From Ramazzottius varieornatus (lineage: Eukaryota > Animalia > Tardigrada): a stretch of 64,000 nt of DNA. The notes under the pieces were generated by a model. It was not told the DNA's origin, made no database searches, and saw only the letters and a program-made list of their open reading frames with translations. Position numbers and translations under genes: made by a program. Each line of letters opens with the position of its first letter. Position 1 is the stretch's first letter. The stretch covers positions 4,701,624-4,765,623 of the forward strand of contig BDGG01000001.1 of assembly GCA_001949185.1 (NCBI GenBank). The letters run 5' to 3'. Positions 1 through 64,000 of this stretch are shown here, piece after piece.

Positions 1-22
1 TGCAAATTACTCTCCGTTGCAG

Positions 23-3000
23 GTCCGTGGGCAACAACATGGTTCCGAGGTTTCCGAAGCTGCAAGAATGCGCGCACTTCCATTACGAACGAGTGGAACT
101 AACAGGCATACACGTATGTTGACGAAGAAAAACAACAGAGAAATTTGTGCCGAAGATGTTCATAAATATAGGACCGATACTCGGTAACGTAATGATGGCA
201 TGTTGTGACATGATAGAGTGAGCTAGGTTTATTTTGCAGTTACTAAAATTGATGATGGCGCTTTCTGCCGATTTTTCGCACAGACGAAACAGTGGCTCGT
301 TAGAGATGGTAGATGTTGAGGTGCCTTAGGCGAGATATGAAAGGTTTTGTGATTAGAATTGTAATGAGGACGTTGTGCTTTATCAGCGTTAGCTCTTGAC
401 ATGACACTCTGTAGCAGCTACTGTGGGTGGAATGAAGCGAGAACAAATTCACGCTGATTGTTTCTTCAGAGAGACTTCGAACGCGACTCTCATTGTCTAA
501 GCTCTCGATAGTCAGTGTGTCTTTTTGACTTCCTTAGGTGACGCTCTACGACGGAGTAGATCGCAGTGAAGTGGAGCCCAGCATTGCCTACCCACCGGAT
601 GCAGTGCTGGTGGAAGAACAGTACCAGAAGGCGAAGTATTATGGTGTGGATGATAACGGGGAAGATTGCTTTTTCACTCTTTCGGTAAAGAGTAATCACA
701 AGACTTGGCTGATTCGAAGAACTTTCGAAGAATTTTGCACGTTCGACCAGCAGCTGCACAAATGCATCTACGATCGCAGCTTTAGTCAGCTGATGGAATT
801 ATCCACTGCCGAAAACAACTCTGAGCAAATCGAGGTAAAGAAAAATTATTTTTGAATACATGATCCCGAATTTCATTGACGAATATGAGAATTTGAATTA
901 TTTTTGAAAATATTTCGAGTGTTCATATGTGTATGGGAATCGAGAAACCGCAAAGGTTCATCTCAGCTAGGAGAAACTTGCTTTACAACAAGCTGCGAGA
1001 GATTCACAGCCTGATGAACATCCGCCGGAATTAAAAGCGGTTTTTCTGGTTATGCTTTGCAGGTCCTCAAGGCTGAAGTGACTGTCTATTTGGCCCGATT
1101 CTCACAGCTAGCAGGCAATCTGATCAATTGCGCCCCTATCCTCAAATGGCTCGAAGTAAGCAGACTTTGTTTAAACTTTGTCGGACCGTTGTTTAGACAT
1201 TCCAACCAAGTGCAAATTCCTGTACAAGAGCTCCGATTGTACTCATCTCGTTTTTCACAGTTGGACAACCGTGGACACAGGCTCGTCGCTTTTGACGATG
1301 AATCGGCAATAAACACGCCGGCGATCGCTGCCGTCCACGTAAGAACCACTATTATCCATTTTATAGTTATCGCGGCGTTCTTTTGATTTTTTATTATATT
1401 TTGAGCGGTCAAAGAATGAACTGTACCATATCGCTTAAGCACCTGCATAGATCAGCACGCACATTTTCTGTGATGACTGGGTATGTGGGTGCTTGATGGT
1501 ATGGAAAATTCTCGCCGACCTTTCTTTTATGAGGTTTTCTTGCATTTATTTTTATCGCGGGTTTATTTTCTTTAGTGTGTGAAACGTTATATGCCACAAG
1601 CCGGCGACGAGCTGGCCTTAGAGGTTAGAGATGTTGATATCCTGAGTCTCCGTAGCAGCGATTGAGCACGATACGATAGAGTTTGATCCTTCGACTTTTG
1701 CGCGTGCGCTGCCTTGGGTCAAGATGTCGGCAGTTAAACGTCTTAATCGTAGGTTGGTGACATGATTTCGGTGATTGATATGCCTCCCCGTGACGAATCC
1801 GTCTGGTGGAGAGGCAAGAAAGAGCTGGATGTCGGCTTCTTTCCCAGCGATTGTGTCGAAGTTATTGCCGGCCATAACATCCCTTCTGCCAGTAACGGTG
1901 CTGGACAAAGTACTCGAAACCCTGGTGAGTCCTGTTTTGTTTATCGTTTCAAGTTTACAATAAACCTTTTGTCGAGAACTAGCGAGCTCTTCCTGAGCTG
2001 TACGATCTTTATAGAGTGCCAATAATCGATAAAAATAGCCGTAATAAGTTACAGTGATGATATAATCATCGTCATTCATGTTCCGAATATTGTTTACTGG
2101 TTACTGAATTTCAACAATACACTAGAGTGTTTTGGTTTCGCAGTGTTGAGAAGACGCGGGAAACTTACTGCATTCTTCCGGTCCTTTCTTTCGAATCGTC
2201 CTCCGCGACGACGACTGAAGGAGTCTGGAATACTCAAAGAGCGCGTCTACGGGTGTGACTTGGGCGAACACCTGTTGAACACAGGTCAGAAGGTTCCCGC
2301 CGTTCTCATTCACTGCAGTACGTTCATCGAAGACCACGGCATCGTGGACGGTGTTTACCGGTTGTCCGGCGTCTCGTCCAACATTCAGCGACTAAGACTG
2401 GAGTTCGACGCTGAGAAGATTCCCGACTTGACCGAAGAAGTGTACATGCAGGACATTCACTCGGTGTCCTCCGTGCTGAAGCTTTACTTCCGCGAACTTC
2501 CCATCCCCTTGTTGACCTACCAACTATACGATAAGTTCGTGTACGCGGTCAACACCAGCGAAGAAACGCGTCTTCTTCACATCCATGATGTTGTGAACCA
2601 ACTTCCGCCTCCGCATTTCCGGTAAGAAGTCTTTCAATATCGACAATATACAGCAACGTTTCATATGATTTCGTCCTACCGTACAACGAGCCGGGTAGAA
2701 TCATCCCCCGCCCTGCATAAGATTCCAATAGAACCAACTAGGTCGCTTGAAACCGGTTAATTTGTATACGCGCACCGTAAAAATTCGCTGCGTCCGCGCT
2801 GTCGGTCATCGTACACGTTAAGTACAGCCCCGGTCCGGGTTCACTGCTAGCACAATCCCATACGGGGTGCATCGTCGCCTACCGGTACATACTGCGCGGA
2901 CGCAACGAATTTTTACAGCTCTACTCGGAGCTGGTTTTGACATTGTTTTGATGTTTTGCACCCTGGTTTGCAGGACGTTGGAGTTTCTCATGAGACATTT

Positions 3001-6000
3001 GGCTCGCGTCGCTGCACTGGCCGATAAGACGGGGATGAACTCGAAGAATCTCGCCATCGTTTGGGCTCCGAATCTGCTTCGGTAAGTGCCCGACGGACTT
3101 TGAGTGGCAGTTCGTTTACTTCGTAGCGCATACAGTTTTTGTTGTGATTGAGAAAAACCTGAAAAAGCCTGGTTATTAGTCTGTTATTATCTTCGGCGTC
3201 TTTGTAGGTCTTCCGAAATGGAAAACAGCGTTGAGGCGTTAAAGGGCGTTGGCGTGTGCGCCATTGCGGTGGAATACTTGATCCGCTATGCCGACTTGAT
3301 TTTCAGCTCGCGACTGCATACTTCCTCTCTTCTCGCGCGAAATGGTACGTTGTACTAATGCCGTGTACCTGTCCGTTTCTCGCTCTTAGTTACAAGTTTA
3401 TGCTTGTACCTCGCCACTATAATGCTCGTGGTGCTAATGGAATTTACATAGGTAACACGCCAAAGTGCCTCAACCGGCCGAAGTCTTTAGCTGTCTCGAC
3501 ACCTACGAAGCTGCTGAATATGGAAGATGCGCGAGCTCTGGGTTTAGGACATACGTCCGCCTTTGATCAGAAATTCATCGAAGTCGGAGAAGGCCCCGGT
3601 AACCTCCCCAAATATCACACCGTCATCGACCTACCTAGCAGGTAACCAGTTGGGAGCTCAGCAAACAAACTGGACAGGATCCTTTCTTTAAAAGGCGCAC
3701 GTTCTCAGTGATATTGTCTGGAAGCGTGTGTCACTTCGGAAGATGATTTGGTCGAATTTGTTTGCCGAGCTCTGATTCTACGGTAGTTTGTCTCCATACT
3801 GTTCGACGATGGTCAAACTCGTAGTTTTGAAATTCTGCCTCATGGCCGGAAATCTGACTAGTGATGTTTGTGTAGGAACAGAAGGCGTAATGGTGGCAAA
3901 GGTTCGATTTCCGGTTCAGAGAAGTCTCCTTCCGGTTGGCGCAACCTCTTTGGACCAAAGCACCGCAAGCAAAACTGGCCTTCGCGATCTCCACTGGATC
4001 TCACCGTGAGAGTCTTGGGTGCTTCCACTCTTCCTAATTTGAGTACTCAAGACCCCCAGACGTTGGATAATTCTTCAGTGTCCTCTGGGACATCTCCGGG
4101 CTCCTTTAAGCGTCGAAAACTTCGATCGTCTGGCCGGGCTCACTCTGAGAACATGTGCTCCTTGCCATGTGTCTTTGAGAACCCGAAACTTAACCTGGCT
4201 TCTACTCCGAAAGGCCCTCCTGCCGTCCGACGAGTTCCGCTCGTGACTCTGAACCAAATTACGGGTAAGGAAGCTCAAATGAAACGTCCAGAATACAGAA
4301 CTTACAGCTTTCACCAACCTACATACACACGTCTCATTTAGGACATGCGGTTTACTGTATGCAAGATGATATGGAGCTGGAGATTCTCTGATGGGGGGCA
4401 TTAAAATCTGTTTGTGCTTACAGGTGAAGGAAGTGGCACTCCGAACAGATCGACAAGTCACGAGTCCTTCTTCGAAGGAGGAGGCATCTGTGACGGTTTC
4501 TCTAAGAAGCTCCTCCTAGAACAGAAGACGGTCGATGAAGTGGTGCGAACTGTTCCATGTAACCTGGTGGAAGGTGGTTGCCTGGTCAAGCTCAACTTCA
4601 TTGACCACGCTGACGAACCTTCCGCCAATCGATTCCAACCATCCTTCTCCATCCGGGAGTCAGTTATCGAAGAGCTTCCTGGCGCTGACGACCTCAATCA
4701 AAACCCCGTCAGAGAGCTGCCGGCCGAAATCCATCACGAACTAAAGTTCCAGAAAAACGCCGAGAGGCGCCTGCATCGAACACTCTCGCCAAAATTCCTA
4801 CGCCAGTACCGTGCCGGTGAACCAGAGGAACTTTCGCTGTCTAACGGTAAGAATATTCTCGTTTGATATTCAGCTATTGTTTTGCTCTTGGTCGGTGCTA
4901 GTATCAGTATTTGGACCTAGGCAAGCAAACGCGACAAGATCGTTTCCCCCAAGTGGCGCACTAAACAGCCAGTAATACGGAAATGTGCGCCGCTTGAGAA
5001 AAATAAAATCAGCGAGTGTGTTTACCGAGTGTGAGCCTCCATTTGAGTACTGTGATCAAATATGTATACTGTTTTATCTCTTTAGTGTTGGATTCGCCTG
5101 GGTCTTCGCGGTTGAAACGCTCTCTAAGCACGTCTCCTGTCCTGACTAGGCGTCAGCCAGATGCTGACTTTTCGATGACTTCCAGATCGAAGGAGGAGAA
5201 AGCGGAGAAGGACAAGTCGCGACGGAAGTCCCTTCGTCGCATGACTTTGGAGGAGACAGTCGACAGCACCCTTTCCAAAGAACCTTCGTTGGATGAGCCT
5301 GCTATACCGGTAGAGTACGACTTCCATGTCTCGCAGGATGAGTCCAGCCACCGCTTTGGTTGTTCGGAGATGGAAATGTTCGATGCAATTTGCGCTGAAA
5401 TTTACCAGGAAGCACCTGGACCAAACGACGACGCTCTGCACATTCCAGTCAATCCCAAAGAAGCTGAACATAACACTATCACTCTCCCTTCTTCCGCTGA
5501 CAGCCAGCCAGACCTAGTGACCGATGAAAAACCCGCACAATATACATTCAGTCTCGAGCAGCTCCATGACATTTCACAGTTGGGAGAAGTCCAGAGTGTC
5601 CAGTTGAACAGACAAAGTACGTCCTCGGGTGAAGTCTCTCCTAGTCTGACACAGCTCTTTGCGACCCCAAGAACTTCCGAAATATTCCCAGAGGTCCCGG
5701 GTCCGCTTAATCACAATTCCACTGACTATCTTCCGCCACACAGTCAACATACTTTTGGGTTGGTTAGTATGCCGGTCGATGAACCAAGTAAAGACAGTCC
5801 GCCTGTAGCTGAGGAAGTTCCCACGTCAGCTGTGTACTTTTACGGGCTGACGTCTCCAGGGGAAGAAAGCGCGACGGAGGATGAAAAGAGCGAAGAAGTG
5901 CACAGTTTGAACGACGACGACGACGTGATGGTCCGAAGTGTCGACCTGAAGGCTCTTCGCGATACCTTCTTCGGTCTACCGTCAAGCCATGATCTACCGT

Positions 6001-7100
6001 CTCAAGAGGAGAGTGAAGAGCCATCTGTCGGCTTGCCTTCGGGTATTCCGCTCGACGGAGCTCTCAGAGTGCAAGCGGAAGTCTTTAGCCCGATGAGCGA
6101 TACGACATCATACTCTGCTGCCACCAAGACGTTCGACATGATCGATCTTCACAGTGAGACAGCGTGGAAAGACAACGCCGAGACAGTGAAAGCAATTACC
6201 GTTGATGAGATCGATGCATCAAGTAGCAGCAACATGTCACACTTGACCGCTAACAATAACGACAAGAAGGAAAGCGCTGTCGATGCCGTTGAGTACTTGC
6301 TGCTTCTACGGAAAGCCACACTGTCACCATACGAAAGCAGCCAAAACACACAACCACCTCCGGTCCTTCCTTCACCAGCTAGTCAGATTCATGATGAAGA
6401 GAACCATGATCGTGTCTCGCTGTGCTCGACTACCGACGACGAAAAGATTAGTGTCAGATCACTGCGCTGTAAGTTCGAAAGCGGAAAGAGACGACCGCTG
6501 GCTAGTTCTGAACCAGCCAGTGCGGTTGATTGCCCGATGGGACGACCGGCCACTTCCGGTACCAGTTGTGAACCAAAAAGTGCCATTGATTGCTTGAGTG
6601 AACGGTCGGCTGATTCTGATGGAAGAAAGCATTCGCAGACTCATTTGGCTCCCCGAGAAAGCCTCAAACAGAAACTGTCCACGTTGAGTAACATGTATCG
6701 AGAGTCCTCTAGTCCTTTTGCAGAACCTAGGGTCGAGGAAGATGGGAGAAAGAACTGTGGCGGCAGATCGGACTTGCCAGTGAAGTTGAAGCCGCCACCG
6801 AGTTCCTTCTCAACTGTCCAGTCTGTCAAGACCTTCCCTCTTACCCGACCTTCTGTCTTGCCTACGATCGTGACCAAAATTGAAGGTGGAAAGTCTGAGG
6901 ATATGGAGAAGGAAGGTGTAGCAAGCAAGCCGTCGGTGAAGGTACGAGAAATGCGAAGAATGTACGAAAATGCTCAAGCAGCGAATGAGCACGAGCAGCG
7001 AAGCGGTAGTGATGGCTCGGACTCGCCGCCGTCACACCCTCAACGAAGTGGAAAAGTAACGCGACTAAAAACCTGCCAACAACTTTTGTCGTCGCTGTAA
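23..7100 (+). CDS. ARHGAP32/33 (RICS/TCGAP, Drosophila CdGAPr)-like Rho GTPase-activating protein: PX - SH3 - RhoGAP - long disordered tail; about 13 exons, 5' end possibly outside the window
   Basis: Exon 23-113 RFPKLQECAHFHYE; PX exon 538-834 (WLIRRTFEEFCTFDQQLHKCIYDR); SH3 split over small exons (AAVH|CVKRYMPQAGDELALE|VGDMISVIDMPP..WWRGK..VGFFPSDCVE); GAP exon 2144-2621 (GIVDGVYRLSG, LKLYFRELP) and 2973-3081 (KTGMNSKNLAIVWAPNLLR); terminal exon 5085-7100; GT-AG junctions keep frame. Confidence 0.9.
1441..1490. repeat. Bipartite inverted motif copy 1: ACCTGCATAG-N30-GTATGTGGGT (RhoGAP intron 1339-1575)
   Basis: Arms 1441-1450 and 1481-1490; spacer counted as 30 bp. Confidence 0.8.
2773..2920. 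mobile_element. ~150-bp MITE-like element in RhoGAP intron, CACCGTAAAAA-type end (CMC/EnSpm-like)
   Basis: ~27-bp inverted repeat: gtaaaaattcgctgcgtccgcgctgt ... actgcgcggacgcaacgaatttttac; no clear TSD. Confidence 0.6.
4317..4366. repeat. Bipartite inverted motif copy 2: ACCTACATAC-N30-GTATGCAAGA (RhoGAP intron ~4265-4423)
   Basis: Arms 4317-4326 and 4357-4366; spacer 30 bp; most degenerate copy. Confidence 0.7.
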
Positions 7101-7169
7101 GCTTCAACACAATCTGTTTTTCCTTTCTTGTCGGTTTTGTTTACTCTTCATGTACAAGCGGAAGCGGTT

Positions 7170-7193
7170 TCTCTCTCTCTCTCTCTCTCTCTC
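7170..7193. repeat. (CT)n microsatellite just downstream of the RhoGAP stop codon
   Basis: About 12 TC/CT units. Confidence 0.95.
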
Positions 7194-7940
7194 GTGAAAA
7201 GTATGTTCTTCGGTCCCTGGTATCGGTGATTTTTGATTTGTTATCGCGTTGTACAGTTCGTTTTTCTCTCCGAATGAGTTAGCAAGATGGATGATTAAGT
7301 GTCATAAAACTAACCTGTGTAAGTTTTATTACAACCGTACCCAGTAATCTTATCGCGAAACGGAAAGCCACGTCCGCAGTCGTTACGTTCCCGGCCAGAT
7401 CAATAAGCTTCATTTGCTCTCGACAGTGAGATGGCTTCAACGAACTGACCACCGGTCATCCTCATTCAATTTCTTGACTAACGTGACACAGAAATCAGAT
7501 AATATCGATTTTTGACTGCATGTGTAAAATGGCTGACCAGTGACCGCTTGACCAGTTCGCGAAACACAATGGCCAGTGCGGTGTACGCTTGTTTGTACCT
7601 GTACGAGTGACGTACGAGCGTAACTCTCGGCTGTATAACCGCAACGACCAAAACCGGTTTGCTGTCGTCACATCCACCGTGTTAATTTCCCAGTTGCTTA
7701 CCAGATTAACGGCAGTAAGTTGGATACGATCTTACTTTCAGGCGTGATTTGATTGTCAAGAGATGTCCTGCAGGTTTTTAGCCACATGCGCATGCGCTGA
7801 GATCTTGTTCATCAGCTTCAGTCTATCAATGTTTACCTGGTCGATGGATTGACCTGATGGATAATTATTGTTACGATGTGCGTATAAACACTCTTCCGTT
7901 TTTTCTTCCAGGTTGACTTGGAGCGAGGAAAGCAGCACGA

Positions 7941-10900
7941 ATGGTAGCCCTGGAGGCTGCACAGATCACCAGGTCATCGGTGGACAACATGGAAGTGGCT
8001 CCCAACAACGAGGCTACATCTGCTGCGCACACCAACCATCGCAATCGTCTAGCAGCCTTGAAATCTTCCTTCGAGAGTGCAGCAAACTCCAGCGTATCTG
8101 CAGGAGGAGACAAAGTGGCTACTGGAATAATACGACGGCCCACGCGTGAAGCAGTACCGAGGATTGCTAGTTTGTTCCAGACGAACGTGACAGGTGGTCA
8201 TACTCCAGCTAGCAATAGCTTTTCTCCTGATCTCTACCAAGAACTCTCATCCACCTCAAAGCAACATCTTCCGACGGAGGAAAGTGCATCTTATTCTGAG
8301 AAGGAAAATGTTCCAGTTGAACGACAAAGCTTTCCTGCAAGCGGTGATGCCAGCCGGACGCGTTTGATTGTGGACAGCGATAGAAGACGATCTTTCCCCG
8401 TCACCAGCAACACGCCGTCCTGCGATTCTTCAAATCTTACGCCAAGGAATACCAGTGCAACCGTGGATGATCATGTAGCACGCTTCCAGAATGCCAAAGA
8501 GTTCTTCTTGAAGAAAGAGGAGAGCAGTCGAAATCAAAGCACAGGAGGTACGTTTATTCATTCACAGCAGCGCATGATGTCATTCGCGTGTACAGAATAT
8601 CATGTGTTTATGTAGTCAGTACCGTACTAGCTTATGACGTGTTGCGCGGGTATTTCGCGCTTGCATGGATTTCGGTTTTGATCAGCTTGTTTCGGTAGTC
8701 AACTAATCAACGGTACAGTATTGAGCTGCAGCGTTGATATGGAGTGGGTAGTGAACCGTTCTGATGAACTCTGACGAATATTGATGTCCGTACTTTGCCT
8801 GCACATCGCGACGCATCTCGTTCTGCCTCAATAGACCTCAATATATTCACGTTTTGAGAGCTGGAGATTCGAACTAAGTGATCTTGTTGCTGTTGCAACG
8901 GCTTGTGAGCGGTAACAAAAACATTTATTGTAATGGGTCGATCCATAATTAAGTGGTGCTCATAAGCGACCACGACAGGTTGACACATTTAAGACCGTAA
9001 TTGAATATAGCATTGGACACCTCACGCTGCTCCGTGCTTTCTAGGTCTCTTTCGATCTCTGTTGCTCCACTTTCTTATTCAGTGCGTGAGTTATGTTTTC
9101 ATTGCAGGCAATATCACATCTAGCCGAGCGGCTCGAGCGACCCACGCCACCAGTCCGTCACCCCGCTTCAACAAACCCGGCAGCCCTGACATTCCGTACC
9201 GCAATGGCTCACCTTCTCACCTCGGCGCTGGATCAAGGGTCTCTGACGGAAGTTCGCGATCACGAAGTGCCAGTAGCTGGATCAACCGGGATGCCTCTCG
9301 TCAACGATCCAGCAGCGAGTCCCGAATACCGTCCACCAGACCGGACTTGATTCCCAGCCTTGAACCTAGTCCCGACAAGAAAGGTTCGTTCTTTCCTTTA
9401 TCAGCCGTCGCTTTGGCCTCAAATCAACCGTTAACGTTCTTTCTGTCGGTAGATGATTCCTCTTCGGTGGACTGTTCCGAAAGTGACCAAATCTTCCAGC
9501 TCAATCAGGGTTCTCCATCTCGGTCAGAGAACCAAGTTTCCGAAAACATTTCTCAAGTGGATTCTCCGCGCATTCTTTCTCCTGTTAAGACTTTAGCGAA
9601 CAGCTTTTCCTCTTTAAACGAATCAAACAGGGTCTCAGACATTTCGAGAAACTCTTTTCTCGCACAAAACGAGTCCGAAGAACGAAAAGACTTCCTAGTG
9701 GACGACGCAGTTTCCTCGTCAAGGTTCTCGTCATCCACTTTCACTCCTAATGAACCCGTCCAGAGAGAACGTCCTTGGAGTTCGCAGGAACGACCTCACA
9801 GTGCCCAAGAAAGCGATGGGTCGAGTCCGACACCCTCTACCAACCTTCTATCTGGGTTGACGAAGCCGCCTCGTGTTTCCGAGCCTGTAATTGAACCGGA
9901 CGATCTGGAACTGATGACAGAAGAAGAGCAAAAAATATTCCTGCGTGGAACCGATTCCTTTGAAGACAAAGGTAACGAAAGCGGTGAACTTGGCGAACAA
10001 CTCAACATCGTAGACGAGGTAACCGGAAACTTACACGCATTTTGCATATCTGAAACGATTTTTCCCCAATGAATTTCAGTAGTTTTTCCCTTTTTGAATA
10101 GAAGTTACTGTTGGAAGGAGGACTCAACGGGGAAACCTACGTAGACGATGCCGGTGACTCGTCTGCCACGGAAGAAGTGGAGGACGATGAAGAGCCCGCA
10201 CACACGGCAAGTGTTGACATCCGCCGAGATCGCGGTCGTCGTCGTAACACTGACTTTTTCGGAGCAGACGCCGTAGCTGCGCTCATGAAGGACGAACCAG
10301 CCTCGACCATCTTTGATCAGTATCCGCTGACGATGCTTCATGATGGCCACTACTACGTCGAAATGCCCATGCCACAACGGGACCATCATGACAAAGAGGT
10401 TTGTGTCTTTCTCATCGAAACCTTGTCGGAATCAATTATAGTAACTCGATTTGTTGACTGCCCGCCGTAATTTAAAGCTTCGGTTTCTGGTGATTTTGGT
10501 GGTCAGTCAATCAAATTTACCTGCATACACAAAGATGCGCGATCGCCGTTGTGGCAGAGTATGCAGGTGCAAGGACAGTTGACTCATGTACCTGCATAAA
10601 TGAAGACGCAAGTGACGGGCGGTTGGCAAGTATGCAGGTTTATGAAAAACGGAATGAAAATTTTGTCGCTTTTACATTCTTTGGTATTTTGTGTATGTTT
10701 TATCTGTCTGATTGCTTGCTTTTGCAGGACCATTATCCGGCCGATCTTCCACCGAGGAGTTTCAAGCTTCGATTCAACCTGGAGACAGTACGAGTCTTCA
10801 GCACGCACTCCATGTACGAGTACGATCGTACCAACAGCGAAGTGGACCCAGTGGCTTCGTCAGCAGAGTACGAACTGGAGAAACGTATTGAGAAGATGGA

Positions 10901-13508
10901 TGTCTTTGAAGTCCAGCTGATGAAGGAGCCCGGTGGCGGCCTGGGGTTGAGTATCATAGGTATGGGAGTGGGAGCTGACGCGGGCCTGGAGAAGCTGGGT
11001 ATTTTTGTCAAGAGCGTCAGTGGACCGGCTGGCGTCGATGGAAGGATCCAGGTGAATGATCAGATCATTGAAGTGGACGGTCAGAGCTTAGTAGGAGTCT
11101 CCCAAGCTTATGCTGCTCAAGTTCTTCGCGCCACTCAGGTGAGCCGTTAATTTCGTTTCGGTACTTTTGCCTATTTTCTACGAAATATTAATACCTGACA
11201 AGGCCGTGATCGACACCAACTTGACTGGTATTACCGTAGAAAATGGGCGAAATAAGCTTAACGCCCAGAATAACTCTTGAGGGTATTCGTACAGTGTGAA
11301 GTTCTTGATGATAAACTTGCAAATTTGTCTTGCATTCAGGGCCAAGTGAATTTCTTGATCGGAAGGGAGAAAGGAAACGAGAAAAGTGAGGTAGCCTTGC
11401 TGATCGAACAGTCACGGGCTCGGGATCAGGAGCGAGAAAGACAGATGCAGTTGCAAGCGGTCGAAGATGCGCGGAGGCAGGAGTTGAGAAGTGGTGGGCG
11501 GGGACGACTGTCAGATATCCATGGATCACCCGGCGAAGAAGGTCTGGAAGATGACGATAGCGATATGGACCAGTTCGAAGAATCGTACCCACATGAACCA
11601 CGCACTCCAACGGCGGACCTGGACGGAGAGCTGGGGGCACAGTACTCTCGACAGGCTACCAGCTTGTCACCGGTCGAGTTTGACATCGACAACCTCAAAC
11701 TGAGACGTAAGAAAAGTTTTCAAGATTAAGATCCTGAATATTATAAAGTTTCGATTTAGTATTGAGTTGTTGTATCGCAGTGGCCGAAGCTCAACAGTTT
11801 AGTTCTACGGCTGAAGTAGAAGTCGAACGTCTTCGAAGCAAGCTCTTGGAGTACGAAGGGGACGCCCACAAGTCAGAAGAGCTGATAAGAACGGTCAACT
11901 TGATGAAGACCCAGTTGGCGGAAGCGGAAGTCAGTCATCGCTCAGCGCAGGAAGCCGTCGATAGTAAACAGGTAAGCAACTTTCATTGCATTTGTAAAAT
12001 CCAAGAAAGGAAGTGAAGAGAGTTTTCCTTTGTGTGCTTGTAGAAAGAGTTGGCTGCGGCTCAGGAGAACTTGAAGTTACTTGAGAGGAAGTACAACCGA
12101 GCCAAGAAAGTCATTCGCGACTACCAGCAGCAGATGGAGCAACGGGACCGAAAGTACAACTCGATTATCACCGACATGACGAAGACCATCACCAGCCTAC
12201 AGTACAAGTTGGGAGAGCAAGGAGTAGTTGGTCCTCAGCTCTCACTTCCTAACAAGTCTCCGCTCCTGCCTAAGGCTGTTCTGGACCAACTACTTGCTGA
12301 AAACGACCTATCTGATACAGAGGACGCTGACCTCAGCTTAGCCTCCTCCGCCAACTTTTCAGGTACGAAACCAGTCAACCGACTTCCGGTCGACAGGTGC
12401 AATCTTTCTCTTTTCGTAGCTTTCGATGAGTCCTTCTCCAACCTGGTCCCTGAAACCCAGCTCCTGGACAACACGGCTGCTCGTTCGAGAGCCGACCTCG
12501 TCAACAAAGGTAGCTTGGCTGCCCGTCAACCTCCCTCCACTAAGCGGCAGTCTTTAGAGTTCGACTCCTCGTTCGAAGGACCAGCACGAAAGATCAGTCA
12601 ATCCGGCCACTCTCGTCGTCCCTCAGATCCTCCGCCAGCCGTCCCTGCCCGTCCTCCTCGAGGGACTTTCCCTCGATCTTCCAGCGCTAGAAGCCGAGAA
12701 GACAGTATCATCTCATCAGTGACGAGCGTCACTAGTTATAATGGTAGCGAGATGACCACCGAAACTGGCAGTCTACACACTGTTACGTCTCCCTCGAAGT
12801 TCAGTCCTTTAAAAAATCCGAACTTGGCTTACGCGTCCCTCCCTCGATCCTTCACACGTGGCCGCGACACGGGTAAGCTTTTCTGTCCAGAAGGGCAAAG
12901 AGATTCGATGTCCGTCGCTCATCTGCATACAGCTTTATCAGCCGAAACAAGCTTGTATCGGTATGCAGGTGTTTGCTGCAGTGGCCCAAGATGCACTGTC
13001 AGTCACCTGCATACATCTGACATTCACATGATATGCGGAGACGTGTGTGCAGGTGGTTGAAGTGGTCTTTCTCGTTGTTGACTGATGGTATACTGCAGGT
13101 TTCTGTTTCTTAGCAGGTGAGTCTTCGGATTCGGCTTCCATGGCCAGTGGCAGTAAACACAGTACTCCAGAAAAGAAGTACCAAGGCACAGTTGACGCGA
13201 CAGACTGGACAAGCCACGACGTCAAACAGTGGCTACTGAGTTTCGGTCTCAAGCAGCACATTCCGACTTTCTGCGACCAACACAACATGGATGGACCAAA
13301 GTTGATGAATATGGATAGTGAAGGACTCAAGGCTCTGGGTGTGACTAGCAGTGCCGAGAGAGCCTTCATGAAGAAGAAGATCAAGGAGCTTCGAAGTGTC
13401 TTGGAGAAGGAACGAAGAAGCGTCGAAAAGCAAAGAAAGGTCCAGGAGAAGCTGCTGAAGAAGAGCGCATCGTCTGGTGGCTCTCCGCTCAAGAAAAAGT
13501 CGCCTTAG
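7941..13508 (+). CDS. PPP1R9: Neurabin/spinophilin (PP1 regulatory subunit 9 family): actin-binding N-terminus, PP1-binding motif, PDZ, coiled coil, SAM
   Basis: N-terminal RIASLFQ / [11 protein letters not shown]; exon 10728-11138 [78 protein letters not shown]; coiled coil [17 protein letters not shown]; SAM domain [16 protein letters not shown] in exon 13118-13508. Confidence 0.92.
10519..10639. repeat. Bipartite inverted motif copies 3 and 4 in tandem (neurabin intron 10399-10727)
   Basis: ACCTGCATAC 10519-28 / GTATGCAGGT 10559-68; ACCTGCATAA 10590-99 / GTATGCAGGT 10630-39; both spacers 30 bp; 21 bp between units. Confidence 0.9.
12921..13054. repeat. Bipartite inverted motif copies 5 and 6 in tandem (neurabin intron 12872-13117)
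   Basis: ATCTGCATAC 12921-30 / GTATGCAGGT 12961-70; ACCTGCATAC 13005-14 / GTGTGCAGGT 13045-54; both spacers 30 bp; 34 bp between units. Confidence 0.9.
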
Positions 13509-14103
13509 AAGGAAAGGTGGGAAGGTGAGCTCCAGAGAAAAGAACAGCCAACGTCCATGTTTTTACTTTTAGCCCAGTTCTTGTGTCACAACAAAAAGTG
13601 GCATTGTTGGTAATACAACACTATCTTTTATTACAATAGTCTTCTGTCCAAAAACATTGCCTTTATCTAATGGGCGTTCCTCTTTGTAGACTTTCCCACC
13701 GTTACTGAAAATGTCCAGTACGTTTGTACAAAAGCTTTCTGGCTCATTTCTTTTCCCTTGATTGTTAACGCCACCGTGGTGCTACGTAACTTACGTTCTT
13801 CAATTGGCTCAGTTTAAACGGTTCGTACCTTACTCGTTGCTGACGTTAAATATGATGTTAGAGTACTGCGTGCTGTCGGTTCTGGTTTTTTTGTTGGTCC
13901 ACTTCCTGTTCTAGACTTTGGTCTTGAGTGGCGTAGGTCAGCAGACCATTCACCGGTCCGCTGTTTCGAGAGATCGAAATCTTATTCCAGCCGGTCTCCC
14001 TTTCGAATTCATTACGTTAGTCCACAGCTATTTACTGTATTTTGTCAGCCTTCTTGGGTACAAGCTCATATCCTAGTTGACTGTTAGCAAGGGCCAAGGA
14101 ATC

Positions 14104-15883
14104 ATGGGGAGTGAGGGAAGGACCATCTTCCGTGTGGGCTCAAGACGCAGTCAGGTTGGTAAATCTTATCACATGTTGGCTAGGAATTCTCTGGACCAGA
14201 TACTCTGGCTTATTGCAGCTGGCGATGGTACAGACCAAATATGTGATCGGATGCTTGAGTGCGATCTATGGACCTTGCTACCAGTTCGAAATAGGTAAGA
14301 CCAAGCTAGCAGGCAGTTCTGCGGAAGTATCATATTTTTACCTGGAATCTCAAGAAAGCAAGTTGCCATTGTTGCTGACCAATTCTTTCCGTTATAGTTG
14401 AAATGGAAACCATCGGGGACAAAATACTGGGCACCGAACTTTCTAAGGTTCGACTATACTTGTGTCTCGGGGCGACTCATCTCATCGGAGTCGAAGCTGC
14501 TTCCGAGATACTCCACTGAAGTGGTTTGTGAATTGTTCCACAGATCGGAGAAAAATCGCTGTTCACAAAAGAGCTGGAAACGGCTCTCGAGTTACGATTG
14601 GTGGATTTTGTCGTTCATTCGCTAAAGGATCTCCCCACGGACCTTCCGGCCGGAATGACCATTGCAGCTATCCTCTCGTACGGAGTTTACTTCGACCACA
14701 GCTGACCATTTTTTGTTGAAGTCATAAGGGTACAGTTGACATTTTGCGCTGGTCTTAGACGGGAGAATCCGCAAGATGCCGTGGTGATGAGAAAGGACCT
14801 AACGTGTGGTAGCCTCCGCGACTTGCCACCTGGAAGTGTTCTAGGAACAAGCTCTTTGCGCCGCGCTGCTCAGCTGAAACGAATTTATCCTCACTTGGTC
14901 TTCAAAGACGTGGTAAGGTCAGAGTTTATTCACCGCAACCTCTGCTTAGATTGAGCAGATACGTCACAAAACAGTATTCCCCTGCTGGATCTACCGTAAT
15001 GTCGGTTAGTGTATTTAGCGCGGGAACCTGAACACGCGGCTAAGGAAGCTGGACGATCCTAGCCAGGAGTATGACGCGCTAATTTTGGCCGCAGCCGGAC
15101 TGCTACGTTTGGGATGGCTTGACCGCATATCCGTGGTACGTCCTACAATAACGTTCACTCAAGCGAAACTTTAACAGGTTTTTTGTTATTCGAAGGTTCT
15201 TCCGGCGGAGCAGTGTCTGCATGCGGCAGGACAAGGCGCATTAGCTGTGGAATGCTGTACGGAAAACAAGGCCGTACTCGACCTTCTCAGCCCATTAGTC
15301 CATCCGGAAACCACGATATCCTGCGTCGCCGAACGAGCCTTCCTCAGATACCTGGTAAGCTGTTCACTACATTCTCACCGGATGATTCCTGGATATTGCT
15401 CTGTCGCAGAATGGAGGATGCAGTGTTCCGTGCGCCATCGCCAGCCAACTTACCGGAAACCAGGTAAGATTCCGTGTTTCACTACAATACTGTAGTGTAC
15501 TCTAAGTGCATGTCTGAAATCTGTCACTTTTTCAGTTAATGATAAGGGCGGGAGTTTACAGCCTGGACGGATCTCAGGCTGTGGAGGACAGTCTCTTGAT
15601 AAGGCTCGACGAAGAAGACCCAACTGGCGATGCATCCCAATCGAGCACGGATGCGTCGCTAAGCTCGTTAATCTCATTGAATAGTTCCTACGTCAGTATT
15701 CATCCACAAAGCCTCGATTACAAAGCACTTCGTGCGGCAACGGAAGGTGGCATGGCCATGGGGAGGAAACTGGAGGCCAAAGGTGCCCTACCCATCTTGC
15801 AGGAAGCGCGAGCCCAGGCTAAAACAGCCAACATTCCCAGCATCGTACCCAGTCGAACAGAGCATTCAATTTTGAGATTCTGA
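14104..15883 (+). CDS. HMBS: Porphobilinogen deaminase (hydroxymethylbilane synthase), multi-exon
   Basis: [88 protein letters not shown]. Confidence 0.95.
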
Positions 15884-16066
15884 TAGATAGCAGGTATCTG
15901 TAGCAACTTCGAAGTTTGTGGCCGATGGTGGTACAGTGGTGCGCCAAGTGAAATGGCCAAGGCATGAATCTGGTCGAGTGTGTTCACGCCAGCTTGTTGG
16001 TAGAACGAGTGACATGTAATAGACCAATAGTGGTTAGAAAGAGTAGATTACACCAACTGTAATATA

Positions 16067-17194
16067 ATGAATTGCTGTCAGGATATCAATGCGTTATTCA
16101 AAGATGAGATCTCTTGTATCGAGGGCCGGATGTGGGACCAGACAGGTCCGTATCGCGGAAGTGGTTTTGTCAAGGAGGAACTTGAACGCTTGATTGATCA
16201 TATGGGAGCACAAGCCGCTAAGGTCAGCAGTTAGTTCTACTCACGCGACGCTATTCAACACTTCTTCAAAACATGCGTACCATATGACTTGTCGATTATT
16301 GTAAATCTGGTGTCGTAGTGTCAGGGACTAGACTTTCCTTTGACTTCATCAGAAATGTTCCTCAACACTCCACAAAGAATTTACGTCCTGAAGTTTCCTC
16401 GGATCTACAAGTAATGAGTCGACCGCGAAAACGACAACTTCCTCGGTCGAGTTGTCCAGCCTGACACTGTAACTGTATTGCAGCATGAAAGGAGCCATCC
16501 TGGGCTTCATCCGTTGTGGATGGCGGACAATGGGCATCGTCGATCATGAAGGCTTTCTTCGCAAACTCGACATGCTTGTACTGTATGACGTTTACGTTGC
16601 CCAGAAGTTCCGGCGACTGAGACACGGACGGAAGCTCCTTGATTTTGTTTCACGGGTAAGTTTAAAACGGGAAACTGCAAAATCGAGGAAGAAAGTACAG
16701 TTCATTTGGAAGAAGCAAATGCATTCACGAGTATTTCTCCCTGTTTGCTTAGCATGAAAAGGTAGCGATGCATCATATGGTCCTTGATCAGCCCTCGTCG
16801 GCTTTACTACAGCTCTTTATGAAGCACTACTACTTACGAGATTTCGTCACGGTGGAGACCCGTTATACCATATGGAAGCGCTTCATGGACGAACAGAGAC
16901 CGGCATCCAAAGTGGGGGGTACGCTGTAACTTCTCCCCTTCATATGCACCATCTAAGGCTACCGTTTTCGCAGTTCGACATTTGAATACCGGTCACACTT
17001 ACACCACGAACCCTCGGGACTATCTGGGAGGACCTTGGCCGATCAGTTCGTCAATAGGCACCAAAGTCGAGCATCCCTTTGTCAACTGGCATCAACCAAC
17101 CACTTGTGTTCCCGGCTATCACTACGAGCTTTCACCTTCACAGCAGAGGTGGGTTCCCAGCACAACACCGGTGACACTGTACAGTCTGGATTGA
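16067..17194 (+). CDS. Divergent alpha-tubulin N-acetyltransferase (ATAT1/MEC-17 family), 5 exons (16067-16222, 16319-16410, 16484-16655, 16753-16918, 16974-17194), ~268 aa
   Basis: DINALFKDEI..LIDHMGAQAAKCQGLDFPLTS..RIYVLK..KGAILGFIRCG..YDVYV..RRLRHGRKLLDF..HHMVLDQPSSALLQLFMKHY follows the ATAT1 GNAT domain in order; junctions keep frame. Confidence 0.85.
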
Positions 17195-17895
17195 CATAAG
17201 CTCGTGATACCTGAACCTTCCTGTTCTTTTTCAGAATATACAACAATCGAATCTACAGGCACGACAACAGCGACAAGGCGACAGCCCTTCACAAAATGCG
17301 CACATCGCATCATCCCTTCTCTTGGACATAGCAGGAATGAGCGTTTCAACATATTTGTGTGGTTCGTTGGAAGTTGTATTCCGATAGCCCTCATCGCGCG
17401 CCCGTCTACATATATGCGTAGACACGTCTGTCAAGTTTCGCTGTCACCCGAGCTCACGCTCGACATGACTCGACAGTCAACTGTTAGCAAGAAAATCGTG
17501 AATAAAGGATGATACCGTTTTTTGCTTTTAGGCAATGTGTCAATAAGAGTTCTTCTTTGTCATCAGCAGCCACTTACTCCGTGCAATATGACACGCGGCT
17601 TTCCCAACTTGTCCTCCCTAACTTCCCCTCAAACGAGGTCCCATAACCGGTCACATCATGCAATCGGTGCCTTTTGTGCTGTATCGACCTTCATCAACTG
17701 TTTGCACTTGGACTTTACCCTCAACCTCTCGATATCCTCTCAGACGTCATCGGGAGGAAGCTCGGCAAGGAAGGGAGGACACAGCTAATACATGAATATT
17801 CTCGTGCGTCGCAGAATATATAGCTTTAGGGTAGAGGGTGCCCTGATGAATTGCTTATGGGTCCTTCCAAGATTGCCTGTTGTAATCCCCATTGA

Positions 17896-17903
17896 CTATA
17901 AAT
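17896..17903 (+). promoter_or_regulatory. Candidate TATA box for the IQ microprotein gene
   Basis: TATAAATA about 300 bp upstream of the ATG, with a probable 5'UTR intron in between. Confidence 0.4.
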
Positions 17904-18196
17904 AGAGCGCGGAGACGCACTTGCCGGCGTGTTGGCTGATGATATCGGATATATCTGGCCACACTGCAGAAGTCTCACTCCAGGTCTGACCATACTTAAT
18001 TCACCATCACACGTCCCACTCTGTCACTTGGTCCCTGCCGTCACCCCCTCCCTGTGAACTGCTATCGTCGAGTTGAGGTCCTTTTGTGCTTTCACATTCC
18101 CCCGTTCAACAGCCACAGTTCTTTCTTGTCCCACAACCACCAGCGAGCCGGCGTCTGACATTGTGTTTCTCTGTAAAGCTGACTAGAGTGAGACTA

Positions 18197-18734
18197 ATGA
18201 TGGCCACTTCCGCTAATGCGCCTGTTAACACTAAGACGTCTGTACACGACAGCACCACAACATCAGCCGGAGCTACCCAGGTACGTTTTCGCAAACCGTG
18301 TCTTTGTTATTCCAGTTGCCGTTAGTTGTCTGTCAATTTTGCAAAAACGTTTGTCACACTATCTGAGCTGCTGTTCAAAATTTCTGTTTTACTCAGTTCA
18401 CCGTGGTGTCATTATATAATATATAGCCGTACCGGTACAGTACAGTGGCTCATGGCGGCTAATTGGTCGATCGGAAAAACAAACGTCGTATGCATAGACC
18501 AATTTTCTGCGATTATATTCCCTCAATCAAACCCCGTACACATGCGATATAATTATATGACTGGCTTTTCCACATTCCACATTATAGGCAGAAGATGACG
18601 TTGACATAGATCTGACCGATCCCGATGTGGAGAAAGCTGCCTTAAAAATCCAAGGAGCTTTTAAGGGATTAAAGTCCAAGAAAAGCAGTGGCGCAACCAG
18701 TAAGCCCTCTGCAACGAACCCGGAGAAACCCTGA
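18197..18734 (+). CDS. 76-aa acidic/IQ-motif calmodulin-binding microprotein (PEP-19/PCP4, neurogranin or igloo-like); exons 18197-18280 and 18588-18734
   Basis: Spliced product MMATSANAPV..AGATQ|AEDDVDIDLTDPDVEKAALKIQGAFKGLKSKK..PEKP*; DIDL-x-DP-x-x-EKAA-x-x-IQ-x-x-F is the calpacitin signature. Confidence 0.85.
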
Positions 18735-19815
18735 CAAGGGTCTCTAGCGATATTAGCCGGAAATGATCATGCTGTGTAAACTCTCAAAGATTCCCGACTG
18801 AACCAGTAATCAGACAAAAAGACCAATTCTCAAGATTCCATCAGTCAAGTACGCGCCTGAGCCCGACTTGATAACGCCTCATGAGGCAGCTGGATCCCAC
18901 TTCATCCCTTGCAGCTGGGACCTTACAGCAATAACCCACGCCATGTACAAACTTATACTACAATCTATTGTCCTTGCGGCATCCTGCAAAAACTGCACTC
19001 TATAATCTTTCGCATCCATCCTTAGAACGTTCTTCTGTATGCCTAGTGTATCTAACTCTGCTTCCGGCATAGACTGACTTTACTGCAAATTCCTTTACTG
19101 TGTGACTTTACAGCTAGTACGGTGACGGAAATTGGGCAAACAGAACGTATGATACAAAATCTTCATCTCAACTGACGCAGCTTCCGATTCAATAATAACG
19201 AAAATGTACGCGATTTGGAGAATTCTTACAATGTCAAATTTCAATCTGGTAAAGTACCTTGTGGCATTTAGTCCAGCAGAACGCGGGACATTTTGGGCGG
19301 GCTTAGGTTGAGCAGCGTCACCGCGCCACGCGAGCAAGGACTCGAAACATTGATCGATCCACGCGAAACGCCAGGAGATAAAGCGCATTTGTGGAGCCCA
19401 GAGAAGCCATTATGCATTTGAGCGGGAAAGCCGTCATTTTCTTGAACCAGCGGGATTACGCTCGATAAAAGACCTCGCGGCATTGACGATCAATCTTTAA
19501 TTGCCGCGTCGGTGATGGTACGATCATCCACAGCAGCGCATCGATCGACAGGCAACCTGATTTGGCTCTCTATCACCTGCATAAATTGCACTCACCTTCA
19601 CTAAATCCAACCTTCCCATCGGCGAATCATGCCAACATATGCATCCAGCACGATAAATTGTCTCACCCTTAACACACACGCAAAAGGGTTCCTGTCAGTC
19701 GTAACACAAGGTCCGGATCCCACGAGGACTAGCTGTAGAATGTGAAAGCAGAAGAGTAGAGCTGCACGAACTGTTTCCGTTTTTCCTCCATCCTTCTTCG
19801 TGATCTGCACGTGGT

Positions 19816-22800
19816 ATGTACACGGATCAGAGCTGCGACTCCTACAAAGACAATCTGATGCAAGATGAAGCTACTAACGAGACGGACCTTTTTGTCGACG
19901 TGCAGAAATTTTCCTTGGAAGAGGAAATGGAACGCGTCGTCCTCCAACAACCCTTGTATGTGCGAAGCCTGTTTGACCATTCTTTTTTTCTCTCATAACG
20001 ACTTGCGAGCAATTTGAGTTCTAAATCTTAACCGTTTGTTTCGTTCTAGAGTTATGCTTGGGTCGTTGTAAGAACTTCCCGTACTTTCGGTCAATGAATT
20101 TTCTTACAACAAAAATTTTACTACCGGCTTTGTTTCTAACTTTTGCATTTATGCGGGCAGATCGGATCGACGTCAAAGTCGCTCGGGTTCGACAATATTC
20201 AGCAACGATCACTTCACTGCCGTTTTACAACTCCAGGCATCTCGCAATGGCAGTCATTCGGAACTGGCCTCCCTAAACACCAGCATCAGCGGGGACCGTG
20301 ACGGTGCCGATGAGGGAGAAGCGTTCGAGCCAGAATTCCGACGTGTCACGATTGTTCATCCTGTCCCGGCAAAGGTTCGACAGCCCTTTAAGCTGCACTG
20401 AGGTAATTTTCAAAGTCAACACCACGATTCGGTTAATGTATTATAGGATGGAGGTTCCCGGCTGGCTGACATTGCCGGTACTCCAGAGGATGCCGCTCGT
20501 TTGGCTGAAATGCTGATCGATGCACTTGAGTTACGTCAGCGCTATATGCAGGTCTCTCAGCAGCCATTCTTTGGTACCACGGGACGCTTTCTTTCTGCCC
20601 TAAACGGCCAAAACACTCCGCAGCGACATCCACCTCACCGGCAAAGGAAGCGTTCGATCGAAGGTAAAGAGAATAGCAACCCCAAGCATTGACTGTAAAA
20701 TGCGCCGAAAAACCACAACCCTGATGAACTGGTGCAGAAGTCAACGTAAATCACATGGCAACTGCGCCACTTCGGATGAATGCAAGCTAACTCAGAACAT
20801 CCTAAATTTGTTTTTTCCATCGTTCATCACAGAAACGGCAAAGGAAAAGCGGACACGTAAGGAGAGTGCTTTTGAGTGTCCCTTTGTACCGGTATTGCAG
20901 TGTGACCTTGAAATGGTCGACGGAGTATTTCAAGTATACATGCATGACGTCAGCGACCCAACTGTCAGAATCAAGAAGGACTATCTCACATATGATCGGG
21001 ACAGTTATTTACGAGACTTTGCTAAGATCTACCGAATCACGATCGATGGACCTCTGTAAGTAAGTTTTCTTGTTGCGTTAATCGATCAGAAATCTACGAT
21101 GCGCATCCCGCAGAAAATCGCACTGCTACCGCCAACTCAGTTATCTGCAGAACAAGTTCTCGTTGCACTGTAACTTGAATGAGAATCGAGAAATCTCAGC
21201 ACAGAAGAACACACCCCACCGCGATTTTTACAACATCAGGAAGGTCGATACTCACGTCCATGCTTCATCTTGCATGAACCAGAAGCATCTGTTGCGCTTC
21301 ATTAAAAAAACCATGAAGACATCCCCCGGCGATCTTGTTCACATCGACCCGTTTACCAGTCAGCCAATGACGCTGGATCAAGTCTTCAAGTCCCTGAATC
21401 TGACAACATACGAACTTTCGGTCGACACTCTAGGTACGAAGGAAAAAGGCCGACATTTCCCAGCGCATACAACATTGCTAGCATACGTCACGAGAAATGC
21501 GTAGGCACTTTGAGCTTGTGACGTAGACATGCCGTAGACATGACGTATACTAGCAAAGTTGTATGTGCTAGCAAAGTTCGGACCTTTTCCTCGTACATCG
21601 TGAAGGTACTAGACAGTCGACTACCCAAATTCAATCTGCGCTTCCTGCTACAGATGTGCACGCGGACAGAAATGCCTTCCATAGATTCGATAAATTCAAC
21701 GCCAAATACAATCCAATAGGACAAAGCCTCCTTCGGGACATCTTCGTTCGTTCGGATAATTATATTCATGGAAGATATTTCGCACAGATTCTGAAGGTGG
21801 GAGTACTTTCTGTCTTGCTGCATCTATTGTAAAAATGCGCATTGTGCAAAGCTGTGTCTCACTAGGAATGGTCTTGTAGGAAGTGATGTTCGATCTCGAA
21901 GAAAGCAAGTACCAGAACGCCGAGCTGCGCTTGTCCATCTTTGGCTGCAACATGGAGGAGTGGGATCGCTTGGCGGAATGGGCGACCAAGTACAAGGTCT
22001 ACTCTGACAACGTCCGCTGGCTAATCCAGCTACCGCGACTTTAGTAAGTCCATATCGTTCTTTGTGAAACCTTTGTCCCCCAAAGAAAAACGAGTATCGA
22101 GCTTACGCCAACGGGTCGAATTTTCAGTGATATCTACAAGGCGAAAGGCAAACTTGACAACTTCGGAGAAATTTTGGAAAATTTTTTCCGGCCTTTGTTC
22201 GAAGTGACGAAAGCACCACCCACCCACCCGGAGCTTCACGGCTTCCTCCAACACGTACAAAAATTCATTTCTAAAAAAGACTCGCAGCTTTCTCCAGCTT
22301 CATTTTACTGACTATACTTCATCAATCTAGGTCGTTGGGTTTGATTCAGTCGACGATGAATCAAAGCCGGAGCACATCGGCTTCTACGTCGATGCTCCAC
22401 CGCCACAAAACTGGACCATGACGGAGAACCCTTCGTATTCCTACTACCTGTACTACATGTACGCCAACATGGTGACTCTCAACGCCTTCCGGAAGGAACG
22501 CGGACTGAACACGTTCGTCCTTCGGCCACACTGTGGAGAAGCCGGACATGTCCAGCACTTGATTGCCGGGTTTCTCCTAGCAGACAGCATTGCCCACGGA
22601 TTACTCCTCAGGAAGGTTCCCGCCTTGCAGTACCTCTACTACCTGTCGCAAATCGGCATCTCGATGAGTCCGCTAAGTAACAACTCTCTGTTTCTGAGCT
22701 ACCACCGCCAGCCGCTACCGGATTACTTCGCGAGAGGATTGAATGTGTCGCTTTCGACCGATGATCCTCTGCACTTCCACTTCACAAAGGTACGTAGTTG

Positions 22801-23192
22801 AGTTTGACCAGATTTCGAGCTTTCAAAATGGAATGGATTTCGAATTTTCGATGGCCAAATTTCAGTTCTGTTCGAAAGAAGGTCCGATATCTCTTTTTAC
22901 CTCGCAGGAACCGTTGGTGGAAGAATATAGTATCGCCGCGCCGATTTGGAAACTCAGTTCCACCGACTTGTGCGAGCTTGCCAAGAATAGCGTCCTCCAG
23001 AGCGGGTTCTCCCACGAGCTGAAATGTAGCTGGTTAGGGCCGAACTATCTGGAAGAGGGAGTGCCCGGTAATGATATCAGCCGGAACAACGTACCTGACA
23101 TACGCGTGGCGTATCGACACGAGACACTTCTTGACGAACTGACTACGCTCTTAGCTGCTCTTCCGAGTTGGAGGAGAACCAGCGCGAACTAG
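19816..23192 (+). CDS. AMPD: AMP deaminase, multi-exon
   Basis: [101 protein letters not shown]. Confidence 0.96.
21437..21593. mobile_element. 157-bp Tc1/mariner-type MITE inserted in the TA of the GTA splice donor of an AMPD intron
   Basis: TA|CGAAGGAAAAAGGCCGACATTTCCCAGCGCATACAACATTGCTAGCATACGTCA ... TGACGTATACTAGCAAAGTTGTATGTGCTAGCAAAGTTCGGACCTTTTCCTCG|TA: ~55-bp imperfect TIRs with TA duplication. Confidence 0.75.
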
Positions 23193-23533
23193 TCGATACT
23201 TTCCGTCCCAGAAAGAGCTCCTGCAGCTCCTTTGAGTCCAACTTTGCCCTGCTGTGTAGCCGTCCTCGTCATTCCCATCCGTCCATTCAAAGCTTGCCTA
23301 CTGGACAATATCCCAAAATCTTTGTGTTTATGGTTTACATGGCAGATTGAAAAAGCTTTTTCGCAAGTATGATGTTGCAATGGCAGCGAAAACTTCGGAA
23401 AAACTATCTAAATTTGAAGAAGAGAGAAAGCGATGCTGATCATTTACGAACGTTTACGAACATCATTTGCTTGATGCTAGTTTTGAGTGAGCGATTCCGA
23501 AAGAGTAAGCGACGTCTGTCGAACCGCAACAGT

Positions 23534-23906
23534 CTAGTAATATCCATCGACCGGAGGTCTGCTCTCACCCACAGGACTCATTCCGAGCCGCTTCATGTCG
23601 ACCGCTACCTCACACAGATAGTCGAGCGCCTCGCACCTGTCACAACAGCACGAAAGCGGGGAAAGATCACTCTGACAGCCAACACTAAAGTGTCAAGGTG
23701 GCTCGTCAACAACATGTTTGAAAAATAGCGAAACTTTCAGACCACCTGGCTATAGGAAACGCGCACTGTGTAAGTGGTCGGAGCCTAGCCATAAGAAACG
23801 GCGGCGGCTAATCGGCAAACGTGTGCCTCCCGAAAGTTTCGCTATACAGCAGACATCCATGGTATACAGCAAACTTACATCGCTTTGGCATGCTACCATG
23901 TGTCTC
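23534..23906 (-). pseudogene. 3' remnant of the MtnB/APIP gene: intact last exon, last intron and a stop-containing piece of the penultimate exon
   Basis: 23215-23906 is paralogous to 37036-37755; reads DTW*HAKAM|[25 protein letters not shown]; upstream exons are missing. Confidence 0.85.
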
Positions 23907-24378
23907 GGAAGCAATCTTATCGATGGGTCGGTGGATGGCGACAACAGGTCGTCATGCACGCGCCGTCCATGGATGGTTCCCGAGCAACATTAGTCCTCCG
24001 GTGCAACAGATGCATTGCGTTACGGCAAATAATGCTAGTTTAGACTAGTTTGTAATACAGAGTGATCTGTCACGAAATTTCGATTATTTTTTTGTATACG
24101 TTTTATTCAACTACGTCAACCCAACTCTGTACTATATCCACACCTAACTTTCTGTACCTTCGTTCTGGATATCCTCGGAACGTATTCGCAGTCGAGCCTG
24201 AAACACGAGAATTACCTACTTGGTGCGCTTCTTTGGGAGAAGGAATGTGGAGCTGTGGAAGCTAGGTGGACGCTTGATACTTCGCCGGACAGGCTTTTTT
24301 GAGCTGGTTGCAGGTGTTGGTTATCTCATCACTGCTTACGCATTTCTGCGAGCACTACTTAGCACCAACACCGTCACT

Positions 24379-27300
24379 ATGCAAACCATACACAGCCTGC
24401 CCCGCATGAGGCTTTCGAAGACGTGGATGCTCTGGTTCCTATGTGGAATTTTGGGACAGGTACCAGTCGCCCGAAGTTGGCAGTGCAATCTGTGCGATGG
24501 AGCAGCGGATAAATTTGGACCGATCACCGGCGGTGACTGTATTACGGGTGGTGGCTCTCTTGCTCAAGACTTTGAATTAATGAATTGTGAAAGGGTCATG
24601 CGAGAAATACTGCAACGTCCCGAGGCAAGAAATGCCCGTCAAGGCTGCGCTACCACTTGGACCCAAACGACAGATTCACGACGTAAATCATTGCGATACA
24701 TTTTCATGGATTCCCCTTAAAAGTCCACAAGACAGCTCTACAGTTGTAGTTTTGTGTCTAGGAAAGGTGATCCAGTTGCTGACAGAGCGACGCTGCGCTC
24801 TCTTCACCGGCCGGATGCAAGCGGGCTTTCCAGTTCAGGGATGCATAACCCTTCCATCCGATGGCTTCGGAAAGACAAGTGTTCAATGCAGATGTGAGGG
24901 TGATTGGTGTAATTACGGGGACTATACAGAATCTGGCCTATCGTTACCGGAAGTCGTGGGCCCACCGCCGCCACCTAAACCAATAATTTCGTGCTATGGC
25001 TGCGACGGCAACGTGGATAGGAATGGAGTGGCCACGGATTGCTTCTTGGGTAGTAATATGTCTCGCAATGTTCCAGACTGCCGTGAGGTCATGGACCCTG
25101 AATTGCGGTCTGGGACTCACGGCCTAAATCCTGAATTTTTGTGCACTACTTCCTGGTCACAAACGACTGATTCACAAGGTAACGGTGTCGCGAACCGCTT
25201 TCGCAAGAGAAAAAATCCCCCTTATTGGAATGCATAAAATGTAGGTAGAGTGATTCTGGCGGATGTGGGTCGACATTGTCTTATGCATAACACAGTAGAG
25301 GGGCAACTGGGGTGTAAAGTCCTTCCAGATAAGAGCGGCGGAAAGACCCGTGTCCGATGCTCGTGTAAGACAGATTTTTGTAACGGAGCGGACTTCAGGT
25401 CTTCGGGCATATCGACACCACCACCTGTGAGACCAACGCCGCCGCCACCAAAGGCAAGCATTTCATGTTATCGCTGCAACGGAACAGTGGACAGTAACGG
25501 AGTAGCTACCGACTGCTTTTTGGGCGGAAGTCTGCTTCCTAAAGACCCTCAAAGCACAAATTGTCGTGCAGTGCTGGCAGAGGAAGCGCGAACTGGGAAG
25601 TACGGCAACAACCCCGATTTCCTGTGCGCCTCTGCTTGGTCGCAGACAAAAGATTTACAAGGTACTCGCACATACTGGTATCAGCGGTATCACGAAAGTG
25701 GTTACGGAAGACGAACGAAAATAATCTGATGGTGTACACCTACTTTTCCTAGTTTTGGGCATGGACAAAATTCTAGCCATCGGCCGAGAGCGGCAGGACT
25801 TCGGTTGATCGGTCGGTCTTACACTAATAATTCTCACTTCTTGAATGGGTCACACGAGCGATTTTTACATGGCTGAGCGAGATGGTTGGTGCAGCAGACC
25901 TGCGGAGCTATTGATATTGGCCCTAAAGCTGAGCTATTTTCTAACGAGCTGAGATAGAAGCTGAGCTATTTTTCCGGAAGAGTTTTCGAGCAAAGCTGAG
26001 CCGAGCTAAACGCGTTTTTCATGTCACGAGAAAACTGAAATTCTGCAGGTTCGAAAGAATGTTAAAAAATTTGGAACGATATTAGAACCAACCAACTTTT
26101 GGCACACCAAGCAGGCAAAACTGAAAAGGCTAAGTCAGCGTGTTCGTACGACTTAAACGACCACAAAGAAGTGCAGCAGCTGCAAGTTCACGGTTCGAGT
26201 GTGTAATTTACTACTTTTTACGACTAACACAGCTCTCGAAACGCTAAGCTAAATGAACTTTGGGGCTGAGCTGTGCTTGGCCAGGCTGGAGCTAGACTAC
26301 AGCTGAGCTGAAGATCTTTGAGCTAGAGCTAAGTTGAGCTATCTAGCTTAGCTCAACTCCGTAGCTCAGCTCTTTCTGGGCTAGCCGAAAACATCTCCGC
26401 AGGACTGGTTGGTGCCTGGTGGTTTGCATATGATGAACACAAACGTCAACTAACGTCACGTGACAGCTTGCCATGCTGTCGACCGGTGTCTTTGGCTCTT
26501 CACTACGTTTGCATCTCACTGGAAGTAAACTCTAACGTTTACCGCACACTCTCTGTTAAATATCAGTTAATCATCCTGCAGAGTATAAATGATTCATTTT
26601 GGTTAATGAGAAGCGAGCCAAAAAGACGAAGATTGGTCAAGCGAGCGTCGACTGTCCTGATTATTTGTTCCCATATATGCGCATTGCCCAGTCGACGGCT
26701 CGCTTCTTAACCTTTTCCTCAAGTTACAGTAGTTTACGTTCGAGTAACGTTCCAACTAAGCTTTTCTGGGTTTTTCTTCCCAAAAGTTTTTCAAAACCTC
26801 AGATTTGCTTTCAAGACGTCCCATCGAGGTGCCGACTGCCCCTCTAACTGCATCTTTCAGGGTTTAACGTCGGTTATTAATTATTCGTCAAACTGTAGCA
26901 ACGACTGCACGCTTGACTGTGACTTTGTCAACCTAGAAAACAACGAAAATCTCGGTTTGACTGTGGGTGTAACTGTGGCTGTCGAAAATTCGATGAGACT
27001 GCAAATTCAACTGTGACTTTTGCCACAATAAGAACTGTGCGTTTAACTGTGGTTTTTGCCACTTTCTGGATTTTACTTTGCCTTTAACTGCTGCTTTTCG
27101 TATCAAGATTCACTTGAACTTTAAGCAGTCGGAACTGGACATCAATTTTCCCGTTGCTGTATCAGAACTGGAAACTTCGTGTGATTTGACATCGTATCTT
27201 ACCAAAAAATCATTAATTACGAAAATTGATGGGGGTTTTGCAAAACCTTCCGGAAAAGTTACGCTAATCGGCTGGATCGCGTAGCGGGTCTTAACCTCAG

Positions 27301-30300
27301 CCGATTAGAGTAAGGAATGGGAGGGGCCAAAGGCTTACGCTACTCGGATTTCTTGCACTGCTTGAGTTCCGTACCAACCTCTCTGTTAGAGACCGGGATC
27401 TGGCCGCGTACGCTGCACTGCGCAGCAGCTGAGCTGCGCAGCAGTGCAGTTGCAGCGTTCACTTTGGCGTTTGTGTGCAGCGCAGCGCAGTATACAGCGT
27501 GTGGCAAGCTAACGCAGCGCAGCTGCAAACGGTCCAAAAAGACGGTTTTCGGTTTTCGAACTGAGAATCTCCCGGTTGGTGGCCGTTATCAAACCCTTGC
27601 TTACTAGGTGTTTTCTGCTTGCTGATAAAACACGGAGTGGTCGCGCAAGCTCGCCCCGAAATAGCGTTTTGCCCAGCCGTAAAGCGCCTGGTAGTTAATG
27701 TGTCAGTGGAACCGGAAGTCTCGGAGTTCGATAAAGTTACTTCTGTAGAAAGTTTCAGCGGACTTTGTTGTGGACTGCCTTTTGTTAGCCTTGATTAGAG
27801 CTCTGATGGAGGATCACCTGTTGTCCGACGATTCTCTGGAGGAAAGCGGAGATGAAAGAGTTGCCGAAAATGCCGTCCAGAAGCGGAGAAAGTTCAGCGG
27901 GAAGATGCCCGTCAAAAGGAGATCTGTTCTGCCTTCTGAGATTCAGCTTAAAGCTAGGTACATTTACCAAACTGTGTACCTGTGATTAGAGCTCTAATTA
28001 ATCAGCGCCGATATTTACTGTACGATTTGGTTACAGAGGTATGCCGGTTGAAGAAGTGGCGAATATGGTTAAGAACGACACATTCGTCTTACGAGCAGAA
28101 AGTTTTGGTAGCCGAAAGGGAGCTCCGTTCTGGGACACAATGAGACGCGTTGTGGATAAAGAGTCCGAAGATAGGCTCGACATTGTATGCTGTAGTAGAT
28201 GTAAGCAAGTGTGGAAGCATGACAGAACTGTGAATACTGATGCTCTTCATCGGCATGTCTCGAAATGTGGCGTCAAGGCGAACCAGCCCAAGATTACTGG
28301 CTACCTTAAGTCACACAAGCTGCCCCTGGCCGCAAAGCAAGAAATGTCCCGAGTATGTGCTCGATACTGCGCAGTGGATGGAAGGAGCTTCGAAGAAGTG
28401 GCTGGAACCGGATTTAGAGCTCTAATAGATACCGTAATCGATGTTACGATGAAATATAGCCACGCTGGAAAGCCCACTGCTCGCGACATGCTGCCCGACC
28501 CAACTACAGTGAGCCAGTACGTCGGAAAAGAAGCCAAAGCCATCAGGGAATCTCTCCTTGAGGAAGTCAAACCCATCCTACGACTTCGCGGTGAAGGCAT
28601 AACGCTTGACTTTTGGGAAGAAGAGTACACTAAAGTGTCGTACTTAGGTAAGAGGAACTGTTCATTGTTTTTGGGCAGCAGGATTACACCATTTGCAGTC
28701 TGTATGAGTGGCATAGGGCTTTCGTTTTTGCAGGCTGTACTGTGCACTATATGTTCGGCGGATCGGAGCTCCGGGAAAGACTAGTTTTGTGTAGCGAATG
28801 GGACACCGTGGACAGAAAGACGGGCGCGGCTGTACAAAAGTTCATTTTTAGCAAACTTCGAGAAATCGGCTTTTGTGAGGAAGATCTGAAGCTGTGCACC
28901 TTTGTTACGGATCAAGGCGGAAACATGAAAGTAGCTTTTCGTAACTCGGGCTTCGAGCGCATCAACTGCGCCGGACATCTTCCTAACACCTGTTCGCAAA
29001 ACTGCCTCAAATCCAACCCGGAAAGTCAGCATCCCATGCCTGCAAAAGCCTTACCAGTTCTTGCTTTAGTTAACCAGGTCAAGTCCCTCGTTACACACTG
29101 TAAGCAAGGTGGTATCAGTCGGCAGCTTAAAACAACGTTGAAGCAACACTGCGAAACCCGGTAAGGCCGAACCAAGGCCTTGATATTAGAGCTCCAATCC
29201 ATGTTTCCAACACCTAGTATGAACTGGAATTTATTTTTAGGTGGAACACCCACGTCGAAATGTTTGCTTCAGTTCTGGCTGTCTACGAGCAGCTTGAAGA
29301 CATCCTTGCTGAGCGAAAGGAGTCTCATCTTTTGCCGAGTAAGCAGAAAATGCAAGAGTTTCACGACCTGTTTGAGCCTGTACGGGATGCTACATTCCTT
29401 CTTTCGGCTTCGAAACGTCCAACAATTCATCTCGTGGTTCCAGCGTATCTCGAACTGAAGCGCCACTTCAAGGATCAGGTGCCGTCTGACTTTCCGGAAA
29501 TTAGAGCCTTCCAGAAACATGTCGAAAACGTTTTCAACAAGAAGCTCGAGATTGATGAGCTTCATAGAGTGGCCGTCTTTCTGGATCCCTCCATGAAGCA
29601 CCTTCAGTTCCTAACTGCGACTGAACGAGTAGCTGTTCTCAAGCGAGCGATGGAAGAAGTGCAGAAAATTCCACAGCCAGAAAAGACAGGAGCTCCGATG
29701 GTAGAAGGTAAAAGCCATTATGCCGCGCACTGAGTCACGCATTTCGTTGAAAACTACATAGCGAAAAAAGAAGAGCTCTAATTTGTCAATACTTCTCACT
29801 GTAACATTTGGACATCAAATCTAACCTGAACAGTGATCAGTGCAGGAGAATGGCTTTTACTATTCGACTGTCGCAGTAGCTTCAAGAGGCAATACCAAGT
29901 TCAACGTGAAAGCCTTGGCCAAGTATTCTGCCGACAATCCCATCGGAAACGAAGTCGAGCGCTATGCGAGTTTGCCCAGTCCTCCCGAAGACCAAGATGT
30001 CCTTAGCTTTTGGACAGAGAAAGAGAATGACTTTCCTCGTTTGAAGTGCTATGCGCTGCGAATCCTTTCTGTATCTGCCACTAGCACACCTTCCGAACGT
30101 TTGTTTAGCAGATCTGGAACTGCTGTATCGGAGAAGCGTACAAATTTAGCTCCTCAAACTTTAAACGATCTCATGGTTGTCCAGTCTAATTTTGAATTTG
30201 AGAATGTCTAATTTTGTATTTGGGAATTTTAAGTTCGAAATTGAACCGCAGCGCAGTTGCCTCGCACGTACAGTAAGGTGCAGCGCAGCTGCACCGTCGG

Positions 30301-33300
30301 TCCAGTCCAGATTCACGCAGCGCAGCGCAGTTGCCGAGTACCAGAAAAGGGCGCAGCGCAGATGCAGCGTACTTTTTGACCTGCGGCCCAAGTCTCTACT
30401 CTCTGTTAACTTAACTTGGCTTGGCTATTACGTATTCAAGAGGTAAGAATTATCACTGTAGCTGGCCCCTGCCGCTTCCCTCGGTGTCCAAAACTTTGTC
30501 CATGCCCATGATTAGGGAAAGTATGTGTACAGAAACTCAGTAACAGTTTATGCGGTTCACTCACCGCATCTTCTGCCTCGTAGGCAAGGTGATCCGGGCG
30601 GATGTGAAGCGATTCTGCGTCATCTCATCGGCGCGTCCAACTCAGCAAGCTCTGGGATGTCACGTTGTTCATTCCAACGTCGCCGGAAAGACTACTGTTC
30701 AATGTGGCTGTACCACAAACTGGTGCAATGGAGGAGACTACATACCGTCTGGTATAGGAATACCGGAGAAAGTGCCGGCTCTTCCACCAGTGAGCTGCCA
30801 AGTGTGCACGGGCTCCTACACACCGACAACGGGAGCCTCTGGCTGTTTCGAACCGCGCTTCATGGGCACGCAGTTTTATGAAAGTTGTCAAAATGTGCCA
30901 ATAATTCAGTCATCGTGGAGGCAACTTCACAAGTCACATCGGCTGATGTGCTCAACAGAATTTTTTCTAAAACGGGCAAGCGGTAAAGCTTCAGCCGCCG
31001 AAGTTAAAAGAAGCTGCGCATTAGCTCCCAAGATTGACCAAAATTCAACCTTGGGTTGTACGGTTGTGAAACTGGGAGAATATTCTCGGTGCTTGTGCAA
31101 AGACAAAGAATACTGCAACACGGAAGGATGGGACTACAGTCTGGGCCCGTTGCCGGATTCTCCGTCCACTGTACCCCGATCAACGAAAATCCCACCGGAG
31201 CGGTCAACACCCAAGCCAAGCTTTTCGTGCTATTACTGCAAGGGTGCAAGTGGGGATCATGACACAAAGGACGGAAAGTGCTTCGCTCCGCAAACCTTGG
31301 TAGCCTATCCGGTGGACTGCTACGGCTTGCCGGAATTTGTCAGCAAGCTGGCTTCCTATGGCGGCGCTGCCGGTTATGGCGCTATGTGCGGAACACAGTG
31401 GCTGGCTGAGAATGGTAAGTACATAGGGGGTCAATAAGTTTTGAAGCTGCGTTCACGAGGGATCCTGTGGCCGTTCGATCTGTACAGTTTTCCTGCTCGA
31501 GTGTAGAGTAGCTTATGGGCAATACGACACAAGTAGAGCCTAATGCCGGGAAGTCATGCTATGAAATAATTTTCTAAAGTACGAGGTAGCCGGCATGGAG
31601 ATTCCAAGTCGGAAATTTCGGCGTGGACATTACAGTCCAACATTGTTTTCTATGCTTGATTGTCTGATCTTAATGCATCTCATCTGCTTTCTAACATTGC
31701 GTGGCACCCCTCTCCTTACAAGGCGCACATCTCACCAGTTTGACTCCTGTTTTGCCTTCTAAAGGTTTGCAAAGAATGGGAACAAGTTGTTCTTAATTTA
31801 GACACTAAGAAAGACGAGTTTGAAACGGAGAAAACCACGCCGGAATTTTCGACTTGTAGTCTCCATGCCGGTTACCTCGTATACGAAGGGAGGTTGTTTA
31901 CGGGTCCCGTTCTTGAAGAATTCTGCACGTTCTTCCTCACTGTACGTTTGAGTTTGGTTCCAGCACTGGATGAAAGAGGCATGTCCGGTGGCTACTTTGA
32001 GTAGAAGGAAGTCAAGCCGAACTGCAGTCAAGACTCGAGAAAAAAAGTTATACTACAAAGCAAAAGTGCGCAAGTGAAACGGGACAGTCCACGTGGTGCG
32101 CCACCAGATCACCACCTGGATTTTGAAAACATTTGTTTTCTCCACCAGGTGTCTGTTTCTGACAAATTGTCGCTTTCACTCTATATTCGAAAAACTGCAT
32201 CTTCACCATCGGTGCGGATAACGGGAAAATAACCTTGCAAAATGCGGGAGTTTACGAGGAAAATCGGAAAACAAGTATTTTTGCATCTTTTCGAAGAATT
32301 ATTTCTCCTTCTGTGTTAGTACCAGCTACCGTTTCTTCTGAACATAGTGATTGCAGTAGATGAGATAGTCTATCTCTTGAAAGCACACTCTGGAAAATAG
32401 CACTTTTAGGTGGTCCGTGCCTTAAAACTTAGTGAACCACCTATGTATTAGGTGCGGAAGCATGAATTGTCCCCTATTTTCAGGCACCAAATTCAAAAAC
32501 TGTTTTCTCCCGTTTGAGCGAAGTGTTTCATCCCAAACTTTTTGCGATATAATCCAACATCCTTCGGCTTTGGATTTTGCTAATGGATGTTCAATTCATC
32601 GGTGTTTGTCGCGCTGCAAATTCAGTTTAGTGAAAGTGGCTGTTTCGTGAAAACCCGTCACTTTCGGGAAAAAAAATTTTTCGAGCTCCCCATTCCCTTC
32701 GAAAACCTGATAATGTCCGGTAAACGTTCTCCCGAAAGCTCTATCGGGTTCTTTTTTTAAACCATCGGATGCCAAATTCATCCGAGTGAAAACTTGGGCA
32801 TGAGTCCAGTGCCTTACGAGGGCTCTGATAGTTTGATCGCTAATCAACTTTGGCCAGAAATAGAGCCTGGTGCAACTGCTGAATATCCCATCGAAGGTGT
32901 TCAGGGATTCCGTGAGACGGAATAATTTAGCTCTGACTACCTCACTAAAGTGGCGCAAAGCTGGTTTTGCGCCCGGAACAGCGGAATGAAGTCACGAAAT
33001 GAATGTTACGAATGATGATGCCAGCTAATGTTGTTGTTTTGTTTTTCAACTTCCACAAACTACAATGAGAAAACTTCCCACGGCCATAATAAAGACATAG
33101 ATTCGGTCTACAGCACGACAAGATCAGTTCGAAGTTGATGAGGTCAGTGCCGGTAGGCTAGCCTCGACCCGACCGAGTCGAGTAACCCGGGGTGGAATGT
33201 TCGTCGACCCCATCGACCCTTTGGACCCCAGGGTCGACAGCAATCGTTCAGTCAATCGAAAGCGACAACGGCGGGTCGATCGGGTCGGGATCGAATGGAT

Positions 33301-34831
33301 CGACGAACACTCGACCTCGGGTTGTTCGACCCGGTCGGGTCGAGGCCAGCCTAAGTGCCGGGAGAGAAAAACTGAGAAGAACTTCCCCCTCTGAATTGAA
33401 ACCCAGCTCCCTCCGCTGACAACGCACAGTCATAGTTCTTGCTGCCGTGAAGAGAAGAGTGTTAACAGAAAACCTATTACATGAAGGAGAAGAGCGAAGA
33501 CCAGAAACACACTAACGAAAAATTTTGATTCTGTTGCCTCGGAAAGGGACAAGTAATACTTCCGCACATAATACTTGGCAGAAATGTCCAGAACATTTTC
33601 ATGTGTTTCGGTTGGATAAAATGTGGATGTCCTAGGTAAACCCAAGGTGTACCGCGGCTGCAAGATTCGCACACCCCAGACGGAAGTCGGCTGTGGACGC
33701 GAAACCACCAATGAAGACGGAACTGTAGAGAAGACATGCCTGTGCATCGACAAGGAAAATTGTAACACTGAAAACTGGCAATCGGCGGGTCTTGAACATC
33801 TGTTACCGGTATCCACAGTACCGCCGCCACCAGCGTCCACTCCGAAACCGAGCTGGTCTTGCATTCTTTGTGCCTCTGATGACGGGAACTACGATACCAA
33901 GAACGGAGAATGCTTTGCTTCCAGTTCCAGCGTGGTCAACTGCTACGATCATCCTGACTTTATCACGCAGTTGAATGCTGGCCATACACCCATCTGTGCG
34001 ACGAAATTCTCCGTTGCAGCTAATGGTACGAGCGACAACATTTCTCAGCTTGCAAACCTTTCTCAAGAGTAAACTCTTCATTGAAATTTGATCTCCGTAG
34101 GTAAGCCAAAAGTTCAGCGGGGCTGCAAGGTTAGGAAGCCTGGTAGCTACTTGGGTTGCGCCGCGGAAGTCACGCTGAGCGACGGAAGTGTGGAAAAGCT
34201 GTGTACCTGCAGTTACATGCAAAACTGCAACAGCGAAAGCTGGGCCTCCGGCGGTCTCGACCACAAGCTTAGCAACATAGCGCCGTCGCCACGCCCCACG
34301 TTACCGCCCGTCGACTTCAAGTGCCACAGCTGCGACGGTGTCTCTTCGGACACCACATCCGCCTCGTGTTTTGATCCATCCAAACTCACAACCAGCGAGC
34401 AAACCAAGTGTCCGCCGCTGCCCCACAACGCTGTCCTTGGGAAAGCTCAGTACTGTGTAACTCGTCTGACACCGAGGTACAAAGACAAACTACCCATTAT
34501 CCGCCGGTACTGTGGTACCGAGAAAGGTGAAGGACAAGTCAAGCTGGGCTGCTCTCGTGCCGATGATGGACGTTCCACGGACTGTGTCTGCGTGCGGGAA
34601 AACTGCAACAAGCAAGGCTGGGATAAGATCATCAATGGCGACGGCCCTGATCCTGGCCCTGGTCCTGGTCCCGGCCCTGGTCCTGGCCCGAATCCTGACC
34701 CTCGTCCCAGCCCCACTCCTGGTCCTGGTCCCGGTCCCGACGAAACTGGGCCGGATCGTAGCACGAAACCTACGAAGAAACCACACGATAAAAATACCAA
34801 ACCCAGCATTCAGCCACCTCCAATAGAATAA
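24379..34831 (+). CDS. Secretory-pathway protein with seven tandem Ly6/uPAR (three-finger, quiver/sleepless-like) domains and Pro-rich linkers, ~1029 aa; exons 24379-24682, 24762-25178, 25245-25661, 30584-31414, 33636-34025, 34101-34831
   Basis: Signal-like N-terminus (WMLWFLCGILGQVPVARS); seven 10-Cys units starting CxxC (WQCNLC, ISCYGC, ISCYRC, VSCQVC, FSCYYC, WSCILC, FKCHSC) and ending CxC-x4/5-CN; all introns phase 1; total 3090 nt in frame. Confidence 0.85.
25895..26407. mobile_element. ~510-bp hAT-like non-autonomous element with GCTGAGCT subterminal repeats
   Basis: TIR CAGACCTGCGGAG ... CTCCGCAGGACTG; flanking direct repeat GTTGGTGC (left copy offset by 2 nt); AGCT-rich ends. Confidence 0.7.
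27387..30398 (+). mobile_element. Full-length hAT (hobo/Hermes-like) DNA transposon, 3012 bp
   Basis: Perfect 8-bp TSD CTCTCTGT (27379-86 and 30399-406); TIR TAGAGACCGGG ... CCCAAGTCTCTA; GCAGCGCAG subterminal arrays at both ends; internal transposase gene. Confidence 0.93.
27806..30211 (+). CDS. hAT transposase, 5 exons (27806-27957, 28038-28647, 28734-29160, 29241-29707, 29877-30211)
   Basis: BED-like finger CSRC..LHRHVSKC; DGRSFEEVAGTGF; catalytic TLDFW, FVTDQGGNM and SATSTPSERLFS; CxxH (CAGH); TRWN; the four splices keep frame with no stop seen. Confidence 0.9.
33154..33353. mobile_element. 200-bp near-palindromic hAT-type MITE in Ly6-gene intron
   Basis: TSD AGTGCCGG on both sides (33146-53, 33354-61); TAGGCTAGCCTCGACCCGACCG ... 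CGGTCGGGTCGAGGCCAGCCTA; internal TCGACCC repeats. Confidence 0.9.
34642..34740 (+). repeat. Coding (GP)n / Pro-Gly repeat stalk in the last exon of the multi-Ly6 gene
   Basis: CCTGGY hexamer repeats encoding GPDPGPGPGPGPGPGPNPDPRPSPTPGPGPGPD. Confidence 0.9.
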
Positions 34832-35489
34832 GTGACATGTAATAGACCAATAGTGGTTAGAAAGAGTAGATTACACCAACTGTAATATGATGAATTGCTG
34901 TCAGGATGTCAATGCGTTATTCAAAGATGAGATCTCTTGTATCGAGGGCCGGATGTGGGACCAGACAGGTCCGTATCGCGCAAGTGATTTTGTCAAGGAG
35001 GAACTTGAACGCTTGATTGATCATATGGGAGCACAAGCCGCTAAGGTCAGCAGTTAGTTCTACTCACGCGACGCTATTCAACACTGTCTTCAAAACATGC
35101 GTACCATATGACTTGTCGATTATTGTAAATCTGGTGTCGTAGTGTCAGGGACTAGACTTTCCTTTGACTTCATCAGAAATGTTCCTCAACACTCCACAAA
35201 GAATTTACGTCCTGAAGTTTCCTCGGATCTACAAGTAATGAGTCGACCGCGAAAACGACAACTTCCTCGGTCGAGTTGTCCAGCCTGACACTGTAACTGT
35301 ATTGCAGCATGAAAGGAGCCATCCTGGGCTTCATCCGTTGTGGATGGCGGACAATGGGCATCGTCGATCATGAAGGCTTTCTTCGCAAACTCGACATGCT
35401 TGTACTGTATGACGTTTACGTTGCCCAGAAGTTCCGGCGACTGGGACACGGACGGAAGCTCCTTGATTTTGTTTCACGGTTAAACTTAA

Positions 35490-36019
35490 CACCTTGAGCA
35501 CTGCGCGATTTCGTGCTTTCAGAATACGATGCGGGAAAGTCACTTTGGCCTTGTTTTAACTGGTTAAAGCTTGGGGGCGGTGCCAAATTAGACCAATCAC
35601 AACTTCATCGACTGGCCAGAATTTTGGAATATGATGTAGAGTACGCCACCTGCCAACTCAAAACGGCCAGGCTTCAAAGTTTTTTTAATGACCACTGGGT
35701 AGATCTTTCCACAAATCTGAAACTGTCGCAAGATACTAAAATGTTTGGGCTCGCGCAAAAATTATTTTGATGACTCTGGACTGACTGAGAGCCTGGCTGG
35801 AAAATAATTTGCTGGCAACGGCGAAATTCCGTTAAGAAAGGAAAAAATTCCACACAGGTTTGCAGAGCCAGTGTCCAGTAGCCGCTAGGTTTAGTTTCAA
35901 GAAGGGTTGATTGTCCAGGCAAACGGGAAAAAACGGGGAGCAAAAGGTAAACTGGAAACTCGCTACAAACAAATAAGTGTGCGCCGGGAAGGTGAGTTTC
36001 CCGCCCCGTGCTTAAGGTG
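35490..36019. mobile_element. 530-bp piggyBac-like non-autonomous element
   Basis: TTAA TSD (35486-89, 36020-23); TIR CACCTTGAGCAC ... GTGCTTAAGGTG; the paralogous empty site with a single TTAA is at 16662-65. Confidence 0.88.
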
Positions 36020-36056
36020 TTAAAACGGGAAATTGCCAAATTCGAGGAAGAAAGTA

Positions 36057-36283
36057 CAGGAGGAGTAAGCATGTGTGACCCAGTAGTCTCAGACGGCGCA
36101 TCCATAGAAAAGCATGAGACACTCGTAATTAAAACAAAGCCTATGACGTAACGAATTACAGTGTTGTCTATCTTACATAAGAAGTGTTTCTGTTAACGTA
36201 ATGCATACTTGATACATGTCATGCCGTCTGAGACTACTGGGTCACACATTTCCTCACTGGGTCACACATGCTTACTCCTCCTG
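36057..36283. mobile_element. 227-bp Tc1/mariner-type MITE
   Basis: TA|CAGGAGGAGTAAGCATGTGTGACCCAGT ... ACTGGGTCACACATGCTTACTCCTCCTG|TA, perfect 28-bp TIR; absent from the paralog. Confidence 0.9.
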
Positions 36284-37354
36284 TACGATGCATCATATGG
36301 TCCTTGATCAGCCCTCGTCGGCTTTACTACAGCTCTTTATGAAGCACTACTACTTACGAGATTTCGTCACGGTGGAGACCCGTTATACCATATGGAAGCG
36401 CTTCATGGACGAACAGAGACCGGCATCCAAAGTGGGGGGTACGCTGTAACTTCTCCCCTTCATATGCACCATCTAAGGCTACCGTTTTCGCAGTTCGACA
36501 TTTGAATACCGGTCACACTTACACCACGAACCCTCGGGACTATCTGGGAGGACCTTGGCCGATCAGTTCGTCAATAGGCACCAAAGTCGAGCATCCCTTT
36601 GTCAACTGGCATCAACCAACCACTTGTGTTCCCGGCTATCACTACGAGCTTTCACCTTCACAGCAGAGGTGGGTTCCCAGCACAACACCGGTGACACTGT
36701 ACAGTCTGGATTGACATAAGCTCGTGATACCTGAACCTTCCTGTTCTTTTTCAGAATATACAACAATCGAATCTACAGGCACGACAACAGCGACAAGGCG
36801 ACAGCCCTTCACAAAATGCGCACATCGCATCATCCCTTCTCTTGGACATAGCAGGAATGAGCGTTTTTTGCGGCTTTCTCTGCTGGTAATCCGTTTCAGA
36901 ATGTATTCAACAGATCTGGGGTTCGTGAGAAGTTGCATTCCGATAACCCTAATCGCGTGGCCAACGACATATATGGGTAGACACAACTGTCAAGTTCCTC
37001 TGTGACATGAGCTCACGCTCGACATGACTCGACCTGAGCTCTTGCGGCTCCTTACAGTCCAGTTTCGCCCTGCTGTGTAGCCGTCCTCGTCATTCCAATC
37101 CGTCCATTCAAAGCTTGCCTACTGGACAATATCCCAAAATCTTTGTGTTTATGGTTTACATGGCAGATTGAAAAAGCTTTTTCGCAAGTATGATGTTGCA
37201 ATGGCAGCGAAAACTTCGGAAAAACTATCTAAATTTGAAGAAGAGAGAAAGCGATGCTGATCATTTACGAACGTTTACGAACATCATTTGCTTGATGCTA
37301 GTTTTGAGTGAGCGATTCCGAAAGAGTAAGCGACGTCTGTCGAACCGCAACAGT

Positions 37355-39237
37355 CTAGTAATATCCATCGACCGGAGGTCTGCTCTCACCCACAGGACTC
37401 ATTCCGAGCCGCTTCATGTCGACCGCTACCTCACACAGATAGTCGAGCGCCTCGCACCTGTCACAACAGCACGAAAGCGGGGAAAGATCACTCTGACAGC
37501 CAACACTAAAGTGTCAAGGTGGCTCGTCAACAACATGTTTGAAAAATAGCGAAACTTTCAGACCACCTGGCTATAGGAAACGCGCACTGTGTAAGTGGTC
37601 GGAGCCTAGCCATAAGAAGCAACCAGCGGCGGCGGCGGCGGCTAATCGGCAGACATGTGCCTCCTAACGCGAGGTGGTCTGAAAGTTTCGCTATACAGCA
37701 GACATCCATAGTAGACAGCAAACTCACATCGCCTTGGCTTGCTGCCACGTGTCACCCCAAATGTACAGTCCATGGCGCCGTACTAGCACCGCTGTAAAAA
37801 CGACGAAGTTCGATACACTGCAGTAAGATAAACTAGGCGAAAAAATGAGTGCGCGATAGTTTGGCAGCACTACTACAGCGGACATCGTTTCACCAAGTGG
37901 CGCATGCATTCGGGTAATAACGCTGAAAACGTGCGCCACTTGGGAAAAAATCTTATCCAGTTTCTCTGCCGAGCTCTCCAAAACTTTTAATGATCATAAG
38001 CACAAAGACTTTTCATACCGCAGGCATCCGGATAATCGAGCATGGCCCTCCTCATACGATCCTGCACACAGCGGTGATTGGGTCGAGAAACCGACAAGTT
38101 ACCACACGAGTAGCTTGCGTGATAGGTTACTGTGTACCTCGAGATTCCGTTCTTCTGTTGCGTTCTCAATGATGGGAAGAACCAGTTCCTCATCGTATCG
38201 ATGATACTTCCCTGTCGTGTCCTTCTTGATACCCTTGATCATCTCTAGATGACTGACACGAAACTCCCGTCCGGGATAGAGGAGTGTTGCCAGTAGGACT
38301 TGCTTCGAGTGGGAATGGATGACTGCTCCCGCATCTGGAAGTATTTCTCATGGATAGACAAAAATTCCAACTCTGATAGATGACACTTAGAAAATGAAGT
38401 GGACACTTACGTCGCATTTTGTACGCCAGCATGAAGAGAGGGGTACATTGGCTTTTCCGTAAGTTCTTGTGCGCAGCAGGAAGAAGGATATCGTTCCCAC
38501 AGAGGTCTTGTACAAAAATGTCTTCCGGCTGTAAATAACCCTAAGACTGCCAGGATATCTACTACAAGAGAAGAAATCTTTGTTTCACATACTTACACGA
38601 ATCTGTTCTTTTTGTACGGCGGATGGAGCGATGAAGATTTCTTGTCTGGAGAGCACAATTTTTCTGCTTGAGGAAGAGTTCGTGGTCCCAGTGGCGCAAA
38701 AGACGGAAACATCAATTAAAAAGACTTACTCGCTTTTTATGCTGACTCCGCCACCTGTCCCCTACAAAACATCGAAGCATAGTCTAATAGATATGATGTC
38801 CTGCACAAGAACGCGGCCAGGACCCGGAATAGAATCTGATAACAAACTTCCGTGTTCCGAAACATTTTCCAAAGCGGAACGGAGTGGCCCGTAGTTTTTA
38901 CTGCAGAACCGCTTGTCCCCCGTCAGAGGACTAGTGATTGTTTGAAACAAGAAATTTATCTTCCGAACTGCGATCTTCCTCCTGCAGCTTCGCTTGTGCC
39001 ATGTTCGTATTCAAGCCGGTCGCCATCAAAGTTACCCGACTGTCGGGTAACATGTTACAAGCACCGTGAGCACGGAAACCGAGGATACAGCACAGGAAAA
39101 TGATTCGTTATGCAGTTTACTGCTTGCGTACTCAGCTGACTTACAGTGCACCATCCCAACTTGTAGAACCGCCTGCACAGCTGTGTAATGAGAACCGTGG
39201 GATCCGTTTCCGCTGGCTGGTCATGAGCAGAAGACAT
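37355..39237 (-). CDS. APIP: Methylthioribulose-1-phosphate dehydratase (methionine salvage; APIP/MtnB), multi-exon
   Basis: [16 protein letters not shown]|[76 protein letters not shown]|CEALDYL. Confidence 0.93.
37549..37691. mobile_element. 143-bp MITE-like element in the last APIP intron (decayed paralog at ~23728-23842)
   Basis: TA|GCGAAACTTTCAGACCACCT ... AGGTGGTCTGAAAGTTTCGC|TA, perfect 20-bp inverted repeat. Confidence 0.7.
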
Positions 39238-40752
39238 CCTGGTTGAACTTAGATGCTAGTACGCCACAAAAGAAACGATTCACAGAATCACAGTTTTTAC
39301 ACTTCACTGTTTTACTTTGCTGAAAAATCAACAACATTCAATCAACACCGAGGACGGCCCGCAGTCTGAGCACGGCCTGGACTCTGCCACCAGCATGTGC
39401 ATTTATGACAGGTGGCAGCATAAAATGACTAGGTGCCAATAGAAAATGGAAACTTGGCAGGTCGTGGGGCCCGACTTAATACGTAAGCATGACACGATGT
39501 ACGAGAAGTCAGGTATTTTTCGCACTGCACTCTATTTTCGTACTCTCTATTTTCGGCTTCTCGCACTCATTGTACACGAAGTAAAAAGCAGTGTACTTCC
39601 ATCATTACTGCCAATCCCATAAACACCAAAAACAAAAAAAAGCTACGAATGTACGTACTGGAAAAGCTCTGACGATGCCGTGGATCGGCCAGGTTCGGGT
39701 CAAATCCGAGCTACTCCAGTTGGTCGGCAACGGCTTCTTCTACGTAGTAGTCATTCACTCTTCGCTTTTCCATCCTACTACACGTGCGGACAGAGCATAA
39801 AAAAACTTAAACTCTGGCAGAAAGAAAAGCTTCCAAAACACAGAAACAGCCCTGCCGAAGCACTAGAATCAAATTAGAGAACAAAACGCTCTTCTGTTGG
39901 GGGCGTGGCAGCAAAGCTCCATTTTCATTGGCATCAAGCTCCGCCCTTTGCACTTTTGGCCTTAACGGCTTGCCAAGTCTCCACATTCTAACAGCACCCA
40001 CACAAATGTTCTCCTGACACTGGGGACTGGGCGTTCTCTTTGCTCTTCATGGAGTATCCTAAAGACCCCGTACTTCCGGTTTAGAATCTCAAAACTTTCA
40101 GCCATTCGTTCTAGTTTCCTTATCGCACCAAATTGAACCAAATTGAGCCTTTGGTACAGTTTAATATTTCTAACAACCTGATGTCGTAAAACGATCATTG
40201 CGAGCGAAAGTACTTTGGACGCATTCTTGTATGCACATACCACGTCTCTTTTTTGCAGTATAGTTACTCGTGGATGATCTTCCAGCTCCATGGGGATGAG
40301 CGGCTCCCATTCTAGTGAGCAATCTTATCGATGGGTCGGTGGATGGCGACAACAGGTCGTCATGCACGCGCCGTCCATGGATGGTTCCCGAGCAACATTA
40401 GTCCTCCGGTGCAACAGATGCATTGCGTTACGGCAAATAATGCTAGTTTAGACTAGTTTGTAATACAGAGTGATCTGTCACGAAATTTCGATTATTTTTT
40501 TGTATACGTTTTATTCAACTACGTCAACCCAACTCTGTACTATATCCACACCTAACTTTCTGTACCTTTGTTCTGGATATCCTCGGAACGTATTCGCAGT
40601 CGAGCCTGAAACACGAGAATTACCTACTTGATGCGCTTGTTTTGTAATACAGAGTGATCTGTCACAAAATTTCGATTTTTTTTGGTAATATGTTTCATGA
40701 ACTACGTCAACCTAATTCTGTAGTACCGGTACTTAGCACCAGCACCGTCACT

Positions 40753-41122
40753 ATGCAAACCATACACAGCCTGCCCCGCATGAGGCTTTCGAAGACGTGG
40801 ATGCTCTGGTTCCTATGTGGAATTTTGGGACAGGTACCAGCCGCCCGAAGTTGGCAGTGCAATCTGTGCGATGGAGCAGCGGATAAATTTTGGACCGATC
40901 ACCGGCGGTGACTGTATTACGGGTAGTGGCTCTCTTGCTCAAAACGTTGAACGCATGACTTGCGAAAACAGTAAGGCCGTGCAAGAACTGATGCAACGCC
41001 CAGACTTAAGAAGCGCCCGTCATGGCTGCACTACCACTTAGACCCAAACGACAGATTCACAACGTAAAATATTGCAAGGAATTTTCACGAATTCCCTTTT
41101 GGAAGTCCAAAAGACAACTCTG
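40753..41122 (+). pseudogene. Pseudogenised exon 1 of a second copy of the multi-Ly6 gene
   Basis: Paralogous to 24379-24740; +1 frameshift (aaattttggacc vs aaatttggacc), TGG>TAG at ~41039, downstream domain exons absent. Confidence 0.88.
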
Positions 41123-41861
41123 TAAGCTCTGTTTGATCTACCGATGGGTGGTACTTTTAGCCTCCTGGCCAACCCATCCAACATTTTTTATGGATTCTTT
41201 TACAGCCATAGTTCTTAGTTCGCGAGGCGGGTCAACTTGACCGTTTTAGAAATTTAAGATCAGCTCTCGATCATCCTGCTACGGGGGAAGATCAACTGAT
41301 AGGATTTCTGATCCTCGGTATGTCCTCTGTATGTCCCACACAGTCGTACGCGTGAATCCGTCTCGGGTAGTGAGCACGCGGCAGACCAGCCGATCAACGG
41401 TCAGCTTCCATCATCAACGTCAAATTCTATTCATTCCATTCAATCTGGATGTTGGTCAAAGTGGCGAGACCACTGCTGCCACCGGGAAAGCAGGAAGAGA
41501 ATATGGCTCCGCAGCGTTGTTTGTCTTTGCAGTCTTTTACATTTTCTATCAGTAACGTGCTTGCTTCCTTTTTCCACTCCTAATTTCCACATTCTCCAGT
41601 GCCTCCATGTGCATGATCCTAAAGAACGCAATACACACGTTTCCAGAGCAAACGTACATCTCGGGAATAAAGTGCCCCCACACTGACATTTTTTTACACT
41701 GTACGATCGGAGGTTGACCGCAGAGTATTGATCGTTTGATTGATCGTGGCCTGTAGTTTTGAGTTAATCAAGACCGGTTGTGGGTTATTTTCATCTCTCA
41801 GATTTTCTCCCCAAACTTCTTTCATCCACGTGGGCTAGAGATTATTGTCGAATACACAACA

Positions 41862-42898
41862 ATGTATTCTCGATCTGGCTCAGACGCCAGAAGTATAGAG
41901 TGGTTGGACGATGACTCTGGGACGTCTTCCTTGTTCGACTCGTCAGGATCACAAACGAGCCGGCACTCGCAGATGCCCGCCATGGCCACCAAGGTGCTGA
42001 TCAACCACCTTCCGCCGTTCTGCCGGGAGCGTGATGTTGGCTTCCTCTTCCATACGTAGGCGCGTCACGGACTCGAGAGCTGCCGAGTGGTGATTGACCA
42101 TGACACGGGTAAGCTCCAAAAGAAGCAGGAAGTTAATCAAGCAATCAAAAGTCAGACCATTAGACTCTTGATCGGTTGATCGGGTTTAATCAGACAAAGA
42201 ATACGTTCAGCGTTTGCTGATCCAAGCAGGAAGTTGGTCTGACAGAGTTGCTCGAATTTGCAGGAGAGTCCAGGAGATACGGTTTCGTGGACGTTGAAGA
42301 TGCTGAGGATGCTAAGACGTCGTTCGAAATGATTTCCGGTCTAAGCGTTATGGACTCGGTTTTGCAGGTATATGTACAGTCCATCGAAACTTCTTGTTTC
42401 ATTCATTCTTTTTATCGCTGGTTTTCAGGTCTTTTAACACCTTTGAGTACTCGTGGCCTCTGCATTTATTTGCAACTGCAAATCATGTTTGCAGGTCTCG
42501 TATGCGCATCCTTCGTTCAAAGCTAAAACCTTGTACGTCCGAGACTTTCCCGGTTATTGGAAAGAGAATGGGCTGGCCTTGTTCTTCCGGAAGTTCGGTC
42601 CGATTGTCACCACCAAAGTGCCGTATGACCCGATGACCGGTAAGGAAAACCCGCTGATACTTCCGCAACTTGAGAACGTTACATCCACCATGTGATCCGC
42701 TTTACAGGGGATAGCCGGAAGCTGGGGTTTGTCGGCTTCCAGTGCAGGCAGGACGCCGAAAAGGCATTAGCAGCCACCCACATGCGTGTCCCGTTCCCGC
42801 GCGAACTCGGGATGGGCTTGGCTCAAATGCCTCTGGTTGTCCAGCTCGCAAGAAGCAGCATGGCGGACCAGGGATACAAAAAGAATGTCTCATCCTGA
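41862..42898 (+). CDS. ELAV/Sex-lethal-like two-RRM RNA-binding protein with an in-frame TAG at 42057-59 (possible pseudogene)
   Basis: TKVLINHLP..LFHT*ARHGLESCRVVIDHDTG|ESRRYGFVD..LQ|VSYAHPSFKAKTLYVRDFP..FRKFGPIV..YDPMTG|DSRKLGFVGF; three frame-keeping introns. Confidence 0.75.
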
Positions 42899-43286
42899 AG
42901 CCACAGAAGTTTGGTGGAAGTAGCAGTCCACCTATTTGACATTGTACGGTTAGACAGGCTTTGGTAGTTTTGGTTCGTTGGTATTTACTTTGGTTCTTAC
43001 TCAGCTCAGTTTTTAGCATTTTACTTGACTGTTACCATTGACATTTCTTGACAGTGCGCGTTTTTCAGTTCACGTTGAGCTTGGTTAGCTGTTACGGTAG
43101 TCTGTACGTCCTCTCATGTCTTCAGTTCAATTATAACATAAACTCACAGGCGTGATCATGATTATGATTTTTAGTACAGTATTATTCGCTCACATCAATG
43201 AACCAAAAACTTCCTTGTTCGAGCACGTTAGCGGTCATGGCGACCATCAGGTAGTCGCTGTAACCGAGGCTGGAGCAGCCATCCTG

Positions 43287-43993
43287 TCATTTACTCTTGA
43301 CATCCAGGGTGATCAAGGCTTTGTGAGTCTGACCCATGGTCAGCGTTATCTCCAAGTCTTCAGTAGAGAAAACCAGCGGGTTCACGTCCCTGGAAGAGGT
43401 CGCAAGAAAATTGTTAGTACTCACTACGCAAACGTGAAAACAATATCCAGCTGAGGAAGTTGGCCAAGGCGCAAAAACATTTACTTGTAGAATTCTTTGC
43501 GGCGAAACCACGATTCGGTGCCTTTGTACATTTCGTTGAAAGTCTGTGGACTGATCAGGTTGGCATATTGGTCCTCCATGGTTCCTATGGCAAGCCAGTT
43601 CGCATGGAAGTCAAAGCTGTATGGCGCACTCCACATCAGTACGATCCTCTTCCCCAATCCATCAAGCTTCCACGACACTACGCCGCACGACCCTGAAATC
43701 AAAGCCCAGTTTCGACCAGAGGTTAGCCCATCGAACAGCAAGATAGAGCGGAACGTACCGGTTGCAGTATGGTCGGTCTTGTGCATGGACATGACTTCCC
43801 GGGTACCTGCTTGGATATCCCCCGCTTGCAGCTGGATCTTGCCGGCATCAACGAAAGTGATGGGTTGAACCATAGGGTACTTCGTATGGTTGCGAACTTC
43901 CAGGACGACTCCAACACGGTGAGTGATACTGTCCAGTATTTCTTGCGAGTTCTTGCCGCTCAGGGTCGTACCTGCACTCAAAGATGAAGCCAT
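43287..43993 (-). CDS. Actinoporin-like protein (sea-anemone cytolysin fold; conoporin/tereporin-like), 3 exons
   Basis: LEVRNHTKYPM, HKTDHTATG|SCGVVSW, LMWSAPYSFDFHANWLAIG, FNEMY, last exon DLEITLTMGQTHKALITLDVK*. Confidence 0.85.
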
Positions 43994-44533
43994 CTTTGTG
44001 CTGAGAGCTCTTTCAAGTCGGACCCAAGAAAACTACCGCTCTCCGGTTTACCGCAACTTTTTAGGAACGAAATATTACTGACAAACTTTCTGATTAAACC
44101 AGCCTGCGAAAAGGCGATCGAGGTTCGCGCAGGCACTTTGTAGCTCACATCCAGACCCTTATTCTTGTCAGCATACATAAAGTTGGCCGGGAGTCAACGT
44201 GACTGATGGCGCTTGTAAAAAGAGCCGCTTTGATAGGTAAACAGAAAAACCATGCATGCAAGTGCGATTAACGCTCTCTGCCGGAAATAGTCATGACCAA
44301 CCAAGTGATCCATCATGAAAGACAATTAAAGCCATGCAGCGAGACGCAAAATCTGCCGTTTCAGCATGCTTGGAAAACTTCAGTTTTACGACACTCAAAA
44401 AGCGGACCGCGCACCGAGCAAGCATGTCGTGACAGTCAGAAGGGCGGAAAGGGACGAAGAGACAGGACATCAAACCTGGGATCACACTCAACGAGCAAAA
44501 GAACAACAAAGGGAAGCGCAAATACACTGATAA

Positions 44534-47329
44534 TCAGGAGCTATCATCGCTTTGCGACACATTTCGTGACGAACCCTGATCGGAGCTACCAGACTGACCA
44601 GCCTGCGCTTTAGCCTTCTCACGGATGTACTGCACTGGCTTGTGTCCGAGGATAGCGTCCTTGTCGATCTGGATCTTCTTGATCGTCGAGCCGGGAGATT
44701 CAAACATGGCGTCGAGAAGCACGCTCTCAAGGATCGATCTCAAGCCACGAGCACCTGTCCTCCTGGCTAAAGCCTTCTCAGCGACTGCCACGATCGCGTC
44801 TTGAGAAAACTCAAGCTCCACCTATAATGGAAAACGCAACACATCACAGCGACATGTCGTCTAAACGTGGGCAAATGAATTGACAGATTATCATGTCAAG
44901 CGACGCACGTCTTCCTTATCACTGGCTGGAAGAGTGCGCCACCTGAAAAACGATCTGGTTCAAGTCATTTGCTCACGTCCCGTTACAGTGCACTACCTTG
45001 TCCATTTCGAAGAGCTTCTTGTACTGCGGTATCACAGCGTTCTTTGGTTCCGTCAATATTTGGACAAGCTGCAAAAAAATGTCAGTCACCAAATGAGGGT
45101 AGGAAAATATTGAACAGCGAATATCCTACCATGTCCAAAGAGAGGTTGTGGAAAGGAACGACGATCGGAAGGCGACCGATGAATTCAGGGATCATGCCAA
45201 AGTCCACCAGATCAGCAGACTCTACGCTTTCCACCAAGTTATCCTTCACCTTGTTCTCCGCTGCTGCCAACGCGGCTTGCTTGCTGTGATAGCTCGGGAA
45301 ATTCACTGACGGAATGGTCTGCGACAACTCTGGTGCAGCGAGTTGTTTCAGGGATATACGCTCCGAGCCCTTGAAGTTTCCCGGCGTCCGACTGAAGAAG
45401 CCCAGATTCTATAATTTCCAATAAAATGAATTTATTTAGACGTTCAAAAAGTTCAAGAATTTATAGCTGGAATATACCTTTTCGGTACTCCTCTTCGCAA
45501 CAATGCGGTCCAGTCCAGTGAAGGCACCCGATGCAATGAACAGAATATTCGTCGTATCAACGGGTACCGGAAGTTTCCTCCCATTGGACGAATACTGCAC
45601 GTTCACGGTTGTTCCTTCGAGTAACTTGAGTAGACCCTAAAATCACAAGACCAAAATATAAAAGAGACGGAAAAAATAGATCACGAAGATCTGTTTACTC
45701 ACCTGTTGAACTCCTTCGCCGCCAACATCTCGAATTTGCTGGTTGGAAATAGCCGCGCTAATCTTATCGACCTCATCCAAGAAAACGATGCCTTGTTCAG
45801 CGTGCTGCACATCCCCGTCAGCATTGACCAGTAGCTTCCCGATTATGGACTCGATATCTTCACCCACGTAGCCTGCTTGTGTCAGCGTCGTGCAATCACA
45901 GATGGCGATGGGCACATCGAGACACTTTGCGATGGTCTGTGCGAGAAGGGTCTTTCCGGAGCCTGTCGGGCCTAACATGAGTATGTTGGATTTTTCCAAT
46001 CGAATGTCCTCCTCTTCCTCGTTCTCTTCCAGCTGCAGGGAACCATAAGTTCTCCCGCCGCCGGAAGAACCCACGTGGCCGTGTGGCGAGCTGTCGATCT
46101 GCTGCCCTAAAGGACCCATTGCGCCGAAGTGACCGGCATTGGGGAAACCTGTAATGTATCGACGGCTCACAATAAGTTACCGACAGATTCCACTGATGTT
46201 TCAACAACGGTACTAAAACGATTATAAGGCTTGCTGTGGAACTTAAACAGTACCGAGTAGAGATATGCCATTTGAATCGGGTGGTCCGCCAAATTGACCG
46301 CCGAAGCCTCTCGACTGTCGCGATCTTTCTTTCTCGGGTATGCTTTTCGACAGTCTTTTATAGTGGTTGTAGACAGCAACGGACAGGACCTTCTTGGCCC
46401 GATTTTGACCAACGACATGCTTGTTCAAGAACTCGTAAATCTGAGAAGGAAACCCACTTTGATAAGCTGAAAGAGCCTATATAGTGAGGTACAGGGTCTA
46501 CATACCAGTTTGGGCGGCGGAGGAACCTTCCGGTGCTGCCGAGATGGACGCGAGGCCTCAAAAGGCGAAGGGCCAGTTGCTTCTGATTTGTTGAGCAGGA
46601 GGAAAAGATGGTGACAGGTTTTGCAGCTAGCGAATTTCGGTGAAGCTAAACCGCAAAAGAGCAGATTCGAAGATGAACCGCATGTAGAAAATAACCGAAA
46701 CGTTGTTGGTGGAAAAGTGGTTGTGTACAAAGAATGGAAAGGCGGTGAATCTTTGAAAATTTTAAATGGACCAACGAGTTCAAAGCTTTTTGTTCACTTA
46801 CCAACTGAAGTGTCGATAAGAGTACAGTTGCTGCCACAGCGCGGACATTTCCAGGTGGTGTCCTTACTCCCTCCGCCGCGACTGCCACTTCCGCTCCTGC
46901 CATTATGGTTACTCGGCCGCTGTTCTCCCGATCCCATACCGCTCATGGAAGCGTCATTTCCCCCCTTCGAATGAACGTCGCTACCTTCATCTCTTGAGCT
47001 ATCTCCCCCAGATGATCCTCTCATCTCCACCGCAGAAACTGTTCGAAAAGCAACAGGTGGCGCCACGACTGACTGTCGTAGCGGATGGTGCAAAACTGCA
47101 GAGCCTAAAGTCACAACGCTGATAACCGACTTTTCCAGCTAACTCAGAATGACTAGATTGGAATACTCATTCTCACACCATCAAAGCTCTGTTTCACGGA
47201 GGTAAAATTTCTGGTCGAAGGTCTCGTTTTCTCTGATAGAACAGGGTCGAGTAACATAGTCCATTTTCCGAAGAATCGCGGAGCCCAAATAGCCGGTGTC
47301 CGTCGCATACATTGACGGACCGGTAGCAT
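44534..47329 (-). CDS. CLPX: Mitochondrial ATP-dependent Clp protease ATP-binding subunit ClpX
   Basis: Arg-rich presequence [20 protein letters not shown]; C4 zinc finger (CPRCG..CKTC); [21 protein letters not shown]; Walker A GPTGSGKT; FLDEVDKI; [10 protein letters not shown]; [11 protein letters not shown]. Confidence 0.96.
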
Positions 47330-48287
47330 GCTGTGAATTCTGCTTCTCTATCAAATGTGGGAAATACTACAGGACAAACACCATGGCTCAACCTGCTACC
47401 GCATGATGTGACGCCGGAACAAAGGGTTTGCAGAGTTGTTCAAGCGAACTGAAGGTGACATTGTTGAGTAACTACGGCTTGTTCATCTCTAGCGCACGGA
47501 CCCATAGTCTTGCCCTTTTTCTACGCATGTTCTTAGCAACTCTCTTTCGCCAGCACATAATTTGGCTTCCCATTTTTATCATTAGGGACTCATTCAGGGT
47601 GAACAAGCGTGTTTGTGGAATGCAGACTTCCTAAGTAATGATTACAGATCAGTGCATCACATTTCCGCCGCACAGATTCTGACGATGAAACAGCCAACGT
47701 TCGCTTTAGCTTTCCGAGCCGAGTATCTATGAGTATACTTCAAGAACACAAAAATGTGACAGTGTCAGGAGTGCACCGTAACACGTGGCATCGTAAACTG
47801 GTAAACTTGCGTAGCGTACAGTGCGCAGAGTTCGCCGATTGCTCATACAGAAACTGTCTCGTGGCCTCGTGCCAGGCACCGTCAGCAACTTCCCCGATAC
47901 AAGTGACCTCTTATGAGAAACTGTTTATCTAAAAAGAAGCAAACGTCCATGATAGTGCGGCCACTTAGATCGGCTTTGCGTGTTGATCTAACGGGGTAGG
48001 TCCACTTATATTTGATAGTTTGAGGCAAGTCCATCAGGTACCGGTAAAAGAGGACATTCGGATACCTTACCGGTACCGATGCACCCGTCTGACACAGGCT
48101 ATTCCCGCAAATATACCGGCATGAGTAACGCTGAAGACATGTTCTTTCCTAAGCAAACACCTCTCCGTATAAAACGCTAATCGATCCAAGTACCGACCAC
48201 TCACAACTTCTTCGAGCGGAAATCTACCAACTTCCAGCTCGTAGCGACACCAACTGCCAGGAAGCTTTTCCAAAGTGGTTACTCTCT

Positions 48288-49769
48288 ATGCGTAGCTCTG
48301 AAGTTTCAGCAGCACCTTCTGGCCTGACCGAAGGTAATTTCCCTGTTCCCTTTTGTCCATGACACCCTACAGTAGACCGCCAGCTGTAGCACAAGCCTCT
48401 TCTGGCCAGAACGGCTCCATTTCGTCCGCCTCCACCCGGCAAAGACCGGCGTCACACGCCGAGCGCATGCAAGCCAGCCGAACGGGAGTACGCGCTGCAG
48501 TCATGGCCGATATTCGAAAGCAACCAGCTTTACGACATGTCAGTGCGTCCCAAGTCCATGATCGAAGTGACCCAACGATGTATTTCGGTGCAGCCGAGAG
48601 GGACAACGTCAAAAGCGCCAACAGCGTACAAATGAACACCGACAGTCCGTCGCGCAATGGCTCTGCTTACAACTCACGGCCTACCACACCCTTTACGGCT
48701 CGCAGCACTCCAGCACCATACGCTATTCCAGGTGGAGCAAACAGCGCTCTGGAATACCCCCATGTCTCCGCCAAGCGTCCACCCATCGCTTTGGCCCCCA
48801 AGAACTCTCGTCCCAACACTCCGGCGGCGATTTACCCGCGATCGTCCTCTGCCAACGGCGACCCGCTACACTTCGTCCACCAGTCACGATCGGTCACTCC
48901 AGCTGTTCCACCGCCGCCGCCACCTCCTCCCCCACCACTACAGGAATCGCAGCCGCTCAAACGATCCGTGAGCATGGCTAGCTTGGCTTCGAAACTGTCC
49001 CATCTGTCGTCGGCGTCAACCAACTCAACACTATCTACCCTGACCGCTATCACAGACAAGCTACCAAAAGTGGCGAAAGACTTCTTCCAAGCGTCGACGG
49101 AGAACCTCAACTCGAAAACAGTGGTGACTACTGTCCACCATGCAACTTCCTCGTCCGTGGTGAAAGAGCAATCGGAAAGCAAAAGTCCTGTGGAAAAAGC
49201 GCGCTTGAACGGCGGGAATAAGTTCGGGGATTCAACTGAATGGAAAGCTACGAGGAACACTCATATCTCACTCAATACCGCCACCAAAAAACCACCACCA
49301 TCCAGCCTACATACTTCCGGCCAACAAGAGACAGGTGGGTGAAGCAGGTGTAGTTGTTGACTTCTACTTCAGAAATACACCAGTGGGTTTGGATTTTCAG
49401 AGAACCGCCCGCAAAGTCGGGCGTCGATTAGGAGTTCGAACATTAGAAGTAGCATCGCATCTGCCTTCAAACGCCCGTCCGCTTCCGGGATCTCGTTGAC
49501 GTCCACAGCCTCTAAAGATAAGCAAGAACACGCGGCGCAGAGCCAGTCGGCCGACGTGGTAACTTGGCCGGCCACCAGGCGATTCCGCCGATCTACAGGA
49601 TCGGAGACTCCGAGTGCCGGCCAGCAGGTCAAGGAGACTGTCACAGTCACTCAAGGTATGAAAGCGTCTTACTTGTACTACCAAAATTTCAAGATATCAC
49701 TACCACTGCACTGAGTCCCCTAGATTTCTTTCATTTTCAGCCGTCTACGAAAGGACTTACCTTACCTAA
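48288..49769 (+). CDS. WH2-motif, poly-Pro, Ser/Thr-rich protein (putative actin regulator); start uncertain
   Basis: RAAVMADIRKQPALRHV WH2 motif; P10 tract; 329-codon ORF plus exons 49401-49655 and 49741-49769. Confidence 0.6.
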
Positions 49770-50046
49770 GGTGCACCACATGACTGCAAAAGCTTCACAG
49801 CCTTCTTTTGTTCAAACCAAGTTGGCTTGTGGAAAGAAAGAATCCCAATCCCAACCAAGAATGTTGCTGTCTCAAAACATGAGAATTAAAAAATTTCATA
49901 AACTATATTTTATACTAGTTTTGGTAGATTGGAAAGGCATATTGTCGAGCTTATATGTCAAATTAATTATCCCTTTGCCTATCATAAAGCTGGGGACTTA
50001 CCAAGATCGCCTCTCTTAAGGTTTGCTACACAGTCACCATTTCTTG

Positions 50047-51447
50047 TCATCTGTGGAACACGTTGTAAGTCTTCCCGGCCATGATGGAGTCAAGCTGTTG
50101 AGCTTTGATGTCGACGTCTTCGAATCCGTTATTCAGACCGCGTTCTACTAGGCTCAATATTCTCCGGACGAAAGGCGTCGCTGTGAAGGCAGGATCAAAT
50201 AGGTCGTCCAGGGAGTGCCATCTGCACTCGACGATCTCTGTGGCGCAAGGGCGAATTTCTTTCGTCTTGGGTTGCATTCGACACACGACGTAAATGTCCG
50301 ACATACCGAACGAGGCTACCATGTCGTGATGCTGCCGAAATGCCAGCACCGACCTGAACTCTAGAACGAAGGCAAACTTGTGTGACAAAACAGATGGAAA
50401 CTTGAAATATTAGACCATGAAACGACCGGAAATGAAATTGCACGGCGTAATATGATCAACCCTTCCCAGGCGTTTGCATAACAACATCCCAATAAAATGT
50501 ACCTGTCTCAATTCCCGTTTCTTCAAGGACTTCGCGCTGTGCAGTCTTCTGAATGTCTTCCCGGAAGTCGGAGAACCCACCAGGAAACTTCCATATGCTT
50601 GGCTAAAATTAGCATTGTCGGCGTCAGCAACTCTGGTTCATGAGGCGAGTAAACTCACGTTGGTTGTGTCGCGGATCATCAGAAGCTTTGACGCTTCTTC
50701 GTCAATAACGCAACCTGGGTAGTAAAAGAGCAAGCTGACTTCGGGTCTTTGACCGTGAATTGATAGATCGGCACTATTTCGTTGCAGAAGATACCAAGGA
50801 AGCAAACCTGCAACGCCAACCGTGTGCGTGGTATATTTCGGCATTGTAGATGGAACGGCTGAGTCGAGTAGCCACATGTTCATCAGCAGATACCCATCTC
50901 GGCAATGGTGCAGAGAGAATCCCTGGGCTAAGCATATCGGGACCAAAGCTAATGTGGAAATCGGTAGGTACAGCCACATCCCGCGAATCCCGTCAGCTTT
51001 ACAGCGCGCAATCTCATCTAGAAAAACGTGTTCTTCGTTGTCAAAGCCAACAGCCCGTCAGAAGAGCAGAACTGAATGTTACCACATGTGCACATGGTAG
51101 GAAATGCGTAGACTAACCACAAAGCTCCTTTGCGAACAGCTCCTGTGAAGACTCTGACAGATACCGAGAATCATCCTTCACATCAAGTCGCACACTTCCG
51201 AAACGATTTGCTGGACTGAAGTTGAAAGTCTTAGCTTGGGAAGACATGTAGCGAGGGCTGCAATGGTTCCGAAACACCGGACTATATCTCTAGAGGACAA
51301 AAAGAATCACGTACGAATAATGTCCTCTACCCCGTATACATAAAACAGTTCATAGGAAGACTAGCGCATCCGATGCAGCAAAGGATCTTTACGTACCACT
51401 TGCGAACGTATGAAAGCTCTTGCGAGCCGTCTTGTAAGATTTGACAT
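50047..51447 (-). CDS. NUDT6: Nudix hydrolase 6-like
   Basis: NRFGSV, WLYLPI..GFSLHHC, PKYTTHTVGVAG, Nudix box WKFPGGFSDFREDIQKTAQREVLEETGI, FRQHH..FGMSDIYVVCRM; exact start uncertain. Confidence 0.9.
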
Positions 51448-54400
51448 GGTCAGTCTCTGGACGTAGATTCGCCCAATAAACACATGTACGCTACTGCCAA
51501 AATAGGTGGTCTTCCCTGCGGTGCCCTACATCGTGGTACTCTTCCCACCTGTGTGTAGAAAAGAAACGGCTTCCGCAAAGGCAGCTGGCTTCAAGTCGAC
51601 GATGGAGTCGGTGACCGGAGCAAGACGACACAGTCGTGGCACTCGGGTACACGGTATCCAGCAAACGGCCGCATACTGTTCTGGCAAAAGGGTGAGCATC
51701 GAGGAAGATTTGAACCCAAAGGAAACGACGAAGGACGGAATCCGAAGTACTGGCAGCAATCACTGAATTTCGCTCTGTTTCTGTTTGGGAGCAAACCCCA
51801 TTATAGAGACTGAGAGCGAAAGCGCACTTGCCCAATTCGATATGCACAGGAACATTGTGGCCTCATAGGAACAAGTTGGTCTCGTAGGCGCTGTGTTGAA
51901 AGAGACGCGCAATGTTTACATATGACGTCACGATGTTCCTATGCGTATCGAATTGTATTGGTGCGCTTTCGCTCGCAACCTCTGTATTACCACAAGTTCA
52001 CAACATTAAGACAAAGTTTCAATGCCCCGGGGTTAATCAGAAATCTCAGTCTTGGCCCAGGGGTAGACGGTTTGACTTTTACCCACGCGGGTCAGGTGGA
52101 CCCGTGGAAGTGAAACTGCGATTCCGCAAATTTATCCCTTTACGATTCGTTTGAGGCTCCCGTCTGTATTTGCTACTTGTACGGGAAGACTAAAAGGACT
52201 ACTGGGACTAGTATGCGGACCGTTTATCATCCGGAAACCTGCGGACGGAAGGGCGCCGACGCGAGAGGGCAATCACTTCATCCTCGCCCAAGCATGGAAA
52301 TGGACGCCTTGAACGGTACCTCCTACGCAACAGGTGCAACAAACTGTGGCTGACACTGGCGGTGTTTCTGACAACGACTGAAGCTACCAGCATTTAACAT
52401 ATTCACTTTACAGGGCTACACCACTCCGGAGTCTCCGGGCGATACACCAGCCGTCGTACAGGTAGTGCGGACATGAGCAACAGGTAAGAAATGATTCCAT
52501 GATACACCACAGTTTCCGACTTTCGCTTCATACTTCGCTTCGTACGTACCTTAACTTGCTTTTTCCTACAGTGGTAAATTTCTCATAACGGTATAGCTTC
52601 GCGTACGTACTGTACATCCGCGGAGGATCGACGAGACTCGTCGAACACCATCACGTAAGTCGACTGATGATGAGCCGTACGCGCCACCAAGCTCATGTCA
52701 CTAGCTCTCATTTTTGGCTCGCGGGCGTACGTGTGCTGCGTGGTAAGAAAAATAGTTCATAGCGGATCACATAGAGAGCAGTGGATGGTACATATACTCT
52801 TGAGCATCTTGTAACCGGTTTATCATAATAGATTCTATGAGGAGCGTCAAGTGAAGTGCTCATCGTCGTCTCGTACCGTGCAGTATGGATCAGCGGATAT
52901 GATAACCTTGAATGAATGACAAGAAATCTGCTCCATTTGAGCCATCATATCGAGGCAAGACAGCTTGCTGCGTTTCGGATCTGTATGGTAAATGCTAATT
53001 GAATTTTCTCATATCCCCCATGTCAAAATAAGCAGTGCCATTGTGACAACCGCGAATACGTGTTAACGGAACATCCACAGGACTGATACCGTACTTTGGG
53101 TATAGGAACGGATCTACGCATATGGAATACTTTTGTACCTGAGGTCTTGAGGACTGTATCAGAGTTGGGCCGATAAGTTCTCCGGTAAGTTCGGTACTTC
53201 ACTCTTGATCGTATAATTCGTTATGGGTGTGATAAACCCGGTGTCCGAACTCTGGCCCGAGATTCTCAACGCTGAAGATGGCTCCTCTCGTAAAGTCTCA
53301 CATTAAATGACAGTGATGGACGGTGGTATGATATATGGCGATAAATCTTGCTCGAAGATCGAATATTTTCTTTGGTCCTTCTTTGAGAGCACTTCGGCCA
53401 GCCTCGCTGGTCTTAAGTTCTGCTCATCTCGGAGTCCACGCGTCCGAAATTTCCCGAACCATGTAGGGTACACTGTATGTGTGAAACAGTAATTTTATAA
53501 TGGCTCGACGAACGGCTCGGTTAGCATATGATTTTTGCTAATAATTAATTGTTTGCGAGCTGTAAGGCTTTAAGCCGAAGCGCACTGTACAAGGTACAAG
53601 GAAGTTACGCGTTGCAGCTCTTGAAGGTATGCAGTCTTGCAGAACTTGCTGCAGCCTTGCTCGTTATCAAGGCTATCCAGTTGGCTCTGACAGACTCTTT
53701 TCCACTATGAAATAGAAATATGAAACAAGATACAGTGTGGTGTAATGGGTGTTATGGTATGAATAAATTTGCTATGCCCTGCATGGAACTCTTTGGCTAT
53801 AACAAGCTCAGAAGACGGTGACAAGTGCAGATACTGCTACTTCCGCGTCCGCGTATATGGGCCTCAACTAAAAACCCTGAAAGGTGGGAAGAAGCCCGGC
53901 GAAGTTTATAGAGGAAGTGTACTCTGGTAAAAGTTCAAAAATTGGATTCGAATTTGACGGCGCTATGCCGGTTACGTAGGAGGTGATTTTGTGTGTTGAC
54001 GTTTGATCTGCTACTGCGCATACTGTACCGCTTTGAGACTGAACGAGTGTCATTGACTTGTCTGGTACCGCCGGTCCTACAGTAGTGACCGATGAATTTG
54101 ATACTTGTTGTTTTATTGAACGAACGGTAGAGCTCGCTAGATTTGTGGTGTTTACCGCTGCAAGCTGCGGATCTATTGATGTGGTCCCACCTAAAGGAGT
54201 TTGAGCAGGTTCGATTAAATTGGTTGGGAAGTGGGTTTGGGTATGTAGAGCACGGTAAACTGCCTGCAAAGTTCGGCAAGAGCTCTCATGTTGACAGCTG
54301 AAATGAAATTGTTGCTGTCGATCGCTCTCGAAGCGTGTCCCTGACCTGACATGCAACGTTATGCATACCAACATTAAGCTTAATTTTTTGTCGCACGGGC

Positions 54401-54819
54401 AAGTCTTATCGCTGTTGACTGAGCTTTCGAACCAAACGCTACCTTCTTCGAGGAACAACCATATCAAGACAATTTCTCCTGTTTTCGTGGAAGAAAATAC
54501 CCATTCGCTCCTTTGAAGAGAAAAAACCGAAATAGCTTATTCACCGTGCCGGTTCACGTAGCTGATCAGGTTTATCACCTTCCCAGACGCAGGCATTCGA
54601 AGTACGAGTAACCGGACAGTTTCGTTGAGCTGAACTGAAGATATAGAAACTTCCTTTGTAACAAGTGCTTTTTTCTTAGGAAGCTCAGGGAATTACGCAA
54701 GCTCTCGAACGAGGTGATCACCACCCATCAGGCACCATCCACCGAAACCAGGAAGCGTAGTCGGAAGTCTGCTATTGATCGAGTGAAAGTGCCCGTCGGG
54801 GTTCGTAGTGGTGCTCAAG

Positions 54820-57800
54820 ATGCCAGGGAACGACAACTACCAGGCCCTGGCCAATGGATACCCGCAATCCGGTCTTGGGTTCGCGACTCGTCAACCACAG
54901 CCAGCACGGGCTACAGCCTCTAACCCTTCACCATCCGGAACGCGACTTTTGGACATGCACCGCGAAAGAACCCGCCAGGCGGAGACGCAGCCCAGCACTA
55001 GCAAGTCCAAAAGCCACCTACAGGCTGCCACCGGAAGTTCCAGTTCCAAGACGGACTCTAGCAGTACCGAGCAGTTCTCTTCATCCGCAGCTACCGGTAC
55101 GTGTGAAGTGGCTCTTTATACTTTGCTTGATGGCTACCGAATACAGCACCTTTGATATCTGGTTCGAGGAACGGAACTCTTCGCAACAAAGCTAACGATC
55201 CGTGCTGGTTATATGCATGACAGCGCAAGCACGCATAAAACACGGTTATCACATACAATCTTCTATATATGCATAAGCACGAAAAAATATCGCGAACATT
55301 ATTATTAATCCAGCCTCTGAGCTGATTACTGCAGACGGGAGGTAGTGACCGAAGATTTGCTGCGATCAATATCAATATTTCGCCACAGACCTTCTGATCA
55401 TCGATCAAGCAAAAACCAGCCTTTTTATGGAATATAATGAAACAGTGGTTGGTTAGGTTGGCGGACAATGGGTCGCTGTCGCATTTGAACCAAAGATGCT
55501 CCGTAGCGTACTTTCTAGCTACTTACTTACACTACCGTACCACCAAACGCTCACGGCGCAGTGTCTTCCGCAACAAACAATATTAGGGGCAAAGAACGTC
55601 ATCATGATTATATTTATTATAATCTATGGTGATGGATGTCTTACAAGAATATGTTAGTTCCAGCAGACTTCAATTCTGAATAGGTGCCAAGTATTTTGAA
55701 ATTTCGCAAGTGTGCGCATCAAAGATTAAGAAGAGCCCCTAATTTCGTGAAGAGTGGTGAATTAAAGCTTGAAAAATTCGGACAAGTTCCGCGACTCGTC
55801 GAGGTGTCGCATCTTAGCATGTCATTTGCAGACTTCATGAACATTCGGTCTTGGCGAAAGTCTTGTCCTGAAATAAAGCTCAACATTACTAGCACCTGGT
55901 GAGATCTACATACTGTACGAAGGCGTAAACGGCCATTTTATCGAGAAGCTATCTGTGTGATTAAATACTTATCGTCGGCATGTTCGTGTGATAAGCCCAG
56001 ATTAGCCGGCGTCTATTCTTTCATGACTTTTGCAAATGAATACCGAAGGAGCGCAAAGTTCTCGATAAAGCTGTTTATTTCACGGCACTAGCTGAGTGCG
56101 AATTGCGCCGAAGATGCTCTTACGCTGTCAAAGCATGATTTCCGATAAGCTCTGCTCGGTTTTTGGCTTCGAACACTCAGCGAGCTGTATACCTACCCAA
56201 CTACATAGTGGGGATCGATCCCGATAAAATGTGTTTCGATTGTTAAGATTTCTGTGACCGTACTTTTGAAGGAGGAAGTGAAGCCATGTCTTTCTTGCCT
56301 CCAGATCGCCCTTGGGAAACCAGCAGCTCATGGCCGGAAGAAGCAGCTCTCTATACCGTCGACCATCTGGCCACTTTCACGGTCGGACAAAGCTACGGTA
56401 AGCTCTACTTCTCTGTTCCCACACCATAAACATATCATCAACTTTCAGAAAATAAGACGAACTAATTGTGTCCTGACTAACTTCTCGTATCACAGATTGA
56501 GTAGGGATCCTCTGCATCTGAATATTGCTATCCTGCTTCCAATGCGACTTTGCGCAGCAGGGAATGTTGGATATTTTCTACAATATCTCCTGTTTTTTTC
56601 AGAGTTGGTTTCTGCTCAAGATGGAGTACGGCGTCTGCGACAGATGGAAAAGTCCAGCGGTATCTGGACCCAGCGGATGCACCTGCGCCTCGAAAGACAG
56701 TACCTGGCCATCATCGATTTCGAGAACGGTGATACAGTAGAACGCTTCTCTTTGGACTTGGTCGGCGAAGCCCACAGTTTCATTAGTCACGACGCCAAAG
56801 AGCTGTACAACAACATTCTGGTCTTCACCGTCGGCATCAAGGAGAACTCTTCTTCAACGACGAGCGGCAATGTCTCCGAAATGCACCTCTTCCACTGTCT
56901 ACAGACCTCCGCCAAGCAGATCGCTAGTGACGTCAACAGGTTGAGCAGCGCCATCAAGAACGCCAAAGTAGCTCATTCCGCAGACAGGTAACGAAAAGAG
57001 TTCCCTCTCATACTATCATATCGACCAACAAACTAATCTTAGCATGTCGATATCTTGAACCCGAAAGGTGGCCGGGGAAAAGTAACGGTGCGCGTATTCC
57101 TCCTCCGCCCCTGGTACATCCACCGGTTGAGCCTCATTCAAATGGTGCCGCACTGAAAGCGACGCCGAGTAAGAGCAAGATTCAGGAGAAAGTGGACATC
57201 TTCGACGCCATAGTTGGTAAGCTCGATCCTTCGCTCCTTTGAGCTGAACACTGTCTTATGGAGTTTGAGGTGGGCGAAAAGAGCACCTTTGTGTGTAGTG
57301 GATCCGCGATTCGGAAGGAGGCTAGCCGGGAACGCTGCGACTTCCGGCGAAGTGAGGACCTATTCCGGACGGACGACAGCCAGCAACGACGAGCATTTGG
57401 ACAGGACCAGAGAAAATGCATCAGGAGCCAACCATCAGCGCGATGTCCAAATGTTAAACTCGTGCTTCGACGATATCGAGAGCTTTGTCCGACGGCTGCA
57501 GTACCAAGCTGCCGCGCTGAAAGAGTTACATAGACGACGCCAACACCGGAAAAGCAAGAAGAAAGAACCCGGAGGTAGGCTATTTCGTACAATCTAGAAG
57601 TAAACGGTAGGAAAAATGGCGGAATCGCCATAACTTGCGCTGTTTCATAAGACCGACTACAATTTGAAAGGCTGGATTTTCGATCCATTCTGAGTGTTTA
57701 TGATAATTATGGCAGTCCAGATTATTATTTTTGGGTTTTTTGCAGATGGAATGCTGATGCTTCGATCTCGTCCACCGAGTCAAGCCGACTTTATCGACAC

Positions 57801-58943
57801 GTTACAGAAATTTAAACTAAGCTTTAATTTATTGGTAAGATCCTCCCTCGTTACTCTTTCCCCTCAGAAGAAGGTAAACCCAACCACTTTAGGGCAAACT
57901 ACGTTCGCACATTCACGATCCCAACGCGCCAGAGCTGGTTCACTTCCTCTTCACGCCCCTGGCACTGGTCCTCGAAGCCAGCGCCAGCCAGGCCGCAGAG
58001 GGCGCCACCTCTTCATGGGGCGATGGCGGTGTGGGTCTTGCCAGCCGCATCGTGACACCTTTATTGACGGCGGAAGCTAAGCATCTGTTGGTCAACTGTC
58101 TGAGCAGTAAGGAAAGCGACCTGTGGCAGAGTCTTGGCCAAGCATGGACCAGCACGCGCGAACAGTGGCCAGGAGACGTTCCAGAGTACTACCCAGTCTT
58201 CCATGCCGGCCACATGGCGGCGGAACATCCGTATGGATACAGCTATGCTCACTCGCAGTCAGATGGGGAACCGACGGCTGCATCGTCGAGAAGGAACGGC
58301 AATTCTCGGTGGAGAGAGGTTTGTAACTGAGGAAATGCTTACCGCGAATTGCTGACTGATTGGAGTTGCTGTTGCAGGAGCTCGATGAAGGTGATATGTA
58401 CAGCGACGATAACTACACTGGTAGTGAACAAGATACGGCTAACGGATACTATGCTCAACAAGCCAACCAGCTTTCTGGCTCGCCTTGGCCTAGGTAAGTC
58501 GGCATGTCTGGATTGAACGCGTTTGATTGTTTCGGGAAACCGGAAGTCGACGGCAGAGACAGAAATTTTGTTGGTGTTGTAGGGAGAGCCAGACTAGTGA
58601 CGGTGGCTATGGGGACAGTGCTTTCGAGAAGGAGCAGCGTCGCTTCTTGGCTCAAATGGAAGCTGACCAGCATGTCCGGATAATTCAGGTCCTCTTTGGA
58701 AGGACTGGAAAAAATGACAAGGAACTGAGCGTAGCCAAAGGCGAACTGCTCAAAGTAGGTCGCTATGAGCACCGTTGATGATTTCCGCTGAGCACTTGTG
58801 ACCAAGAAGCTACAACAGCTTACGATGATTTTTCTGCAGTTGGTTAACGACTCACGGAACTGGTGGCTGGCCGAGAATAGCCAAGGAAGGTCCGGCTACG
58901 TTCCCAACACTATCGTCCGAAGAGTGGCCAACCCCTCCCAACG
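54820..58943 (+). CDS. EPS8: EPS8/arouser-like protein: PTB, central conserved region, SH3
   Basis: [78 protein letters not shown]; SH3 NDKELSVAKGELLK|LVNDSRNWWLAENSQGRSGYVPNTI. Confidence 0.9.
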
Positions 58944-59569
58944 GTAACCAGCACTTGCTTGGAATTCCTGTTTCTGTTTCGAGCCATTCATTTCTTGAAA
59001 GCTTTTGTTCAAATTGTTCCTGCATACCCGGGAAAACAAACAGTAATTTGGTTTCGCGGCTAACCAGCTCTGATGCTTTTTCTTCACGTTGTTCCTTCCA
59101 ATTATTTATGCTTGCTTGTTTGAAAAACTGCAGTTTTGCTCAAGATAAAGAACACTGTTGACACAATCGACGCCCTTTAACAATATCACAGATTTAGCTT
59201 CATAGTCGAGCCGTCGACCGACTTCACCACTTTTACATCCTGCTTAGGCTCAACTCGGCTGACCCAATGCTTGCCCACTTCGTCACACTATAATATTGTT
59301 TCGAATCCATATACCAGGTTGACCTTTTTACTGACCGGTGGTTGCTGTGACATTGAACTGGTGCCGGTGGAAAGTACGATGGAATACGGGTGTTCGATAA
59401 GTGGACCGCGTCCATAGTGCTGAAATGTTGGAGTAGTTTCTCCGGATAAACAAATGTGCACTTATTCGTTCGTGAATTTCCTTGACGGAACTCCAATCAC
59501 CGGCTGAGTGTGGAAAACATCGTTAACATCAGATTGTCACCCTTCATACATTATTTATAAATAACTGGT

Positions 59570-62543
59570 ATGTCGGATGACGATTCAGCTCGTCCATTTT
59601 CGGGTGATTCTTCCGGCGACGAGCGAAACTGGCCACCGCCTGCTGAAACAAGAAAAGCCCACAGTGAGGAACAAGAAAGGCCTTCAGCGCCTTCTTATCT
59701 CAGCCAGGACACGCCCTTGAATGACATACAACAGTTTTGGAATAAACAAAAGAATTCAGGTGGGATGGACTTTCACGGTCATCTGGAAGAAGTCCGTCAG
59801 AAGAGACAGTCCCTGATGGATTTGCGCAACCTCGCTGATAGTCCGCCACTTCCTTCTGACAACACAGACAGCAATCGACAACAGTTCGAGCCAAGTTCAC
59901 CTTCCCGGCACTCTGAGTTTCAATACAGAAATCAGTCTCCGGAGTCCTCGAGATCTGGATCAAGCGAGTCATTCACTGAAAGACATCAAAGGCAAGACAA
60001 TCAGCAAAACGATCGTGATCAACCACAAAATAATTTCAACGATCAACGGCAAGAACTGCAACGAAACGTCAACCAGCAGCTACAAAAATCTGCTAATGAA
60101 CCGGCGAAAAATTACGATGAGCCTGCCGATCGCTCGTCTTCAAACCAGGATCAGCCTCGAAACCAGACCCAGAAATCCGGAAGGTCATCGTCGCCGGTTG
60201 AAGAATCAATAAAACCAGCTAAGCCATCTTCCCAGCCAACGCAGCAAGCGAACAGTCGGTCGCCCACCTCCACCACTTCTTTGGCGGAAATGGACAACCA
60301 TGTGGAGGTGGAGGATCAACTACAGAATGTTATCGACAGTTCTTTGCATAACCTGACATGGGCCACCAAGACTCTTCACAAATATCGCAGCTTGAGCCAG
60401 AGTAAGCAGCAACTGGCGACGCTAAGCAGTATCGCGCCACAGGAGGACGCCATCTTGTCCCGAAGCAGGAGTCGCCAGTTTGAGAACACTAACAGTCAAC
60501 CTTACCAGCCATCTGGTGTTTATCAGTGGCCAGCACAACGGTCTGTTTCGCCGGATTGCGGTTCTCCAGCCGGGCGGAGCTACCAGCCGCCTGTTCAAAC
60601 ACCACCGCTTTGGTTACATTCCGGGAGTAATCACCTGCCGTCGCAAGCGGTGCCATCTTCGTCTATGGCAAACCACGTATCATCAAGTCGCCCTTTATCG
60701 TCCTCCACCTGCGCATCTCAGACAATGTTGAGCATGAAACAGCTACACGAGGTACAGTGTCATTTCAAACTATCTATTACAGAAGGCGTTCAAAAAGTCC
60801 AAGTTTTTTATCCTTTTTCAACATGTGATTTACAACGAGTCTAAAGTTACAAGGCAACAGCTCCCCGATGCTGAGTACAGGAGTTCCTCCGTGTGAAGTT
60901 TTCCTACGAGTTTCTGTTACTATCAGTAGTTTTCTCGTATCGTTCAGGATTTAATTGGTACTGTCGCTGCTGCGCTTGCTTAGTTTGTACTGTTGTATTG
61001 CCGTAGGTTTATGGAACGTCTGAGCCCGCTTCGCTCGTGGCCAAGAGAAGTGGTCGCCTTACACCCGATCCCGTCATGCTAGCCGCCAAGAACTCGCTAT
61101 CCTTCTGGTCAGACAGCGGTTCCTCCGTAAAGTCTGCAGAGTATGAAACAGCCTTATCCCTCTCAAGTCACGAGGACAGCTCCATAGTTCGCGCTAACGA
61201 GATGCGAGCTCGGGCTGCCCTCCGCATGCCCTCACAGGCCACCCTCCCAACCATTGAGTTGTCACCGCAAGACCGCGCACACCTCCACGCCCAAGCCAAG
61301 GTATCGTACCTCAGGCTGGACGATTACTACGTCTCAGCAGAAGACAACCCTGATGCTGGAGACGTAACACTCACAAGAGTCCGAACTCCGGTTCCGGACC
61401 ACCCGACACCCAGTGCGTCACCCACGCACAACCACAAGACGGAAGCCGGCAGGGACCTCGAAGATGTCCACTTGGCGTCGAGGAATAGCCTGATCTTTTG
61501 GGATGGCGCGGAGGCTCGCTCAGCGGATACCCAGGAGAGACCGAGTTCAGAGCGGAGTAGGCGAATGTCGACAGAGAGCAGGAGCTCGAAGAACGAGTGG
61601 CTACGGCAAGCCATGCCTGTTGGCCAGATGGGTTCTTCACATCACATCGCGCAGGCCTCCTCGAAAGCGCAGATGTCAAGCTCCAGATATGACGACTCCT
61701 TCACCACGCTACTTTCTCCAAGGTCCTTTGCGGTACTCCCTGGTTGACGGTAGCCAGTTAGAGATATCTGAAATGCTACCCATTGTAGTACTGGGCCAAT
61801 GGGGCGTGAAATTCTAAGTGTCAATATTTGGAAAGCCTGCAAACAGCCTTGAGCTGATCGTCATCTTAACTGACGCAGTTTTTGATGTCACTGACTGGAA
61901 ACGTGCGCCACTTGAGATAACTATCATCTCGAAATCGTTGTCGGCCTCCCACTTGTCTCGTTTTTTTCTTATTATTGATAAATAACGTGATCCTTCTTGC
62001 TTCCAGAGTATAGCGCCAGTAACATCGGAAGGTCCCTTCGGTGAGATTTCTAGCAGGTCTCATACCAGTCTTCACCGGCGACAAGCATCCGAAAGCTACT
62101 CTACTAACCTGTCGCCTGAAGTGAAACTATCTCAAAAAGAAAAACTCATTCGACTTTTCTGGGACCAGTCAGTTTCCCCACTAGGGACAATCTCTCGCCT
62201 CTCTCAGTCTGCCATCAACTCTAAGCTTGAACTACTGGAGATCGCCTTAAGAAGTATGCTGGGCTATGAGAACACCGTGGGTGCTCGACTTCAAGCTTCC
62301 GATCTCTCTCCTGAAACACTCAGTCCTGCTTTCATGACAGACTGGAGCCAACTGCAACAAGTATGGCCGAGGCACCAAGCTCCCGACCTACAAAAGACTA
62401 AACTTTTGATAATAATACCTTCGTCGTTGATAAGTGAAATTGAAGCGGAGAAACTACAAGCTGCCCTTGTACAGTTTGAGGGTATCATGGAGATGAGCTC
62501 CAACGATATGTGCATCCTTTCTGCTATAACAAATAAAAATTAG
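59570..62543 (+). CDS. Ser/Gln-rich low-complexity coding exons (59570-60750, ~61007-61721, ~62057-62543): either a long EPS8 C-terminal extension or a separate uncharacterised gene
   Basis: ORFs of 424, 236 and 140 codons on the same strand with plausible splice sites; no recognisable domain. Confidence 0.55.
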
Positions 62544-62754
62544 AAAAACAGAAAAACAATTAAAATCAGCTGTAAAATATAATGACAAAAAGACACGGTA
62601 TCAAAATACAAACACCAAGTACCACGTTGGAGGAAGAAAATGCTGTTCGTATCTGGCACAAGGAAATCAGATATCAATGATTTCGCACGAGAGTGCCAAT
62701 TAATGGCACAAGAATTCCTAGCCCGCAAAATATGAACCTCCAACTGAGCATAGA

Positions 62755-63855
62755 TCAGAAACTCCGACGGTCTTTTACCACCATTGCATTCACAGTCAAC
62801 AGATCCCTCTCGTAAGTAACCTGAGAAGAGGTAAAGAACAGCTTATTAGCTGGGTCGAACGTTCTCTGCCAGCTGATACCACAGGCAGAAACTCGCTAGT
62901 GAGTTCAAGTTACTTGCCTTGAAATAGCGGTTAGGGTCCACAGGAATCATTTTAACCTGACACTTGGAATACTTTTTCGCCAAAGCCAAGCATTCTGTGC
63001 CATTAGTCAGCTCTTCTTCCGAGGCACTACGGTATGCGTCTTCCAGGACGGACAGCCGGAAGCACTGTGGCATTTCACTGGAAAAGAGATCATGTCTCGG
63101 AAGAGCCTCGGACATCATGCCTTCGGAATCTATCCTGAGAATGGTGGAGACCAAAGGGACATAAACCCCAGCAGCCTAAAACAGAAATAGTTTAACGCTA
63201 CGAACATCCGGGAAGCTCCATTCAATGTATTCTAGTGACATGAAACTTACTCCGTATTGCGAAGCTGCTCCAACGACTTTAAGGCACGTCGCTTCGTCGA
63301 TGAGAGGTCGAACAACGTCATGGACGATAACAACAGCAGGCTTATCCGTCCAGGAAGAGATCTCGTGTACTCCTCCCTGGATCGTACGATGGCGCGTCTC
63401 GCTTCCGGCTCTGATTGTAACCCGTCCTGAGCTGAGGAGGCAATTGTCGTTGAGATGAGCTTGTAGCAGCGCTTGTGTACACTGCACCAGGTGCTCTTGG
63501 ACCATCAAGACTATGTTTGATATCCATGGAATACTGAAATAACCAAACGTCACGTTAAATCAGTCCGAGATGGACAATGCCAATATCATCAACGTATGTA
63601 CTTGGCGAATGCTGTGATAGTGTGGATGAGAATCGGCGTCCGTTCCTCTCCGACCGTTTGATACTGCTTCAACTTTGTCCAGGAACAGGTACCGTTAACA
63701 GCAGCTGGCATGGCAGGCGTAGAACATGGTGCACCAGAAACAGAAGATGAGAAGCGCGAACTGCTTCCGGAGGCTGGAAGAAGCACCGCTACCTTAGCTG
63801 CTACTGTCAAAGGTGGAGAAGCGAGCAGCTTGGAATCCGCCAACTTTCCATCCAT
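62755..63855 (-). CDS. CRPPA: D-ribitol-5-phosphate cytidylyltransferase (ISPD/CRPPA; IspD family), 4 exons
   Basis: VAVLLPASGSSSRF, KQY, GSETRHRTI, VVIVHDVVRPL, SEMPQCF, GTECLALA, FK|VTYERDL. Confidence 0.9.
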
Positions 63856-64000
63856 TTTTATCCTCCAGTCCCAAATTTACCCCTTCCAGTTCGTGTCAAG
63901 CAGCTCAAGCTGCCAGTAATCAGCATGTCAGGAGGAGGTAACCAGCTGCGATGAACCCGAAGGAAAATACGGAGGGAAAGTAATTATGAAGAAACTACAT

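Follow-up and report, generated by a model that had tools for sequence, protein, structure and literature searches.

A family of short palindromic, MITE-like units with tightly constrained spacing in introns of the tardigrade Ramazzottius varieornatus

Bacterial REP/BIME elements, which are associated with RAYT transposases, are very short palindromic non-coding units that are conserved over hundreds of copies, are bound by protein, and occur in small arrays with variable linkers and without TSDs. In mammals, CTCF sites derived from SINE B2 illustrate how a mobile element can spread a protein-binding motif that outlasts the rest of the element. The SIRC elements of Arabidopsis combine short conserved repeats with diverse spacers, and an origin from MITE structures has been proposed for them (PMC10342631). 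In the genome of R. varieornatus, a family of the form AAGTGGCGCAC-N25-GTGCGCCACTT corresponds to ramVar1-21.raw in the searched part of the published repeat library (PMC11071193). Here, a second family of paired inverted boxes from the same genome is described and compared with these systems.

The window, i.e., the whole stretch of DNA that was analyzed, comprises 64,000 nt of R. varieornatus (assembly GCA_001949185.1, contig BDGG01000001.1, positions 4,701,624-4,765,623 of the forward strand). A preliminary description had placed six 50-bp units in it, each consisting of two inverted 10-bp arms around a 30-bp spacer; all six were recovered at the same positions, with 3, 3, 0, 1, 1, and 1 arm mismatches in order. 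A match was obtained in 0 of 100 dinucleotide shuffles, and exact copies of the 10-mer within the window are confined to the six units. The extended units are given below without strand. The single unit at 1435..1496 (arms 1441-1450 and 1481-1490, 30-bp centre, three mismatches, PWM score 35.2) has outer flanks that pair (gcttaagc / gcttgatg), and as a DNA hairpin it reaches -14.2 kcal/mol (z -4.2). A further single unit at 4311..4372 (arms 4317-4326 and 4357-4366, three mismatches, PWM score 36.1) is the most decayed of the six. In pair 1, the first unit (10513..10574; arms 10519-10528 and 10559-10568, both perfect; PWM score 39.0) returned no match besides itself in a BLAST search of its own genome. 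It is followed, with a period of 71 and a linker of 21 bp, by the second unit (10584..10645; PWM score 45.1), whose flanks tcatgt / ttatga agree with the outer motif of the family. The likeness reported earlier between the spacers of these two units (10519 and 10590) holds, as their centres are related in direct orientation (score 5) and only a fraction of 0.012 of unrelated pairs scores as well. Pair 2 consists of 12915..12976 (arms 12921-12930 and 12961-12970, one mismatch, PWM score 36.9) and 12999..13060 (one mismatch, PWM score 42.5), with a period of 84 and a linker of 34 bp, and its centres are unrelated to each other. Both tandem gaps, 21 and 34 bp, had been given correctly.

All six units had been described as intronic, which is supported by GT..AG ends and a continuous reading-frame phase for three introns; around the unit at 1441, the 5' boundary alone could be placed clearly (GTAAGA at 1339). 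The intron at 4265..4423 of a RhoGAP-domain gene (+ strand, 159 nt, phase 1, GTAAGG..ACAG) carries unit 4317 in mid-position, and the reading frame passes across it without a shift in phase from ORF 3868..4341 to ORF 4414..4866. The intron at 10399..10727 (+ strand, 329 nt, GTTTGT..TGCAG) carries the 10519/10590 pair, and the ORFs 10111..10470 and 10551..11150 join across it in phase 0. The 12921/13005 pair lies in the intron at 12873..13116 (+ strand, 241-244 nt, GTAAGC..TTAGCAG, tandem acceptor at 13113/13116), which is directly followed by a SAM-domain exon. The donors (GTAAG/GTTTG) and acceptors (YAG) belong to these three introns themselves and are not supplied by the element. An introner was considered and rejected, since the arms are set 48-120 nt in from the 5' end, with at least 43 nt remaining before the 3' end, wherever both intron ends are resolved (three introns). 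All units with a readable context are in non-coding sequence, for the most part in introns and tens of bases from their ends.

Across the genome, 284 perfect arm pairs were counted, spread over many contigs, compared to 0 for the reversed control. When up to one arm mismatch is allowed, the spacing peak proposed earlier as a check is present, with 41, 237, 403, and 92 matches at spacers of 28, 29, 30, and 31 bp, respectively. The spacer, called invariant in the preliminary description, is so inside the window; across the genome it is tightly constrained yet not invariant. Among the perfect-arm matches listed (50 of the 284), spacers of 27-32 bp were found in 44, and each of the remaining six runs from a left arm into the right arm of the adjacent unit; the box-to-box spacing has a standard deviation of ~0.75 bp. 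With up to three arm mismatches, N30 was matched at 991 places (controls 0), and the ratio of 991 to the 403 with up to one mismatch agrees with a single binomial in which ~11% of arm sites have changed, which together imply a family of ~2,500-3,500 units. A PWM scan of 264 kb yielded 18 units and none in the control, 15 of them scoring at least 29 bits, one 25.8, and two ~16. The box centres are 39-40 bp apart, close to the 40 bp given earlier, but this distance amounts to 3.7-3.8 helical turns, which is not a whole number, where close to four turns had been suggested.

The arms are longer than the 10 bp first assigned to them: the half-site reads TTCAYG-N-ACCTGCATAC-A-c and is mirrored on both sides, giving a unit of ~64 bp with 16-17-bp terminal inverted repeats (TIRs). 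The profile of 76 halves shows the outer TCAYG as well as an inner A, c, and C-Y-G, and holds no information past -7 or in mid-centre. That the outer motif is mirrored and not direct is seen in the linkers listed, where left flanks read CACG in seven cases and CGTG in two, and right flanks CGTG in seven and CACG in none. Most units are grouped in twos or threes, and adjacent units are in some cases diverged copies, in direct or in inverted order; five neighbour pairs have related centres, one of them inverted, and their centre similarity is graded. This shows that the family has been copied locally.

Conservation is much stronger in the arms than in the centre. Identity to the consensus is ~82-84% in arms that played no role in ascertainment and 63-70% in TCA, and it falls to background in the centre; under a Jukes-Cantor correction, arms have changed at least 6 times more slowly than the centre. 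The spacer sequence had been called free, and the centres are indeed nearly random, barely exceeding shuffles in their likeness to one another (10.3 vs 9.4 matches of 30), but a faint, significant oriented consensus remains (likelihood gain 64 vs a null of 35 ± 3.5; in 23 independent units, 48.5 vs 32 ± 4). This residue speaks for common descent with deep decay afterwards. In four neighbour pairs with related centres (junction-selected loci), 10 changes were counted over 80 arm sites outside the selection, compared to ~21 expected from the centre divergence of the same pairs (Poisson p about 0.01), a slower in-place decay that is to be read with the few pairs in mind and with the arms having in part been the means of detecting the units. 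Perfect arms do not mark a unit as young, because units carrying them often have decayed outer flanks. The centre length is kept within ~1 bp although the sequence is almost saturated, which points to constraint on geometry; to this extent, the selection on geometry proposed in the preliminary description agrees with the data.

Typical features of MITEs, namely a short non-coding sequence (~64 bp), TIRs, and a high dispersed copy number, are all found in these units. The earlier choice between a MITE and a selected site was a false one: in view of the TIRs, the thousands of dispersed copies, and the local copying, the unit is most likely transposon-derived and constrained simultaneously. As observed before for the window, no consistent TSD is visible, and a search over offsets 0-15 and lengths 3-8 gave no direct repeat above chance; a 2-bp palindromic CG is indistinguishable from an extension of the TIR. 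Such an absence would be expected with saturated neutral flanks, and old age could erase TSDs. The impression that the element is undescribed is upheld for the portion of the published repeat library of this species that was searched; this portion has no entry of its own for it and contains the motif only within hAT-type and unclassified consensus sequences. One unit lies inside hAT-type consensus sequences of that part of the library, which suggests mobility.

The reading preferred here, tentatively and with a probability of roughly 0.45, is that of an old non-coding palindromic MITE-like family, the box pair and geometry of which are kept through recognition by a sequence-specific, probably dimeric, protein. 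The ~64-bp copies are dispersed over many contigs, those with a readable context lying mostly in introns; their centre of 29-30 bp has lost nearly all common sequence, and target duplications are no longer seen. The conserved boxes and their spacing suggest a candidate reader protein, presumably dimeric, that would read the box pair as DNA sequence, with a fixed centre-to-centre distance of 39-40 bp between the two cores and possible secondary contacts at the less conserved patches outside (TCAYG) and inside (C-Y-G) them. This reader may be the mobilizing transposase or a host protein derived from such a transposase, and its recognition would preserve boxes and geometry either by acting in place (host) or through propagation of the element only. 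The non-integral number of helical turns does not favour this reading, and purifying selection on thousands of intronic sites is a demanding claim in a parthenogenetic animal. It is considered rather unlikely that ~3,000 transposon-derived dyads ACCTGCATAC-N29/30-GTATGCAGGT are under purifying selection in introns and dock a dedicated dimeric DNA-binding protein, forming together with the N25 family an animal counterpart of REP/BIME or a lineage-specific chromatin-architecture code.

Alternatively, the family may be a purely selfish, long-lived MITE, in which arms and spacing are preserved solely by the requirements of mobilization, with selection acting on the element, the centre drifts over many old lineages, decay after insertion is neutral at every position, and the host gains no function. 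This is conceivable, though on the unlikely side. It is in line with the TIR-like arms, the dispersed copies in their thousands, local copies in either orientation, and the mobility suggested by the unit in the hAT-type consensus sequences of the searched library part; the arm-mismatch counts fit a single binomial, and the best sibling pair (L035) has a centre identity of 72%, a value that neutral decay as fast as that of the arms could produce. However, it requires ~1,000+ independent source lineages. No two of the ~75 perfect-arm centres listed are alike, and for none of five units was a near-identical sibling found in a search that misses copies ~80% identical. It also has to reconcile the vanished TSDs with arms that are only ~11% changed, and an arm change in recognized sibling pairs that is about half the centre change. 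Essentially unrelated centres, the missing TSD, and arms that form hairpins would fit a process in which the centres differed from the start, i.e., copying reproduces the arms and the measured gap, puts novel or strongly altered sequence into the ~30 bp between them, and leaves no TSD. The binomial arm decay is equally given by a single burst ~0.12 substitutions/site ago if this were so. Such copying, for example by hairpin- or single-strand-based insertion loosely analogous to bacterial REP/RAYT or IS200/IS605, is nevertheless held to be improbable: the centres are not copies of flanking DNA, a faint shared oriented consensus persists in them, and the graded similarity of neighbours fits ordinary copying followed by decay. 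We also know of no mechanism in animals that reproduces arms and gap with a new centre, which counts against it.

The preliminary description had further considered a pre-mRNA stem-loop with a 30-nt loop. Such a structure, with the arms as its stem, might affect splicing, mask the splice-site-like GTATGC/CAG|GT in the arm, or release a ~30-nt RNA. Where the context can be read, the units are in introns, and many follow a 5' splice site at a distance of 8-60 nt; the stems fold well as RNA (z -4.5), most arm mismatches in the window alone would still allow G-U pairing on the sense strand, and the faint centre consensus has the orientation of the gene in 20 units and the reverse one in eight (p 0.036), which composition skew may explain. 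However, in 38 units with strands taken from a weak coding-potential model, wobble pairs are not biased to the sense strand (sense vs antisense 9 vs 10 in the core and 16 vs 12 in the extension). Compensatory pairs are not in excess, numbering two (~1 expected) against 60 one-sided changes. Moreover, the arms are identical on both strands and thus form the same stem in either orientation, Rfam has no family matching the units, and the centre begins with A and not U, so that it is not piRNA-like. Action as an RNA hairpin is hence not supported, the evidence favouring the DNA level, and this explanation is rated as highly improbable. Lastly, a recombination or excision signal (RSS-, IES-, or recombinase-site-like), by which some cells would invert or excise the DNA that the arms enclose or adjoin, has in its favour the architecture only, with inverted sites at a measured spacer and five related neighbour pairs, one of them inverted. 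Nothing resembles the RSS invoked earlier, as the profile has neither a CACAGTG heptamer nor an A-rich nonamer and the spacing of 29-30 does not follow the 12/23 rule; the spacer also far exceeds the 6-8 bp of tyrosine-recombinase core sites. Programmed DNA rearrangement has, to our knowledge, not been reported in tardigrades, and the chance of such a signal is considered very slight.

If the boxes of this MITE-like family are maintained where they stand, thousands of constrained non-coding dyads would be present in a compact animal genome, a ready example of a mobile element exapted on a mass scale. If they are kept by propagation only, the family would be an extreme minimal mobile element, reduced to a pair of boxes and a measured distance. 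In both cases, repeat annotation that builds consensus sequences overlooks this ~64-bp family, and a visible share of intron length is therefore left unexplained in current libraries. CRISPR tools now exist for R. varieornatus.

Compared to known systems, the family resembles MITEs in being short and non-coding, in its thousands of dispersed copies with TIRs in the introns of a compact genome, in its local copies, and in one unit being nested in a transposon consensus. It differs from them in the unusually small unit (~64 bp), the TSD that was not found, and the lack of a known autonomous partner, and its nearly sequence-free interior, with boxes and length kept, is the opposite of neutral MITE decay. 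With REP/BIME, the likeness is one of analogy and consists of short palindromic non-coding units in arrays with variable linkers and no TSD; those elements belong to bacteria, REPs fold into tight stem-loops that lack a free loop of 30 nt, and no Y1/HUH enzyme is known to be linked to the tardigrade units. SIRC shares the conserved short repeats broken by varied spacers, but its repeats are reported to be direct and to form longer cassettes near centromeres (PMC10342631). The N25 family of the same genome likewise has two inverted boxes of 10-12 bp at a fixed distance in introns, and is distinguished by another box sequence, a distance of 25 instead of 29-30, and, in the searched part of the library, an entry with a recoverable consensus that includes the spacer, whereas the ~64-bp family is almost without a centre consensus. 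As in transposon-borne transcription-factor or insulator sites, the motif that was spread is kept better than the remaining element; binder and function are known for those sites and putative in the tardigrade, where the motif takes the form of a dyad whose halves are separated by a long gap of measured length.

The intronic repeat is best viewed as an old MITE-like element of very small size, i.e., a palindromic unit of ~64 bp in which both core boxes, the inverted 10-bp arms ACCTGCATAC and GTATGCAGGT, and the spacing between them have been maintained. A pattern scan of the window for ACCTGCATAC-N30-GTATGCAGGT with up to three mismatches yielded exactly the six copies of the preliminary description, at 1441-1490, 4317-4366, 10519-10568, 10590-10639, 12921-12970, and 13005-13054 (3, 3, 0, 1, 1, and 1 mismatches, respectively); any match was absent from all of 100 dinucleotide-preserving shuffles of the window, and exact copies of the 10-mers in these 64 kb occur only within the six units. 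All units had been placed in introns, which is well supported for three of the four host introns (4265-4423, 10399-10727, and 12873-13113/13116), having GT..AG ends and flanking ORFs in phase, and is clear for the unit at 1441 only at the donor side (1339). Canonical splice donors are also frequent 8-60 nt from units in the listed flanks outside the window, supporting an intronic position beyond the window too. The host genes carry RhoGAP and SAM domains, and in the intron before the SAM-domain exon there is a NAGNAG tandem acceptor (TTAG/CAG/, 13111-13119), both choices of which are in frame.

Genome-wide scans were performed on the R. varieornatus assembly (55,842,812 bp, 200 contigs), published as 55.8 Mb in 199 scaffolds plus the mitochondrion (PMC5034306). 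Perfect arm pairs with any gap of 1-120 were found at 284 places, against 0 in the reversed control, and 50 of these, listed individually, show gaps that are 27-32 or that run across two adjacent units. With at most one arm mismatch, the counts were 41 (N28), 237 (N29), 403 (N30), and 92 (N31), with all controls at 0 (mean centre length 29.7, SD ~0.75). The anticipated genome-wide spacing peak near 30 bp is thus real and sharp, at 29-30, but the spacer is not invariant as had been proposed, lengths of 28, 29, and 31 also occurring. Allowing three mismatches raised the N30 count to 991 places. Perfect and one-mismatch units stand at 27:65 for N31 and 12:29 for N28, and N30 units at 403 with at most one versus 588 with two or three mismatches; all three ratios are consistent with one binomial with ~11% change per arm site, from which ~2,400 units are estimated. 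A PWM scan of 264 kb of unselected DNA (the window plus C1:1.0-1.2 Mb, from the same contig) found 16 units above 25 bits and 18 above 14 bits, while the control gave 0; this density corresponds to ~3,400-3,800 units.

A half-site profile built on 76 halves showed that the palindrome reaches outward past the core as TTCAYG-N, with T, C, and A each kept at 63-70%, and extends inward as A, c, and then c-Y-G seven to nine bases into the centre; there is zero information beyond the outer extension or in the ~12 middle bases of the centre. In the 50 junctions listed, the left flanks contain CACG 7 times and CGTG 2 times, and the right flanks CGTG 7 times and CACG 0 times, so that the outer motif is a mirror image, i.e., an extension of the terminal inverted repeat, and not a direct duplication. 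That no consistent target site duplication (TSD) is visible was borne out, as no direct repeat rose above chance at offsets 0-15 and lengths 3-8. A larger element enclosing the unit was also sought, and fixed-offset profiles and outer-flank 6-mer enrichment gave just decayed neighbour units and splice donors. CpG decay is an unlikely source of the Y/R positions, given a CpG observed/expected ratio of 1.01 in the 264 kb; TpA stands at 0.67 there, and the sample bears no sign of germline CpG methylation.

Units are clustered: perfect arm-to-arm junctions less than 70 bp apart number 61 genome-wide, and in unselected DNA the majority of units lie in pairs or triplets. The linkers between neighbours measure 15-54 bp with a mode of 21-25, giving a period of 71-74. 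By eye, the 50 linkers listed concentrate at 21-25 bp, with looser groups at 31-37 and 40-45, about one helical turn apart; two units with their linker span ~135-150 bp, near one nucleosome. In 5 of 15 neighbour pairs (4 direct, 1 inverted) the centres are more similar than in 93-100% of unrelated pairs, and further related pairs, including one inverted, can be read by eye among the listed perfect-arm places, indicating that neighbours are often local copies that differ in age and orientation. A BLAST search of the own genome for siblings recovered the query alone and missed a neighbour of ~80% identity, and therefore excludes near-identical copies only.

The spacers had been called largely unrelated, which holds for pairwise comparison (10.3 of 30 matches between centres, 9.4 of 30 after shuffling) but not entirely, since an oriented centre model fits better than a symmetric one (gain of 64 nats versus 35 ± 3.5 simulated; 48.5 versus 32 ± 4 with one unit per cluster), so that a faint oriented ancestral centre survives. 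Centres do not match adjacent sequence, which rules out that they are copies of flanking DNA. The simplest history is descent from one ancestral element that then decayed deeply. The faint orientation follows the inferred gene strand in 20 cases and runs counter to it in 8 (p 0.036; 38 units from the window and the R. varieornatus pieces L001-L020 and L021-L035), an agreement that could stem from intron composition skew rather than from insertion or selection bias.

Arms unused for ascertainment, i.e., partners of perfect arms in unselected DNA and outer arms of loci selected by the adjoining perfect arms of neighbours, retain ~82-84% identity to the consensus. On the Jukes-Cantor scale, substitutions per site come to ~0.2 for the arms and ~0.45 for the outer TCA; at centre positions where the commonest base reaches at most 40%, the figure is 1.2 or more. 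Perfect-arm units often have poorly matching outer flanks, and perfect arms are hence no mark of young copies. Centre length has shifted by at most 1-2 bp while the centre sequence is near saturation; going by the usual ratio of indels to substitutions, each centre would be expected to have gained several indels. In four junction-selected sibling pairs, the selection-independent arms carry 10 changes in 80 sites, and ~21 are predicted from the divergence of the centres (Poisson p ~0.01).

It is this sibling comparison, in which arms changed less than their centres predict, that together with the missing TSDs and the faint centre consensus favours constraint on boxes and spacing in place, i.e., a host function. 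The fit of arm decay to a single binomial, and the small samples, keep two other readings alive, namely that constraint acted through propagation of the element only, or that centres differed from the start via some copying mechanism. In the preferred interpretation of the family, the box pair would be recognised by a dimeric protein specific for this sequence, which may be the mobilising transposase or a host derivative. As in the matrix of a protein binding site, conservation is graded, being strong over the 10-bp core and weaker in patches that lie ~10 bp away on both sides; it is also strand-symmetric and distance-sensitive. A pre-mRNA stem-loop with a 30-nt loop, suggested earlier, did not gain support: with the strand of each gene taken from a rough coding-potential model, G-U-compatible mismatches in the arms are balanced between sense (9) and antisense (10), as are those in the outer extension (16 and 12), and 60 arm pairs are changed on one side against 2 changed on both sides and still pairing, where ~1 is expected by chance. 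The wobble balance and the lack of a compensatory excess argue against selection for pairing, be it as RNA or cruciform, and favour the sequence itself as what is read; the predicted hairpins fold because the arms are inverted repeats. The same counts, 60 one-sided versus 2 two-sided matching changes, argue against quasi-palindrome correction between arms.

Some other features of the window and contig were recorded. In the RhoGAP-domain gene, an open exon of 694 codons (5016-7100, + strand) has no Pfam domain and 0 protein homologs among 1.84 billion representatives, and is probably a fast-evolving disordered region. No homologs were found for a 424-aa ORF, a kinase exon on the same contig matched solely the R. 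varieornatus protein itself (hypothetical protein RvY_00358, 100% identical), and a GTPase exon has relatives at ~25% identity only. Two ~600-bp stretches (16796-17396 and 36316-36916), ~94% identical, in the same orientation and 19.5 kb apart, could stem from local segmental duplication, or from repetition of an exon block.

As to known elements, the literature searched contains the motif in no relevant context and never ties introners or such MITEs to tardigrades. Dyad matches in nine metagenome contigs all reflect either long perfect palindromes from other organisms, unrelated to the family, or a hairpin containing an Illumina adapter, an assembly artefact (L038); three JAAUYG01 contigs (L036, L037, and L042) carry a near-perfect ~90-bp palindrome of another organism with the same core, ACCTGCATAC...GTATGCAGGT, a fully palindromic centre, and different flanks. 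The initial impression that the element is undescribed agrees with Rfam, where positions 1-14500 at permissive E-values gave two chance-level matches, both elsewhere than the units, and with the searched part of the curated repeat library of R. varieornatus and H. exemplaris (PMC11071193, supplementary file 3), which does not list the family separately, as is expected of consensus-building software for a 64-bp unit that lacks a centre consensus. In that part of the library, both 10-mers occur in ramVar1 entries only: one unit lies inside a hAT-type consensus (ramVar1-394/356) and raw families 362 and 144, a second inside raw family 111, and a lone left-arm 10-mer in another raw entry. The hAT-type non-autonomous consensus (ramVar1-394, ramVar1-356, ramVar1-362.raw, and ramVar1-144.raw) has its unit ~60 bp from the sister-box-like GTGCGCCAC/GTGGCGCAC, and looks like a captured MITE-bearing piece of intron or nested insertions. 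In contrast to the present family, the sister family of the same genome, whose GTGGCGCAC boxes stand at N25, is listed in the part of the library covered (ramVar1-21.raw, PMC11071193).
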